DNA of 64,000 nt, from positions 7,218 through 71,217 of the forward strand of contig JBBTLZ010000019.1 in NCBI GenBank assembly GCA_038068435.1. The letters are read 5' to 3'. The translations under genes were made by a program, and so were the position numbers. This DNA is from Candidatus Eiseniibacteriota bacterium. Its GTDB lineage: Bacteria > Eisenbacteria > RBG-16-71-46. The notes under the pieces were generated by a model, which was not told where the DNA came from, did not search any database, and worked only from the letters and a program-made list of their open reading frames with translations. The number at the start of each line of letters is the position of its first letter. Positions within the stretch are counted from its first letter, which is position 1. Positions 1 through 64,000 of this stretch are shown piece by piece.

Positions 1-1077
1 CCACAGCAGGCCGCCGACCACACTCGCCGGCAGCAGCGCCGCGCCGACGGCGGCGTAGTAGAGGCCGTAGGCGGTGCCGCGCCGGCCCTCGCCCACCAGG
101 TCCGCGAGCATGCTGCGCTGCGAGCCCTCGAGCAGCGCGCTGTGCACGCCCAGCCCGACGAACGCCGCGACCACCGCGACCGGCGTCGCCCGCCAGGCGA
201 GCAGCGCGTAGCAGGCCGCGAACGAGAGGTACGCCGCGAACAGCAGCGGCCGGCGGCCGATGCGATCGGAGAGATGCCCCAGCGGCCACGAGAGCAGCGC
301 GTAGACGAGGTTGTAGACCATGTAGACCAGCGGCACCTGGGCGGCGCTGAACCCCGCCTGCCCGGCGCGCAGCAGCACGAACGCCATGCTGCTTCCCGCC
401 AGCGAGAACACCCCGGCGACGACCAGGAACCGGTAGACCGGACGGCCCAGGCCGCCCAGCTCGCTCAGCAGCGTCGCTCCGCTGCGGCGCGGCGCCGAGC
501 GTGGCGCGCGCACGAAGATGGCGAGCACCAGCATCGAGAGCGCGGCCGGCACGGTGGCGAGCACGAAGATCCGCCGCAGCTCGCCCGGGTAGGCGCTCAG
601 CAGCGCGAACGCCGCCAGCGGCCCGAGTGCGGCGCCCAGCGTGTCCATCGCACGATGCAGGCCGAACGCGCGCCCGATCTGGTCCGGCGCCACCGAGTCG
701 GCGATCAGCGCGTCGCGCGGCGGGTTGCGCAGGCCCTTGCCGACGCGGTCCGAGAAACGCAACCCCAGCACCGCGCCCCACGAGCCGGCAAGGGCCATCC
801 CCCCCTTGGCCACCGTCGAGAGACCGTAGCCGAACAGCATGAACGGCTTGCGCCGGCCGATGCGGTCCGACAGCCAGCCCGAGAAGATGCGCAGCACGGT
901 GGCCGTGCACTCCGCCACCCCCTCGATGACGCCCAGGCTCGCGACCGACGCGCGCAGCGTGCCGGTCACGAACGCCGGCAGCACCGGGATGATCATCTCG
1001 CTGGAGACGTCGGTCAGCAGCGAGGTGAACCCGAGCGCCACCACGTTGCGGCTGGTGGCGGGGGCACCGGCGGGCAT
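1..1077 (-). CDS. MFS transporter (3' end runs off the window)
   Basis: Manual translation MPAGAPATSRNVVALGFTSLLTDVSSEMIIP...; two MFS motif-A copies (GWLSDRIGRRK, GHLSDRIGRRP) and many hydrophobic helices; no stop before the window edge. Confidence 0.9.
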   Translation of the reverse strand, partial: MPAGAPATSRNVVALGFTSLLTDVSSEMIIPVLPAFVTGTLRASVASLGVIEGVAECTATVLRIFSGWLSDRIGRRKPFMLFGYGLSTVAKGGMALAGSWGAVLGLRFSDRVGKGLRNPPRDALIADSVAPDQIGRAFGLHRAMDTLGAALGPLAAFALLSAYPGELRRIFVLATVPAALSMLVLAIFVRAPRSAPRRSGATLLSELGGLGRPVYRFLVVAGVFSLAGSSMAFVLLRAGQAGFSAAQVPLVYMVYNLVYALLSWPLGHLSDRIGRRPLLFAAYLSFAACYALLAWRATPVAVVAAFVGLGVHSALLEGSQRSMLADLVGEGRRGTAYGLYYAAVGAALLPASVVGGLLW

Positions 1078-1201
1078 GGCAGGCGATGGGACGGTCGCGG
1101 GGGCCGGAGACGGCGCGGGGGGCTGCACGGTTCGCGAGCCTAGCACGCGCGTGCGGCGGCGCGGGGTCGGCCCAGCCCAGTGCTCGCCGTCGACCGCTCT
1201 G

Positions 1202-1528
1202 CTATCGAATCACAGCGCTGGGAGCCATCAGCGGCGGGCGGGCGGGCTCGGTCCTCGGGAAAACGACTCTCCAGATCACCGCGGTAGCAATCGGGTCCGG
1301 TGAAGGCGTGGGGATCGGGAGGCCACGCTCGTGGAGGGCTTCCAGGTACTCCCGTTGTGCGTCCGCGAGGTTCCGGAGCGCCTCTTCCACCGTCGCTCCA
1401 TGGCTCCTGCAACCCGGGAGCTCGGGTACCTCGGCGATGTAGGCGATGGTGCCGTCCTCGTATTGGTCAGGCCGGACGACCGTACGGTATCGGAGTCCGA
1501 GCGGATCAATCTTGACATCGAGCGTCAT
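1202..1528 (-). CDS. HicB-family antitoxin-like protein
   Basis: YIAEVPELPGCRSHGATVEEALRNL...EALHERGLPIP matches the HicB N-terminal signature; no C-terminal DNA-binding domain evident. Confidence 0.8.
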   Translation of the reverse strand: MTLDVKIDPLGLRYRTVVRPDQYEDGTIAYIAEVPELPGCRSHGATVEEALRNLADAQREYLEALHERGLPIPTPSPDPIATAVIWRVVFPRTEPARPPLMAPSAVIR

Positions 1529-1600
1529 GGCGAGCCCTCCGCGACCTCACTTGCTTTCGGCATCCCGCCCACAGTTGACCGGCGATTTCGCCTGTGCCCC

Positions 1601-3052
1601 CTACCGCGGCTCCTGCACCTCGATCGGGCCCAGCCCCTCGAGCGCCTTCTTCGCCACCTCGGGGTTCGAGACCACCAGGATCCGGAGGTCGTCGACGCAG
1701 AAGTACGACTTCAGCGCCCGGCGGCAGTCGGTCATGGTGACCGCGTTGATGCGGTCGTTGAAGGTCTCGACGTACTTGGGATCAAGCCCGTAGAACTCGA
1801 TGTCGAGCAGTTGCGCCGCCAGCGCGTCGGGCGCCTGCAGCCCGAGCGGGAACTGCCCGGTGAGGTAGCGCTTCGCCTTCGCCAGCTCCTCGTCGGTCGG
1901 GCCGGCGTCGAGCAGGGTCTTCACTACCTTCAGCGTCTCGTCGATGGTCTTGCGGATGGTCTCGTTCTTGGTAAAGGTGCTGACGCGGAACGTGCCGGCG
2001 TTGCGAAACATCCCGAACCGGCTCGAGATGCTGTAGGTGAGGCCCTGCACGACGCGGATCTCGTTCATCAGCCGCGAGGTGAAGCCGGCGCCGAGGATGG
2101 TGTTGGCGACAGTGATCGGGTAGTAGTCCGGGTGGTTGCGCGGCACGCCCATGCAGGCGAGCCGGATCTGCGTCTGCGTGACCTCGGGCTTGTTGACGAT
2201 CAGCACCGAGCGGCCGCGCGCCTGCGGCACGGCAGTGTAGGCGTCGACCGGTTTCTCGCCGCCCGCCTTCCACTCGGCGAACGCCTTCTCGAGCGCGGCC
2301 AGCACCGCCTGCGGCTCCACGTCGCCCACCACCGCCAGCACGGCGTTGTCGGGGCGGAAGTGCCGGGCGTGGAAGCCGGTCACCTCCTCGCGCGTGAGGG
2401 TACCGACCGACTTCTCCCAGCCGATGGTCGGGTGCGCGAGCGGGCTGGTGCCGAGCAGGAAGGGGCCGAGCGCCTGGTTGGCGACCGTTCCGGGGTCGTC
2501 CTTCTGGCTGGCGATGGCGCCGAGCGTCTCGTCCTTCTTGCGCGCGAACTCCTCGGCCGGGAAGGCGGGGTTCACCGCGACGTCACGCAGCAGCTCGAGC
2601 CCGACGCCGAAGTCCTTTTTGAGCACCTCGCAGGCCAGCACCACCTGCTCCGCACCCGCGCTCGCCGCGAGTGAGCCGCCGACGAAGGCGATTTCCTCGG
2701 CGATCTGCTGGGCACTCCGGGGTCCCGCGCCCTGGGTCAGCAGGTCGGCGGTCAGGCCCGCGAGTCCCTCCTTGCCGGCCGGATCGTTGACCGAACCGGC
2801 GCGCACCAGCAGCCGGAAGTCCACGAGCGGCAGGCGCCGGGTGGGCATCACGTACACGACCAGCCCGTTCTTGAGCGTGGTGCGCGTGTAGGCCGGCAGC
2901 TGGAGCGGCGCGCCGAGCGCCGGGCCCGCCGCGAGCATCGTCGCGAGGGTGGCGGCGGCGAGCGCGCCGGCGAGCGTGGCAGCGGCGAGCGATCCCGTGG
3001 GCGCGGCCGGCGCCGGCGCGGGACGGGTGGCCGCGGATGTCGCGCGGGGCAT
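1601..3052 (-). CDS. M16 (pitrilysin/insulinase) peptidase, non-catalytic subunit
   Basis: Signal peptide; LKNGLVVYV, GSVNDPAGKEGLA, RY-like REIRVVQGLTY region; the HXXEH position reads LTADL. Start chosen at MPRATS. Confidence 0.85.
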   Translation of the reverse strand: MPRATSAATRPAPAPAAPTGSLAAATLAGALAAATLATMLAAGPALGAPLQLPAYTRTTLKNGLVVYVMPTRRLPLVDFRLLVRAGSVNDPAGKEGLAGLTADLLTQGAGPRSAQQIAEEIAFVGGSLAASAGAEQVVLACEVLKKDFGVGLELLRDVAVNPAFPAEEFARKKDETLGAIASQKDDPGTVANQALGPFLLGTSPLAHPTIGWEKSVGTLTREEVTGFHARHFRPDNAVLAVVGDVEPQAVLAALEKAFAEWKAGGEKPVDAYTAVPQARGRSVLIVNKPEVTQTQIRLACMGVPRNHPDYYPITVANTILGAGFTSRLMNEIRVVQGLTYSISSRFGMFRNAGTFRVSTFTKNETIRKTIDETLKVVKTLLDAGPTDEELAKAKRYLTGQFPLGLQAPDALAAQLLDIEFYGLDPKYVETFNDRINAVTMTDCRRALKSYFCVDDLRILVVSNPEVAKKALEGLGPIEVQEPR

Positions 3053-3104
3053 GGCGGTTCCTTTCGAGATCGGGTCGGGCGAGATCGGGTCGGGCGCGAT
3101 CATG

Positions 3105-4508
3105 TCAGGGCTGCGCCTGGGCGGACGGCTCGCTCTCGGGCACCAGCACGACCACCGTTCGCTGGCGCGGCAGGAAACACTTCTGCGCGACGCGCCGGCA
3201 ATCCTCGACCGTGACCGCCCGGTAGCGGTCGATGGTGCGGAAGATGGCGTTGTAGTCGCCGAAGATGTGCTCGTAGAAGCCGAGCTGCTCGCCGACCCCG
3301 TTGTTGGTCTTGAGCGACTTCACGAACCCGGCCTCCAGCAGGTTCTTGGCTTTCTGCAGCTCGCGTTCGGTCGGACCGTTCTTCGCCAGCGTGTCGATCA
3401 CGGCGTCGAGCGCGGCCTCTCCTTCCGCGGCGGTCTTGCCGGGCTTCATCTCGACGTAGAACTCGAACAGCGTCGGGTCGAGGCGCGTGCGGAAGAAGCT
3501 GCTGGCGCCCAGCGCGATCTGCTGCCGGTAGACCAGCGCCTGGTGCAGGCGCGACGATTCGCCGTCCGCGAGGATGGACGAGAGCACGTCGAGCACGTAG
3601 ATGTCGTCGCTCTGCACCCCCGGCGCCTTGTACCCCACCTGGAAGCTCACGGTCTCCGCCGGGTAGTGCACCGCGGCGCGGCGCTCGCCCTTCTGCTCGG
3701 GCTCGGAGTCGATCGGCGCCGTGGGCGGCGTCTGCGCGGGGATCGCGCCGAAGTACCGCTCGATCTGCGCCAGCGCGGTCTTCGTGTCGAAGTCGCCGGT
3801 GAGTACCAGGATGCAGTTGTTGGGCGCGTAGTGGATGCGGAAGTACTCGGTCATCTCCTCGCGCGTGATGCGGTTCAGGTCGCCCATCCAGCCCACCACC
3901 GGCCAGCGGTAGGGCGAGGCGAGGAACGCCCCCGCGTACAGCTGCTCGTCGAGCATCCCCGAGATGTCGTTGTCGGTCCGCAGCCGGCGCTCCTCCTTGA
4001 CCACCTCGATCTCGCTCTTGAGCTGCTCGGGCAGCAGCGACAGCGCGGCCATACGGTCGGCGTCGAGGCGGAACACGACGTCGAGCCGGTCCGAGGCGAT
4101 GTCCTCGTAGTAGGCGGTCATGTCGCGGTCGGTGAACGCGTTCGAGTAGCCGCCGTTGGACTCGAGGATCTTGTCGTACTCCTTGGGCGGCACGTTCTGC
4201 GAGCCGTTGAACATCATGTGCTCGAAGTAGTGGGAGATGCCGGTGATGCCGGGCCGCTCGTCACGCGAGCCGACCTTGTACCACTGCCAGAACGTGCACG
4301 CCGGCACGCTGTGGTCCTCGTGGGTGAGCACCACCATGCCGTTCTTGAGCGTGTGCCGCTCGACCTTGAGGGTGGCCGGCGAGAGCGCGGGGGCGGTGGT
4401 GGGCGGTGCGGCGGGCGGCACGGGCCCCGCCTTCGGCTTCGCGGCGCCGGCCGGCGCGGCCGCGAGGATGAGGGCGAGCGCGAGGGCGGCACGCGAAGCG
4501 GGATGCAT
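3105..4508 (-). CDS. M16 zinc peptidase, catalytic subunit
   Basis: Signal peptide; VGSRDERPGITGISHYFEHMMFNGS with intact HXXEH, NAFT, EIEVVKEERR; paired with the inactive subunit downstream. Confidence 0.9.
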   Translation of the reverse strand: MHPASRAALALALILAAAPAGAAKPKAGPVPPAAPPTTAPALSPATLKVERHTLKNGMVVLTHEDHSVPACTFWQWYKVGSRDERPGITGISHYFEHMMFNGSQNVPPKEYDKILESNGGYSNAFTDRDMTAYYEDIASDRLDVVFRLDADRMAALSLLPEQLKSEIEVVKEERRLRTDNDISGMLDEQLYAGAFLASPYRWPVVGWMGDLNRITREEMTEYFRIHYAPNNCILVLTGDFDTKTALAQIERYFGAIPAQTPPTAPIDSEPEQKGERRAAVHYPAETVSFQVGYKAPGVQSDDIYVLDVLSSILADGESSRLHQALVYRQQIALGASSFFRTRLDPTLFEFYVEMKPGKTAAEGEAALDAVIDTLAKNGPTERELQKAKNLLEAGFVKSLKTNNGVGEQLGFYEHIFGDYNAIFRTIDRYRAVTVEDCRRVAQKCFLPRQRTVVVLVPESEPSAQAQP

Positions 4509-4679
4509 GAAACCTCCCTTGGGGCCATGGGGCACCGGGATCCAGCGGCGAGAGACGAAGTGCGGAGTCTAGCCGCGGCCCGTGGCCGCTTCAAGCGCGG
4601 CGGACACTGCCGTCGCGGCGCCGCGCCGCGCCCCGCGGCGGTGGCATCCTCCGGCGAGGCGTCCCGGGGCCGAGCCCGC

Positions 4680-5240
4680 TCACCGTCGCTTCGGCTCCGG
4701 TTCTCGCAGCCCGGCGAGCATCTGCTCGGCCGCGCGGCGCGCCTCATCGTCATCCTGCCAGTCGCCGGCCATCGCCCACCTCAGCTCGGCCCGCGCGCCG
4801 GCGCGGTCGCCGAACCCGAGCAGGGCCTGCGCGAGCAGCGTGTGCGCCCGCGCCACCGTCGGGTACAGCTCCGCGGCGCGCCGCGCCGGCGCGAGCGCCG
4901 CCTGGGGCCGGCCGAGGTAGAGCTCGAGCCGCGACAGCTCCATCCAGGAGACACCGTCCGCCGGAGCCAGCGCGACCGCGCGCCGGAACGCCGCCTCGGC
5001 CGCCGCGCCACCGACGCTGTAGCCGGGCATCACGCGGCCCGCGAGCACGCTGCCCAGCCGCCGGTGGTCGAGCGAGCGAAGCGGGACGAGCGCCACGGCG
5101 CGCCGCGCCGCGCGTTCCGCCTCGGCGAGCGCTACCGCCCGGTCGGGCGCGCGGAGCGCCCCGCGCTCGAGCGCTTCGGCCCGCAGTCGGGCGTAGCTGT
5201 CCTCCCAGGGCGCGAGCGTGGCGGCCCGCGCGGGGGTCGT
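4680..5240 (-). pseudogene. TPR-like helical protein fragment with no clear start
   Basis: Frame reads ...APWEDSYARLRAEALE...EAERAARRAVALVP...AFRRAVALAPADG...AAELYPT, TPR-like. No ATG/GTG/TTG between the upstream in-frame stop and the internal GTG at 5096, so the 5' boundary is approximate. Confidence 0.45.
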
Positions 5241-5298
5241 CGCCGCGCCCGTGTGGCCGTGCCGCGGCCGGCGAGACGCGCGCGGCGGCCGCCGACCG

Positions 5299-5637
5299 TC
5301 AGCGGTTGCGGTCCTTGCTCCGGCGCCGCGCGCGGCGGGTCTCGCCGGCGCGCCGGCGCGCGGCGCTCACTGCGCCGGCGTAGTCCACGCCCGCCGCCGC
5401 GACCGCGGCCGCCCCCGACCCGAACTGCCGGCGCGCGCGCGCGTAGAGATCGCTGTGCGTGTGGTGGATGCGGTAGAGCCCGTCGGCGCTGGCCGAGAGC
5501 CGGCGAATCCGGTCCAGGACCTCGGTGGTTGTCATCTCGAGAGGCCGCCCCCGCTTGCGGCGCGCCCCCTCGAGGGCGCTCGGTGTCCTGCCGGGAACGG
5601 CGTCCTCTTCGACGTCATGCTTGAAAACGACCGACAC
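5299..5637 (-). CDS. Small basic putative nucleic-acid-binding protein (112 aa)
   Basis: GTG start about 7 nt after GGAGG; RRKRGRP segment and LYARARRQFGSGAAAVAAAG resembling the LYxxAxxxFGSWxxAxxAAG repeat unit. Confidence 0.6.
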   Translation of the reverse strand: MSVVFKHDVEEDAVPGRTPSALEGARRKRGRPLEMTTTEVLDRIRRLSASADGLYRIHHTHSDLYARARRQFGSGAAAVAAAGVDYAGAVSAARRRAGETRRARRRSKDRNR

Positions 5638-5855
5638 GGTCCATCCTCCCGCTCGTGCGAGCGTCTGGCTCCTGGGATCTGCAGGAAGGCGCCCAGGGGG
5701 AGGGCGGCCGATGCGTCTTGCGGGCCGCCGGGAGGATAGCAGCCGACCCGCGTGGTCGCGAAGCACGGTTCGCGCTGGGATTGCCGATTCTCGGGCGCAG
5801 GCGATGGCGCGGCCCTGCCGGCCCGGCGTGGGGCGCGCTCCGCCCCGCGCCGGGC

Positions 5856-6557
5856 TCAGGTGCGACCGAAGTCGTCGTCGAACGTGACGGCGCCGCCTTC
5901 CTCCTCGGCGTGATGCTTGATGATGCGAGCCTCGGCGATGAAGACCACCTCCTCGGCGACGTTGGTCGCCAGGTCGGCGACCCGCTCGAGGTTGCGCGCC
6001 ACCAGGATCAGCTCCATCGCGCGCGTGATCGTGCCCGGGTCCTCGATCATGTATGAGATCAGCTCCCGGAAGAGCTGGCGGTTGAGGTCGTCCACCTCGT
6101 CGTCGCGGCGGCACAGGCGCCGGGCGGTCGCCGCGTCGCGACGCACGTACGCATCGAGGGCGTCGCGCAGCATCCCGGCGGCCATCTGCGTCATGCGCGG
6201 GATGTCCACCAGCGGCTTGAGCATCGGCAGCTCGGCCAGGCGCAGGGCGCTGCCGGCGATGTTGACGGCGTGGTCGCCGACCCGCTCGAGGTCGTTGGAG
6301 ATCTTGAGCGCCGCGGTGATGAAGCGCAGGTCGGTGGCCATCGGCTGGCGCAGCGCGAGCAGGCGGACGCACCGCTCCTCGATCTCGATCTCGAGCTGGT
6401 CGATGGCCCGGTCGTCCTCGAACACCTCGCGGGCCAGCGGGGGGTCGCGGCGCTTGAGCGCTTCCACCGCCTTCTGGATGACGGCCTCGGCGCGACCGCC
6501 CATCCGCAGGAGCTGGTCCTTGAGCGCCTCGAGCTCCTGGTCGAAATGCCGTTCCAC
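5856..6557 (-). CDS. phoU: Phosphate signalling complex protein PhoU
   Basis: VERHFDQELEAL..., LALRQPMATDLR, DLERVGDHAVNIA, NLERVADLATNVAE; follows pstB. Confidence 0.95.
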   Translation of the reverse strand: MERHFDQELEALKDQLLRMGGRAEAVIQKAVEALKRRDPPLAREVFEDDRAIDQLEIEIEERCVRLLALRQPMATDLRFITAALKISNDLERVGDHAVNIAGSALRLAELPMLKPLVDIPRMTQMAAGMLRDALDAYVRRDAATARRLCRRDDEVDDLNRQLFRELISYMIEDPGTITRAMELILVARNLERVADLATNVAEEVVFIAEARIIKHHAEEEGGAVTFDDDFGRT

Positions 6558-6625
6558 GATGGTTCTCCCGTGCGTCCGCGGTCCGCCGCGGGAGCATCGC
6601 GCCCCCGCCGCAGCACCGTGCCGTC

Positions 6626-7501
6626 TCAGCCGAAGCGGCCGGTGATGTAGTCCTCGGTGAGCTTCTCCCGCGGGCTGGTGAACACCCGCCGGGTCTCGTC
6701 GTACTCGATCAGCGCCCCGTCGAGCAGGAACGCGGTGCGGTCCGAGATGCGCGCGGCCTGCTGCATGTTGTGGGTGACGACCACGATCGTATAGGCGGTC
6801 TTGAGGTCGAGCACCAGCTCTTCGATGCGCGCCGTCGCCGTCGGGTCCAGCGCCGAGGCCGGCTCGTCCATGAGGATGACCTCGGGCTCGACGGCGAGGC
6901 AGCGGGCGATGCACAGGCGCTGCTGCTGGCCGCCCGAGAGCTGCATCGCGGAGCGGCCGAGCCGGTCCCGGACCTCGTCCCACAGGGCCGCCCGGCGTAG
7001 GCTCGCCTCGATGCGCCCCTCGAGCTCGGAACGGTCCTTGAGGCCGAGCATCCGGAGCCCGAAGGCCGCGTTCTCGAAGATGGACTTCGGAAACGGGTTC
7101 GGCCGCTGGAACACCATGCCCACCCGCCGGCGCAGCTCGACCACGTCGGTGCCGGTCCCGTGCACGTCCATCCCGCCGACCAGCACCCGCCCCTCCACCC
7201 GCACCCCCGGGATGAGTTCGTTCATGCGGTTGAACGCGCGGAGCAGGGTGCTCTTGCCACAACCCGAGGGACCGATGATGGCGGTGATGCTGTGATCGGG
7301 CACGCCGAGGGTGATCCCGCGCAGCGCGCGGTGCGCGCCGTAGTACAGGCTGAAGTCGCGGGTCTCGAGCTTGGGCGCCGCAGCGCCCAGGGGCCGATCC
7401 GCGGACGGCGCGCCCGTTCCCCGCGGCGCGGGTGCCGGCACCGGGGGCGGCGGCAACGCCGCGCCGGGGGTCACGCGCGCCGTCGGCAGATCCACGGCCA
7501 C
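6626..7501 (-). CDS. pstB: Phosphate ABC transporter ATP-binding protein
   Basis: [48 protein letters not shown]. Confidence 0.97.
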
Positions 7502-7502
7502 C

Positions 7503-8453
7503 TCAACCCCTCCCCGCGAGCCGCGCCCGCATCCGGCTGCGGATCACGATGGCGGTCAGGTTGAGCAGGAAGGTGAGCAGCAGCAGGACCAGCACCGTGC
7601 CGTAAAGCAGCGGGCGGGTCGCGTCCACGTCGGGTGACTGCGTCGCCAGCACGAAGATATGGTAGCCGAGCTCCATGAACTGGTCCGCCGGCGAAGTCGG
7701 CAGGTACGGGAGGAAGTACGCCGCCCCGGTGAACATGACCGGCGCCACCTCGCCCGCGCCGCGCGAGACCGAGAGGATGGCGCCGGTCAGGATACCCGGC
7801 ATCGCCTGCGGGAGCAGTACGTTTCGGATCGTCTGCCAGCGCGTGGCGCCGAGCGCGAGCGATGCCTCCGTCATCTCGCGCGGCACGGTGCGCAGGGCCT
7901 CCTCCGCGGTGACGATGACCACCGGGAGGTTCAGCAGCGCCAGCGTGAGCGCGGCCCACAGCAGCGCCGGCTGTCCCCAGACCACGTCCAGGCCGAGGGC
8001 CCGGTCCACGCCGCGGCCCACGAACTGGATGAAGAAGCCGAGTCCGAACAGCCCGAAGACGATGCTCGGCACGCCGGCCAGGTTGTTCACCGCGAAGCGC
8101 ACCGTGCGCGTGAACCAGGCGTCGGGCCGGGCGTACTCGTGCAGGTAGATCGCCGCGCCCACGCCGAACGGCACCAGCGCCACCACCATGAGCACCACCA
8201 GCGCCACGGTGCCGAAGATGGCCGGGAAGATCCCGCCCGCCGTCATCCCCTCGCGCGGCACGGCGGTGATGAACTCCCAGGTCACCGTGCGCCAGCCATG
8301 GAAGACGATGTTGCCCACGATGACCGCCACCATGAGCACGATGAGCCCGGCGGCCAAGCCCGACAGCGCGCCGAGGGCGAGGCCGCCCCGGCCGGCGTGC
8401 CGGGCGCCCGAGCGCGCCCGCGGCAGGGCGCCGGGCAGGGCGGAGGCGGTCAT
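7503..8453 (-). CDS. pstA: Phosphate ABC transporter permease PstA
   Basis: [43 protein letters not shown]. Confidence 0.95.
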
Positions 8454-9418
8454 GCGCCCGCCAGCCGCCGGCGCAGCCGCTCGGTGAGCAGGCCGGCCCC
8501 GACGTTGATGATGAAGGTGGCGGTGAACAGGAGCGCACCCAGGAAGAAGAGCGTGGCGTAGTGCGCGCTCCCGAACACCACCTCGGCCAGCTCGGCCGCG
8601 ATGCTCGCCGACAGCGTGCGGACCGAGTCGAGCACGCTGCCCGAGACCAGCGCCGCGTTCCCCGAGGCCATGAGCACGATCATCGTCTCCCCCACCGCGC
8701 GCGCCAGGCCGAGCAGGATGCCGGCGGCGACCCCCGCGCTGGCGGCCGGGAGGGTCACGTGCCAGGCGGTCTGCCAGCGTGAACCACCGAGTGCCAGCGA
8801 GGCCTCCCGATACGAGCGCGGCACCGCGCGCAGCGCGTCCTCCGCGACCGTGAAGATCGTGGGGATGATGCCGAGCCCGAGCGCGATCCCGGCATTGAGG
8901 GCGTTGAGCCGGGAAGCCGCGCCGGTCAGGGCCTGCAGCCAGCTCGCCATGACGATCAGGGCGAAGAAGCCGAGCACCACCGACGGGATCCCCGCCAGGA
9001 TCTCGACCACCGGCTTGAGCGCCTCGCGCACGCGCGCGGGCGCGAACTCCGAGGCGTAGAGCGCCGCCAGCAACGCGATGGGCACGGCGAAGAGCATGGA
9101 AACGATAACGACTTTCAACGTCCCCACGACGAGCGGCAGGATGCCGTACTTCGGCACGTCCCCGACCGGCTGCCAGAGCGACGTGGCGGCATAGGCGCGC
9201 AGGCTCGCCTCCTTCCGGATCTCGGGGTCGGTGAGCACGGGCAACGCCTCGCGGAAGACGAACACCATGATGAGCAGCAGCCCGGCCACCGCGCCGAACG
9301 CGCACGACCGCAGCAGCAGCGTGATGAACCCCTCGCGGATGCGCTGCACGCGACGCCGCGCACGGTCCCCGTGGCCGGCATGGGCGAGGCGCGGGACGGC
9401 CGCCGCCCCGGTCGTCAC
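8450..9418 (-). CDS. pstC: Phosphate ABC transporter permease PstC
   Basis: EILAGIPSVVLG, SLALGGSRWQT, ARAVGETMIVLMASGN; GTG start overlaps the pstS stop. Confidence 0.95.
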   Translation of the reverse strand: MTTGAAAVPRLAHAGHGDRARRRVQRIREGFITLLLRSCAFGAVAGLLLIMVFVFREALPVLTDPEIRKEASLRAYAATSLWQPVGDVPKYGILPLVVGTLKVVIVSMLFAVPIALLAALYASEFAPARVREALKPVVEILAGIPSVVLGFFALIVMASWLQALTGAASRLNALNAGIALGLGIIPTIFTVAEDALRAVPRSYREASLALGGSRWQTAWHVTLPAASAGVAAGILLGLARAVGETMIVLMASGNAALVSGSVLDSVRTLSASIAAELAEVVFGSAHYATLFFLGALLFTATFIINVGAGLLTERLRRRLAGA

Positions 9419-10278
9419 GGCTGGGCCACCGGGTAGTAGCCGACCTGGGTGACCACGGCCTGCCCCTCGGCGGAGAGCACGTAGTCCACGAATGCACGGA
9501 TCTCCCCGGCCGGCGCCCGGCGGGTATAGAAGTAGAGGGCGCGCGCGATCGGGTAGCTGCCGTCGGCCACGGTGGCCTCGCCGGGCAGCACGGCGGGCGA
9601 CCCCGCGTCGCGCTGGATCGCGCACTCCTGCACGCCCTTCGCGTAGGCGGCCCCGCCGTAGCCGATGCCGTTCGGGTCCCGGGCGATGGCGTTCACGACC
9701 GCCGCCGTCCCCGGCAGGGTCTGGACCGCCGCCGCGAAGTCCTGCTTCGCCAGCACGTGCTCCTTGAAGTACTCGTACGTGCCCGAGCTGTTCTCCCGTC
9801 CGTAGAGCACGATCGGCGAGTCGGGACCGCCCAGCGGCCGCCAGCGGGTCACGACGCCGGTGTAGATGTCCTTGAGCTGGGCGATCGTGAGGGAGCGGAC
9901 CGGGTTCGCCTCGTGCAGGTAGACCGCGAGGCCGTCGCGCGCCACGACGGTCTCGTGCGGCGGCTCGCCTGCCACGCGTGCCAGCTGGTCGCGCTCATCC
10001 GCCTTGATCGGCCGCGAGGACTGGCAGAGGTCGGTGGTGCCGTTGATGAGTGCGGCGATCCCGGTGCCGGAGCCGCCACCGGTCACCTGGATGACCGCGC
10101 CCGGGTGCTTCGCCATGTAGTTCTCCGCCCAGCGCTGGCCGAGGATGACCATGGTGTCCGAGCCCTTGATCGTGACCATCCGCTCGCGGCGCGGTGGCGC
10201 GCACGCGCCCAGCACCAGCAGCGCCAGCAGGATCCCGACCGTCTGCCGTTGAACGTGCATGGGCATCGCGCTCCTCAT
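9415..10278 (-). CDS. pstS: Phosphate-binding protein PstS (second copy, probable lipoprotein)
   Basis: IKGSDTM, GGGSGTGIAAL, GRENSSGTY, YPIARALY; LVLGA-C lipobox-like N-terminus. Confidence 0.92.
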   Translation of the reverse strand: MRSAMPMHVQRQTVGILLALLVLGACAPPRRERMVTIKGSDTMVILGQRWAENYMAKHPGAVIQVTGGGSGTGIAALINGTTDLCQSSRPIKADERDQLARVAGEPPHETVVARDGLAVYLHEANPVRSLTIAQLKDIYTGVVTRWRPLGGPDSPIVLYGRENSSGTYEYFKEHVLAKQDFAAAVQTLPGTAAVVNAIARDPNGIGYGGAAYAKGVQECAIQRDAGSPAVLPGEATVADGSYPIARALYFYTRRAPAGEIRAFVDYVLSAEGQAVVTQVGYYPVAQP

Positions 10279-11150
10279 CGCACCGGGAAGTAGCCGACCT
10301 TGGTCACCACGGCCTGCCCGTCCGCGGACAGCACCCAGTCGACGAATTTCTTCAGGTCGCCGCTCGGACGCACCCGCGTGTAGAAGTAGAGGTAGCGGGT
10401 GATCGGGTAGCTTCCGTCCTGCACCGTCTGCGGCATCGGCAAGACCGGCGCCGAAGCCGCTTCCTTCCGAATCGCGCAGTCCCGGACGCCCTTCGCGTAC
10501 GCGGCCCCACCGAAGCCGATGCCGTTCGGGTCGCGGGCCACCGCATTCACCACCGCCGCGGTCCCCGGCAGGGTCTGCACGCGCGCCGAGTAGTCGCGCC
10601 CGAGCAGCACGTTGTCCTTGAAGTAGACGTAGGTGCCCGAGCTGTTCTCGCGGCCGTAGAGCGTGATGAGCACGTCCCCGCCTCCGACCTGCTTCCAGTT
10701 CGTGACGGCGCCGGTGTAGATGTCACGCGCCTGCGCGATCGTGAGTTCCTTGACCGGGTTCGATTCGTGGAGGTAGATCGAGAGACCGTCCTTCGCCACC
10801 GGGATCTCGATGCCCATGGTCTGGAAGCGGTCGCGCAGCTTGCGCTTCTCGTCCTCCTTCATGGGCCGCGACGACTGGCAGATGTCGGTGGTGCCGTTGA
10901 TGAGTGCGGCGATCCCGGTGCCCGAGCCGCCGCCCGTCACCTGGATGATCGCCCCCGGATGGCTGGTCATGTACAGCTCGGCCCAGCGCTGGCCGAGGAT
11001 GACCATGGTGTCCGAGCCTTTGACCGTGAGGCCGCGGGCCGACCAGGCGGCGGGAACCGCAGCCGCGAGAAGCGCGGCGGCGATGAGCACGACCGCGGCG
11101 GCGAGCGCCGTGCGCGGGCGGAGACGCAGATCCATCGTTCGCATCGTCAT
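10275..11150 (-). CDS. pstS: Phosphate-binding protein PstS (first copy, Sec signal peptide)
   Basis: VKGSDTM, GGGSGTGIAAL, GRENSSGTY, YPITRYLY; clear paralogue of the downstream pstS. Confidence 0.92.
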   Translation of the reverse strand: MTMRTMDLRLRPRTALAAAVVLIAAALLAAAVPAAWSARGLTVKGSDTMVILGQRWAELYMTSHPGAIIQVTGGGSGTGIAALINGTTDICQSSRPMKEDEKRKLRDRFQTMGIEIPVAKDGLSIYLHESNPVKELTIAQARDIYTGAVTNWKQVGGGDVLITLYGRENSSGTYVYFKDNVLLGRDYSARVQTLPGTAAVVNAVARDPNGIGFGGAAYAKGVRDCAIRKEAASAPVLPMPQTVQDGSYPITRYLYFYTRVRPSGDLKKFVDWVLSADGQAVVTKVGYFPVR

Positions 11151-11187
11151 GACCTCCGTGGGCTTGCGGTGGGGAATCCGCCGCGCC

Positions 11188-12549
11188 TCAGAACTTGTGC
11201 TGGAGCTGGACGGTCCACAGGTTGTCGGTGGGGTCCGTGAACCCGCTTCCCGCCGCCGCCGCCACCTCGGTGCGTGGGACGTCGTAGGCGACCGTGAATC
11301 GCGTGTAGCCGTCGTAGAACCAGTGGATCGCCAGGCTCGCGCGCTCGAACTGGTCGCGGGCGAGGTCGGTGTTCGGGTCGAACGACTCCCACCGCGCGGC
11401 GAGCTGGAAGCGCTCGCCAAGGTTCTGCACCCACATCGCGTACCAGCCAAGGACCTCGGTCGCGAGGTGGGCGCCGACCGCGCCGGGCTTGAGCAGCGTC
11501 ACCGGATTGGCCGTTGTGGGCGAGGCCACGAGCGTCTTCACCGAGTCCACGTTCAGGTTCCGGCCGCGGTAGAGCTCGCCCTTGAGCGAGCCGCCCCCGA
11601 CCACCGGCAGGGCGTAGTACACCTGCACATCGGCGCCGAAGCGGGTGCGGTCGGTCGAGACGTCGGGGCCGGTGAGGGCGGTGAGCGCCCGGCCGCCGTA
11701 CCACGAGACCGCCGCATCGAACACCCCCTCGGACCAGCGCGCCCGTGCCAGGTAGTCCTTGCCGCGCGTCGGATCGGTGGTGGGGAAGTTCGGGTCGTTG
11801 ATGCCGCCGCCGTTGAACAGCGCGATCACGGTCTCCAGCCGGGGCGTCCAGAGGCTCACGAGCTTGATGCCGCGATCCCGCTCGCCGGGGAACAGGATGT
11901 TCTCGGCCCGCGAGCGCTCCGGCAGCTCGCGCACGCTGGACGAGCGCTCGATCTCGTAGCCGAACGGCACGTTCATCTGCCCGACCGTGAGCTGATGCCG
12001 GCGGTCGAACGTCCAGGGGTCGAGCAGGGTCACGTATGCTTCCAGCAGGCGCATGGTGATGGCGCTGCCGGACGTGCTGCCGTCGAGGTAGACCACCGCC
12101 TGGCTGAGCGGGCTCGAGTCGTAGGTGAGCTTGAGGCGCCCGCGCCGGATCGAGAAGCGCTCGGTGTTGGCGGGGGTGATGACCGCCGGCGACTTCTCGA
12201 CCTTGACGCTGTCGTTCTTGTTCTCGGCCGTCTCCCAGCGCGCCTGAATGTATCCCGACAGCTTGAGGCGCTTGAGCTTGTCGGTGTCGGCCTGCAGGGT
12301 CTGCATCTGCTCGGTCATGGATTCGACGCGGCCGTTCAGCTCCTCGATGCGCGGGGCTGCCGCAGCGCCTTCCGCAGCCGGCGGCTCGGACTGCGCCCGC
12401 GCCGGAATCGCGAGGACGCATGTGAGGAGCGCGATCGCCCCCGGGACGAAGGACCGCGCGATCGGAACGAGGATGCCGGCGGGCACCGGGGTTCTGCCCC
12501 GCGGCCCCCGTCGGGCCGCGCCGGCTGCGTGTCTCGCGTCAACCTTCAT
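11188..12549 (-). CDS. Phosphate-selective porin (OprO/OprP-like beta-barrel)
   Basis: Signal peptide, coiled linker, LKLSGYIQARW, FSIRRGRLK, VGQMNVPFGYE, terminal VQLQHKF; first gene of the pst operon. Start chosen at MKVDAR. Confidence 0.8.
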   Translation of the reverse strand: MKVDARHAAGAARRGPRGRTPVPAGILVPIARSFVPGAIALLTCVLAIPARAQSEPPAAEGAAAAPRIEELNGRVESMTEQMQTLQADTDKLKRLKLSGYIQARWETAENKNDSVKVEKSPAVITPANTERFSIRRGRLKLTYDSSPLSQAVVYLDGSTSGSAITMRLLEAYVTLLDPWTFDRRHQLTVGQMNVPFGYEIERSSSVRELPERSRAENILFPGERDRGIKLVSLWTPRLETVIALFNGGGINDPNFPTTDPTRGKDYLARARWSEGVFDAAVSWYGGRALTALTGPDVSTDRTRFGADVQVYYALPVVGGGSLKGELYRGRNLNVDSVKTLVASPTTANPVTLLKPGAVGAHLATEVLGWYAMWVQNLGERFQLAARWESFDPNTDLARDQFERASLAIHWFYDGYTRFTVAYDVPRTEVAAAAGSGFTDPTDNLWTVQLQHKF

Positions 12550-12718
12550 GGTCGGAACGCCTCCGAACGATGCGGTGGTCGATCGCCCGCTGGCTGGCGG
12601 CGCGCACCGCCCCCCGTGGTCGAGACCGTCGACCGCGGTGACACGGCGCCGCGAACTCCCCTGGACCGCGGTCCCGCCGGATCCGTAGCAGCGTCGGGTG
12701 GAGTGGCCGGCGACACGT

Positions 12719-12745
12719 GTTTCGGCGCGGTTAATGGCCGGTGAC
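12719..12745 (-). promoter_or_regulatory. Candidate Pho box (three pentamers at 11-bp period)
   Basis: Minus strand GTCAC-N6-TTAAC-N6-GAAAC (plus-strand starts at 12741, 12730, 12719), about 170 bp upstream of the porin-pst operon. Confidence 0.65.
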
Positions 12746-13196
12746 GACGCCGAGAATTCATCCGCAGCAGCGGGGCTCCTGCCGCGACCTCGTGGTCGGG
12801 CGGTCGTTCCGCATCGGCGCCGCCCGGGAGCCTCGGGACGCGCAAGGCTCGGTCGCGCCGCGCCCAGCAGCCGCCCAGCTCGTCTTCCGTTCGCATGCGC
12901 TCGCACGTTGCCTCCTCGCTCAGGTGGTGAACGCCTTCGGTGGCTGCTGAATGTGCTCCCGACGACGACCGACCCCCACCAGCTCCCCGGCGGTGCAATG
13001 GCGCCCGCGTCGTACGGGCGCGGGCCGGTCGTGAGAGAGGCGCCGGCGATGTCATCCTCGGTTGCAGCGCGACCGCAGCGCGAAGCTGAGCACCTCCTCA
13101 GCCCCATCCGACCTCTGGGCCCGGGCCGACGCCTCCCTCGACGCGTGACGGTAAGGGAGCGCGACGCATGGCCTCGTGACCGGGATGTTTCGGGGA

Positions 13197-13235
13197 TGAA
13201 AAAACGCCCGGCAGGCGCTCGAGCGTCGGGCGGGG
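13197..13235 (-). terminator. Rho-independent terminator after phoR
   Basis: GCCCG...CGCTCGAGCG...CGGGC stem followed by TTTTTT on the minus strand. Confidence 0.6.
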
Positions 13236-13260
13236 CGCGGGGTCGTGAACCGGCAGGGGT

Positions 13261-15018
13261 TCAGCCCGAGGGCCGGCGCGGGATCTCGAAACGGAACGTG
13301 CTGCCGCCGCCCGGCGCACTCGCGACCGCGACCACACCTCCGTGGAGGAGGACGATGTGCTTGACGATGGCGAGGCCCAACCCGGTGCCGCCCTGCTCGC
13401 GCGAGCGCGCCTTGTCCACCCGGTAGAAGCGCTCGAAGACGCGCGGCTGGTCCGCCTCCGGGATGCCGGGCCCGGTGTCGGTCACCTCGCAGCGGACGAA
13501 CGCCGCGTCGCCCCGCAGGGTGACGCGCACCGAGCCGCGCTCGGTGTACTTGAGCGCGTTGTCGAGCAGGTTGGCGACCACCTGGTCCAGGCGCGTGCGG
13601 TCGGCGACGACCGGCTCGGGGCCGCCCGGCGCCAGCTCGAGCGCGAGGCCCGCGTTCCGGGCGCGGAGCTGGGACGCCGCCACCTGCTGGGCCACCGCCT
13701 CGCGCAGGTCGTACGCCTCGCGCGAGAGCCGCGCGTCGGGCCGCTCGAGCTCCGCGAGCGACAGCAGATCGTCCACCAGCACCTCCAGCCGCGCCGCCTG
13801 GTCGCGGATGACGCGCACGAAATCCTCGCGGTGCTCGCGATCGTCGAGTCCGCCGTCGAGCAGGGTCTCGGCGTACCCGCGCACCGACGTGAGCGGGGTC
13901 TTCAGCTCGTGCGAGACGTTGGCCACGAAATCCTGCCGGACCCGGTTGAGCAGCTCGATCTCGGTGAGGTCGTGCAGGACCAGCACGACCGCGCTCTCCG
14001 CGGCCCCGAGGCGGGTCGCCGTGGCGCGCACCCGCCGCGGCTGCGGTGTCCAGAGGCCGATCTCGCGCTCGACCGTGCGCTCCCCGGCGCGCGCCTCGGC
14101 CAGGAGATCGGCCAGCTCCGGCGAGCGGGCGAACTCCTGGAACGGCGTGCCCGGCTCGGGCGGCAGCGGCGCGCCGAGGATGGCCGCGAGGCTCCGGTTC
14201 CCATAAACCACGTGGCCCCCGGCGTCCACCAGCGCCACGCCGTCGCTCATGTGGGCCAGGATCCGCTCCCGCGCGTCACGCTCGGCTTCCAGCGCGCCGA
14301 GCCGGGCGCGCAGCTCCGCGGCCATCCGGTTGATAGCGGCGCCCAGTCGGCCCACGTCGTCGGCGGGGATCTCGCGCGCCCGCGCCTGCGCGTCCCAGCC
14401 GATCCTCCCGGCCAGCGACGCCAGCGCAGCGACGCGGCCTGCCTGCCGCCCGGTGAGCCAGTAGATCAGCACCAGCATCACCGCGAGCGCGACCGCCGCC
14501 GGGCCGAGCGAGAGCCGGGTGAGAGAACGCGCGAGGCTCCCCACCTCGGCGAGCGGGCGCGCCACCCGCAGGACCGCGACGTCCTCGATGCCGCGCACCG
14601 GGACCGCGACGTACACCAGGTCCACGCCGATGGTGGCGCTGTGCCGGACCGCGCGGCCGGCGCCGCCCACCAGCGCCCGGCGCACCTCCTCGCGCGAGGC
14701 GTGGTTCTCCACGGTGGCGAGCCGCTCGCGCGGCACGTCGGAATCGCCGAGCACGCGCCCGGTCCGATCCATCAGCGTCACGCGCAACCCGAGGGTGGCG
14801 CCCAGCGCGTCGGCGTCCGAGGCCCGGTCTGGTTCTCCCAGCGCTGCGCCCCCGAGGTTGACGGCCGCCAGCCGGGCGATGCGCTCCAGCTCGTCGGCGG
14901 CGCGGTCACCGACCCAGCGGCGCTCGGCACGCGCGGTGAGCAGCACGCTCAGACCCAGCGCGACCGCCGTGACCGTGAGGTAAGCGAAGAAGAGGCGGGC
15001 GCGCAGCGAGAGCGTCAT
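13261..15018 (-). CDS. phoR: Phosphate regulon sensor histidine kinase PhoR
   Basis: TM-HAMP-PAS-HisKA-HATPase; DFVANVSHELKTPLT, NLLDNALKY, FERFYRVDKARSR, GTGLGLAIVKH. Confidence 0.93.
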   Translation of the reverse strand: MTLSLRARLFFAYLTVTAVALGLSVLLTARAERRWVGDRAADELERIARLAAVNLGGAALGEPDRASDADALGATLGLRVTLMDRTGRVLGDSDVPRERLATVENHASREEVRRALVGGAGRAVRHSATIGVDLVYVAVPVRGIEDVAVLRVARPLAEVGSLARSLTRLSLGPAAVALAVMLVLIYWLTGRQAGRVAALASLAGRIGWDAQARAREIPADDVGRLGAAINRMAAELRARLGALEAERDARERILAHMSDGVALVDAGGHVVYGNRSLAAILGAPLPPEPGTPFQEFARSPELADLLAEARAGERTVEREIGLWTPQPRRVRATATRLGAAESAVVLVLHDLTEIELLNRVRQDFVANVSHELKTPLTSVRGYAETLLDGGLDDREHREDFVRVIRDQAARLEVLVDDLLSLAELERPDARLSREAYDLREAVAQQVAASQLRARNAGLALELAPGGPEPVVADRTRLDQVVANLLDNALKYTERGSVRVTLRGDAAFVRCEVTDTGPGIPEADQPRVFERFYRVDKARSREQGGTGLGLAIVKHIVLLHGGVVAVASAPGGGSTFRFEIPRRPSG

Positions 15019-15032
15019 GCCGCGACCCTACG

Positions 15033-15731
<699 letters not shown>

Positions 15732-15750
15732 GCATCCTCCACGCGCGCGC

Positions 15751-15780
15751 ATGCTACGGGGGCCGCGCGACCCGGGTCAA
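15751..15780 (-). promoter_or_regulatory. Sigma70-like promoter of phoB
   Basis: TTGACC-N18-TAGCAT on the minus strand, followed by GGAGG and ATG. Confidence 0.55.
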
Positions 15781-15968
15781 TCGGCGGCCGCGCGCACGAG
15801 GGCGAGCGAGTGACCACGCCGCCGCACGGACCCCCCGAGGCGTTTCTCGCCTTGTCCCTCCGCGCCGCGCCGCGCTAGATTGCCGTTTCGCGACGCGGGG
15901 CGCGGTTCCCGCGTCCTCCTCTCCCGTCCACGCGCCTTTCGTCACGGCGAACCATCGAGGGTCCTGCG

Positions 15969-17681
15969 ATGCCCGAGACCCGCCGAACGCCGGGCTGGCT
16001 GCCGGTCGCGGCCGTCGCCGTCGTGCTGGCCGTGGCGGCCCTGACCGGGCTGTTCCAGAACCCGCGTCCGCTGCTGCGGCTGGCGGCGGACCTGGTCCCC
16101 CCGGTGGCGAGCTTCGCCGATCTGCCGGGCGCGGCGATGTGGTCGCTGCTGCGCCTCACCGGGGCGTACCTCGCCTCACTGGTGTTCTCGTGGATCGTGG
16201 CCTACCGCGCGGCCACGCGGCCGGCCGCGGCGCGCTTCATCCTGCCGCTGCTGGACGTCGGGCAATCGGTGCCGGTGCTGGGCTTCTTCCCCGCCGCGAT
16301 CTACGTGTTCGTCGGCGTGCTGGGCGGCGGCCGCGCGGCGCTCGAGCTGGCGGCGATGTTCCTGATCTTCACCAGCATGACCTGGAACATCGCCTTCGGC
16401 ATCTACGAGGGGCTCTCGACCATCCCGGCCGAGACGCGCAGCGCGGTCCAGAGCCTGGGCGTGCGCGGCGTGCTGCTGTGGCGTTCGCTGCTGCTGCCGG
16501 CGTGCGTGCCGAGCATCATCTACAACAGCATGCTGTCCTGGACCAACGGCTGGTACTTCCTGATCGCCAGCGAGATCATCGCCGCCGGCCCGGTGCAGTA
16601 CGACCTGCCGGGCCTCGGCAGCGTGCTCTCGGTGGCGTTCGCGCGCGGCGATCTGCGGCTGGCCACCGCCGCGCTCATCACCCTGATCGCCGTGGTGCTG
16701 GCGATCGAGTTCGTCGTGTGGCGGCCGGTGCGCGCCTGGTCGAGCCGATTCCGCTACGACACCCAGCCGGACAGGAGCGGCGAGGAGACCTTCCGCCTGC
16801 CGGATTTCGGGCTGCCGACGCTGCTGCGTCCGCTGCGGAGCGCGGGGCGGGCGCTGGGGCGCCGCCTCTCGCTCGCCGCGGCCAACCGTTCGTGGGCGGC
16901 GACCGCGCGGGCGTGGGCGACGGTGTGGCGTCTCGCGCGCTGGCCGGTGTGGGTGGGGCTCGGGCTGTGGGGCGCGCTCGCCGTCCTCGGCATGGTGCGC
17001 GCGCTGCTGCCGCCCTGGCCGCCCGAGGCCGCCTCCCTCCCACTCGCGCTGCTGCTCTCGTTCCTGCGCATCAACGCCGCGTACGTGCTGGCGCTGCTGT
17101 GGATCATCCCGGTCGGGCTGTGGGCGAGCGACCACCCGCGCGGCGCCCGCGCGCTCTCCACGGTGGCGCAGGTGGGTGCCTCCATCCCGGCCACCGCGTT
17201 CTTTCCGGTGCTGGTGGCCCTGCTGGTCGGGCGCTTCGGGGGGATGGGGATGGAGATGATCTCGGTGGCGCTGGCGCTCACCGGCATGCAGTGGTACCTG
17301 CTGTTCAACATGCTCGCCGGCGTGCAGCGCGTCCCCAACGACCTGCGCGAGTCCCTGCGCTCGCTGGGCCTCGACCGCCGGGAGATCCACCGGAAGCTGG
17401 TGCTTCCGGCGTGCATGCCGTCGCTGGTCACCGGCAGCGTGGTGGCGTGGGGCGGGACCTGGAACGCCCTCATCCTCTCCGAGTTCGTGACCTACCACGG
17501 CCGCGTCTACCAGGTGACGGGTGTGGGCGCGCTGCTCAACCAGGCCACCTTCCAGACCGGCAACCGGACGTTGCTCTTCCTCTCGCTGGCGCTCCTGATC
17601 GTGACGGTGGTGACCTTCAACCGCGTGGTGTGGGCCCGGCTCTACCGGTACGTCAACCACCGCTTCGTCCTGGAGGGCTGA
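15969..17681 (+). CDS. NitT/TauT-family ABC permease with two membrane domains
   Basis: LDVGQSVPVLGFFP and VGASIPATAFFP repeats, GGTWNALILSE, GVGALL. Confidence 0.85.
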   Translation: MPETRRTPGWLPVAAVAVVLAVAALTGLFQNPRPLLRLAADLVPPVASFADLPGAAMWSLLRLTGAYLASLVFSWIVAYRAATRPAAARFILPLLDVGQSVPVLGFFPAAIYVFVGVLGGGRAALELAAMFLIFTSMTWNIAFGIYEGLSTIPAETRSAVQSLGVRGVLLWRSLLLPACVPSIIYNSMLSWTNGWYFLIASEIIAAGPVQYDLPGLGSVLSVAFARGDLRLATAALITLIAVVLAIEFVVWRPVRAWSSRFRYDTQPDRSGEETFRLPDFGLPTLLRPLRSAGRALGRRLSLAAANRSWAATARAWATVWRLARWPVWVGLGLWGALAVLGMVRALLPPWPPEAASLPLALLLSFLRINAAYVLALLWIIPVGLWASDHPRGARALSTVAQVGASIPATAFFPVLVALLVGRFGGMGMEMISVALALTGMQWYLLFNMLAGVQRVPNDLRESLRSLGLDRREIHRKLVLPACMPSLVTGSVVAWGGTWNALILSEFVTYHGRVYQVTGVGALLNQATFQTGNRTLLFLSLALLIVTVVTFNRVVWARLYRYVNHRFVLEG

Positions 17682-17682
17682 G

Positions 17683-18426
17683 GTGCTCGAGCTGCGGCAC
17701 GTCTCGATGTCCTTCAGCGACCGCGCCCGCGCGGTGACGGTGCTCGAGGACATCAACCTCGAGATCCCCGACCGACAGTTCGTGTGCATCGTCGGGCCTT
17801 CGGGGTGCGGCAAGTCGATGCTGCTCCGGCTCATGATGGGCCTGGTCGCCCCCACCGCAGGCGCCGTGCTCAACCACGGCCAGCCGTTGAGTGGGGTGAA
17901 TCTCCGGGCGGCGATGGTCTTCCAGTCGTTCGCCCTGCTGCCGTGGCTGACCGTGCAGGCCAACGTGGAGCTGGGGCTGCGGGCACGGGAGCTGTCGGAG
18001 GAGGACGCGAGACGGCGCGCGGCGTTCTACCTCGACAAGGTAGGCCTCGATGGCTACGAGGAGGCCTATCCCGCCGAGCTCTCGGGCGGGATGAAGCAGC
18101 GCGCCGGGCTGGCGCGGGCGCTGGCGGTCGAGCCGGACGTGCTGTTCATGGACGAGCCGTTCGCGGGACTCGACCCCCTGACCGCCGCCAACCTGCGCGA
18201 GGAGGTGCTCACGCTCTGGTCCGACCACGACCTGCCGGTACGTACCGTGGTCATGGTCACTCACATCATCGAGGAGGCGGTCCTGATGGCGGATCGCGTG
18301 GTGGTGCTCTCTTCGCGCCCCGGCCGCGTGGCCGCCGACCTACCGATCCCGCTCGAGCGACCGCGCAACAAGCGCGACGAGGGCTTCGACCGGCTGGTGG
18401 ACTCCATCTTCGAGAAGATCGTCTGA
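17683..18426 (+). CDS. NitT/TauT-family ABC ATP-binding protein
   Basis: [44 protein letters not shown]. Confidence 0.9.
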   Translation: MLELRHVSMSFSDRARAVTVLEDINLEIPDRQFVCIVGPSGCGKSMLLRLMMGLVAPTAGAVLNHGQPLSGVNLRAAMVFQSFALLPWLTVQANVELGLRARELSEEDARRRAAFYLDKVGLDGYEEAYPAELSGGMKQRAGLARALAVEPDVLFMDEPFAGLDPLTAANLREEVLTLWSDHDLPVRTVVMVTHIIEEAVLMADRVVVLSSRPGRVAADLPIPLERPRNKRDEGFDRLVDSIFEKIV

Positions 18427-19304
18427 TGGTCCCGCACCCGCGCATCGGGCCGCTCGCGCTGGATCGGCTCGGCCCCACCGACCTGCCGGAGGTGTTCGGC
18501 TGGCTCGACCGCGACCCGGTGTTGAACGTCTACCTGATGGCGCTGGTGCTGCGGGACGCCCTGGCCGCGCCCCGCGACGAGTACTGGGCGGTGCGCCGCG
18601 AGGGCGGGATCGCGGCGCTGTTGCACATCGGCAGCCAGTCCGGCGCGGTACTGCCGCTCGGCGAGGACGCGGCGGCGCTGCGGCTGCTCGCCGACCATGC
18701 GCGGCAGCGGCTGCCCTTCCTCCCCCGTCGCTTCCAGGTCATCGGCCCGCGGGCGGCCGTCGTGACGATGCTGCAGCATGTCGCGCGCTCGGGGCTACGC
18801 CCCCGGCTGGAGCGCTGTCAGGTCTACATGGCGCTCGAGCCCGGCGCGCTGTCCGATTTCGAGCGCCTGCCGGAGCTGGTGACGGCGCAGGCCGGGGACT
18901 TCGAGCTGGTCCACGAGAGCGGCGCCCGGCTGCGGCTCGAGGAGCTCGAGGAGGATCCGCGCGAGGCCGACCCCGTGGGTTACCGCCGGCGCGTCGAGGA
19001 GGAGTGTCGCGACGGCCACACCTGGCTGTGGCGGGACGCGGCGGGCCTGTGCTTCCGGGCGAGCGTAAGCGCGCTCACCGGCGACGCGGCGCAGCTGTCC
19101 GGCGTTTACACGCCGCCCGAGCGTCGCAACTGCGGGCTTGCGCGGCGCGGGCTCGCGGAGCTGTGCGCGCGCCTGCTCGAGCGCTCCCGCGCGGCGTGCC
19201 TGTTCGTCAACGATTTCAACGTTCCGGCGCTGGCGCTGTACCGCCGCCTGGGCTTCATCGAGCGCGCCGCCTGGCATTCGGCGTTCTTCGACACCAGTCG
19301 CTGA
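18426..19304 (+). CDS. GNAT-family N-acetyltransferase
   Basis: C-terminal GVYTPPERRNCGLAR and NVPALALYRRLGF acetyl-CoA motifs; ATG overlaps the ATPase stop (TGATG). Confidence 0.8.
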   Translation: MVPHPRIGPLALDRLGPTDLPEVFGWLDRDPVLNVYLMALVLRDALAAPRDEYWAVRREGGIAALLHIGSQSGAVLPLGEDAAALRLLADHARQRLPFLPRRFQVIGPRAAVVTMLQHVARSGLRPRLERCQVYMALEPGALSDFERLPELVTAQAGDFELVHESGARLRLEELEEDPREADPVGYRRRVEEECRDGHTWLWRDAAGLCFRASVSALTGDAAQLSGVYTPPERRNCGLARRGLAELCARLLERSRAACLFVNDFNVPALALYRRLGFIERAAWHSAFFDTSR

Positions 19305-19441
19305 CACACCTCGGCGCCGGGGCGGGCGGGCGCGCCGCCCACCAGTTCCCGCTTGCCCCGTCCGCGGCGATTTGCGACGGTCCCACCCATCGCCCACAGA
19401 CGGGCCGCTGCTCCCCGCACCCATCGACAGGGAGGTTGACC

Positions 19442-20086
19442 GTGAAGAACGCCCTGGCGGCCGCGCTGCTCGTGGCGGCGCTCGGCGCCGCCACGCCGGC
19501 CCGTGCCCAGGTCTTCGGCCAGTTCACCGGCGCCGCGACGGTGCCGCTCAACGGGCACCTCTTCGGCGCCTACCTCAACGCCAGCGAGAACGTCATCGGC
19601 GGCCTGGCGCAGCTGCGGCTGAGCTTCTACCCGAACGTGGACTTCGGCTTCCACGGCGGCCTCACCCGGCTCGATCCCGGCGGCACGGCCGCCAACCTGA
19701 CGACGCTGCGCGTCGGCGGCGACCTCCGCTGGCGGGTGGCCCACGCCGCCCAGGGATCCGCGCTGGACGTCGCGGTGGGGGTCGCGCTGGGGGTCGAGAC
19801 CGCCGACGATCTCAAGGTCGTCTCGCTCGGGCCTTCGGTGGTCGCGAGCCGCACGCTGAGCGTCGGCGACACCGGGGGCATCGTCCCGTACGCGGGGCTG
19901 GCGCTGCTCTTCAGCAGCCGCGACGCGTTCGGTGTCGAGGACTCGGACATCTCGGTGCCGCTCCGGCTCGGGATGGAGGCGCGGCTCGCGCCGGAGTTCC
20001 GGATCGTCGCCGAGCTGCAATTGTTCGTGGCCGACCGCTACAGCGACGACGTCGGCTTCGCAACCGGCGTGAATCTGCCCTTCTAG
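19442..20086 (+). CDS. Outer-membrane beta-barrel protein, unknown function
   Basis: GGGAGG RBS, GTG start, signal peptide MKNALAAALL...ARA, alternating amphipathic strands, terminal Phe. Confidence 0.7.
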   Translation: MKNALAAALLVAALGAATPARAQVFGQFTGAATVPLNGHLFGAYLNASENVIGGLAQLRLSFYPNVDFGFHGGLTRLDPGGTAANLTTLRVGGDLRWRVAHAAQGSALDVAVGVALGVETADDLKVVSLGPSVVASRTLSVGDTGGIVPYAGLALLFSSRDAFGVEDSDISVPLRLGMEARLAPEFRIVAELQLFVADRYSDDVGFATGVNLPF

Positions 20087-20116
20087 AGCGTTGCCGGAAT
20101 AAGGCTGTGAGCTGAA

Positions 20117-20146
20117 CGTCCGGGCACGCACGCCCGTGCCCGGACG
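20117..20146 (+). terminator. Perfect 12-bp hairpin after the OMP gene
   Basis: CGTCCGGGCACG-cacgcc-CGTGCCCGGACG followed by GGATTTTC. Confidence 0.55.
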
Positions 20147-20381
20147 GGATTTTCAATCCGTACAATGCGTTGCGGGACAGTGGCATTGCCATTGAACGGC
20201 CTTGCCACCCCCGGTTCGCAGTGCTAGCGTTCCGCGCCCTCGGTGACGGGCCCTGACCGGGTGCCCGCCCGAGACTTGGTCCAAACCCATTCAAATCGTT
20301 GTCTTTGATTGCCTTGATTGCGGCGCCCGCGCCCGCGTCCAGGCGTCATTCCATGCCCGCGGCGGCCGCGTCCCACCGGCT

Positions 20382-20560
20382 TGTGGAGAACGTGTGGAAG
20401 AGGGGAGGGGCCACAGGACATAACCCACTGCCACCAATCGACTTCCGACATCGGCGTCCGTTGTTGATAAGCAGCACCCAAGCTTTCCACACGCGAAGGC
20501 CCCACGCGGCCCGCGGCCACGGTTGAACTCGGTTCCCGCCGCCCCGGTCCCTGTGGAGAA
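20382..20560. promoter_or_regulatory. DnaA-box cluster upstream of dnaA
   Basis: TGTGGAGAA (20382, 20552), TGTGGAAGA (20393), TGTTGATAA (20462), CTTTCCACA (20483), each 1-2 mismatches from TTATCCACA. Confidence 0.7.
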
Positions 20561-20591
20561 TCCCCGACCTCTTTCTGCAAGGACCGCACAG

Positions 20592-21992
20592 ATGTCTGTC
20601 CAGCCGATGCTGCCAGAGGCCACGACTCAGCTCTGGGGGCAGGTCCTCTCGGCGGTACAGATCAAGCTCGAGACCCAGCAGGCGTTCGACACCTGGCTCA
20701 AGCCGATCGTGCCGCTCACGCTCAGCCCCCAACTCGTCGAGCTCGAAGTCCCCAACCCATTCTTCATCGATTGGATCCACCAGTATCACCTTCGCTCACT
20801 GCGCCAGAGCCTCCAGGAGGTCTTCGGCACCGAGCCCGAGATCCGCTTCTCCGCCCGCGATCCCGTCGCGGTGACGAGCCCACCGGCGCCGGTGACGCCC
20901 ACGCCGGCGCCCGCCACGTCGCTGGCGGAGCCGGTCCCGCCTCGCGGCGACCGCGCCTGGCTGGACAGCCGGCTCAATCCGCGGCTGACCTTCGCCAGCT
21001 TCGTGGTGGGCAGCAGCAACGCCTTCGCCCACGCCGGGTGCCGCGCCGTGGCCGGACGGCCCGGGGAGGCGTACAACCCGCTCTTCATCTTCGCCGGCTC
21101 GGGTCTCGGCAAGACCCATCTGCTCCACGCGATCGGCCATGCGGTGCGGCAGAACCGGCCGGGCGCGCGCGTCTACTACGTCTCGGCCGAGCGCTTCACC
21201 AACGAGATGATCTACTCGATCCAGCACGCGCAGACGCTCGCGTTCCGCAACAAGTACCGCAACGTGGACGTCCTGCTGATCGACGACATCCAGTTCCTGG
21301 CCGGCAAGGAGAGCACGCAGGAGGAGTTCTTCTACACGTTCAACGCCCTGCGCGACGCGCACAAGCAGGTCGTGGTCACGGCCGACAAGGCCCCCAAGGA
21401 CATCCCGATGCTCGAGGAGCGGCTGACCTCGCGCTTCAACCAGGGCCTGGTGACCGACATCAAGCAGCCCGACCTCGAGACGCGCATGGCGATCCTCCGC
21501 AACCGCCTCGAGCAGGACGGCGACGGGGTGAAGCTCCCGGACGACGTGCTGCTGCTGGTCGCGGATCGCATCCGCAACAACATCCGCGACCTCGAAGGTT
21601 GCCTGGTGCGCGTGCTGGCGCTGGGCTCCCTGCTGCACCAGGAGATCACCCTCACGCTGGCCGAGGAGGTGCTGCAGCACTACGTGAACCCCGAGCCCGA
21701 CCAGATGACGCCCGAACGCATCCTCGCCGCGGTGTCGGACCGCTTCGGGATCAAGGTCGAGGCGCTGTGCGGACAGCGGCGCACGCAGAGCGTGGCACTG
21801 CCGCGCCAGGTGGCGATGTACCTCATGCGACAGCTCACCGACCTCTCGCTGGTCGAGATCGGCCGCGCGTTCGGCGGCCGGGACCACACGACGGTGATCT
21901 ACGCCTGCGACAAGGTGGGCGGACTCATCCGCGGCGACAGCGCGCTGGCCGACAAGGTCAACGGCCTGATCTCCACGCTGGCTTCGGGATGA
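20592..21992 (+). CDS. dnaA: Chromosomal replication initiator DnaA
   Basis: YNPLFIFAGSGLGKTHLL, LLIDDIQF, NIRDLEG, FGGRDHTTVIYA. Start chosen at MSVQPM rather than the upstream TTG. Confidence 0.98.
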   Translation: MSVQPMLPEATTQLWGQVLSAVQIKLETQQAFDTWLKPIVPLTLSPQLVELEVPNPFFIDWIHQYHLRSLRQSLQEVFGTEPEIRFSARDPVAVTSPPAPVTPTPAPATSLAEPVPPRGDRAWLDSRLNPRLTFASFVVGSSNAFAHAGCRAVAGRPGEAYNPLFIFAGSGLGKTHLLHAIGHAVRQNRPGARVYYVSAERFTNEMIYSIQHAQTLAFRNKYRNVDVLLIDDIQFLAGKESTQEEFFYTFNALRDAHKQVVVTADKAPKDIPMLEERLTSRFNQGLVTDIKQPDLETRMAILRNRLEQDGDGVKLPDDVLLLVADRIRNNIRDLEGCLVRVLALGSLLHQEITLTLAEEVLQHYVNPEPDQMTPERILAAVSDRFGIKVEALCGQRRTQSVALPRQVAMYLMRQLTDLSLVEIGRAFGGRDHTTVIYACDKVGGLIRGDSALADKVNGLISTLASG

Positions 21993-22304
21993 GATGTGGA
22001 GGACCGGTCGAGGAATGGGGACGGATGGCGGGTCCTGCCAGCGCGGTCCGCAGGGAGTGGAAAACCCGGGGCCCATTCCACATTCCCGCGGCGCCCGCCA
22101 TCGCCTTCTCCGGTAACCACTTATGGCCGTGCGGCGAGCGCTTTCCACGGACCCCACAGGCCCTACGGTGACTATCTTCTTTCTTATTGAATAACAATGA
22201 CTTAGAAGGCTAGAAAGTGCTTGCGGAGCGACCGGGGTGCTCCCTATCATGCAGCCGCGTGACGAAGAAGCCCCTGGTCGACCCCGCCGAGAGGCTCGGA
22301 ACTT
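21993..22304. other. Predicted oriC unwinding region between dnaA and dnaN
   Basis: DnaA-box-like 9-mers at 21995, 22056, 22074, 22141 and 22150, then GGCC, then the AT-rich tract ACTATCTTCTTTCTTATTGAATAACAATGACTTAG (from 22171). Confidence 0.75.
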
Positions 22305-22346
22305 ATGACCGGACTTGAACTTCCTACCCGTCATGGAGTGACCGCG

Positions 22347-25745
<3,399 letters not shown>

Positions 25746-25746
<1 letters not shown>

Positions 25747-26330
25747 TGCGCGTGCGAACCCTTCTCGTCGCCGCGCTGATCGCGGCCGGGGCGTCGCGCG
25801 CGGCGGCGGCCGGGGCGGGTGCGCGCGCGGAGGTCGTCGCCGGCGTCGGTGGGACCACCGCGGTCGAGGGCGAGCCGGGCGACGGCGGGGCCTCGCTCTC
25901 GCTCTCGTTGCTGTGGCCGCTCGAAGACCATTTCCGCTTCGGCCTGATGGGCTTCGCGGACGACCTCGGCGAGCGGCGTGGTCGGCTGGTCGCGCCGGGC
26001 GGCGTCGACCTGGGCCCGGTCGCGGAGGTCCATCGCGCGGCGATCGGCGCGGCCTGGCGGATGGAGGCGCACCTGCCGTCGGTCGGCGCCTACGATTCGT
26101 TCGTGGCGGCCACCTGGGGTGCCTACCGCGTGACCGACGATGTGCGCGGCGCCACGACCCAGACGCTCGACGCGGCGGGCTTCGGGCTCGGCTTCGGCCT
26201 CGCGCGCCGCGTCGCCGGGGCGCATGGGGCCGGGATCACGCTGCGCTACCAGCAGCTCTCGCGCGGCGCGGCGCAGCGGTACCTGAGCGCGGCGGTGGAA
26301 TGGCGTTGGCACCGCAGAGCCACGGAATAG
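25746..26330 (+). CDS. Secreted / outer-membrane beta-barrel-like protein between gyrB and gyrA
   Basis: ATG overlaps the gyrB stop; signal peptide MRVRTLLVAALIAAG; amphipathic strands; host-like codon use. Confidence 0.65.
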
Positions 26331-26373
26331 CGCCGCCGCTCCGACGGGGCGCAAATCACATGGGACGGAGAGC

Positions 26374-29300
26374 ATGGCACTGAACGACCGCACCAAGATC
26401 GTCGACGTCACGATCGAATCCGAGATGAAGACCAGCTACATCGACTACGCGATGTCGGTCATCGTCTCGCGCGCCCTGCCCGACGTGCGCGACGGGCTCA
26501 AGCCCTCGCAGCGCCGCATCCTGGTGGCGATGAACGACCTCAACCTGATGCCCGGCCGTGGCTACCGCAAGTGCGCCAAGATCGCCGGCGATACGTCGGG
26601 CAACTACCACCCGCACGGCGAGCAGGTGGTCTACCCGACGCTGGTGCGCATGGCGCAGAACTGGGTGATGCGGTACCCGCTGGTGGACGGGCAGGGGAAT
26701 TTCGGCAGCATCGACGGCGACGCACCGGCCGCGATGCGATATTGCGTTGCCGGAAATACGCGTGTGGCCACCCCCGCCGGGACAGTGCGGATCGATTCGA
26801 TCGTGGCGGGCGCACACGCGGATTCGGATCACGACATCTCGCTGGAGCTGTTCGATCGGCTCGGACGGCCCGTACGGGCGTCGAAGCTGTTCCATTCCGG
26901 CAGTCATCCAACGCTGCGTTTGCGAACGATCGAAGGCTACGAGCTGATTGGGACCAGCAATCATCCGGTGCTCTGTCTGGAGAACGTCGGAGACGTTCCG
27001 GGGATTGCGTGGAAGTTGCTCGAGGAGATCGAGGCCGGCGACCGGGTCCTCGTCTCGCGGACGCCGCGCCCGGCGGCCGAGGTCCTGACGGATCGCGAGC
27101 GACGGCTCGCGGTTCTCCTGGGCGCTTTCATCTCCGAAGGCTGGATCTCGGTTTCCCGTGCCGGCTTCAACAACATCGACCGCCAGTACTTCGACCTCGT
27201 GGTCGCCGCGTACGACGATGTCGTCGGCGGGCGGCGCTACGTGAACGCGCGAACGATCGCGTCGGGGAGCGTGTTGTTCGAGCTCGACATCCAGAACCTG
27301 GAACGCCTGCGCGAGAGTCCGCTCGGCGAGGTTCACGGGCGAAGTCGTCAGAAAGCCGTTCCCGAATCCGTATGGATGGCGAGCGGTTCCTTCAAACGCG
27401 CATTCCTTCAGTCGCTGTTCACCGGCGACGGGTCGTCCTCGTTGCTGCCACGCAACACGATTCAGGTCTCCTACTCGACCGTCAGCGAACAGCTCGCCCG
27501 CGACGTCCAGATCCTGCTGCTCGAGTTCGGTGTGGTGAGCCGAATCTCTCGCTACGCCAAGGGGGAGTACAAGATCGTCTTGACCAACCGGCGGGATGCG
27601 CGGCAGTTCGCGCGGGAGGTGGGCTTCATCGGATGGAAGCAGGAGAAGCTCGAAGCGGATTTGGCGGGGATCCCGCAGGCCAGTCGAGCGCTCAGCCACG
27701 ACCACGTCCCGATGCTGGCCGGATACATCCGCGCCCGATCGGAGTCGTGGAAGGAAGGTGATTGGCTGAGGCGGCACAATGTCGACCGCATCGAGCGCTC
27801 GGAACAGGGCGGTGCGGCCATTCTGGAACGCATCGAATCGGCCGAGGTTCGTCGCGTCGCCACCTCCCTGGCCACGGCCGAATATTACTACGCCGAGGTC
27901 GAGTCGGTCGTCGATGCGGGTGTGCGCGCGGTCTATTCCTTGCGCGTCGAGACCGACGAACACGCATTCGTGACCAATGGATTCATCAGCCACAACACCG
28001 AGGCGCGGCTGACGGCCCTGGCGGCGGAGATGCTCGCCGACCTCGAGAAGAACACCGTCGACTTCCGCCCCAACTACGACGAGACGCGCGAGGAGCCCGC
28101 GATCCTCCCGACCGTGGTGCCCAACCTGCTCATCAACGGCTGCTCGGGCATCGCCGTCGGGATGGCGACCGAGGTGCCGCCGCACAACCTGACCGAGATC
28201 TGCGACGCGATCGCCTTCGTCATCGATCACCCGGAGTCGGCACCCGCCGACCTGCTGAAGATCGTCAAGGGCCCGGACTTTCCGACCGGCGGCATCATCT
28301 ACGGCACGCAGGGCATCCGCGACTGCTATACCAACGGGCGCGGGCTGATCAAGATGCGCGCGAAGGTGCAGGTCGAGGAGGGCCGGCAGGGGCGCATGAG
28401 CCTGGTGGCGACGGAGATCCCGTTCCAGGTCAACAAGGGGGCGCTGCTCGAGAAGATCGCGGACCTGGTCAAGGACGGCCGCGTGGCCGGGATCAGCGAC
28501 CTGCGCGACGAGTCGGACCGCGACGGGATGCGCATCGTCATCGAGCTGAAGAAGGACGCCAACCCGAAGGTCGTCCTCAACCAGCTGTTCGTGCACTCGC
28601 CGCTCCAGACCACCTTCGGCGCCATCATGCTGGCGCTGGTGGACCAGCGGCCGCAGGTGCTCACGCTCCGCAGCTTGGTCGACCAGTACGTCCTCTTCCG
28701 CCAGATCGTGGTGCGGCGCCGCACCGAGTTCGACCTCGCAGAGGCCGAGAAGCGGGCCCACATCCTCGAGGGGCTCAAGATCGCCCTCGACCATCTGGAC
28801 GCCGTCATCACGCTGATCCGCAAGTCGAAGGACGTCGAGGCCGCGCGCACCGGGCTGATGAGCGAGTTCAAGCTCAGCGAGATCCAGGCCAACGCGATCC
28901 TCGAGATGCGCCTGGCGCGGCTGACCGGCCTCGAGCGCAGGAAGGTCGAGGACGAGTACCTCGAGATCATCAAGCTCATCGAGCGGCTCAAGAGCATCCT
29001 CGCCAGCCCGAAGAAGATCCTCGGCATCATCAAGGACGAGGTCGCGCGACTTCGAGAAAAGTACGGTGACGCCCGCCGCACCGAGATCATGGCGGAGGAG
29101 GGCGACATCAACTACGAGGACACCATCGAGCAGAAGGACATGGTGATCACCATCTCCCACGCCGGCTACATCAAGCGGCAGGAGATCTCCTCGTACCGCT
29201 CCCAGCGCCGCGGCGGCAAGGGCGTGATCGGCGCCCGGACCAAGGAAGAGGACTTCATCGAGCACCTGTTCGTGGCTGGCACCCACAGCTACCTGCTGTT

Positions 29301-30150
29301 CCTCACCGACCGCGGGCGGTGCTACTGGCTCAAGGTTCACGAGGTCGAACAGGCCGGGCGCACGGCGCGCGGCCGGCCGCTGGTGAACCACCTCGAGGGG
29401 TTGTCGCGCGACGAGCGCGTGCAGGCCGTGGTCGCGGTGAAGGAGTTCGACGACCAGCACTACCTCGTGTGCGCCACCCGGAAGGGCCTGATCAAGAAGA
29501 CCGTGCTGTCGTCCTACGGCAACCCGCGCCGGGGCGGGATCAACGCGGTGCTGCTCGAGGAGGGCGACGGGCTGTTTGAGGCGATCCTCACCGACGGCGC
29601 GCAGGACATCATCCTCGCCAAGAAGCACGGGCATGCGATCCGCTTTGCCGAGAGCGAGGTGCGGCCGATGGGCCGGACCGCTTACGGGGTCAAGGCGGTC
29701 ACGCTCGACGACGAGACGGACGAGGTCGTGAGCATGGTCGCGGTGAAGCGGCAGGCGACGCTGCTGGCCGTGACCGAGAACGGCTACGGCAAGCGCAGCG
29801 AGATCGGCGAGTACCGGGTCTCGCACCGCGGCGGCAAGGGCATCATCACCATCAAGACCACCGACCGGAACGGCCCGGTGGTGGCGGTGAAGGAAGTCGT
29901 GGACGGCGACGAGCTGATGATCATCACGCGCTCGGGACAGCTCATCCGGATGCCGGTGAAGGGCATCTCGGTGATAGGTCGCAACACGCAGGGGGTGCGT
30001 CTGGTCAACCTGGCGGCGGCGGGGGAGGGCGACCTGCTCCCCGACGCGGTGGCGGGCGTGACCCGCGTGGTGGGCGAAGAGGACGAGGGCGTGACCAACG
30101 GGGCGGACGGCGAGGCCGGCGCAGCGCCCGAGGAGACCCCCGCGGGCTGA
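26374..30150 (+). CDS. gyrA: DNA gyrase subunit A precursor containing an intein
   Basis: [23 protein letters not shown]|intein|TEARL, GyrA-box QRRGGKG, C-terminal beta-pinwheel repeats. Confidence 0.98.
26743..27996 (+). mobile_element. GyrA intein (418 aa) with LAGLIDADG homing endonuclease
   Basis: Starts with Cys (CVAGNTRV), block B TSNHPVL, endonuclease blocks LLGAFISEG and [10 protein letters not shown], ends FISHN with +1 Thr; visibly more A/T-ending codons than the flanks. Confidence 0.95.
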
Positions 30151-30281
30151 CCCGGCCGGTCCGGCAGGACTGCGTTCGTGAGCGCCCGCCGGCGAGGCCC
30201 CCGCGCACGGCCCTGCGCGCGGGTACTCTCCCGGGCGCCGGCATCCGTGACCGACATGCAGGCGCGTTGCCGTGAGGGTAT

Positions 30282-30299
30282 TTGTGAAATAGTTCACCT
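30282..30299. promoter_or_regulatory. Rex operator overlapping the rex promoter
   Basis: TTGTGAA-ATAG-TTCACCT vs consensus TTGTGAA-N4-TTCACAA; overlaps the -10 of TTGCCG-N17-TAGTTC. Confidence 0.8.
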
Positions 30300-30394
30300 G
30301 CAGGCGGGTGAACGGATCGTCCGCCGCCAGCGGGGCGGACGATCCGTTCGCACGCGAGGAGGTTGCCCTCCTTCGTCTCGGGGGGCGCCGAGCG

Positions 30395-31048
30395 ATGCCG
30401 CGCATCTCCGAATCCACCGTCCGCCGCCTCTCGCACTACTACCGCGTGCTCGAGGAGGTCGAGGACGAAGGCAAGCGCCTCATCTCCTCCCACCGGCTGG
30501 CCGAGCGCGAGGGCGTGACCTCGGCGCAGGTCCGCAAGGACCTCTCGTGCTTCGGCTCGTTCGGCCGGCGCGGCCTCGGCTACAACGTCGCCCACCTGCG
30601 CAAGGAGATCCGCGCCATCCTGGGGCTCGACCGCCGCTGGCGCGTCGCGGTGGTCGGGGCCGGGAACCTCGGGACGGCGCTGATGCTCTATCGCGGCTTC
30701 GCGAAGCAGGGTTTCGACGTGGTGGCCGCGTTCGACCGCGACCCCGCGCGCATCGGCCAGCCCCTCGGTGACCTGGTGGTGCGCGACATCGCCGAGCTGC
30801 CGGCCGCCGCGAAGAACGTCGGCTTCGACATGGGCGTCATCGCCACGCCGCTGCGCGCCGCGCAGGACGTGGCGGACGCGCTGGTGGCGGCGGGGGTGCG
30901 CGGCATCCTGAACCTCGCCCCGCGGAAGCTGTTCGTGCCCTCGCACGTGGCCCTGCGCACCGTGGACATGACGGTCGAGTTCGAGAGCCTCTCCTTCGCG
31001 CTCAACAGCCTCACGCCGCCCGCGCGCCGCCGCCGCCCGCGCGCGTGA
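30395..31048 (+). CDS. rex: Redox-sensing transcriptional repressor Rex
   Basis: STVRRLSHYYR, SAQVRKDLSCFG...GLGY, VVGAGNLG, GILNLAP. Confidence 0.95.
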   Translation: MPRISESTVRRLSHYYRVLEEVEDEGKRLISSHRLAEREGVTSAQVRKDLSCFGSFGRRGLGYNVAHLRKEIRAILGLDRRWRVAVVGAGNLGTALMLYRGFAKQGFDVVAAFDRDPARIGQPLGDLVVRDIAELPAAAKNVGFDMGVIATPLRAAQDVADALVAAGVRGILNLAPRKLFVPSHVALRTVDMTVEFESLSFALNSLTPPARRRRPRA

Positions 31049-31052
31049 CCCG

Positions 31053-32066
31053 GTGAGCCCGGCGGGCCGCAGCGGGCCGCATCCGGTCGCCGCGATGGTG
31101 ATGGCGACCCTGCTGTGGGGCGCCACGTTCGTGGTCCTGCGCGACAGCCTCGCTCACCTCGCGCCCGCCGCGCTGGTGGCGACCCGCTTCAGCGCCGCGG
31201 CGATGCTGTTCGCCCTCGCTGTGCTCGCTCGGCGGCGCCCGCTGGATCGCGCGACCGTGGTCGGGGGCGCGGTGACCGGCCTGCTGACCGCCGGCGGCTA
31301 TCTCTTCCAGGCCATCGGCCTCACCGCCACCAGCGCGGGCTCGTCGGCGTTCCTCACCGGCACCGGCACGCTCCTCGCGGCGCTCTTCGCGTGGCCGCTG
31401 CTGCGCCAGCGACCGACCACGTGGCTGGTACTGGGATTGCTGCTGGCAATGGCGGGCTCGGCGCTGCTCTCGCTGCGCGGCGCGTGGCGCGTGGGGGTCG
31501 GCGAGGCGTGGACGCTGCTCGGCGCCGCGATCTACGCGCTGCAGATCGTCGAGGTGGCGCGCTGGGCGCCGCGCGCCGACGCGGTGGCCCTCACCGGCAT
31601 CCAGGCGGGGGTGGTCGCCGCGTGCACGCTCCCGTTCGCCGGCGACCTCGCAGGCCAGCTGCGATCGCTGGACGGCGCCGGCTGGGCGCGGGTCGGCTAC
31701 CTCGCCGTGTGCGGGAGCGTCGTGGCGCCGCTGCTCCAGGTGCTGGCGCAGCGCACGCTGCCGGCGGGGCGCGTGGGGCTGCTGTTCGCGCTCGAGCCGG
31801 TCTTCGCGCTCGGCTTCGCCATCACCGCCGGCGGCGAGCGCTTCGTGGCGCGCTGGTGGGCCGGCGCCGCGCTCATCCTTTGCGCGGTCGTGATGGTGGA
31901 GTGGCGCGAGGCGCGGTCGGCCGCGGCCACGCCTCCGCCAGCCACCGCCGGAGGCGCTCGAGGATCTTCGGGTCGCGGCGGAACAGGGTCGCGTGCGTGC
32001 CGGGCTTGTCGGTGTCGGCGACCCGCGAGGCGCGCTGGTCGCAGACCCGGTAGAGCGAGTCGATGA
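31053..32066 (+). CDS. EamA/DMT-family transporter
   Basis: LLWGATF, GYLFQAIGL, LFALEPVFA; about ten hydrophobic helices plus an Arg-rich tail overlapping the convergent gene. Confidence 0.85.
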   Translation: MSPAGRSGPHPVAAMVMATLLWGATFVVLRDSLAHLAPAALVATRFSAAAMLFALAVLARRRPLDRATVVGGAVTGLLTAGGYLFQAIGLTATSAGSSAFLTGTGTLLAALFAWPLLRQRPTTWLVLGLLLAMAGSALLSLRGAWRVGVGEAWTLLGAAIYALQIVEVARWAPRADAVALTGIQAGVVAACTLPFAGDLAGQLRSLDGAGWARVGYLAVCGSVVAPLLQVLAQRTLPAGRVGLLFALEPVFALGFAITAGGERFVARWWAGAALILCAVVMVEWREARSAAATPPPATAGGARGSSGRGGTGSRACRACRCRRPARRAGRRPGRASR

Positions 32067-33333
32067 CCTCCCAGGTCGTGAAGTCCTCGGGTCCGGTCTG
32101 GAAGTAGACCGGGCGCCGCAGCGCCGCGAGGGTCGCGCGCATCGGGCCGCGGTCGACCGGGGAGGGGGTGGGGCTCACCAGCATCAGCACGCCGGCGCGT
32201 CGGTCGAGCCGCGCCGCCTCGACGGCGATCGGGGCGCTCGCGCCCACGCCGACCACGAGATACCGGGCAGTGTCCGCCTTCGCCTCACGCGCCAGCGCCC
32301 TCACCGCCGCGCGCACGTCCCCCGCGGATCGGGTCTGCATCTGCGCCTCGCGTCCCCGCCACGAGTCCGGCAGGGGGCAGCCGGCCGCCACGGAGCGGCC
32401 GGAGCCGCGCGGTTCGAGCAGCATCACCGCGAGCCCCATCCGGCGCAGCCCGACCGCGAGGGTGTCGTAGACGGCGAGCGTGTCGCCCGCCGCCACCAGC
32501 ACGACCGCGGCGCGCGGCCGCGCGGGCGCGCTCGGGGCGAGCAGCACGCCGCCGAGGGGGAAGCCGTCGCCGCCGGTGAAGCTCACGCGACGGGCGCTCA
32601 GGGCGGCGAGCAGCTCGGCTTCGACCTTGTCGCGCTGCGCGATCTCGTAGAGCAGCCGGGGCTCGAGACGCCGGCCCGCATTCAGTTTCTCGGCCGACTT
32701 CTTGAGCAGGTCCATCACGTCGACGTCGAGATTCCGCGAGGCCACGGCGAGCGGCGTGAGCAGGATGATCACGCGGGTCCAGTCGGCGCGCTCGAAGGCC
32801 ACGCACGCCATGCGGTATCGCCACTCCTGGCGGGTGCTGAGCCAGGTCTCGATCGGGGCCAACAGGCGCGCCGCGCTGTCCGCGCTTCCGGCGAGGTAGT
32901 GGGACCACGCGAACAGCCCCTGGACGGTGGCCGCGCCGACGTCCGGCAGCTCCGGCGTGACCGGCTGGATCGGGCGCAGGACCGCACGCGCCCTCTCCGC
33001 GTCGCCCTTCGCCAGGCGCATCAGCAGCGCCTCGGCGAGGTCGATGCGGCGCTCCGGACGGTGGTCGAGCCCGAACGTCCGCTGGTACAGGGCGACCGCG
33101 CTGTCCGGCTCGCCCTCGCGGGCGAAGCTCAGCCCGCGGTAGGCCAGCGCGCGCGCCGCCTCGGGCGCGTCCGTGGCAGCGACGGAGTCGGCGTGCGCGA
33201 GCAGGCGGGCCCGCAGCTCGGCCCCGGTGGGGGCCGCGAACAGCAGCGCGTCGCTGGTACTCGGCTGGGCGAGGGCGACCGCGGTGACGGCGAGGCTCAG
33301 GACGAGGGGGAGCAGGACCGCGACATGCCGCAT
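31873..33333 (-). CDS. Exported protein: TPR-like N-terminus plus alpha/beta-hydrolase-fold C-terminus
   Basis: Signal peptide MRHVAVLLPLV...ALA; TPR-like helices; FTGGDGFPLGG, LEPRGSGRS, VGVGASA, GTHATLF. Confidence 0.7.
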   Translation of the reverse strand: MRHVAVLLPLVLSLAVTAVALAQPSTSDALLFAAPTGAELRARLLAHADSVAATDAPEAARALAYRGLSFAREGEPDSAVALYQRTFGLDHRPERRIDLAEALLMRLAKGDAERARAVLRPIQPVTPELPDVGAATVQGLFAWSHYLAGSADSAARLLAPIETWLSTRQEWRYRMACVAFERADWTRVIILLTPLAVASRNLDVDVMDLLKKSAEKLNAGRRLEPRLLYEIAQRDKVEAELLAALSARRVSFTGGDGFPLGGVLLAPSAPARPRAAVVLVAAGDTLAVYDTLAVGLRRMGLAVMLLEPRGSGRSVAAGCPLPDSWRGREAQMQTRSAGDVRAAVRALAREAKADTARYLVVGVGASAPIAVEAARLDRRAGVLMLVSPTPSPVDRGPMRATLAALRRPVYFQTGPEDFTTWEVIDSLYRVCDQRASRVADTDKPGTHATLFRRDPKILERLRRWLAEAWPRPTAPRATPPSRPRKG

Positions 33334-33343
33334 GGAGATCTCC

Positions 33344-34072
33344 TCAGCGAGTGGATGGACCGGTGACGACCAGGAACTCGCGCTCGAGTGGGGAGAGGCC
33401 GGAGGGCGGAGCGCCCCAGGTCGAGCGCTCGATGACGCGCGCGACCCGGCCGCCGTGCAGCAGCACCGCGCGGTCGCAGAGGCGCTCGATGGTCTCGGTG
33501 ACGTGGCTCGAGAACAGCACCGCGCACCCCCCGGCCGCGAGCGCACGCAGCTCCGTCTTCGCGGCCAGCGCCCCGCCGGCGTCGAACCCCTCGAGCGCCT
33601 CGTCGCACAGCAGCACCGGCGGGCGATGCAGGACCGCGGCGATGAACGAGAGCTTCTTGCGCATGCCGTGCGAGAAGTGGTGGACGGGCTCGCGGGTGCG
33701 GTTCGCGAGGCCGAGGCCTTCGAGGAGGTCTGCGGCGCGCGCCCGCGCGGCGGCGGGATCCAGGCCGCGCACCGCGGCCACGAAGGCCAGATACTCTTCG
33801 GCCGACAGCTCCTCGTAGAAGCTCGGCTCCTCGGCGGCGTAGCCGAGCCGGCGCTTGGCCTCGATGGGCGACGCCCAGAGGTCGATGCCGCCGATCGTCA
33901 CCGTGCCCGCGTCCGGAGGCTGCAGCCCGGCGGCGGTCCGGAGCAGCGTGCTCTTGCCGGCGCCGTTGGCCCCCAGCAGGCCGGCGATCTCACCGGGCAC
34001 CACCGCGAGCGAGACGTCGTCGAGCGCGGTGAGCGCCCCGTAGCGCCGGGTGAGTCCGGAGACGCGGAGCAT
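33344..34072 (-). CDS. ABC transporter ATP-binding protein (export type)
   Basis: GANGAGKST, FSHGMRKKL, LLCDE, VLFSSH. Confidence 0.9.
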   Translation of the reverse strand: MLRVSGLTRRYGALTALDDVSLAVVPGEIAGLLGANGAGKSTLLRTAAGLQPPDAGTVTIGGIDLWASPIEAKRRLGYAAEEPSFYEELSAEEYLAFVAAVRGLDPAAARARAADLLEGLGLANRTREPVHHFSHGMRKKLSFIAAVLHRPPVLLCDEALEGFDAGGALAAKTELRALAAGGCAVLFSSHVTETIERLCDRAVLLHGGRVARVIERSTWGAPPSGLSPLEREFLVVTGPSTR

Positions 34073-35295
34073 CACGCCTCCGCGAGCCGCGACCAGCGGG
34101 GGAGCCGGCGCGCCGAGTGGAGGACGGCGGTGAGCAGCACGATCCACCCGGACAGCGGGATCATCACGCTGGCCGCCACGGCGAGCGCGAGCGAGAGCCC
34201 CAGCATGCGGCGGGCGACGTCAGCCCGCGGGAAGAGCGTCACGCCGTAGTTCACCCCCAGCGTCGCGATGGCGAGTGCGGCGCCACCCGACCACACCAGC
34301 AGGACCTGACGCGCGTGCGGGGCGAGCTCGCGGGCGGCCACGGCCTGGCCCGCGACCAGCACCGTGGCACCCGCCACCCCCCAGGCGAACCGCGCGCCCC
34401 AGACCGTCATCACCCCGACCGGCAGCACCCGCAGCGCCGCGAACGGATCCGAGCCGGCGAGCACGGCCAGCCACTCGGCGAGCGCGGCCGCCGCGAGCAG
34501 CACCAGCGCGAACGCGACGACGTGGCGCAGGGCCGGCTCGCCCGGGAGGTGCCAGGCGAGCAGCGAAGCCACCCACAACGCGAGCGGCAGCACCGCCGCG
34601 CGCCGCGTGGGGCCGTGGCGCAGGGTGACCACGAGGTCCTTGCCCGCGAGCGCCGCCCACGCCGGCATCTTCCGCCACATCGGCGGCGGCAGCCGGCGGC
34701 GGGCGACGCCTGGTGCTGCGACCGCCAGCACGCGCTCGATGGGTGGGAGGCCGGGCCGCGGTTCCGCCGCCCGCAGCGCGACGCGGTAGCCGAGCGCGCA
34801 GCCCACGCGGCCCGCCTCGAGCAGCAGCCAGGCGAACGCGGCGGCAAGCGATGCCAGCCACCACGCCGGCAGGAGGCCGGCGGCGGCGGCGAGCACGCCC
34901 AGCGCGGGCACCGCGAGCCACAGCACGTGGCTGCGGGATTCCCAGGCCAGGTGGCGCTCGATGGCGGCGGGCTCGAGCGGGAGCGCCAGCCACTCGGGGC
35001 CGGCGGGCGCCGCGCGCAGCCGCCGCGCGTGCCGCGTGCCGGCAAGCGCCGCCCCGAGCGTGGCGAGGCCCAGCCAGACGCCGGCCACGGCGGCGACACC
35101 TGACAGCGGGCCGCGCGCACGCACCAGGCCGTCGAGGGGTACGCGCACCTGCCAGAACAGGAACCCGGCGATCAACAGGGCCAGCAACACCAGCTCGCCC
35201 CGCATGCGCGGGTCGAGTCGCAGCAGACGGCGGCGCGTGAGGGCGCGTTCGAGGTCGCGGAACGCATGGGCCTGGAGTCGGGTCGGTGCGGGCAT
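34072..35295 (-). CDS. Multi-pass membrane protein, probable ABC permease
   Basis: Many TM segments, KDLVVTLR motif typical of ABC-2-like permeases; coupled to the ATPase. Confidence 0.7.
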   Translation of the reverse strand: MPAPTRLQAHAFRDLERALTRRRLLRLDPRMRGELVLLALLIAGFLFWQVRVPLDGLVRARGPLSGVAAVAGVWLGLATLGAALAGTRHARRLRAAPAGPEWLALPLEPAAIERHLAWESRSHVLWLAVPALGVLAAAAGLLPAWWLASLAAAFAWLLLEAGRVGCALGYRVALRAAEPRPGLPPIERVLAVAAPGVARRRLPPPMWRKMPAWAALAGKDLVVTLRHGPTRRAAVLPLALWVASLLAWHLPGEPALRHVVAFALVLLAAAALAEWLAVLAGSDPFAALRVLPVGVMTVWGARFAWGVAGATVLVAGQAVAARELAPHARQVLLVWSGGAALAIATLGVNYGVTLFPRADVARRMLGLSLALAVAASVMIPLSGWIVLLTAVLHSARRLPRWSRLAEA

Positions 35296-35396
35296 GCGAG
35301 ACGACGATTGTAGCCGAGGCCCGCGCGGGCGGGATAGGCACCGGCGAGGCGGTGCTCTTTGCGCCGCCCCGGGCCCGGTGGCACCATGGCGGCCTC

Positions 35397-36317
35397 ATGA
35401 GCCGCCCTGCGCCGGTCGTCTACTCCCCCGAGTACGAGTGCGACATCGGCCGCCATGTGTTCCAGACGGGGAAATTCCGGCTGGTGCGCGATGGCCTGCT
35501 CGCCGCCGGCCTGGTGACGGAGAGCGGCATCATCGCCGCCGAGCCCGCCCCGCGCGCGGACCTGCTGCTGGTCCACACCGCGGAGTACCTGGACGATCTC
35601 GAGCAGCTGCGCTGGACGCCGCGCACCCGCATGTCCGAGCTGCCGCTCACGGCGGGGATCGTGCGCGCCTACGTGCTGGCGGCGGGCGGGACGACGCGGG
35701 CGGCCCGCGAGGCGCTCACGCACGGCGTCGGGGTCCACCTCGGCGGCGGCTTCCACCATGCGTACGCCGAGCTCGCGTCCGGCTTCTGCTACATCAACGA
35801 CCTCGCGGTCGCCATCCGGGTGCTGCAGCGCGACGGGCTGGTGCGGCGCGCGGCGGTCGTGGACTGCGACCTCCATCAGGGCAACGGCACCGCGCATCTG
35901 TTCCGGGGGGAAGACGCCGTGTTCACGTTCTCGATCCACCAGGAGCACCTCTACCCGGTCAAGGAGCGGAGCGATCTCGACATCGGCCTCGAGAACGGCG
36001 TCGGCGACGAGGAGTTCAACCAGCGCCTCGGCGCAGGCCTCGCCCGCGTCTGGGAGCATCGCCCGGAGCTGATCCTCTACCAGGCCGGGGCCGACCCGTA
36101 CGAGGACGACCAGCTGGGGGCACTCCGCCTCACCTTCGCCGGCCTGCTCGAGCGCGACCGGCTGGTGCTCGAGGGCTGTGCCGAGCGCGGCATCCCGGCG
36201 GTGGTGACGCTGGGCGGGGGCTACGCCCGCCGCGTGAGCGAGACGGTCCGCATCCACCAGAACACCTGCGAGCTGGCGCTGCGGCTCGCCGCACGCGCCG
36301 CCGGGCGGACGCGATGA
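35397..36317 (+). CDS. Histone deacetylase / AcuC-family deacetylase
   Basis: GGGFHHA, GFCYINDLA, DCDLHQGNG, GADPYEDD, GGGY. Confidence 0.93.
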   Translation: MSRPAPVVYSPEYECDIGRHVFQTGKFRLVRDGLLAAGLVTESGIIAAEPAPRADLLLVHTAEYLDDLEQLRWTPRTRMSELPLTAGIVRAYVLAAGGTTRAAREALTHGVGVHLGGGFHHAYAELASGFCYINDLAVAIRVLQRDGLVRRAAVVDCDLHQGNGTAHLFRGEDAVFTFSIHQEHLYPVKERSDLDIGLENGVGDEEFNQRLGAGLARVWEHRPELILYQAGADPYEDDQLGALRLTFAGLLERDRLVLEGCAERGIPAVVTLGGGYARRVSETVRIHQNTCELALRLAARAAGRTR

Positions 36318-37270
36318 TCCGCGCCTGGCACGCCGACGCGGCGGGCGCGCGCGAGGTGCCGCCCGCCGAGGCGGCGCGGCTCGCCATGTCGGGCCCGGGC
36401 GCGGTGTGGGTGGACGTCGAGGGCGAGGACGAAGCCGCCGCGCGGGCGCTGCTGGCGCCGCTCGGCATCCATCCGGTCGCGCTCGACGATGTGGTCGCGC
36501 ACATCAACCGGCCGAAGGTGGACGATTACGGCGCGTACCTTTACGTCGCCGTCCACTCCGCGCGCTGGGAGACCGACGGGCGACCGACGCTGCGCGAGCT
36601 CGACCTGCTGGTGGGCGAGCGCTTCCTGGTCACCTACCACGAGGCGGCCACGCGCTCGGTGAGCTCCGCGCACGCGGTGCTCCCGCGCCGCCCCGAGCTG
36701 CTGGCGCGCGGGCCGGCGCACCTGCTGCATTTCCTGCTGGACGTGCTGGTCGACCACTATATGCCGATCACCGAACGGCTCGCGGCCGAGATCGACAGGC
36801 TCGAGGAGCGGATGTTCGGCCGACGAGACGAGCGCATGGACGAGGGCATCCTTCGGCTCAAGCGCGGCCTGTCGGCCCTGCGTCGGATCGTCGGCCCCCA
36901 GCGCGACACCGTACTGGCGCTCACGCGCGACGAATTCCGCGCCGTGCCGGCCGAGGTGCGACCCTATCTGCGCGATGTGTACGACCGGCTGGCGCGCGTG
37001 AGCGACCTCCTCGACTCGTTCCGGGACGAGGCGGCCACGCTGCTGGAGCTGCACGTGGCGATCGTCTCGAACCGGCTCAACCAGGTGATCAAGGTGCTCA
37101 CGGTGATCGCCACGATCATGCTGCCGCTGACGGTGATCACGGGCTACTACGGAATGAACTTCCGGCTGCCGGAGTTCGCGTGGCGGTGGGGCTGGCTCTA
37201 CGCGCTCGGGTTGCTGGCCGCGACCGCCGCCGGCACCTGGTGGTACCTCAGGCGGCGGCGCTGGTTCTGA
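36314..37270 (+). CDS. corA: CorA-family Mg2+/Co2+ transporter
   Basis: RPKVDDY, LDVLVDHY, LNQVIKVLT, YYGMNF (GMN motif), two C-terminal TMs. Confidence 0.93.
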   Translation: MIRAWHADAAGAREVPPAEAARLAMSGPGAVWVDVEGEDEAAARALLAPLGIHPVALDDVVAHINRPKVDDYGAYLYVAVHSARWETDGRPTLRELDLLVGERFLVTYHEAATRSVSSAHAVLPRRPELLARGPAHLLHFLLDVLVDHYMPITERLAAEIDRLEERMFGRRDERMDEGILRLKRGLSALRRIVGPQRDTVLALTRDEFRAVPAEVRPYLRDVYDRLARVSDLLDSFRDEAATLLELHVAIVSNRLNQVIKVLTVIATIMLPLTVITGYYGMNFRLPEFAWRWGWLYALGLLAATAAGTWWYLRRRRWF

Positions 37271-37288
37271 CGCCGCGGGGGCGCATCG

Positions 37289-37310
37289 CCCGCGCGTGAA
37301 AACGCGCGGG
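37289..37310 (+). terminator. 9-bp GC stem with GAAA tetraloop after corA
   Basis: CCCGCGCGT-GAAA-ACGCGCGGG; no U-tract, so it may be a processing or stability hairpin. Confidence 0.45.
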
Positions 37311-37320
37311 GCCGGATCCC

Positions 37321-37705
37321 GCGGCTCGGGCAGCCTGGCGTGGGCTGCAAGGGCCCACGCTGAGATCCGGTCCCCGCACTCCTCGCGGTGCCACGACGGC
37401 GCACGCGCCAGCCGTAGACACACGAACGAACACGATGTCCATCGGAGAGCGGGGACCCGGGGCGGGGACCGGTTGCTTCTGTCGGAGGGGGGGCCTCCAA
37501 GCGACTCGGCGTACGAGAGGGAACCACTTCGGGCAAGTGATTCGAACGCCGCACAGCCCCCTTGCCGCGAGGCCCTCCGGCGTTTCGTGTGACTCACCTC
37601 GCTCGTGAAGTCCCACGACCGTCATCAGGCAGGTCCCGTGCAGCGAACGGGACCCCGGCTCGGGTAAGAAAGCTCCTTGCCAGGGAGTTCTTTCTGCCCA
37701 GCTGC
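37321..37705 (+). ncRNA. Candidate large structured RNA of unknown family
   Basis: 590-bp gap between convergent genes; ends pair (GCGGCUcGGGCAG / CUGCCCAGCUGC); at least six internal helices; G.U-versus-A.C asymmetry mostly favours the plus strand. Confidence 0.5.
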
Positions 37706-37711
37706 AACGGA

Positions 37712-37741
37712 AGTTTGGACCCCAGGTCAGCGGCCTGTCAA
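37712..37741 (-). promoter_or_regulatory. Sigma70-like promoter reading into the structured region on the minus strand
   Basis: TTGACA (37741-37736)-N18-CAAACT; no convincing minus-strand CDS downstream. Confidence 0.4.
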
Positions 37742-37859
37742 GAGTCGAGTCCCGGCGTTCCGAGACGCCGCGCGCGGCGCGGGATCCCGAGACGACACCA
37801 CGGCACGCCGCGCGCCACCGGCCCCCGCAGGACCCGCGCGTCGCGCGACGAGAACCTGT

Positions 37860-39104
37860 TCAGGGCGTGGCGACGCCCTTGGGCTTGGGCTTCTGCACCG
37901 ATCCCGGCTTGGCCGGTGTCGTCGCCGGCGTGCCCGCCGGCGATGCGCCGCGCGCGGGGCCGATGACCTCGAGCGAGGCATCGTCGAAGTACACGCGCCC
38001 TTCGGCCGGGGCGTTGTAGAGCAGCCAGGCCCAGACCTGGTAGGCGTCCTTCGGGACGTCCATCTCCATCTGCAGCCTGGTCCACGGCGTGGTGTTGCCG
38101 ACCAGCTGCGGCGCGCCCACGTGCTCGTCCTGCTTCAACGTGGTGCAGTAGAGCTTGATGTAGGCCTGGCTCATCAGGCTGTCGCACTTGACCCAGCCCG
38201 TGAGGCGGAGGCGCTTGCCGGCGAGGCTGCGGTTGCCGATCAGCTGCGCGACCGCCGCGCGGGTCTTCACCATGCCGATGGTCCCGCCCGTGAAGCGGAT
38301 CGAAGCCTTGCCGGAGTGCACCACGGTGGTATCACGGTCGCAGCGCATCTCGTCGTAGGGAGGCAGCGAGTACTCCCAGCGGTCGCCATTGCCCTCGAAG
38401 CCCGGGTCCTCGAGCAGGTTCACGCCCACCGGCAGTTCCGGCGCGGGCAGCGCCTCCTCGGCGGTCAACGAGGCGTCGTCGAAGAACACCTGGCCGGTGC
38501 CGAACAGCCCGCAGCGCGCGATGATCAGGTTGGTCGACGGCGGGATGAACACGCGGACCTGGCGGCGCACCCAGTCGGTCTCGGGGTCGGAGAAGTACTC
38601 CCGCTTCATGCCCAGGTAGACATAGGGATCGGTGGTCGTGAACAACCCGAGCCGCGCGAGGACGGTGTCGCGCGGCACCTTCCAGAGCCGCGCCATCTTG
38701 CCGACCGTGTCGCGGTACGCCTGCAACAGGATGTAGGCCCGGCCCTGCACGCCGTTGCTGCGCGTCCACACCGAGAGCACGACATCCTTGTTCCACATCT
38801 CCGGGCCGACGACGAGGGTCTGGCTCCAGTTGTGCCAGAGCGGGACCAGGGTGCTGACGTTCGCGACGCTCACCGAGTAGCGACCGCCGTGGGCGACCAT
38901 GGTGTCGCGACCGAAGAACACGGTGGGCATCTCGCTCCACGAGGTGTCCCACGCGGCTGGCATCCACGGATGGGCGGCCATCGTGTTCTCGAATCCGGGA
39001 TCGGCCAGCAGGTTCCCGGTGGGGGCGGCCAGCGCGGGGCCGGCGAGGCACGCGATGAGCGCGCCGAGCGCCGGCGCGATGCGCAGGGCGGGGCGACGGG
39101 ACAT
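37860..39104 (-). CDS. Exported protein with tandem carbohydrate-binding (CBM4/9-like) modules
   Basis: Signal peptide; two GNLLADPGFE / VNLLEDPGFE starts; Trp-rich beta-sandwich patterns; no catalytic domain evident. Confidence 0.7.
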   Translation of the reverse strand: MSRRPALRIAPALGALIACLAGPALAAPTGNLLADPGFENTMAAHPWMPAAWDTSWSEMPTVFFGRDTMVAHGGRYSVSVANVSTLVPLWHNWSQTLVVGPEMWNKDVVLSVWTRSNGVQGRAYILLQAYRDTVGKMARLWKVPRDTVLARLGLFTTTDPYVYLGMKREYFSDPETDWVRRQVRVFIPPSTNLIIARCGLFGTGQVFFDDASLTAEEALPAPELPVGVNLLEDPGFEGNGDRWEYSLPPYDEMRCDRDTTVVHSGKASIRFTGGTIGMVKTRAAVAQLIGNRSLAGKRLRLTGWVKCDSLMSQAYIKLYCTTLKQDEHVGAPQLVGNTTPWTRLQMEMDVPKDAYQVWAWLLYNAPAEGRVYFDDASLEVIGPARGASPAGTPATTPAKPGSVQKPKPKGVATP

Positions 39105-39317
39105 GGAGCACATTCCTTTCGGGAGCAGTCCTGAGCTCGGAGGAGTTCGAGGCACGAGCAGCAAGCGAAAAGTATCCGCAGCCGGCCCGCGGGGGGTCAA
39201 GGGGATTCTCCTCGCGTGGGGATTCTCCTCGCGGTTGCGGTCGCGCGAAGCGCTCGGCTAGATTCGCGCGGTCGCGTCCCACATGTCCTGAACTTGTTCC
39301 GCCGCCGGGAGCCCCGC

Positions 39318-40154
39318 GTGCCCGATTGGTTCTTCACCTCCGACCTGCACGGACAGGGCGCGCTCTACGAGCAGCTGGTCGCGATCGTCGCCGCGCGGCG
39401 GCCGCGCGCGGTGCTGATCGGTGGCGATCTGGCGCCCCACGCCGTGGGTGCCGAGGGCGTGGCGCACCAGCGCGTCTTCCTCGAGGGCTTCCTGGTCGAG
39501 TTCGCGCGCCGGCTCCGGGAGGCCGCACCCGGCAGCGAGCTGCTGCTCCTGATGGGCAACGACGACTGGGCCGCCAACCACGACTGCCTCGAGCGGCACG
39601 ACGGCGCGCTGTGGCGGATGCTCCACGACCGTGTCGTCCAGGTGGACGGCGTGCCGGTGGCCGGACTCTCGTGGGTGCCGATCACGCCCTTCTCGCTCAA
39701 GGACTGGGAGCGCTGGGACGACGGGGAGCCCGAGTCGCCCGCGCGCCTCGACGGCTGGGTGAGCGGCCCCGGAGGGATTACGCCGCACCGCTTCGACCCG
39801 GAGCGGCGCGAGCCCACCATCGCCTCCGCTCTCACCGCCCTGGCGATGCGCACGCCGGTGCGCGAGACGGTGTTCGTCCTGCACTCGCCGCCGCGCGACA
39901 CGCGCTGCGACATGGTCGGGGCGCGGGCCCACGTGGGGTCACGCGCGATCCGGGCGTTCGTCGAGCGCCACCAGCCCCCGCTGGTGCTGGCGGGCCACAT
40001 CCACGAATCGCCGCGCGTCTCGTCGTCCTACCGGGACACCATCGGCGAGACGGTGGCCGTGAACCCGGGCCAGTTCGGCACCCAGCGGCTGTGCGGCGTC
40101 TGGGTGGACCCGGCGCGCCCGGCCGAGACCCTGCGCCACACCGTCTACGAGTAG
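39318..40154 (+). CDS. Calcineurin-like metallophosphoesterase
   Basis: SDLHG, GGDL, MGNDD, LHSPP, AGHIHE. Confidence 0.88.
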   Translation: MPDWFFTSDLHGQGALYEQLVAIVAARRPRAVLIGGDLAPHAVGAEGVAHQRVFLEGFLVEFARRLREAAPGSELLLLMGNDDWAANHDCLERHDGALWRMLHDRVVQVDGVPVAGLSWVPITPFSLKDWERWDDGEPESPARLDGWVSGPGGITPHRFDPERREPTIASALTALAMRTPVRETVFVLHSPPRDTRCDMVGARAHVGSRAIRAFVERHQPPLVLAGHIHESPRVSSSYRDTIGETVAVNPGQFGTQRLCGVWVDPARPAETLRHTVYE

Positions 40155-40275
40155 CGGGGGTCAAGGAACCGCAAGGAATCACGGCCGCGCAGGGCGCGCG
40201 CGTTGTGGCCGCATCGGAAGCCGTGCTAGCCTTTGTGCGCTCCCGCATCATCGCCCGCCGTTCATCGAGGTCCCG

Positions 40276-40797
40276 ATGAAGCCCTCCGTGCTCAGCCTGG
40301 CCGCGCTCCTGCTCCTTCCCGGGCTGGTCGGCCCCGCCGCGGCCGGCACTGCGCCCGGCGTCTCGTGGCGCAGCTGGGACCGCGGCCTCGAGGAAGCCAG
40401 GGTCTCGGGGCGCCCGGTCCTGGTGGACGTCTACAGCGACTGGTGCGGCTGGTGCCGGCGCATGGAGGCCGACGTCTACTCGCGCCCCGAGGTCCGCGAC
40501 TACCTGTCGCGCAAGTTCGTCACGGTCAAGCTCGATGCCGAGGCGCCGGACCCCGCGCGCTACGAAGGACGCGCCTTCACCTCGCGCTCGCTCGCCGCGC
40601 GATTCGGCGTGAGCGGGTATCCCACCACCATCTTCCTGCGGTCGGCCGGCGAGCATCCGGTCAACGTGCCCGGCTACGTGGATAAGGAGCGCTTCCTGCT
40701 TCTCCTGCGCTACATCGGCGACGGCCACATGGATCGCGGTGTGCCCTTCCAGGACTTCGTGAAGCGATCCGCGACCGGCGGCGACGCGCGCCGCTGA
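40276..40797 (+). CDS. Exported thioredoxin-fold protein (SoxW/DUF255-like)
   Basis: Signal peptide, WCGWC, FGVSGYPTTIF, PGY. Confidence 0.88.
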   Translation: MKPSVLSLAALLLLPGLVGPAAAGTAPGVSWRSWDRGLEEARVSGRPVLVDVYSDWCGWCRRMEADVYSRPEVRDYLSRKFVTVKLDAEAPDPARYEGRAFTSRSLAARFGVSGYPTTIFLRSAGEHPVNVPGYVDKERFLLLLRYIGDGHMDRGVPFQDFVKRSATGGDARR

Positions 40798-40817
40798 CCG
40801 CCGAGCGGGGAGGACCC

Positions 40818-41414
40818 CTGTCGCTCCTGAGCGGGCATCAGCTGGTCGCGGTGGACACCGAGACGACCGGGCTCAGCCCGGCCGACGGCCACACGCTGGT
40901 CGAGGTCGCGACGATCGCCATCGCCGAGGGGGCGATCGGCGAGACCTGGTCGAGCCTCATGCGGCCCGGCCGCGCGATCCCCGCCGACGCGGCCGCCGTG
41001 CATGGCATCACCGACGCGATGGTGGCCGAGGCACCGCCCCCGGCGACCGTCGCCGCCGAGCTGCGCCGCCGCTGCGGCGACCTGCCGCTGGTCTTCCACA
41101 ACGCGCCGTTCGACCTGCCGTTCCTGATTGGCGTGTTGCGTCAGGCCGGCCAGCCGCCCCTGCTCAACCCGATCGTCGACACGCTCGGGCTCGCGCGCGG
41201 GCTGACGGGCACGGGCGGCAACTCGCTCGGCGCGCTGGCGGCGCGCTTCGGGCTCCCGAAGGAGCCGCAGCACCGGGCGCTCGGCGACGCCCTGACCACG
41301 GCGCGCCTGTTCCTGGCACTCGCCGGCCGCTGGGAGCAGGAGCGCGGCGTGCGCACGCTGGCGGAGCTCGCGGCGGTGAGCCAGGACGTGATGCGGCAGA
41401 CCGCGACGCGCTGA
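40818..41414 (+). CDS. DEDDh 3'-5' exonuclease (DnaQ-like)
   Basis: VAVDTETTG, HNAPFD, HRALGDA; probable CTG start at 40818 after GGAGG. Confidence 0.88.
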   Translation: MSLLSGHQLVAVDTETTGLSPADGHTLVEVATIAIAEGAIGETWSSLMRPGRAIPADAAAVHGITDAMVAEAPPPATVAAELRRRCGDLPLVFHNAPFDLPFLIGVLRQAGQPPLLNPIVDTLGLARGLTGTGGNSLGALAARFGLPKEPQHRALGDALTTARLFLALAGRWEQERGVRTLAELAAVSQDVMRQTATR

Positions 41415-41427
41415 CGGAGGGCGGGGT

Positions 41428-41455
41428 TTGACACCCCCACGCCCCCCCCGATAAT
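41428..41455 (+). promoter_or_regulatory. Sigma70-like promoter upstream of the peroxiredoxin gene
   Basis: TTGACA-N16-GATAAT. Confidence 0.5.
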
Positions 41456-41520
41456 GGAGCGCCTCGGATCCATCGCGACCCACCGAGCCACGCGGCCGCG
41501 CGGCTCTTCAGGGAGGCATC

Positions 41521-42000
41521 ATGCAGGCGACCGCATCGCTCGAGATCGGCCAGGCGGCCCCCGAGTTCAAGCTCAAGGGCCCCGGGGGCCAGTTCGTGAC
41601 CCTTTCGGAATACCGCGGCAGGAAGAACGTCGTGCGGGTGTTCTACCCGCTGGCGATCTCCCCGGTGTGCTCGCATCAGCTGCCCGCGATCGAGAAGGAG
41701 ATCGCGCGCTCCGCGGGCCTCGACGCGACGGTGCTGGGCGTCAGCGTCGACAGCCACTATTCCAACACCGCGTTCACCGAGCGACCGCGGCTCTCGTTCC
41801 CGCTGCTCTCGGACTTCAAGCGTGAGACCAGCGCCGCCTACGCCGTGCTCATCGCCGAGGCGGGTCACTCCGGCCGCGCGATCTTCGTCGTCGACAAGCA
41901 GGGGAAGGTCGCCTGCCGGGATGCGCGCCCTACTTTCGGCGACATGGCCCAGATCCCGAGCGGCGACCGCGTCCTCGCGGCCCTCGCCGGCCTCGAGTAA
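41521..42000 (+). CDS. 1-Cys peroxiredoxin (AhpE/BCP-like)
   Basis: APEFKL, FYPLAISPVC (PxxxSxxC), GVSVDS, FPLLSDF, RAIFVVD. Confidence 0.85.
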   Translation: MQATASLEIGQAAPEFKLKGPGGQFVTLSEYRGRKNVVRVFYPLAISPVCSHQLPAIEKEIARSAGLDATVLGVSVDSHYSNTAFTERPRLSFPLLSDFKRETSAAYAVLIAEAGHSGRAIFVVDKQGKVACRDARPTFGDMAQIPSGDRVLAALAGLE

Positions 42001-42067
42001 CGACCTGCCCCCACCGCCGTCGGCCGGGGATGGCCGGACGCGGGAGGGGGCGGACCGAGCCCCACGC

Positions 42068-43429
42068 ATGCCAACCGGGAGAGCCACGATTCTGGTGGTG
42101 GACCGCGAGAGCACCGCGACCGCGGCGCTCATCGCCTTCCTGCGCGGGCACGGCATGAAGGTGCTGTGGGCCCGCGACGGCGAGGGCGCGTACCACGTGC
42201 TCGACGCGACGCGCGTCGATGCGCTGGTCGCCCCGTTGCGGGCGCCTCGCATCGACGGCGTGGCCGTGTGCCGCCACGCGCGGGAGCGCCACCCCGAGGC
42301 GTGCGTCGTGCTCTCGGCGGACGCCGCCGGGGCCCGGATGGCCGCGGGCGCGCTCGGGGCGGGGGCCCACGACATCCTGCCGCGGCCGGTCGACCGCGAG
42401 CGGCTGCTGGCGGCGCTGGAGCGCGGGCTCGCGCAGCAGCGCCTGGCCGCGCGCTTGGTCGAGATGGAGGGCCGGCTCGACGAACGGTTCGGCGTCGCGC
42501 CGTTCACCGGCCGCTCGCGCGCGATCGCCCGGGTCATGGAACAGGTCCGCCACCTGGCCTCCACCCACACCGCCGTGCTGATCGAGGGTGAGGCCGGGAC
42601 CGGGAAGAGCCTGGCCGCGCAGGCGATCCACCAGAACAGCCCGCGTCGGAACGAACCGTTCGTCTGGATCGATTGCGGCGCGCTGGACGAGCCGCTGCTC
42701 GAGCGCGAGCTGTTCGGTCGCGAGCCGGGAGCCTCCTCCGAGGGCGACGGAGCGCAGCGCGGACGGCTCGAGCTGGCCGACGGCGGGACCCTGCTCCTGG
42801 AGGAGATCGACGAGCTGCCGCCGGGTGCGCAGGTGCGGCTGCTGCGGGTGCTCCAGGACCGCGCCTTCGAGCGCGTCGGCGGGAAGGCGACGCTCAAGTC
42901 CGACGTGCGGCTGATCACCGCCACCCGCCGCGACCTCGCGGCGCGGGTGCGCGAGGGCCGCTTCCGCGAGGACCTCTTCCACCGGCTGGGCGTCGTGCGG
43001 ATCGTGATGCCGCCGCTGCGCGATCGCCGCGAGGACATCCCGCTGCTGGTCGAGCGATTCCTGATCGAATCGAGCCGCGGTCGCGGCCGCGGGGTCAAAG
43101 GCGTCACGCGCGGCGTGCTCGATCGTCTGATGGGTCATCCATGGCCCGGGAACGTCCACGAGCTGCGGGTCACGATCGAGGGCATGGTGATGGTCGCCCG
43201 GAGCGGTCGCGCGCTCGACCTGGCCGACCTGCCGCAGGCGCTGTGCCCGCCCGAGGGCGAGGCCGGGCGGCTCGAGATCTCCGTCGGCATGACGGTCGAA
43301 GAGGCCGAGCGACAGCTGATCGCCGCCACCCTGGCGCATGCCCGCAACGACAAGCCTCGCGCCGCGGCCCTGCTGGGGATCGGGCTGCGGACGCTCTATC
43401 GAAAGATCAAGGAGTACGGGATCCGCTAG
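42068..43429 (+). CDS. Atypical NtrC-like regulator (pseudo-receiver, AAA+, Fis-type HTH)
   Basis: GEAGTGKS, GRFREDLFHRL, WPGNVHEL, AAALLGIGLRTLYRK; GAFTGA loop reads GASSEG. Confidence 0.85.
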   Translation: MPTGRATILVVDRESTATAALIAFLRGHGMKVLWARDGEGAYHVLDATRVDALVAPLRAPRIDGVAVCRHARERHPEACVVLSADAAGARMAAGALGAGAHDILPRPVDRERLLAALERGLAQQRLAARLVEMEGRLDERFGVAPFTGRSRAIARVMEQVRHLASTHTAVLIEGEAGTGKSLAAQAIHQNSPRRNEPFVWIDCGALDEPLLERELFGREPGASSEGDGAQRGRLELADGGTLLLEEIDELPPGAQVRLLRVLQDRAFERVGGKATLKSDVRLITATRRDLAARVREGRFREDLFHRLGVVRIVMPPLRDRREDIPLLVERFLIESSRGRGRGVKGVTRGVLDRLMGHPWPGNVHELRVTIEGMVMVARSGRALDLADLPQALCPPEGEAGRLEISVGMTVEEAERQLIAATLAHARNDKPRAAALLGIGLRTLYRKIKEYGIR

Positions 43430-43568
43430 TCGCGCATCCTCCGCCGGCCACACGAGCCGCGCCGACGCCTGTCACCCGCGCGGCCCACGATGAGCTAAGC
43501 GGGGCCCCCCCGCCGGCCGATAACTCTCCCCGACCACTCCATTCCAGCCCTCACCATCGGGGAGCGCC

Positions 43569-44474
43569 ATGTCCCGTTCCGAGCCCATCGAGCCGGCCGA
43601 GCCGAGCGCCGGACGCGCCGACGTGCCGCCTCCTCCCAAGCCCGACTGGCTGGTGGGGGCGGACGAAGGCGCCCGTCGCAAGGCGGACGCCCCAGGGTCG
43701 TCCGAAGCGACCGGCGCCGGTCCGCCCCCTCCGGACGCGCGCCGCCCCGCCGCGCCGGCCCAGCAGGATCGCAAGGCGTCGCCGCATCTCAAGCTGGTGC
43801 GCGCGGAGGATGTCCCGCCGCCGTCGCCGCCCGAGGCGCGCGGCGCCGGTCCGGCGACGGCGGGGGGACCGGTCGCGTGGAAGGCGGCCGCCAGCAGCGT
43901 TCCCAGGCTGCGTCAACAGCCGGCGGCCAGCAGCCAGCCCGCAGCGCCCGAGTCGTTCCCGGGGTTCGCGCAGGACGCGATGATCGCGAAGAACGCGGCG
44001 CCGATCGGCGGGCGCGGGCCGCAGCCCGCGGCCGACCGGCTCGGCGCGCGCCCGCCCGATGACGCGATGCCGCTCGCCCAGGACCCTCCATTCTGGGTCG
44101 ACTGGCTCGACCGTCTGCGGTCGCTCCCGTGGCCGGTCGTGCTCGGTGCGGGCGCTTTCCTCGTGCTCGGTGCGGCGGCGGCGTACTTCCTCCTCCCGCG
44201 CGACACCCCCGACGTCTCGCTCGCGCAGATCCGGCAGCACCCGGAGGCGTTCGAAGGCCGGTCGGTGCGGGTCGGCGGCAAGGCGGGCGAAGCCTTCTCG
44301 GTCGGCGGGAGCTACGTCTTCAACCTGTACCAGGGCCGTGACACCATCGTGGTGTACTCGCGGTCGCGCCGCCCGCGGCTGCACGAAAAGGTGAAGGTGG
44401 ACGGCACCGCCAGCATCGGCTACATCGATGGCATGGCGCGAGTGGCGGTGCTCGAGCACCCTTCGGCGCGCTGA
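43569..44474 (+). CDS. Membrane-anchored protein with Pro/Ala-rich N-terminus and small OB-fold-like C-terminus
   Basis: Single TM (WPVVLGAGAFLVLGAAAAYFLL) then GRSVRVGG...KVKVDG. Confidence 0.6.
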   Translation: MSRSEPIEPAEPSAGRADVPPPPKPDWLVGADEGARRKADAPGSSEATGAGPPPPDARRPAAPAQQDRKASPHLKLVRAEDVPPPSPPEARGAGPATAGGPVAWKAAASSVPRLRQQPAASSQPAAPESFPGFAQDAMIAKNAAPIGGRGPQPAADRLGARPPDDAMPLAQDPPFWVDWLDRLRSLPWPVVLGAGAFLVLGAAAAYFLLPRDTPDVSLAQIRQHPEAFEGRSVRVGGKAGEAFSVGGSYVFNLYQGRDTIVVYSRSRRPRLHEKVKVDGTASIGYIDGMARVAVLEHPSAR

Positions 44475-44513
44475 CCCGGCCGGCCGCGCGCCCGCGCTGA
44501 CCCGGCCGGCCGC
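44467..44513. repeat. 21-bp direct repeat including the stop codon of the upstream gene
   Basis: CGCGCTGACCCGGCCGGCCGC at 44467-44487 and 44493-44513. Confidence 0.85.
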
Positions 44514-44850
44514 AAGACGGCAGTGCGTCGTCATCTTCTTCACACCCGGGCCACACACCATGCGGATGCCTGCGCGACGCTCTGGCGGGAACGACCAGTG
44601 ACTGCCAGACGGCTCGTGCCATTTGGGCAATCACGATCGCCGCGCCCACCGATGCGAACCGCCTAAGACAATGTAGAACAACCGTTTGACAGACAGGCCT
44701 TGCGGGGCGGGCGACGATGGAATAGGTTCTCCGCCCGCGCAGCGCATCGAGGCATCACGGAGCCCTCTCGGGCACCGGCGCGAGGGCCGTCGAGAACCCC
44801 ATCTCTATCGAACCGCCCCACGCCGGGGCGCTTCACCTCAGGAGGAGAAC

Positions 44851-46855
<2,005 letters not shown>

Positions 46856-46880
46856 TCCGCTGAGCGCAAGAGGCAGGACG

Positions 46881-46910
46881 CGGGGGCCGGGGCGAAAGCT
46901 CCGGCCCCCG
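46881..46910 (+). terminator. Hairpin after groEL
   Basis: CGGGGGCCGG-GGC-GAAA-GCT-CCGGCCCCCG. Confidence 0.6.
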
Positions 46911-47145
46911 TCTGTATGGGGGCCCCGCCACCCACCCCGCCCGCCGCCCCATCGCCCGTGCCCGAAAGCGCCGCGTCCGTCCCAAGCACGCTCGCGTCCA
47001 TGCAACCCCGGTACTATCGTGCCGCGACCGAACGGCCTCGGGGTCGTCGCAGGCCCCTTTCGATTCACCACCCACCCGCACATCCGGATCGCGCCGGGAG
47101 ACCCGACCCCGGGGACCCCGTGCGCATCGGAGGAGCCCCACCACC

Positions 47146-49902
47146 ATGATCCGCCTTCCGCAGATCCGTCCACTGGTCGTCCTCGCGCTGCTGGCGCTGC
47201 TCTGCACCGCCCCGGCGGCGGGGGCGGCGACCCCCGCGCCCGCGGGCAAGTCCGGCACTCCGGGCAAGGGCGATCCCGAATCGGAGGATAAGGACAAGCC
47301 CTTCCGGGACTGGAAGAAGGTCACGAAAGACGCCGTGGTCTCGCACGGCTACTTCACGGTGCATCGGAAGCGGGACGATCTCTACCTCGAGATCCGCCCG
47401 GACCAGCTCGACCAGCCCGTCCTCGGCATCTTCAGCTTCGCGCGCGGCATCGGTTCGAACTTCGTGCTCGGCGGACTGCCGCTGAACGACCGGCTGCTGG
47501 AGTTTCGGCGCGTCGGCGAGCGGATCCTGGTGATGGAGAGGAACCCCCGCTTCGTCTCGCCTCCCGGCGGCCCCTGGGAGAAGGCGCGCGGGCTCTCGTA
47601 CGGGGAGTCGGTGCTCGCCTCGCTCAAGATTGAGAGCGTCCACGATACGACCAGGGCGGTGCTGGTGGAGTTCGGACAGTTCCTGGTGAGCGACCTGAGC
47701 GATCTCGCCGAGCGCCTGGGCGGGGCGTTGAGCACGCCCACCGGACCGCGCTCGATCCGGTTCGACAAGGACCGCTCCGCGCTCACGAGCGTCAAGGTGT
47801 TCCCGGAGAACATGGAGTTCGAAGCGCTGCTCACCTACAGCCCGAACTCGCGCACCGGGCTCTCGCTGGACGGCGTGCCCGACGAGCGCTTCATCCCGAT
47901 CACCGTCCACTACTCCTTCTCGAAGCTCCCCGACGTCCCGATGCAGCCGCGACTGGCGGACGACCGGGTGGGCTACTTCCTGACCGCGAAGAAGGATTTC
48001 GGGCGCGACCAGGCGGAGAACTTCTGGGTGCGCTTCGTGAACCGCTGGCGGCTCGAGAAGAAGGACTCGAACGCTGCGCTCTCGGAACCGGTCAAGCCGA
48101 TCGTCTTCTACATCGATCACACCGTTCCGAAGGAATACCGCGCCTGGGTGAAGGAAGGAGTCGAGAAGTGGCAGAGGGCGTTCGAAGCGGCCGGGTTCCG
48201 GAACGGCATCGTCGCGAAAGACGCCCCCGAGGACTCGTCCTGGGACGCCGAGGACGTGCGCTACAGCACCCTCCGCTGGATCACCTCGACCCAGCCGAGC
48301 TTCGGCGCCATCGGCCCCTCGCGCGTGGACCCGCGCACCGGCGAGATCCTCGACGCCGACATCCTGTTCGAGGCCTCGATGCTGCAGAGTTTTAGGAACG
48401 CCTACCGGCGCTACAGCGGTCCAGACGCCATCGGCGCCGAGGTGCTGCCGTCCACCCGCATGGAGCAGTGGCCGGCGCACATCCCGCTCGAGCGGCGCTG
48501 CGAGGCGCAGCAGGGGGTGGCCGACGGCGGGGCGCTGCTGCATGTCGCCCTGCTCATGGACGGGGCGCTGGCGCCCGGCAGCCCCGTCCCCGACTCGTAC
48601 ATGCACGACGCCGTGGTGTGGGTGACCATGCACGAGGTGGGGCACACCCTGGGCCTCCGGCACAACTTCCGCGGCAGCACCGCCACGCCCTACGACAAGC
48701 TCAACGACCGGGCGTGGGTCGAGGAGCACGGGATGTACACCTCGGTGATGGAGTACCCGACGCCGAACATCTCGCTCGACCGCAGCACGCAGGGCTACTA
48801 CTACACGCAGGGCGCCGGGACCGGCGACCGCTGGGCGATCCGCTACGGGTACACGCCGTCGGGCAGCAGCGACCTCAAGGCGGACCACGCGGTCGCGCAG
48901 AAGATCGCCGACGAGAACCTGCAAGCGGGGCACGAGTACTCCACCGACGACGACACCTACCCGGCGAACGCCCTCGATCCGCGCACGAACATCTACGATC
49001 TGGGCGATGACCCGATCCGGTTCGCCCGGGACCGCACCGCCTACATCGCGGGCCTCTGGCAGGGCGGGAAGCTCGAGGATCGCATCGTCGGCGATTCGGG
49101 GGACCTCACCGCGCTGCGCCGGGCGATGGACACCCTGCTCGGGCAGTACGGCATCGCGCTGGGGATGGCCGTGAAGTACGTCGGCGGCCAGTACAGCACG
49201 CGCGTCCACCGTGGACAGCCGGGAGCGGTGGAGCCGCTCCGGCCGGTGCCGGCGGCGAAGCAGCGCGAGGCGCTGGACTTCCTCGCCCGGCGGGCGTTCG
49301 CCGCGGATGCGTTCTCGGTCTCGCCGGCGCTGCTCGGCCGGCTCGCGCCCGAGCGCTGGAGCCACTGGGGCCTGCCGGGCGCGTTCGAGGCGCGGCTCGA
49401 CTACGATCTCAACCCCCGGACGCTCGCCATCCAGACCGCCCTGGTCAACGGCCTCACGGCGCCCGCGCTGCTCGCGCGACTGCGGGAGGCGGAGTCGCGG
49501 AGCCCGGATGCGTTCCGGATGTCGGAACATCTCGAGCGCATGACGCGCATGCTGTGGGGCGAGGTCGGAGGATCCGCCGCCAGCGCCGCGGCGTTCCGCG
49601 CCCTCGACGGGACCAGCACGCGCCGTGACGTGCAGCGGCTGTACGTGGACCGGCTTGCGACCCTGGTGGTGGGGCCGGCCCCCGGCGTGCCGGATGATGC
49701 GAGGGCGCTCGCGCGACTGCAGCTGACGCGCATCGACGGGCGCGCCGCGCGCGTACTGGCCGGCGAGGCGCCGATCGGCGACTACACCCGCGCGCACCTC
49801 ATGGAGACGCGCGCCCGCATCCGGCGTGCGCTCGAGGCCGGACGCCAGGCGGACGCGGCGGTCGGCCGCGGTCCCGGCGGGCCGAACGTCGTGCCGGAAT
49901 AG
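47146..49902 (+). CDS. Exported zinc-dependent metalloprotease (metzincin, DUF5117/DUF4953 architecture)
   Basis: Signal peptide; PRLADDRVGYF, RWRLEKKD, SRVDPRTGEILDA, HEVGHTLGLRHNF, SVMEY Met-turn. Confidence 0.9.
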   Translation: MIRLPQIRPLVVLALLALLCTAPAAGAATPAPAGKSGTPGKGDPESEDKDKPFRDWKKVTKDAVVSHGYFTVHRKRDDLYLEIRPDQLDQPVLGIFSFARGIGSNFVLGGLPLNDRLLEFRRVGERILVMERNPRFVSPPGGPWEKARGLSYGESVLASLKIESVHDTTRAVLVEFGQFLVSDLSDLAERLGGALSTPTGPRSIRFDKDRSALTSVKVFPENMEFEALLTYSPNSRTGLSLDGVPDERFIPITVHYSFSKLPDVPMQPRLADDRVGYFLTAKKDFGRDQAENFWVRFVNRWRLEKKDSNAALSEPVKPIVFYIDHTVPKEYRAWVKEGVEKWQRAFEAAGFRNGIVAKDAPEDSSWDAEDVRYSTLRWITSTQPSFGAIGPSRVDPRTGEILDADILFEASMLQSFRNAYRRYSGPDAIGAEVLPSTRMEQWPAHIPLERRCEAQQGVADGGALLHVALLMDGALAPGSPVPDSYMHDAVVWVTMHEVGHTLGLRHNFRGSTATPYDKLNDRAWVEEHGMYTSVMEYPTPNISLDRSTQGYYYTQGAGTGDRWAIRYGYTPSGSSDLKADHAVAQKIADENLQAGHEYSTDDDTYPANALDPRTNIYDLGDDPIRFARDRTAYIAGLWQGGKLEDRIVGDSGDLTALRRAMDTLLGQYGIALGMAVKYVGGQYSTRVHRGQPGAVEPLRPVPAAKQREALDFLARRAFAADAFSVSPALLGRLAPERWSHWGLPGAFEARLDYDLNPRTLAIQTALVNGLTAPALLARLREAESRSPDAFRMSEHLERMTRMLWGEVGGSAASAAAFRALDGTSTRRDVQRLYVDRLATLVVGPAPGVPDDARALARLQLTRIDGRAARVLAGEAPIGDYTRAHLMETRARIRRALEAGRQADAAVGRGPGGPNVVPE

Positions 49903-50070
49903 TCCGCAAGCGCTCCACGACACGCGACGCCCCGGTCGCGGAGCGATGCGCGGGGGTTGCGCCGCGTCGCCCGCTTCGGGCACAATCTCCCGCCGCCGCC
50001 GCAGTGGGGAGGCCCGTCGAGGGGCCGTTGTCCCCCTCAGACGCCAACCCGAAGAACGAGGAGTCCGCCC

Positions 50071-50628
50071 GTGATCGCCGCGACCCAGCTCAAGGTGGGC
50101 ATGGTCATCATGCACAACGGCAAGCCCCACCGTGTCACCAACGTCCTGCACGTCACGCCCGGCAACTGGCGGGGCATGGTGCAGACGCGACTCGTCAACA
50201 TCGAGACCGGCTCGAACGCCGAGCACCGGTTCCGGTCCGAGGACAAGGTCGAGAAGGCGAACATGGAGCAGCACTCGCTCCAATTCAGCTACCGCGCCGG
50301 GGCCGCCTTCCACTTCATGAACACCGAGAGCTTCGAGATGATCGACCTGCCCGCGGACGTGCTGGGGAACGCGGTGAACTACCTGGTCGAAGGCACGATG
50401 ATCACCGCCGACTACTTCGACGGGCGCGTGGTGGGCATCGAAATGCCGATGTTCGTGGAGCTGAACGTCACGGAGACGACGCCCAACATCAAGGGCGCCG
50501 CGGTGCAGAACACCTCGAAGCCCGCGATCCTCGAGACCGGCTACGAGATCAAGGTGCCGCCCTACATCGAGGTCGGCAACCGCGTGAAGATCGACACCCG
50601 CACCGGGGAGTTCGTCGAGCGGGCGTAG
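50071..50628 (+). CDS. efp: Translation elongation factor P
   Basis: IAATQLKVGMVI, HRFRSEDKVE, KPAILETG, KVPPYIEVG, KIDTRTGEFVER. Confidence 0.95.
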   Translation: MIAATQLKVGMVIMHNGKPHRVTNVLHVTPGNWRGMVQTRLVNIETGSNAEHRFRSEDKVEKANMEQHSLQFSYRAGAAFHFMNTESFEMIDLPADVLGNAVNYLVEGTMITADYFDGRVVGIEMPMFVELNVTETTPNIKGAAVQNTSKPAILETGYEIKVPPYIEVGNRVKIDTRTGEFVERA

Positions 50629-50705
50629 GGAGGGATCCGCGCAGGCTCCAGCGGCCACCGGGCTCGCCGGCGCCCGTCTTTTCGGGTGAGGCCACCGCCG
50701 CGAAG

Positions 50706-50924
50706 CTAGGCGGAAACGCCGCCGCTCCCCTCCGGGGCCTGCGGAATCACGAGCCAGCAGACGACGTAGGCGAGCAGGCCGATTCCGGCCGCGAGGGCGA
50801 AGATCACCCAGATGAGGCGCGGGATGACCGGGTCGATGCCCAGGTAGGCGGCGAAGCCGCCGCAGACGCCCGCGATCTTGCGGTCCTTCCGCGAGCGGTA
50901 GAGACGCTTGATCGACTCCGACAT
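50706..50924 (-). CDS. PspC-domain protein
   Basis: KRLYRSRKDRKIAGVCGGFAAYLGIDP...AYVVCWLVIP. Confidence 0.92.
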   Translation of the reverse strand: MSESIKRLYRSRKDRKIAGVCGGFAAYLGIDPVIPRLIWVIFALAAGIGLLAYVVCWLVIPQAPEGSGGVSA

Positions 50925-50947
50925 GGCGGCCTCCGTCTACTCGGGCC

Positions 50948-52132
50948 TCAGGACTTGAGCAGGTCGAAGATCTCCTGGTTCGTCTTCAGCTTGGTCAGCA
51001 GCTCCAGGAGCTTGGTCATCGCCTCGATCGGATGGAGGCCGGCGAGCCCGCGCCGCAGCAGGTGGAGCCGCGGGACGATCTCGGGCGGGTAGAGCTTCTC
51101 CTCCTTGCGGGTGCCGCTCTTCGCCACGTCGATGGCCGGATAGATGCGCTTCTCGGCCAGCTCGCGCGAGAGGAAGATCTCGCTGTTCCCGGTGCCCTTG
51201 AACTCCTCGAAGATCACCTGGTCCATGCGCGAGCCGGTGTCGACCAGCGCCGTGCCGAAGATGGTGAGCGAGCCGCCGTCCTCGATCTTGCGCGCGGCGC
51301 CGAAGATCTGCCGCGGCGCCTGCATGGCCGTCGAATCGAGGCCGCCCGACATGGTGCGGCCGCTGCCCTCGGCGCCGGCGTTGTAGGCGCGCGCGAGGCG
51401 GGTGATCGAGTCGAGCAACAGGACCACGTCCTTCCCCTCGAGCACCTGGCTCGCCACCACCTCCATGGCGTGCTCGGCGGTCTCGATGTGCTCCTCCACG
51501 CTCATGTCGCTGGACGCGGCGATCACCTCGGCGGGGGTGTTGCGGCGGAAGTCGGTGACCTCCTCGGGCCGCTCGTCCACCAGCAGCGCGTAGACGCCCA
51601 CGTCCGGGTGGTTGTGTTTCACGGCTGCGGCGATGATCTGGAGGATGCGGGTCTTGCCGGCCTTGGGCGGCGAGACGATCAGGCAGCGCTGGCCGCGGCC
51701 GATCGGGGCGATGATGTCGATCGCACGGCCGGTGATGCGGTCGCCGTAGGGCGGATCCCCCTTGCCGGGCGGGATCTCGAGGATGAGGCGCTGGGTCGGA
51801 TCGAGCGCCACGCCGATCTGCTGCATGTCGCGTAGCACCTCGAGCCCGCGTCGCCGATCACCGCCACCGTTCCCGCGCGGGCCGCTGCGTCCGCGACGTC
51901 GCTGGCGGGGAGGCCCCTGTGGCATCCGCGTCGAGCCTCCGCCGTCGGCGCCGGCGCTGACGTTGTTCGAGTAGGGGGCGGGCGGCAGGTTGCTCGGCGG
52001 GCGGTTGCCGCCGCGGCGGCGGCGGCGGCGGCCCGGGCGCGGTGGTCCGGGCTGGACGGAGGCGCCAGCGGGCGGGACACCGCCCGGCTGGGGGGGGCGC
52101 GGTCCTCGGGGGCGGCGACGGCGTTGTCTCAT
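50948..52132 (-). CDS. rho: Rho-family ATPase with Arg/Gly/Pro-rich N-terminus in place of the RNA-binding domain
   Basis: APIGRGQR, SPPKAGKT, LLVDERPEEVT, LLDSITRLARAYN, FEEFKGTGNSE, RIYPAID. Confidence 0.9.
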   Translation of the reverse strand: MRQRRRRPRGPRPPQPGGVPPAGASVQPGPPRPGRRRRRRGGNRPPSNLPPAPYSNNVSAGADGGGSTRMPQGPPRQRRRGRSGPRGNGGGDRRRGLEVLRDMQQIGVALDPTQRLILEIPPGKGDPPYGDRITGRAIDIIAPIGRGQRCLIVSPPKAGKTRILQIIAAAVKHNHPDVGVYALLVDERPEEVTDFRRNTPAEVIAASSDMSVEEHIETAEHAMEVVASQVLEGKDVVLLLDSITRLARAYNAGAEGSGRTMSGGLDSTAMQAPRQIFGAARKIEDGGSLTIFGTALVDTGSRMDQVIFEEFKGTGNSEIFLSRELAEKRIYPAIDVAKSGTRKEEKLYPPEIVPRLHLLRRGLAGLHPIEAMTKLLELLTKLKTNQEIFDLLKS

Positions 52133-52458
52133 CAGGCGTCCTTGGCCGGCGTCCACACGGGCAGCCGGTGGTGGTGGGGATGCGCGCCGTCTTCGGCGCG
52201 CGGGTTCGAGGGTGAGCGTCCGAGCGGTGCCGGAGACGCGCGCGTCTCCGCGCCGTGCCCGTTCACCTGCCCTGATAGACCACGCCCAGCCTTCCTGCGA
52301 ACGGCCGGCACCTTGCTGCTGCCGGCGGTCGCGGGATCGGTGGAAGCGCTTCCCACCTCGGTCACTCCGATGAAGCGTGGACCGCCCGCGGCGTTGCCGC
52401 TCCCGGACGCGCTCGCCGGAGTGCGCACGGTGAGGGTGAAGCGGGAGCGGGGAGCCAC
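52132..52458 (-). CDS. Possible 108-aa ORF translationally coupled to rho
   Basis: Stop overlaps the rho ATG (TGATG) and third positions are mostly G/C; no recognisable domain, weak RBS. Confidence 0.3.
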   Translation of the reverse strand: MAPRSRFTLTVRTPASASGSGNAAGGPRFIGVTEVGSASTDPATAGSSKVPAVRRKAGRGLSGQVNGHGAETRASPAPLGRSPSNPRAEDGAHPHHHRLPVWTPAKDA

Positions 52459-52583
52459 CCGCGAGGAGTGCGGCAGCCGGGTGTGCCTCTCGTCGACATC
52501 CGGCGCGTGCGTCCTCCTCGTTGGAGGGGTGCGTCGGGATTATCGGCGAGGGGGCGGCGAAAGTCCAGCCCGCATCCGGGCGG

Positions 52584-53150
52584 TCAGGCGCCCGGCGCCG
52601 CGCCCCCGCCGGCGCGCCACTCGACCTCGGGGACACCCGCGCGCCGGTTGCACCAGCGCGCCATCACGAACAGCAGGTCCGCAAGGCGATTGAGGTAGCG
52701 CACGAGCCGTGGTTCGACCGGCGCGCGATCGTGCAGCGCCACCACGCGCCGCTCGGCGCGGCGGCACACCGTGCGTGCCAGATGGAGTTGTGCCGCGAGT
52801 GCGCTCCCGGCCGGCAGCACGAAGTTCTTGAGCGGGGGCAGCTCGGCGTCCAGGCGGTCGATGACGCGCTCCAGCGCGGCGACATCCACATCGCCGATGC
52901 GATCCATCTTCGCCAGCGGCTCGGGCGTGGTGGCCGCCAGCTCGGCGCCGAGCGAGAACAGGCGCGACTGGATGGTGGCGAGGTCGGAGGTGAGCCAGCC
53001 GGTCGAGTCGAGCGAGCGGACCACGCCGAGAACCGCGTTCAGCTCGTCCACGCTCCCGTAGGCTTCGACGCGCGGATCCGACTTGAGCACGCGGCCGGCC
53101 CCGAGGAGCCCGGTGGTGCCGTCGTCGCCGGTGCGCGTGTAGATCTTCAC
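52584..53150 (-). CDS. PduO-type cob(I)alamin adenosyltransferase
   Basis: KIYTRTGDDG, EAYGSVDELN, ARTVCRRAER, YLNRLADLLF. Confidence 0.93.
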   Translation of the reverse strand: MKIYTRTGDDGTTGLLGAGRVLKSDPRVEAYGSVDELNAVLGVVRSLDSTGWLTSDLATIQSRLFSLGAELAATTPEPLAKMDRIGDVDVAALERVIDRLDAELPPLKNFVLPAGSALAAQLHLARTVCRRAERRVVALHDRAPVEPRLVRYLNRLADLLFVMARWCNRRAGVPEVEWRAGGGAAPGA

Positions 53151-53233
53151 GCGCGGGAGTGTAGGGGGGTGGGCGGAAGGAGCACAAGCCGCCGGGCAAG
53201 GCGAGTCGGGCCCGTACCGCCCCCGCCCCAGCG

Positions 53234-53257
53234 CACTCCCGCGCGCACTCCCGCGCG
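53234..53257. repeat. Tandem 12-bp repeat in the pduO/greA divergent promoter
   Basis: CACTCCCGCGCG twice; an inverted copy lies at 53150-53161. Confidence 0.8.
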
Positions 53258-53332
53258 CCTTGCCTCCCCGCCGAGGCTGCGGCATAGTGGGTCCCCTTTC
53301 GCGCATCCGACCTCACCCGTGACCGAGAACGC

Positions 53333-56053
53333 ATGTCCATTCGCGACACCCTGCCCGCGATCCTGAAGGGGAACGAGGCCGCCGACCTCGTGCCCGAGGA
53401 CCGCGAGCGTCTCGAGACCCTCGCGCAGGATGCCCAGGGCGATGACCTGCTGGTCTTCGCCCGCGACGAGTGCGCGGCCCGCCTGCGCCAGGCTAGGGCG
53501 AGCGCGGGCGTGGAATACCTGCTGGCGGCCGTCTGCGCCCTGAACGGCGAGATCGAGCGGGCCCACCAGACGCTGCTCGCCCTGGGCGAGAAGCTGGCGA
53601 CCGCGAAGCGATGGGAGCCGCTGGCCGCGGTGGCGGACCGCGCGCTGGAGCTGGAGGAGAGCCAGGCCGCGGCGCGCCTGCTGGTGCGCGCGCACGAGGG
53701 GCTCAAGCGCGACCCGGCGCGCATCCAGGCGCTGGAGCGCGCCTGGGAGATCGCCCCGGAGGACCTGGAGCTGGGCCTGCTCTTGATCGTGCGGCTCGGC
53801 GAAGCCGGCGAGGGCGAGCGCCGGCGCGGGCTGCTCACCGAACTGCTGCCGCGCTTCGCGGCGGAGCAGCGCTACGCCGGGCTCGAGGAAGCGGCGCTCG
53901 AGTTCGTCGAGCACGCCGAGCCGGACTGCCTGGTGCTGCTGGTGGAGACGCTTCCCCTGGTGGCCGAACAGGGAGCGCTGGCGGAATGCCGCCAGCTGCT
54001 GGAGATCGCGCTCCCGCCGGTGGCGGCCGCGGGGCAGGCCGGCGAGTGCGAGGCGGCGCTGCGCGCGGTGGTGGCGCATGCGGTCGCCGCGGGCGGCGCG
54101 GCCGCCGCGCAGCCCTTCCGGTCCGCGCTGGTCGAGTCGCTGCGGCAGGGCCCGGCGCGCGCGCTGCCCGATGCGGCGGCGGTGATCGCCCAGTCGGGAC
54201 TCGAGGATCGCGGCGTGGCGCTTCCGGTGGCGCTGGAGCGCTACGACACGGTCGCGGCACTCCCGCCGGGCCGCGCGGTGCTGCACGGCTCGTTCGGGGC
54301 CGGGCGCGTGACCGCGAACGACGGCGAGACGGTGCGCTTGGACTTCGCGAAGTCGCCGGGGCACAAGATGCCGTACGCGGCCGCGCGCCGCAGCCTCACC
54401 CCGCTCGCCGAGGACGACCTGCGTCTGCTGCAGCTCACCGCGCCGGCGGAGCTGGCCCGCCTGCGGGCGGAGGAGCCGGGCGAGATCCTGGTGCGTGCGC
54501 TGCGCGGGCTCGGCGGGGCGGCCGATGCCCAGAAGCTCAAGCTCTTCCTGGTCGGCCACGCGCTGGTGCCGGGCGGCGAATGGACCGCGTTCTTCCGTCG
54601 CGCGCGGGCGGCGGCGGTGAAGGACCCGCGCATCGACCACGCGCGTGCCTTCGAGCAGCACTACCAGTTGGCGCGTGAGGACGCGGCCGGCGAGCCGGTC
54701 GCGGCCGAGGTGCCGCTCCCCGCCATCGAGCCGCGCAAGCCGGTGAAGAGCAACCTCGCGACGCTGCGCAAGTTCCTCTCGCAGCACCCGCAGGCCGAGG
54801 AGGCGCTGGCGCAGCGCTTCGGCCGGTTCGTGGAGCGCGCGCTGCTGGACGACGAGGGCGCACTCGGCGACCGCGCGCGCGCCGGGCTCTACTTCGCCCG
54901 CTGGTTCCCGCTGCGGCAGCCGGAATGGACGGCGGCGCTCAAGGACCTGTGGGAGCGCGGGCTCTCGATCTCGGACCTGAGCGGCGAGGAGGAGCAGGTG
55001 GCCCTGCTCGAGGTCTCGCACGCCGTCGGCGTCGAAGCCGACGCCATCCTCTCGGCGCTCGACTCGCGCTTCGCCGCGGTGCGCGAGGCGGCGACGCGGT
55101 TCCGGGACCAGCTGGACGAGGCGGGCCGCGCGGCGCTGCGTCGCACGCTGGTGGACCACGCGCCGCGCTACCCGGCGGCGGCGCTGCGGCTGCTCGAGGA
55201 GGAGCTGACCCGTCCGGCGCCGCCGGCCGACGGCTGGCGGCTGCTGTGGGCGGCATGCGCGCTGATCGAGGGCCGCCCCAAGCCCTCGCTCGCGGAGAAG
55301 GTGCTCGGGTGGTTCGAGCCGGGCGGGCCGTTCGACCGGCTGCTGCGCGCGACCCCGTGCCCGGAGCCGGAGGCTCTGCGCATCGGCGTGCTGCTCCGCC
55401 AGTGGCGTTCGAGCGACCGCTACCTGTTCCCGGCGCTCGAGATCGCGTCGCGGCTGGGGCTCGAGGAGGCGGTCGCCGAGGTGCGCGCCACGCGCCAGAA
55501 GAAGACCGAGCGCATGTTCGAGCAGGTCGGCAAGCAGGCCGATGTCGAGGTGCCGGTGATGACGCGGGCCACCTGGGAGCGGCTCAAGAGGGAGCTGGAG
55601 CGGCTGGAGCGCGAGCTCAGGACGACCATCCCCGCCACCATCCAGAAGGCCCGCGAGCTGGGCGACCTGCGCGAGAACGCCGAGTACCACTCGGCCAAGC
55701 TCAAGCAGGCGAACGTGAGCAAGCAGGTGGCCTCCCTGCAGCTGCGGCTCACGCGCGCGCGGTTCGTGGAAGAGGCCGAGCTGAAGGACGGCGTCGTGGG
55801 TCTCGGGACCGAGGTGGTGCTCGAGAGCGAGCAGGACATGACCACCTACTGGATCCTGGGCGAGGGGGAGCATCACCATGGCGACCAGGTCATCTCGTTC
55901 CAGACGCCGGTGGCCCGCTCGCTGATGGGCAAGGCGATCGGCGACGAGGTGGACCTCGACCTCGACGGCGCTCGCCGTCGCTATCGCGTGGTGTCGGTGG
56001 AGCGCAAGCTGCCGCCGCACGACGCGGGCGCGGAGACCACCGCGCCGGCGTAA
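53333..56053 (+). CDS. Large GreA/GreB-domain fusion protein (906 aa)
   Basis: C-terminal IPATIQKARELGDLRENAEYHSAK and ISFQTPVARSLMGKAIGD; long helical N-terminus with an SH3/Tudor-like LHGSFGAGRV...VRLDF segment. Confidence 0.85.
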   Translation: MSIRDTLPAILKGNEAADLVPEDRERLETLAQDAQGDDLLVFARDECAARLRQARASAGVEYLLAAVCALNGEIERAHQTLLALGEKLATAKRWEPLAAVADRALELEESQAAARLLVRAHEGLKRDPARIQALERAWEIAPEDLELGLLLIVRLGEAGEGERRRGLLTELLPRFAAEQRYAGLEEAALEFVEHAEPDCLVLLVETLPLVAEQGALAECRQLLEIALPPVAAAGQAGECEAALRAVVAHAVAAGGAAAAQPFRSALVESLRQGPARALPDAAAVIAQSGLEDRGVALPVALERYDTVAALPPGRAVLHGSFGAGRVTANDGETVRLDFAKSPGHKMPYAAARRSLTPLAEDDLRLLQLTAPAELARLRAEEPGEILVRALRGLGGAADAQKLKLFLVGHALVPGGEWTAFFRRARAAAVKDPRIDHARAFEQHYQLAREDAAGEPVAAEVPLPAIEPRKPVKSNLATLRKFLSQHPQAEEALAQRFGRFVERALLDDEGALGDRARAGLYFARWFPLRQPEWTAALKDLWERGLSISDLSGEEEQVALLEVSHAVGVEADAILSALDSRFAAVREAATRFRDQLDEAGRAALRRTLVDHAPRYPAAALRLLEEELTRPAPPADGWRLLWAACALIEGRPKPSLAEKVLGWFEPGGPFDRLLRATPCPEPEALRIGVLLRQWRSSDRYLFPALEIASRLGLEEAVAEVRATRQKKTERMFEQVGKQADVEVPVMTRATWERLKRELERLERELRTTIPATIQKARELGDLRENAEYHSAKLKQANVSKQVASLQLRLTRARFVEEAELKDGVVGLGTEVVLESEQDMTTYWILGEGEHHHGDQVISFQTPVARSLMGKAIGDEVDLDLDGARRRYRVVSVERKLPPHDAGAETTAPA

Positions 56054-56520
56054 CGCCGCGCCCGCGATCCGCGCCGACGCTGCTCGCTGATCCGCGCTCA
56101 CCTGCGTGCTGGACGCTCACGCCGCAACGATGTAACGCGACGCCAAACCCCGGCAGCGTGACGCGTCAAGGGATATTTCGCCGCCGCCGAAGCGTGCTCG
56201 AACTTTCTTGAAAACTTGTTTGGCGCGCGGCGCGCTTCGGGCTATGTTCCGCGCCTTGGACTTTCCGCTCGCCGCGGCGTGATCGAAGGGACGCTGGCGA
56301 GGACCCTGCGCCGATGGGACGCGCGAGATGAACGCGCGTCCTCGGCCCGGAGCCGGTGGGCGGCGATGACATTGAAGTTTGGCCGCAACCGTAGGACGAC
56401 CTTTGCGTCGTCCGTTCCGTTGGGTCGGAAAGGGATTTCCCGCCGCCCACCTCTTCACGATCGTCCCGCGCCGGAGGGCGCGAGCCGCGCGCCCGCGCGG
56501 TGGGACTCGGAGTCACCCGC

Positions 56521-57207
56521 ATGTCGCTGCAAGCCCGTACCCAGGGGCTGAGCCTGACGGTCGAGGACACCCTGCGCGGCGCGCTCTCGCTGGGGCTGCT
56601 CGAGGTCGAGGGCGTGGTCCTGGGCGCGTTGCCGGCCGCGTTCGAGCAGGAGCGCGACCAGCTGACCGCGCGCCTGACCGCGCGCTTCGCGGGCAAGCCG
56701 GCCGCCGACATCCCGGGGGTCGCCGAGGCCCGCGCGCTCTTCCACCAGCTCGACGTGGATCCCACCAAGACGCGCCCGAGCAGCGAGGCGCTGCTGCGCC
56801 GCGTCCTCCAGGGCAAGGGCCTGCCGCAGGTGAATGCGGCGGTGGACGTCTGCAACCTGTGCTCGCTCGAAGACCAGGTGCCGCTCGGGCTCTACGACCG
56901 CGACCTGGTCCGCGGCTCGGTGCGCGTGCGCGTCGGGCGCCAGGGCGAGGGATATCCGGGGATCCGCAAGCAACGCGTCAACCTCACCGGCCGCCTGCTG
57001 CTGGCGGACGACGACGGTCCCTTCGGCGCGCCCACCTCGGACTCGCTGCGCACCGCGGTCACCGGGAAGAGCCGCAATCTCCTGGTGGTGCTGTTCTGTC
57101 CGCTCGAACGGGCCGGCTCGGACCTCACGGTGGCCCTCGAACGCATCGCCGACCGTCTCACACGCTATTGCTCGGCGGGCGTCACGGCGGTGCGGGTCGT
57201 TCGGTAA
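56521..57207 (+). CDS. Stand-alone B3/B4 (PheT editing-like) domain protein
   Basis: DPTKTRPSSEALLRR, VNAAVDVCNLCS, PLGLYD, LADDDGPFG. Confidence 0.88.
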   Translation: MSLQARTQGLSLTVEDTLRGALSLGLLEVEGVVLGALPAAFEQERDQLTARLTARFAGKPAADIPGVAEARALFHQLDVDPTKTRPSSEALLRRVLQGKGLPQVNAAVDVCNLCSLEDQVPLGLYDRDLVRGSVRVRVGRQGEGYPGIRKQRVNLTGRLLLADDDGPFGAPTSDSLRTAVTGKSRNLLVVLFCPLERAGSDLTVALERIADRLTRYCSAGVTAVRVVR

Positions 57208-57277
57208 GGAGGCGGTTGGGTCCCACGGGGGGCGCTTCCGCGGCGACGGACGTCTCGCTTCGCGCGCCAACGGCGGT

Positions 57278-57307
57278 TTGACACTCCCGCGCGCGTGCGC
57301 ATAGTCT
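57278..57307 (+). promoter_or_regulatory. Sigma70-like promoter of the envelope-protein pair
   Basis: TTGACA-N18-TAGTCT. Confidence 0.6.
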
Positions 57308-57513
57308 CCGGCTGCACTCCAACGGCATGGCCGCCGTTTGTGGATACAACCGTGCCCGGGTGAACCCCGGGCAACCGGTTCCCGAGCGTACAGGGCTCAC
57401 CCCGCCGCCCGACCCCCGCGGGGCATGGAGTTGACGCGACCCGGGAGCGGACCGCGGTCTCGGTTCCTGCTCCGAGACCTCAGCCCACAGGGCATCGAAG
57501 GGGGAAACAGCTC

Positions 57514-58416
57514 ATGTACCGACGCATCGCAGTGACCTTGGCGCTCGCGCTCGTGGTCCTCGCCGGCGTCGCGCCACCTGCCGGCGCGCAGCTGTCGGAC
57601 AACCTCGGCGCGCTGACCGGCGAGAACACCAAGAAGTACCTGGGGCCGCTCCCCGACGCGCTCTCGGGAACCATGAACTCCGCCATCTTCACCAGCGGGA
57701 AGGTTCCCAGGGTCGGCGTCAACTTCAGCATCGGCGTGAAGGTGATGGGCGTAAAGTTCGATGACAAGGACCGCCTGTACTCGCCGACCGATCCTCCCGG
57801 CTTCACCAGCGTCGCCCCGATCGAGCAGGTGCCCACGGTGATCGGTGGGACCTCGGCGGTGGCGCAGTCGGGTCAGGGGGGTTTGACGTTCTCCTACCCG
57901 GGCGGCTTCGACATCACTCAGTTCTCCTTCGCGGCGCCTCAGCTCACGGTCGGCAGCGTGATGGGCACGCGCGCGGTGGTGCGCTGGTTTGCCCACGACT
58001 TCTCGGCTGACGACTTCATCGAGAAGATCAGCTTCTTCGGGATCGGCGCCCAGCACTCGATTTCCCAGTACTTCCCGGGCCTGCCGCTGGACCTGGCCGG
58101 GGGCGTCTTCTACCAGTCGTTCAAGATCAACGACGATCTGCTCGATACGAAGGCCTTCCACGTGGACGTCACGGGCAGCAAGAGCTTCGGGATTCTCCAG
58201 CCGTACGGCGCGATCGGGTATGACTCGTTCAAGATGGACGCGAGCTACGAGGACAGCAACAACCCCGGGAACAGCATCGCCGTCGATTTCGATCGCTCGT
58301 CCCACGTGCATCTCACCGCCGGGCTGCTCGCCAACCTCCCCGTGGTCAAGATCCACGGCGAGGCCAACCTCGCCGCGACCAACGGCGTGGCGGTCGGCCT
58401 GAGCTTCGGCAAGTAA
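57514..58416 (+). CDS. Outer-membrane beta-barrel protein (DUF6588-like)
   Basis: Signal peptide; KYLGPLPDALSGTMNS, APQLTVG, FGIGAQHSISQY, GLSFG C-terminus. Confidence 0.65.
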   Translation: MYRRIAVTLALALVVLAGVAPPAGAQLSDNLGALTGENTKKYLGPLPDALSGTMNSAIFTSGKVPRVGVNFSIGVKVMGVKFDDKDRLYSPTDPPGFTSVAPIEQVPTVIGGTSAVAQSGQGGLTFSYPGGFDITQFSFAAPQLTVGSVMGTRAVVRWFAHDFSADDFIEKISFFGIGAQHSISQYFPGLPLDLAGGVFYQSFKINDDLLDTKAFHVDVTGSKSFGILQPYGAIGYDSFKMDASYEDSNNPGNSIAVDFDRSSHVHLTAGLLANLPVVKIHGEANLAATNGVAVGLSFGK

Positions 58417-58429
58417 GGAGGGTCTCGTC

Positions 58430-59056
58430 ATGCGGCGCTTCAGATTCTGGCCTCAGATGGCCCTCGTCTTCGCTCTTGCGGTGATGAACGGGGGATGCCT
58501 GCTGATTCCCCAGCTAAAGGACCGTATCGTCGAGTTGGCCGCCACCGGCTCCACGGTCGTGGAGTTCCATGCGACAGGGCTGATCAACAGCTTCGATGAG
58601 ATGAAGACCATCGACCTCAGAGACTCCGTCGATCTGGCGGGGATCCTCGATGACGCGGGGATCGACGTATCGAAGGTGACGAACATCGCGCTCTCCGGCG
58701 TGGCTTACCGGATCTCGGTGGCCGACCCCGAGCCGAGCCGGGAGATCGTGGGCGGCACGGTCACGGTCACGCGCGGCGGGGGCACCGAGCAGCCGCTGGT
58801 CACGGCGTTCAACGCCGCGGCCGGCGCCGTGACGGCCTTCACCACCACCACGCTCGATCCGGCCGGCGTCACCCAGCTCAACAACCTCCTGGACGAGTGG
58901 CTTGCCGAACTGCAGGGTGGCGCGCCCGCCAACACGGTGTTCAGCTACCACGTGAGCGGCGATTCCTCGCCTTCGGCGGTGAACACGGAATTCTACTGGC
59001 AGGTCAAGATCACCATCAGCATCACCGGCACGGTGGAAGTCAGCGTGCCGTCGTAG
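58430..59056 (+). CDS. Putative lipoprotein
   Basis: Basic N-terminus, hydrophobic stretch ending NGG-C; GGAGG RBS; co-oriented with the OMP. Confidence 0.65.
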   Translation: MRRFRFWPQMALVFALAVMNGGCLLIPQLKDRIVELAATGSTVVEFHATGLINSFDEMKTIDLRDSVDLAGILDDAGIDVSKVTNIALSGVAYRISVADPEPSREIVGGTVTVTRGGGTEQPLVTAFNAAAGAVTAFTTTTLDPAGVTQLNNLLDEWLAELQGGAPANTVFSYHVSGDSSPSAVNTEFYWQVKITISITGTVEVSVPS

Positions 59057-59152
59057 GCACGCGACCATCCGCCGGCGAGCGGAAGAAGCGACGAGGCCGC
59101 GGCGCATCTCGCGCCGCGGCCTCTTGTCAGATGTGCCCGCCCCCGCGTGGCG

Positions 59153-60934
59153 TCAGCCCATCCAGCGGTTGGTGATCGGCAGGCGGCGGTCCTTGCCGAA
59201 CGCGCGCGGCGAGATCTTGAGCCCGGGCGGGCTCTGCCGGCGCTTGTACTCGGCCCGGTCCACCATGCGGGCCACGCGACGCACCAGCTCCTCGTCGTAG
59301 CCGAGCCCGGCGATCTCCTTCACCGAGCGGTCCTCCTCGACATAGAAGCGCAGGATCGGGTCGAGCACGTCGTAGGGCGGCAGCGTGTCCTGGTCGGTCT
59401 GATCGGGCTTGAGCTCCGCGCTGGGCGCACGGCTGAGGGTGCGCTCCGGGATCACCGGCGGGTCGCTGCGCCGGTTCCGGTGCTGGGCCAGCTGGTAGAC
59501 CATGGTCTTGTAGACGTCCTTGAGCACCGCGAAGCCGCCCGCCATGTCGCCGTAGAGCGTGCTGTAGCCCACCGAGGTCTCGCTCTTGTTGCCGGTCGTC
59601 AGCACGAGCCAGCCGAACTTGTTCGAGAGCGCCATCAGGTAGTTGCCGCGGATGCGCGCCTGGAGGTTCTCCTCCGTGGTGTCGGCCGCCTGGCCGGCGA
59701 ACGCCGGGGCGAGCGCGCGCTGGGCGGCGTCGAACGAGTCCTGGATGGGGATGGCGTAGAAGCGGAGGCCGAGCGCGCGGGCGAGGGCTTCCGCATCCTC
59801 CTTCGAGGCGCCGGACGTGTAGGGCGAGGGCATGGCGACGGCGATCACGTGCTGCGGCCCGATGGCGTCGGCGGCGACGCATGCGCACAGCGCGGAGTCC
59901 ACGCCGCCCGAGAGACCCAGCACCGCGGCCTGGAACCCGTTCTTGTGCACGTAGTCGCGGGTGCCGAGCACCAGCGCGTCGTAGATCTCCGTCACCAGCT
60001 CGCGTTGCACGACCGCCGTGCGCAGCGCCAGCGCCGGCTTCGTCGCCACCGCCGTCGCCACGCCGCCGTTGCCGCCGCCGCGCCCGGGCCGGGCGTGCGC
60101 AGCGGCCATGGGCAGTTCGATGCGCGGCGTGCTCTCGCCGGAGTCGAGCGCCCGCTCCTTGCGCAGCCGCGGGTCGTGGAGACGGGCGTTGAACACCGCG
60201 TCCAGCTCAACATCGGCGACCACCAGGTCCTCGACGAACATCTCGCCCTCGGCGAGGACCTGGCCCTGCTCGTCGACGATCAGGCTGTTGCCGTCGTAGA
60301 CGATCTCGTCCTGGGCGCCCACGAGATTCGCGTAGCACACCACCGCCAGGTTGTCGGCGGCGCGCGTGCACAGCATGCGACGGCGGCCCTGCGCCTTGCC
60401 GGCGTGGTACGGGGAGGCCGAGAGGTTGATGACCACCTCGGCGCCGCCGCGGATGACCTGCTCCTGGAGGGGGCCTCCTGCGACCCAGATGTCCTCGCAG
60501 ATGCTGAGACCGATCACCGTCCCGTCGCGGACGAACACCGGGTTGCGCGTGCCGGGCATGAAGTAGCGGTTCTCGTCGAACACGCCGTAGTTGGGCAGGT
60601 AGCGCTTGCGGTAGCTGCCGACCCAGCGCCCGTCGTGGAGCACCGCCGCGGCGTTGTAGAGGTCCACGTCGCGGTCCACCGTGCCGACGATCACCGTCAT
60701 CCCGGCCGTGTGCGGCAGCAGGTCGCGGGTGCGCGCGATCGCCGTCTCGATGAACGACGGCTTGAGCAGCAGATCCTCGGGCGGGTAGCCGGTGATGACC
60801 ATCTCGGGGAAGGCCAGCACGTCCACGCCGAGCGCGCGGGCGCGCTCGAGGTACTGGAGGATCTTCTGGAAATTGCCGTCCAGGTCGCCGACGGTGGCGT
60901 TAATCTGGGCCAGGCCGATCCGGAGTTCGCGCAT
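59153..60934 (-). CDS. nadE: Glutamine-dependent NAD+ synthetase
   Basis: CN-hydrolase triad (FPE, KRYLPNY, ICED) plus synthetase SGGVDS, ENLQARIRG, PSAELKP, EYKRRQ. Confidence 0.97.
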   Translation of the reverse strand: MRELRIGLAQINATVGDLDGNFQKILQYLERARALGVDVLAFPEMVITGYPPEDLLLKPSFIETAIARTRDLLPHTAGMTVIVGTVDRDVDLYNAAAVLHDGRWVGSYRKRYLPNYGVFDENRYFMPGTRNPVFVRDGTVIGLSICEDIWVAGGPLQEQVIRGGAEVVINLSASPYHAGKAQGRRRMLCTRAADNLAVVCYANLVGAQDEIVYDGNSLIVDEQGQVLAEGEMFVEDLVVADVELDAVFNARLHDPRLRKERALDSGESTPRIELPMAAAHARPGRGGGNGGVATAVATKPALALRTAVVQRELVTEIYDALVLGTRDYVHKNGFQAAVLGLSGGVDSALCACVAADAIGPQHVIAVAMPSPYTSGASKEDAEALARALGLRFYAIPIQDSFDAAQRALAPAFAGQAADTTEENLQARIRGNYLMALSNKFGWLVLTTGNKSETSVGYSTLYGDMAGGFAVLKDVYKTMVYQLAQHRNRRSDPPVIPERTLSRAPSAELKPDQTDQDTLPPYDVLDPILRFYVEEDRSVKEIAGLGYDEELVRRVARMVDRAEYKRRQSPPGLKISPRAFGKDRRLPITNRWMG

Positions 60935-61030
60935 GCGGAGCCGATTGTGGAGCCTCGCCCCGGCCGGCGCAAGGTGGGCGGCGGCCTTGCGATCGCGGCG
61001 TTCGTGGAGCCGATGAAGGCCTGAGCGCGG

Positions 61031-62374
61031 CTAGGGGCGCCGCCGCGCGGTGCCTCGCGGTGAGGATGCATGGGACCGGGGTCCCTCCGCCACGGAGCGG
61101 GGACGGCCTCCTGCGCGGCGCCCCGCCGGCGCGCGCGCCCTTCCGGCGCCGCGAGATGCCCGCCGGCGGGTCTTCCGGACGCTCCTCGCGTGCTCCGGCG
61201 CCCAGTCGAAGCGGTCCACGTCGGACCACGCGACCACCCGGACGCCGCCGCGGGTCTGGGTGGCATCTCCGCCGAAAATCACGACGCGCCCGATGTCCGC
61301 CGCGGGGGCCGCCGCGCTCATCAGGCCCGCAAGGAAGTCGACCGGTCCGAAGAACTCGGAGGTCACCGTCTGGCTGGACTTGATCTCCACGGCGATCGGC
61401 CGCGGGCCCGTCTCGATCACGGCGTCCACCTCGACGCCCTTGTGGTCGCGGTAGAAGTACAGATCCGGGGGGAGGCCGCGATGCAAGCGCGCCTTGAGGA
61501 TCTCCGCGACTGTCCACGACTCGAAGATCGCGCCGCGCAGCGGATGGAGTCGCAACTGCTCGGGGCTGCGGATGCCGAGGAGGTAGCACAGCAATCCCGA
61601 GTCGTAGAAGTGGAGCTTCGGCGTCTTGACCAGGCGCTTGCCGAGATTGCGGTGGAGGGGCGGGACCCGGAAGGCGATGAACCCGGTCTCCAGCACGGAG
61701 AGCCAGGCGCGGGCCGTGTGGTGCGTGATGCCGCAGTCGGCCGCCAGGCCCGACAGGTTGAGGAGCTGGCCCGCGCGCGCCGCGCACGCGCGCAGGAAGG
61801 CCTGGAACGCCAGGAGGTCGCCGACCCTGAGCACCTGCCGCACGTCCCGCTCCACATAGGTCGCCGTGTAGCTCGCCAGCCAATCTCCGGGACTCAGCCG
61901 CCGGTCGTGGATGCGCGGATAGCCACCCGCGAACATCACCGTGAACAGGTCGCGCGGCGCTGAAGGGAAGCGCTTCAGCTCATCGAGTCCCAGCGGCAGC
62001 AGGTGGAGCATGGCGCAGCGTCCGGCGAGCGACTGGGAGACGGCCTCGAGCAGGCCGAGGTGCTGGGATCCGGTCAGGACGAAGAGACCGTTCCGCCCGC
62101 GCTCGTCCACGATGCCTTGGATATAGGAGAGGAGCTGGGGCGCGCGCTGGACCTCGTCCAATACGGCGCCGCGGGGGAACTGGGCGAGGAAACCGCGCGG
62201 GTCTTCTGCGGCGAAGGCGCGCACGTCGGGCGCTTCGAGGGAGACATACGGCCTGGCCGGGAACGCCATTCGGCAGAGGGTGGTCTTTCCCGACTGGCGG
62301 GGCCCGGTGATGACGACCACGGGAAACTGCTTCGCGCGGCGGGTTGCGAGCGCATGGAGCGTCCGGCGGATCAT
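61031..62374 (-). CDS. AAA+ ATPase with DUF4143 domain (copy 1)
   Basis: TGPRQSGKTT, VLDEVQRAP, FVLTGS, GGYP, KTPKLHFYDSG, EVDAVIE...AVEIKS; low-complexity basic tail. Confidence 0.9.
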   Translation of the reverse strand: MIRRTLHALATRRAKQFPVVVITGPRQSGKTTLCRMAFPARPYVSLEAPDVRAFAAEDPRGFLAQFPRGAVLDEVQRAPQLLSYIQGIVDERGRNGLFVLTGSQHLGLLEAVSQSLAGRCAMLHLLPLGLDELKRFPSAPRDLFTVMFAGGYPRIHDRRLSPGDWLASYTATYVERDVRQVLRVGDLLAFQAFLRACAARAGQLLNLSGLAADCGITHHTARAWLSVLETGFIAFRVPPLHRNLGKRLVKTPKLHFYDSGLLCYLLGIRSPEQLRLHPLRGAIFESWTVAEILKARLHRGLPPDLYFYRDHKGVEVDAVIETGPRPIAVEIKSSQTVTSEFFGPVDFLAGLMSAAAPAADIGRVVIFGGDATQTRGGVRVVAWSDVDRFDWAPEHARSVRKTRRRASRGAGRARAPAGRRAGGRPRSVAEGPRSHASSPRGTARRRP

Positions 62375-62398
62375 GGCGGGAGGGTACCGGGCGCCGGG

Positions 62399-62427
62399 GC
62401 TGATTGGTAATCCGATTTCCAATCAGC
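62399..62427. promoter_or_regulatory. 29-bp near-perfect palindrome upstream of the DUF4143 gene
   Basis: GCTGATTGGTAATC-C-GATTTCCAATCAGC (14-bp arms, one mismatch), AT-rich, overlapping a candidate -35 (TTACCA-N18-TACCCT). Confidence 0.7.
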
Positions 62428-62473
62428 GCCGGGTCGCAGGCCCGGGCGAGAGCCCACGGGAGCGCCGGCGCCG

Positions 62474-62560
62474 GAGGTACTGGAGGATCTCCTGGAAATT
62501 GCCGTCCAGGTCGCCGACGGTCGCGTTGATCTGGGCCAGGCCGATCCGGAGTTCGCGCAT
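62474..62560 (-). pseudogene. nadE: Truncated 5' fragment of nadE
   Basis: MRELRIGLAQINATVGDLDGNFQEILQYL then diverges at the duplication junction. Confidence 0.85.
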
Positions 62561-62656
62561 GCGGAGCCGATTGTGGAGCCTCGCCCCGGCCGGCGCAAGG
62601 TGGGCGGCGGCCTTGCGATCGCGGCGTTCGTGGAGCCGATGAAGGCCTGAGCGCGG

Positions 62657-64000
62657 CTAGGGGCGCCGCCGCGCGGTGCCTCGCGGTGAGGATGCATGGG
62701 ACCGGGGTCCCTCCGCCACGGAGCGGGGACGGCCTCCTGCGCGGCGCCCCGCCGGCGCGCGCGCCCTTCCGGCGCCGCGAGATGCCCGCCGGCGGGTCTT
62801 CCGGACGCTCCTCGCGTGCTCCGGCGCCCAGTCGAAGCGGTCCACGTCGGACCACGCGACCACCCGGACGCCGCCGCGGGTCTGGGTGGCATCTCCGCCG
62901 AAAATCACGACGCGCCCGATGTCCGCCGCGGGGGCCGCCGCGCTCATCAGGCCCGCAAGGAAGTCGACCGGTCCGAAGAACTCGGAGGTCACCGTCTGGC
63001 TGGACTTGATCTCCACGGCGATCGGCCGCGGGCCCGTCTCGATCACGGCGTCCACCTCGACGCCCTTGTGGTCGCGGTAGAAGTACAGATCCGGGGGGAG
63101 GCCGCGATGCAAGCGCGCCTTGAGGATCTCCGCGACTGTCCACGACTCGAAGATCGCGCCGCGCAGCGGATGGAGTCGCAACTGCTCGGGGCTGCGGATG
63201 CCGAGGAGGTAGCACAGCAATCCCGAGTCGTAGAAGTGGAGCTTCGGCGTCTTGACCAGGCGCTTGCCGAGATTGCGGTGGAGGGGCGGGACCCGGAAGG
63301 CGATGAACCCGGTCTCCAGCACGGAGAGCCAGGCGCGGGCCGTGTGGTGCGTGATGCCGCAGTCGGCCGCCAGGCCCGACAGGTTGAGGAGCTGGCCCGC
63401 GCGCGCCGCGCACGCGCGCAGGAAGGCCTGGAACGCCAGGAGGTCGCCGACCCTGAGCACCTGCCGCACGTCCCGCTCCACATAGGTCGCCGTGTAGCTC
63501 GCCAGCCAATCTCCGGGACTCAGCCGCCGGTCGTGGATGCGCGGATAGCCACCCGCGAACATCACCGTGAACAGGTCGCGCGGCGCTGAAGGGAAGCGCT
63601 TCAGCTCATCGAGTCCCAGCGGCAGCAGGTGGAGCATGGCGCAGCGTCCGGCGAGCGACTGGGAGACGGCCTCGAGCAGGCCGAGGTGCTGGGATCCGGT
63701 CAGGACGAAGAGACCGTTCCGCCCGCGCTCGTCCACGATGCCTTGGATATAGGAGAGGAGCTGGGGCGCGCGCTGGACCTCGTCCAATACGGCGCCGCGG
63801 GGGAACTGGGCGAGGAAACCGCGCGGGTCTTCTGCGGCGAAGGCGCGCACGTCGGGCGCTTCGAGGGAGACATACGGCCTGGCCGGGAACGCCATTCGGC
63901 AGAGGGTGGTCTTTCCCGACTGGCGGGGCCCGGTGATGACGACCACGGGAAACTGCTTCGCGCGGCGGGTTGCGAGCGCATGGAGCGTCCGGCGGATCAT
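62657..64000 (-). CDS. AAA+ ATPase with DUF4143 domain (copy 2)
   Basis: Translation identical to copy 1; its ATG sits at the last base of the window. Confidence 0.9.
   Translation of the reverse strand: MIRRTLHALATRRAKQFPVVVITGPRQSGKTTLCRMAFPARPYVSLEAPDVRAFAAEDPRGFLAQFPRGAVLDEVQRAPQLLSYIQGIVDERGRNGLFVLTGSQHLGLLEAVSQSLAGRCAMLHLLPLGLDELKRFPSAPRDLFTVMFAGGYPRIHDRRLSPGDWLASYTATYVERDVRQVLRVGDLLAFQAFLRACAARAGQLLNLSGLAADCGITHHTARAWLSVLETGFIAFRVPPLHRNLGKRLVKTPKLHFYDSGLLCYLLGIRSPEQLRLHPLRGAIFESWTVAEILKARLHRGLPPDLYFYRDHKGVEVDAVIETGPRPIAVEIKSSQTVTSEFFGPVDFLAGLMSAAAPAADIGRVVIFGGDATQTRGGVRVVAWSDVDRFDWAPEHARSVRKTRRRASRGAGRARAPAGRRAGGRPRSVAEGPRSHASSPRGTARRRP

Follow-up and report, generated by a model that had tools for sequence, protein, structure and literature searches.

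A probable stand-alone non-coding RNA gene with a complex conserved fold next to corA in Candidatus Eisenbacteria

This locus raises the question of what is encoded in a gap of 589 bp between two convergent genes, the plus-strand Mg2+ transporter gene corA and a minus-strand open reading frame of 446 amino acids. The gap lies in the window, that is, the whole 64,000-nt stretch of DNA that was analysed, which comes from a 65%-complete metagenome-assembled genome of the uncultured phylum Candidatus Eisenbacteria. To our knowledge, no member of this phylum is in culture. The gap lacks a credible coding sequence, as the earlier note on this DNA had judged; in alignments of relatives it carries a non-coding signal, with compensatory changes and with indels that are not multiples of three.

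The earlier note proposed an undescribed, structured RNA of 385 nt, closed by a terminal helix and read on the plus strand or in both polarities. An undescribed, structured, non-coding RNA is borne out by covariation beyond controls and by the lack of a corresponding Rfam family. The conserved unit is smaller, at about 225 nt, is closed by an internal helix (P1), and is encoded on the minus strand. A real and new minus-strand non-coding RNA gene is very likely at this locus. The best explanation overall is probably a stand-alone gene of this kind, the founding example of an undescribed family, with a trans-acting RNP or regulatory role. The features of the locus are collected in Table 1.

Table 1. 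Features of the RNA gene and its surroundings, in window coordinates; RNA nucleotide 1 is window position 37705, read on the minus strand.
Feature	Position	Strand	Remarks
corA, Mg2+ transporter	36314..37270	+	start approximate; stop 37268-37270; Pfam CorA E=1.7e-66; convergent with RNA gene
U tract GCGUUUUCA	37298..37301	-	after closing stem of 3' module; likely intrinsic termination point
3' module, 73-nt three-way junction	37306..37378	-	closing stem 37306-37319/37365-37378, 14-15 bp
3' module, hairpin B	37322-37334	-	
3' module, hairpin A	37339-37361	-	GCGUGGGC/GCCCACGC
Variable linker	37379..37477	-	two tandem C-rich copies (CCGGUCCCCGCC, CCGGGUCCCCGC) at 37447-37470; poorly conserved even in the genus
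Core RNA, helices P1-P7	37478..37705	-	about 225 nt; covariance model R1, 217.6 bits here
P7 hairpin UUGGAGG-CCCCC-CCUCCGA	37482..37500	-	helix 12; C-rich anti-Shine-Dalgarno-like tract
P6, two-part hairpin	37508..37550	-	helices 10-11; GCCC apical loop 37530-37533; conserved CCCUC internal loop
P1, closes 5' domain	37700-37705 (GCAGCU) with 37553-37558 (GGCUGU)	-	6 bp
P3/P3a	37656-37664 with 37559-37567	-	
P5, extended hairpin	37572..37630	-	helices 6-9; stem length varies; invariant apical loop GAGCGAG 37598-37604
P4 hairpin	37631..37655	-	helix 5; invariant loop CGCUGC at 37640-37646
P2 hairpin GAAAG..CUCCyU-GGC-AGGGAG..CUUUC	37668..37694	-	near-invariant sequence; 98-99% paired
J1/2 GGGC	37696..37699	-	invariant, unpaired
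-10-like hexamer CAAACT	37712..37717	-	18-nt spacer; family consensus cAnA(a/c)T
-35 box TTGACA	37736..37741	-	RNA's own promoter; TTGAC in 128/128 distinct homologues
Upstream co-oriented gene	37860..39113	-	ORF 37860-39200, 446 aa; signal-peptide-like N-terminus

The genome of the window contains one copy of the gap. Of 41 relatives, 27 retain it, among them all seven remaining genomes of the genus and the majority of genera in the family. When 20 of these loci were aligned with MAFFT, the plus-strand heptamer TGTCAAG (CTTGACA in minus-strand reading) proved invariant. It is followed by about 30 variable bases and then by a near-constant block of 223–232 nt, in which stems vary compensatorily and loops are fixed. 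Homologues measure 216–236 nt, save for a few that are truncated by contig ends or bear insertions. Read on the minus strand, G-U and U-G pairs number 271 in the paired cells of the alignment, compared with 65 combinations of A with C in either order, and the RNA strand is therefore minus.

The same strand is indicated by the promoter. The earlier note had seen a TTGACA promoter pointing antisense through its RNA; the promoter stands, while its antisense role does not, as it is invariant, lies at a fixed distance and belongs to the RNA itself. Among the distinct homologues with enough flank, the box lies 34–37 nt upstream of nucleotide 1, most often at 36 (83 of 128), and its sixth position, A, is kept in 85%. 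Anchored on this box, the -10 element shows A, A and T at hexamer positions 2, 4 and 6 in 68%, 65% and 72% of homologues, with a family spacer of 17–18 nt. A simple consensus scan over the locus called neither a promoter nor a terminator, and the promoter was missed because its -10 element matches TATAAT at only three of six positions. The assignment is drawn from conservation, which suggests an invariant sigma-70-type -35 box paired with a weak -10 element; transcription would start at about position 37705.

The fold of the core was derived from 39 distinct homologues, aligned with MAFFT (alignment A1) and passed to RNAalifold, whose consensus contains 71 pairs in 12 helix segments. In A1, 90.2% of cells are paired, compared with 42–49% when the partners are slid by one to three columns, and 46 of the 71 pairs show compensatory changes; none of 500 shuffles equalled the observed values. 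The search for homologues was then widened with covariance model R1 to 84 distinct sequences, metagenome contigs included (alignment A4). Here 91.8% of cells are paired (37–49% with slid partners) and compensatory changes occur in 60 of 71 pairs, figures that are biased towards the model's own structure, to which A4 was fitted. The homologues and covariation that the earlier note had wished to see looked for are thus present. A mutual-information scan, which is blind to structure, placed all of its top 33 column pairs within the proposed fold. It found no extra tertiary pairs, because the candidate partners are invariant.

The first 150 nt or so form a domain closed by P1 and organised around two three-way junctions (P1/P2/P3 and P3a/P4/P5), after which P6 and P7 follow. 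Invariant nucleotides are concentrated in loops and junctions, in the motifs GGGC, UGGCA, CGCUGC, GAGCGAG, GCCC and CCCUC. Support in A4 extends to the individual helices: P1 is paired in 98.6% of cells and has compensatory changes in four of its six pairs, P4 is paired in 95.8% with all nine pairs compensated, P6 is compensated in 14 of 15 pairs, and P7 in all seven, with 80% of cells paired. In one genome (G121, loci L054/L104), an insertion of about 27 nt within P5 extends the RNA to 252 nt, and P5 is therefore a variable-length site.

Several helices drawn in the earlier note from a single sequence coincide with this fold and are backed by covariation. AGAAAG-CUCC/GGAG-CUUUCU is P2, GGUCCCGU/ACGGGACC is P4, GUGuGACU-CAC/GUG-AGUCcCAC is P5, GAAcCACUU/AAGUGaUUC is the upper part of P6, and hairpin A of the 3' module was likewise correctly recognised. 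Others give way. For the proposed terminal helix (37321-37333/37694-37705), complementarity is confined to this genome; across relatives, it is an internal AGCUGC (37553-37558), and not the suggested 3' partner, that covaries with the invariant 5' GCAGCU. This helix is rejected because hairpin B, in which its 3' partner lies, changes without compensation in relatives, and because most genera lack the 3' module altogether. Two further pairings, GCCUGG/UCAGGC and CGAACGCCG/CGGCGUUUCG, clash with the conserved P5 and P6, and CCGGUCCCCGC/GCGGGGACCGG has a covarying competitor in the closing stem of the 3' module.

Tertiary contacts are suggested by complementarity between conserved loops. One possible pairing joins the J1/2 GGGC to the GCCC in the loop of P6; both are invariant except in the low-scoring homologue L103, which does not compensate. 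The kissing loop of the earlier note (UCGCU/AGCGA) joins the loops of P4 and P5. Its two strands are indeed complementary and both loops are invariant, while the kissing itself is possible and of a kind that covariation cannot prove. The pentamer GCUGC is present in the P4 loop, CGCUGC, and also in the consensus for the 3' strand of P1, where this genome has GCUGU. Each copy is complementary to the 5' end of the RNA, GCAGC, for which an alternative pairing is possible. Three A1 sequences have a GCGGC 5' end, and in these the P1 partner compensates; the P4 loop, as read in L009, stays GCUGC.

Thermodynamic measures are less telling. The folding z-score is -0.88 for the 228-nt core alone and -2.3 for a 410-nt long form, and the conserved structure lies about 12 kcal/mol above the predicted minimum free energy for this genome's sequence. 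The z-scores proposed as a check in the earlier note, taken over its 385 nt, are -2.0 on the plus strand and -2.7 on the minus strand, modest values that on thermodynamic grounds alone come near to arguing against the RNA. Since the z-scores are weak, the evidence for structure is comparative and not thermodynamic. In a genome of 70% G+C, the weak value for the core is no argument against a real structured RNA.

In this genome, P7 is not followed by a U tract. The linker downstream of it leads to a three-way junction, the 3' module, which is followed by one; relatives have UUUUUC, AUUUUCUU or CUUUCUU at the same position, and the terminator scan did not call the tract. The module is itself well supported: in an alignment of nine sequences (A3), 94.6% of cells are paired, compared with 31–49% for slid partners, and its G-U pairs fall on the minus strand. 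Model R2, built for the module, finds a single copy per genome in only three genera, the window's own among them, always just downstream of the core. Because P7 lacks a U tract here, the transcript of this genus probably ends at the 3' module, and would run through the linker to the U tract-bearing junction (37298-37378), for a length of about 410 nt, not far from the size given in the earlier note.

Within this longer transcript, the C-rich copies of the linker are both potential partners for the G-rich 5' strand in the module's closing stem, rivalling its proper 3' strand. One such pairing is the 11-bp helix of the earlier note. The competition looks like a choice between terminator and antiterminator, and covariation speaks neither for nor against the alternative pairing. 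In other lineages, the C-rich tract sits in the loop of a different hairpin. Three homologues of family f3 (L099, L101 and L102) have a U run immediately after P6 (GUUUUU, GUUUCAU and GUUUGUCUU). In these, P6 may be a candidate terminator, and the C-rich tract would then fall outside the RNA.

The RNA is restricted to one order of the phylum. Among 206 Eisenbacteria genomes, 88 have a full-length R1 hit, one each save for one genome with two; 81 of them belong to family f1 and seven to family f3, and no hit was obtained in family f2 or in other orders. A permissive R1 search of 18 negative genomes returned nothing at E<=0.1. Three genomes of family f1 (G137, G139 and G124), with completeness of 90–96%, gave no hit even at E<=0.1; because these well-completed genomes lack it, the RNA may be dispensable. 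The genome with two hits (G146) has them on different contigs and shows 4% contamination. The RNA was also found on 107 metagenome contigs from soil and sediment; all 80 that were examined match R1, and all but four are full length. None of the viral contigs searched carries it. An RNA-derived element, a circular form and expression in both polarities, each raised in the earlier note, fit poorly with a single-copy, syntenic chromosomal gene that is absent from viral contigs.

The neighbouring genes are partly conserved. Of 119 distinct homologues, 112 have the unannotated upstream gene next to the RNA gene and in the same orientation; in family f3 it is missing from this position. Its product matched nothing in searches of Pfam and of the PDB. 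It is about 415–446 aa long and contains two internal repeats, each beginning NLL(A/E)DPGFE. On the downstream side, 65 of 102 distinct homologues have a convergent corA, family f3 included, and corA is the only neighbour common to the loci of f1 and f3, whose CorA proteins are only about 50% identical to each other.

Known RNA families do not account for the locus. At the gathering threshold, Rfam 15 gave no match in the window or in the loci of 19 relatives, as the earlier note had anticipated for a novel RNA. When the E-value limit was relaxed to 10, the window yielded only chance matches (E 2–10), and six divergent homologues searched in permissive mode had no match at the RNA; the chance matches across these searches were mir-23, petD D5, Scr6925, sX15, ACAT and sR60. 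The earlier note had found no signature of RNase P, tmRNA or SRP RNA, and each of these, as well as 6S RNA, was located elsewhere in these genomes. RNase P RNA (RF00010) has no match in the window; the genome has a 263-bit copy on a different contig (G000:C41), and 20 of 25 relatives also have one. 6S RNA (RF00013) was found at G000:C110 (55 bits) and in 23 of 25 relatives, and the RNA here has a branched fold. ARAGORN detected no tRNA or tmRNA at 36000-39000, and tmRNA (RF00023) scores above the cut-off elsewhere in 21 of 25 relatives. SRP RNA (RF00169) has no match at the locus and lies away from it in 16 of 21 relatives.

Other identities are set aside on different grounds. A riboswitch or other cis-acting leader would precede the gene that it controls, and the gene downstream of the RNA is convergent at the loci examined (the next gene in each of six f3 loci with listed open reading frames; corA in the homologues counted above). 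No DnaA boxes occur within 300 nt upstream in 63 homologues, and identity as a DnaA-box-associated sRNA is rejected. In the literature searched, no paper was found that reports an RNA family in Candidatus Eisenbacteria, nor one on the RNA here. As judged from these searches, the family is undescribed and without an Rfam model, although lineage-specific structured non-coding RNA genes are, as a kind, already known.

What the RNA might do is suggested mainly by how strongly it is constrained. Its roughly 225 nt hold 71 covarying pairs, two multi-helix junctions and about 50 invariant nucleotides, a constraint far above that of a typical base-pairing sRNA, and the fold is unusually complex for an RNA of this size. 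A compact, specifically recognised tertiary fold is suggested by how densely invariant nucleotides occur in the loops and junctions, and by the L4/L5 and J1/2-L6 complementarities. In such a fold, L4 would kiss L5 and the GGGC of J1/2 would pair with the GCCC of L6, and the RNA would work in trans, either by binding protein specifically (RNP) or as a regulator, and would not be a cis leader. The role put forward here, tentatively and with odds a little short of even, is that of a trans-acting protein-binding or scaffold RNA. The tertiary contacts and the protein partner are candidates only, and the nucleotides that would make the contacts are invariant.

The closest company for such a molecule is found among the few orphan bacterial RNAs with complex folds, a set in which several members have proved biochemically unusual. 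Several of the large orphan RNAs assemble into ordered multimers. Like the raiA motif RNA, OLE, ROOL, GOLLD and HEARO, the RNA here is a stand-alone gene with many covarying helices in multi-way junctions; it shares with them invariant junction and loop nucleotides, restriction to particular lineages, and neighbours that are uninformative about function. It matches none of their Rfam models, however, and is smaller than OLE, ROOL and GOLLD. It also differs from the set in being confined to two Eisenbacteria families, at one copy per genome, with no link to phages or mobile elements. As a single-copy, housekeeping-style gene with a strong -35 box and clade-wide conservation, it further resembles 6S RNA and Ms1, which are abundant RNA polymerase-binding RNAs. 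These are rods with a central bubble, in contrast to the branched fold here, and a canonical 6S RNA is encoded elsewhere in these genomes.

A different trans-acting role, as a base-pairing sRNA, is unlikely but deserves the most attention among the alternatives. Under it, conserved unpaired C-rich motifs would mask G-rich Shine-Dalgarno regions and block translation. Such motifs are present, as CCCCCCCUCC in or near the P7 loop, as CCCUC in the P6 internal loop and as GCCC in the P6 loop; different lineages present the C-rich tract in a hairpin loop by means of different stems, and the gene stands alone with its own promoter. CCUCC is the anti-Shine-Dalgarno core, and the C-rich loops of 6C RNA (Actinobacteria) and RoxS/RsaE (Firmicutes) bind Shine-Dalgarno regions and block translation. 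The RNA here resembles them in having its own promoter and in displaying unpaired C-rich motifs that are conserved and could bind G-rich ribosome-binding sites; one such motif sits in the loop of a 3' hairpin. The RNA here is, however, three times larger, has an elaborate conserved 5' domain and matches no Rfam model, and its C tract is not clearly within the transcript in every lineage, since part of family f3 has the U run after P6 and perhaps leaves the tract outside. Typical base-pairing sRNAs conserve a seed, and conservation of the seed only is unlike the many covarying pairs and invariant junction nucleotides seen here. CCUCC would, moreover, pair with nearly any strong Shine-Dalgarno sequence and so confer no specificity. 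A target search with GGAGGGGGG had the RNA gene itself as its sole match within the window.

The recurrence of corA invites a functional link to that gene. In general terms, the RNA could represent a new class of functional RNA with a sophisticated biochemical role, unlike an ordinary sRNA. Its invariant loops and two junctions would then form a fold that senses a ligand or metal, or else a machine made of RNA only or of RNA and protein, with an output coupled to corA by controlled read-through via the terminator/antiterminator-like pairings of this genus; this is improbable. More narrowly, and with slightly lower odds still, it could be a riboswitch-like sensor, perhaps of a metal ion, whose folding would set whether transcription terminates at P7 or the 3' module or reads through antisense to corA. 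The sharing of corA alone between f1 and f3, despite the divergence of CorA, would suit such a sensor, and the two C-rich copies in the linker permit alternative terminator and antiterminator pairings in this genus. Riboswitch-controlled antisense or sRNA transcripts have precedent in AspocR (Listeria) and EutX/Rli55 (Enterococcus/Listeria), in which, as here, a structured RNA without a downstream open reading frame faces a convergent gene. Unlike these, the present RNA contains no known aptamer and matches neither the M-box nor any other riboswitch model. Linkage to corA holds for only about 64% of homologues, with some 36% lacking corA downstream, the 3' module is limited to three genera, and the alternative pairing is without covariation support.

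The remaining explanations fare far worse than that of a trans-acting minus-strand RNA. That the plus strand is the functional one, as a structured corA 3' UTR or terminator region or through expression in both polarities, is very improbable. The element does lie directly downstream of corA on the plus strand, and most of its helices could form on either strand, but the 271 G-U pairs of the minus strand would become A-C mismatches, against 65 in the other direction; the minus-strand -35 box is invariant at a fixed distance, and the element is kept where corA is not adjacent.

A self-cleaving ribozyme is scarcely credible. In this genome, CUGAUGA (37618-37626) and CGAAAC (37583-37588) flank the P5 stem, within a stretch of the minus strand (37577-37658) that could be read as hammerhead-like, and a stretch of the plus strand (37338-37457) could be read as HDV-like; a complex conserved fold with no assigned function also invites the idea. 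CUGAUGA is nevertheless found only in L001 and L002, the loci of this genome and its closest relative, its place being taken in close relatives by CUGAAUG, UCCACGG or CGGAACG. Models of the hammerhead and of HDV give no match even with the limit at E<=10. Of the HDV-like region, 37379-37457 is variable linker with indels and 37338-37378 belongs to the minus-strand three-way junction. On this comparison, the CUGAUGA/CGAAAC pair resembles the hammerhead core by chance. The position between convergent genes and the long stem around the three-way junction of the 3' module might suggest a palindromic repeat of REP or MITE type, or some other selfish element. This is equally hard to credit, and REP, REPIN and MITE identities are rejected, given that the gap occurs once in its own genome, that the R1 core and the R2 module each occur once per genome (R1 twice in one genome) and in synteny, and that the RNA is absent from viral contigs.

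With an alignment, a covariance model and an assigned strand and promoter, the family is ready for submission to Rfam, for metatranscriptome mapping, for chemical probing and for structure determination.

One feature of the upstream region varies between genera. The genus of the window has GACTCG, and no palindrome-like site, just upstream of the -35 box. In one group of genera, seven homologues (L026, L045, L047, L039, L050, L029 and L048) carry at this place, about 40–58 nt upstream of the RNA start, a conserved palindrome-like sequence, for example TCGCAA-N4-TTGCGA or TTGCACTTGCA, which may be a candidate regulator-binding site.
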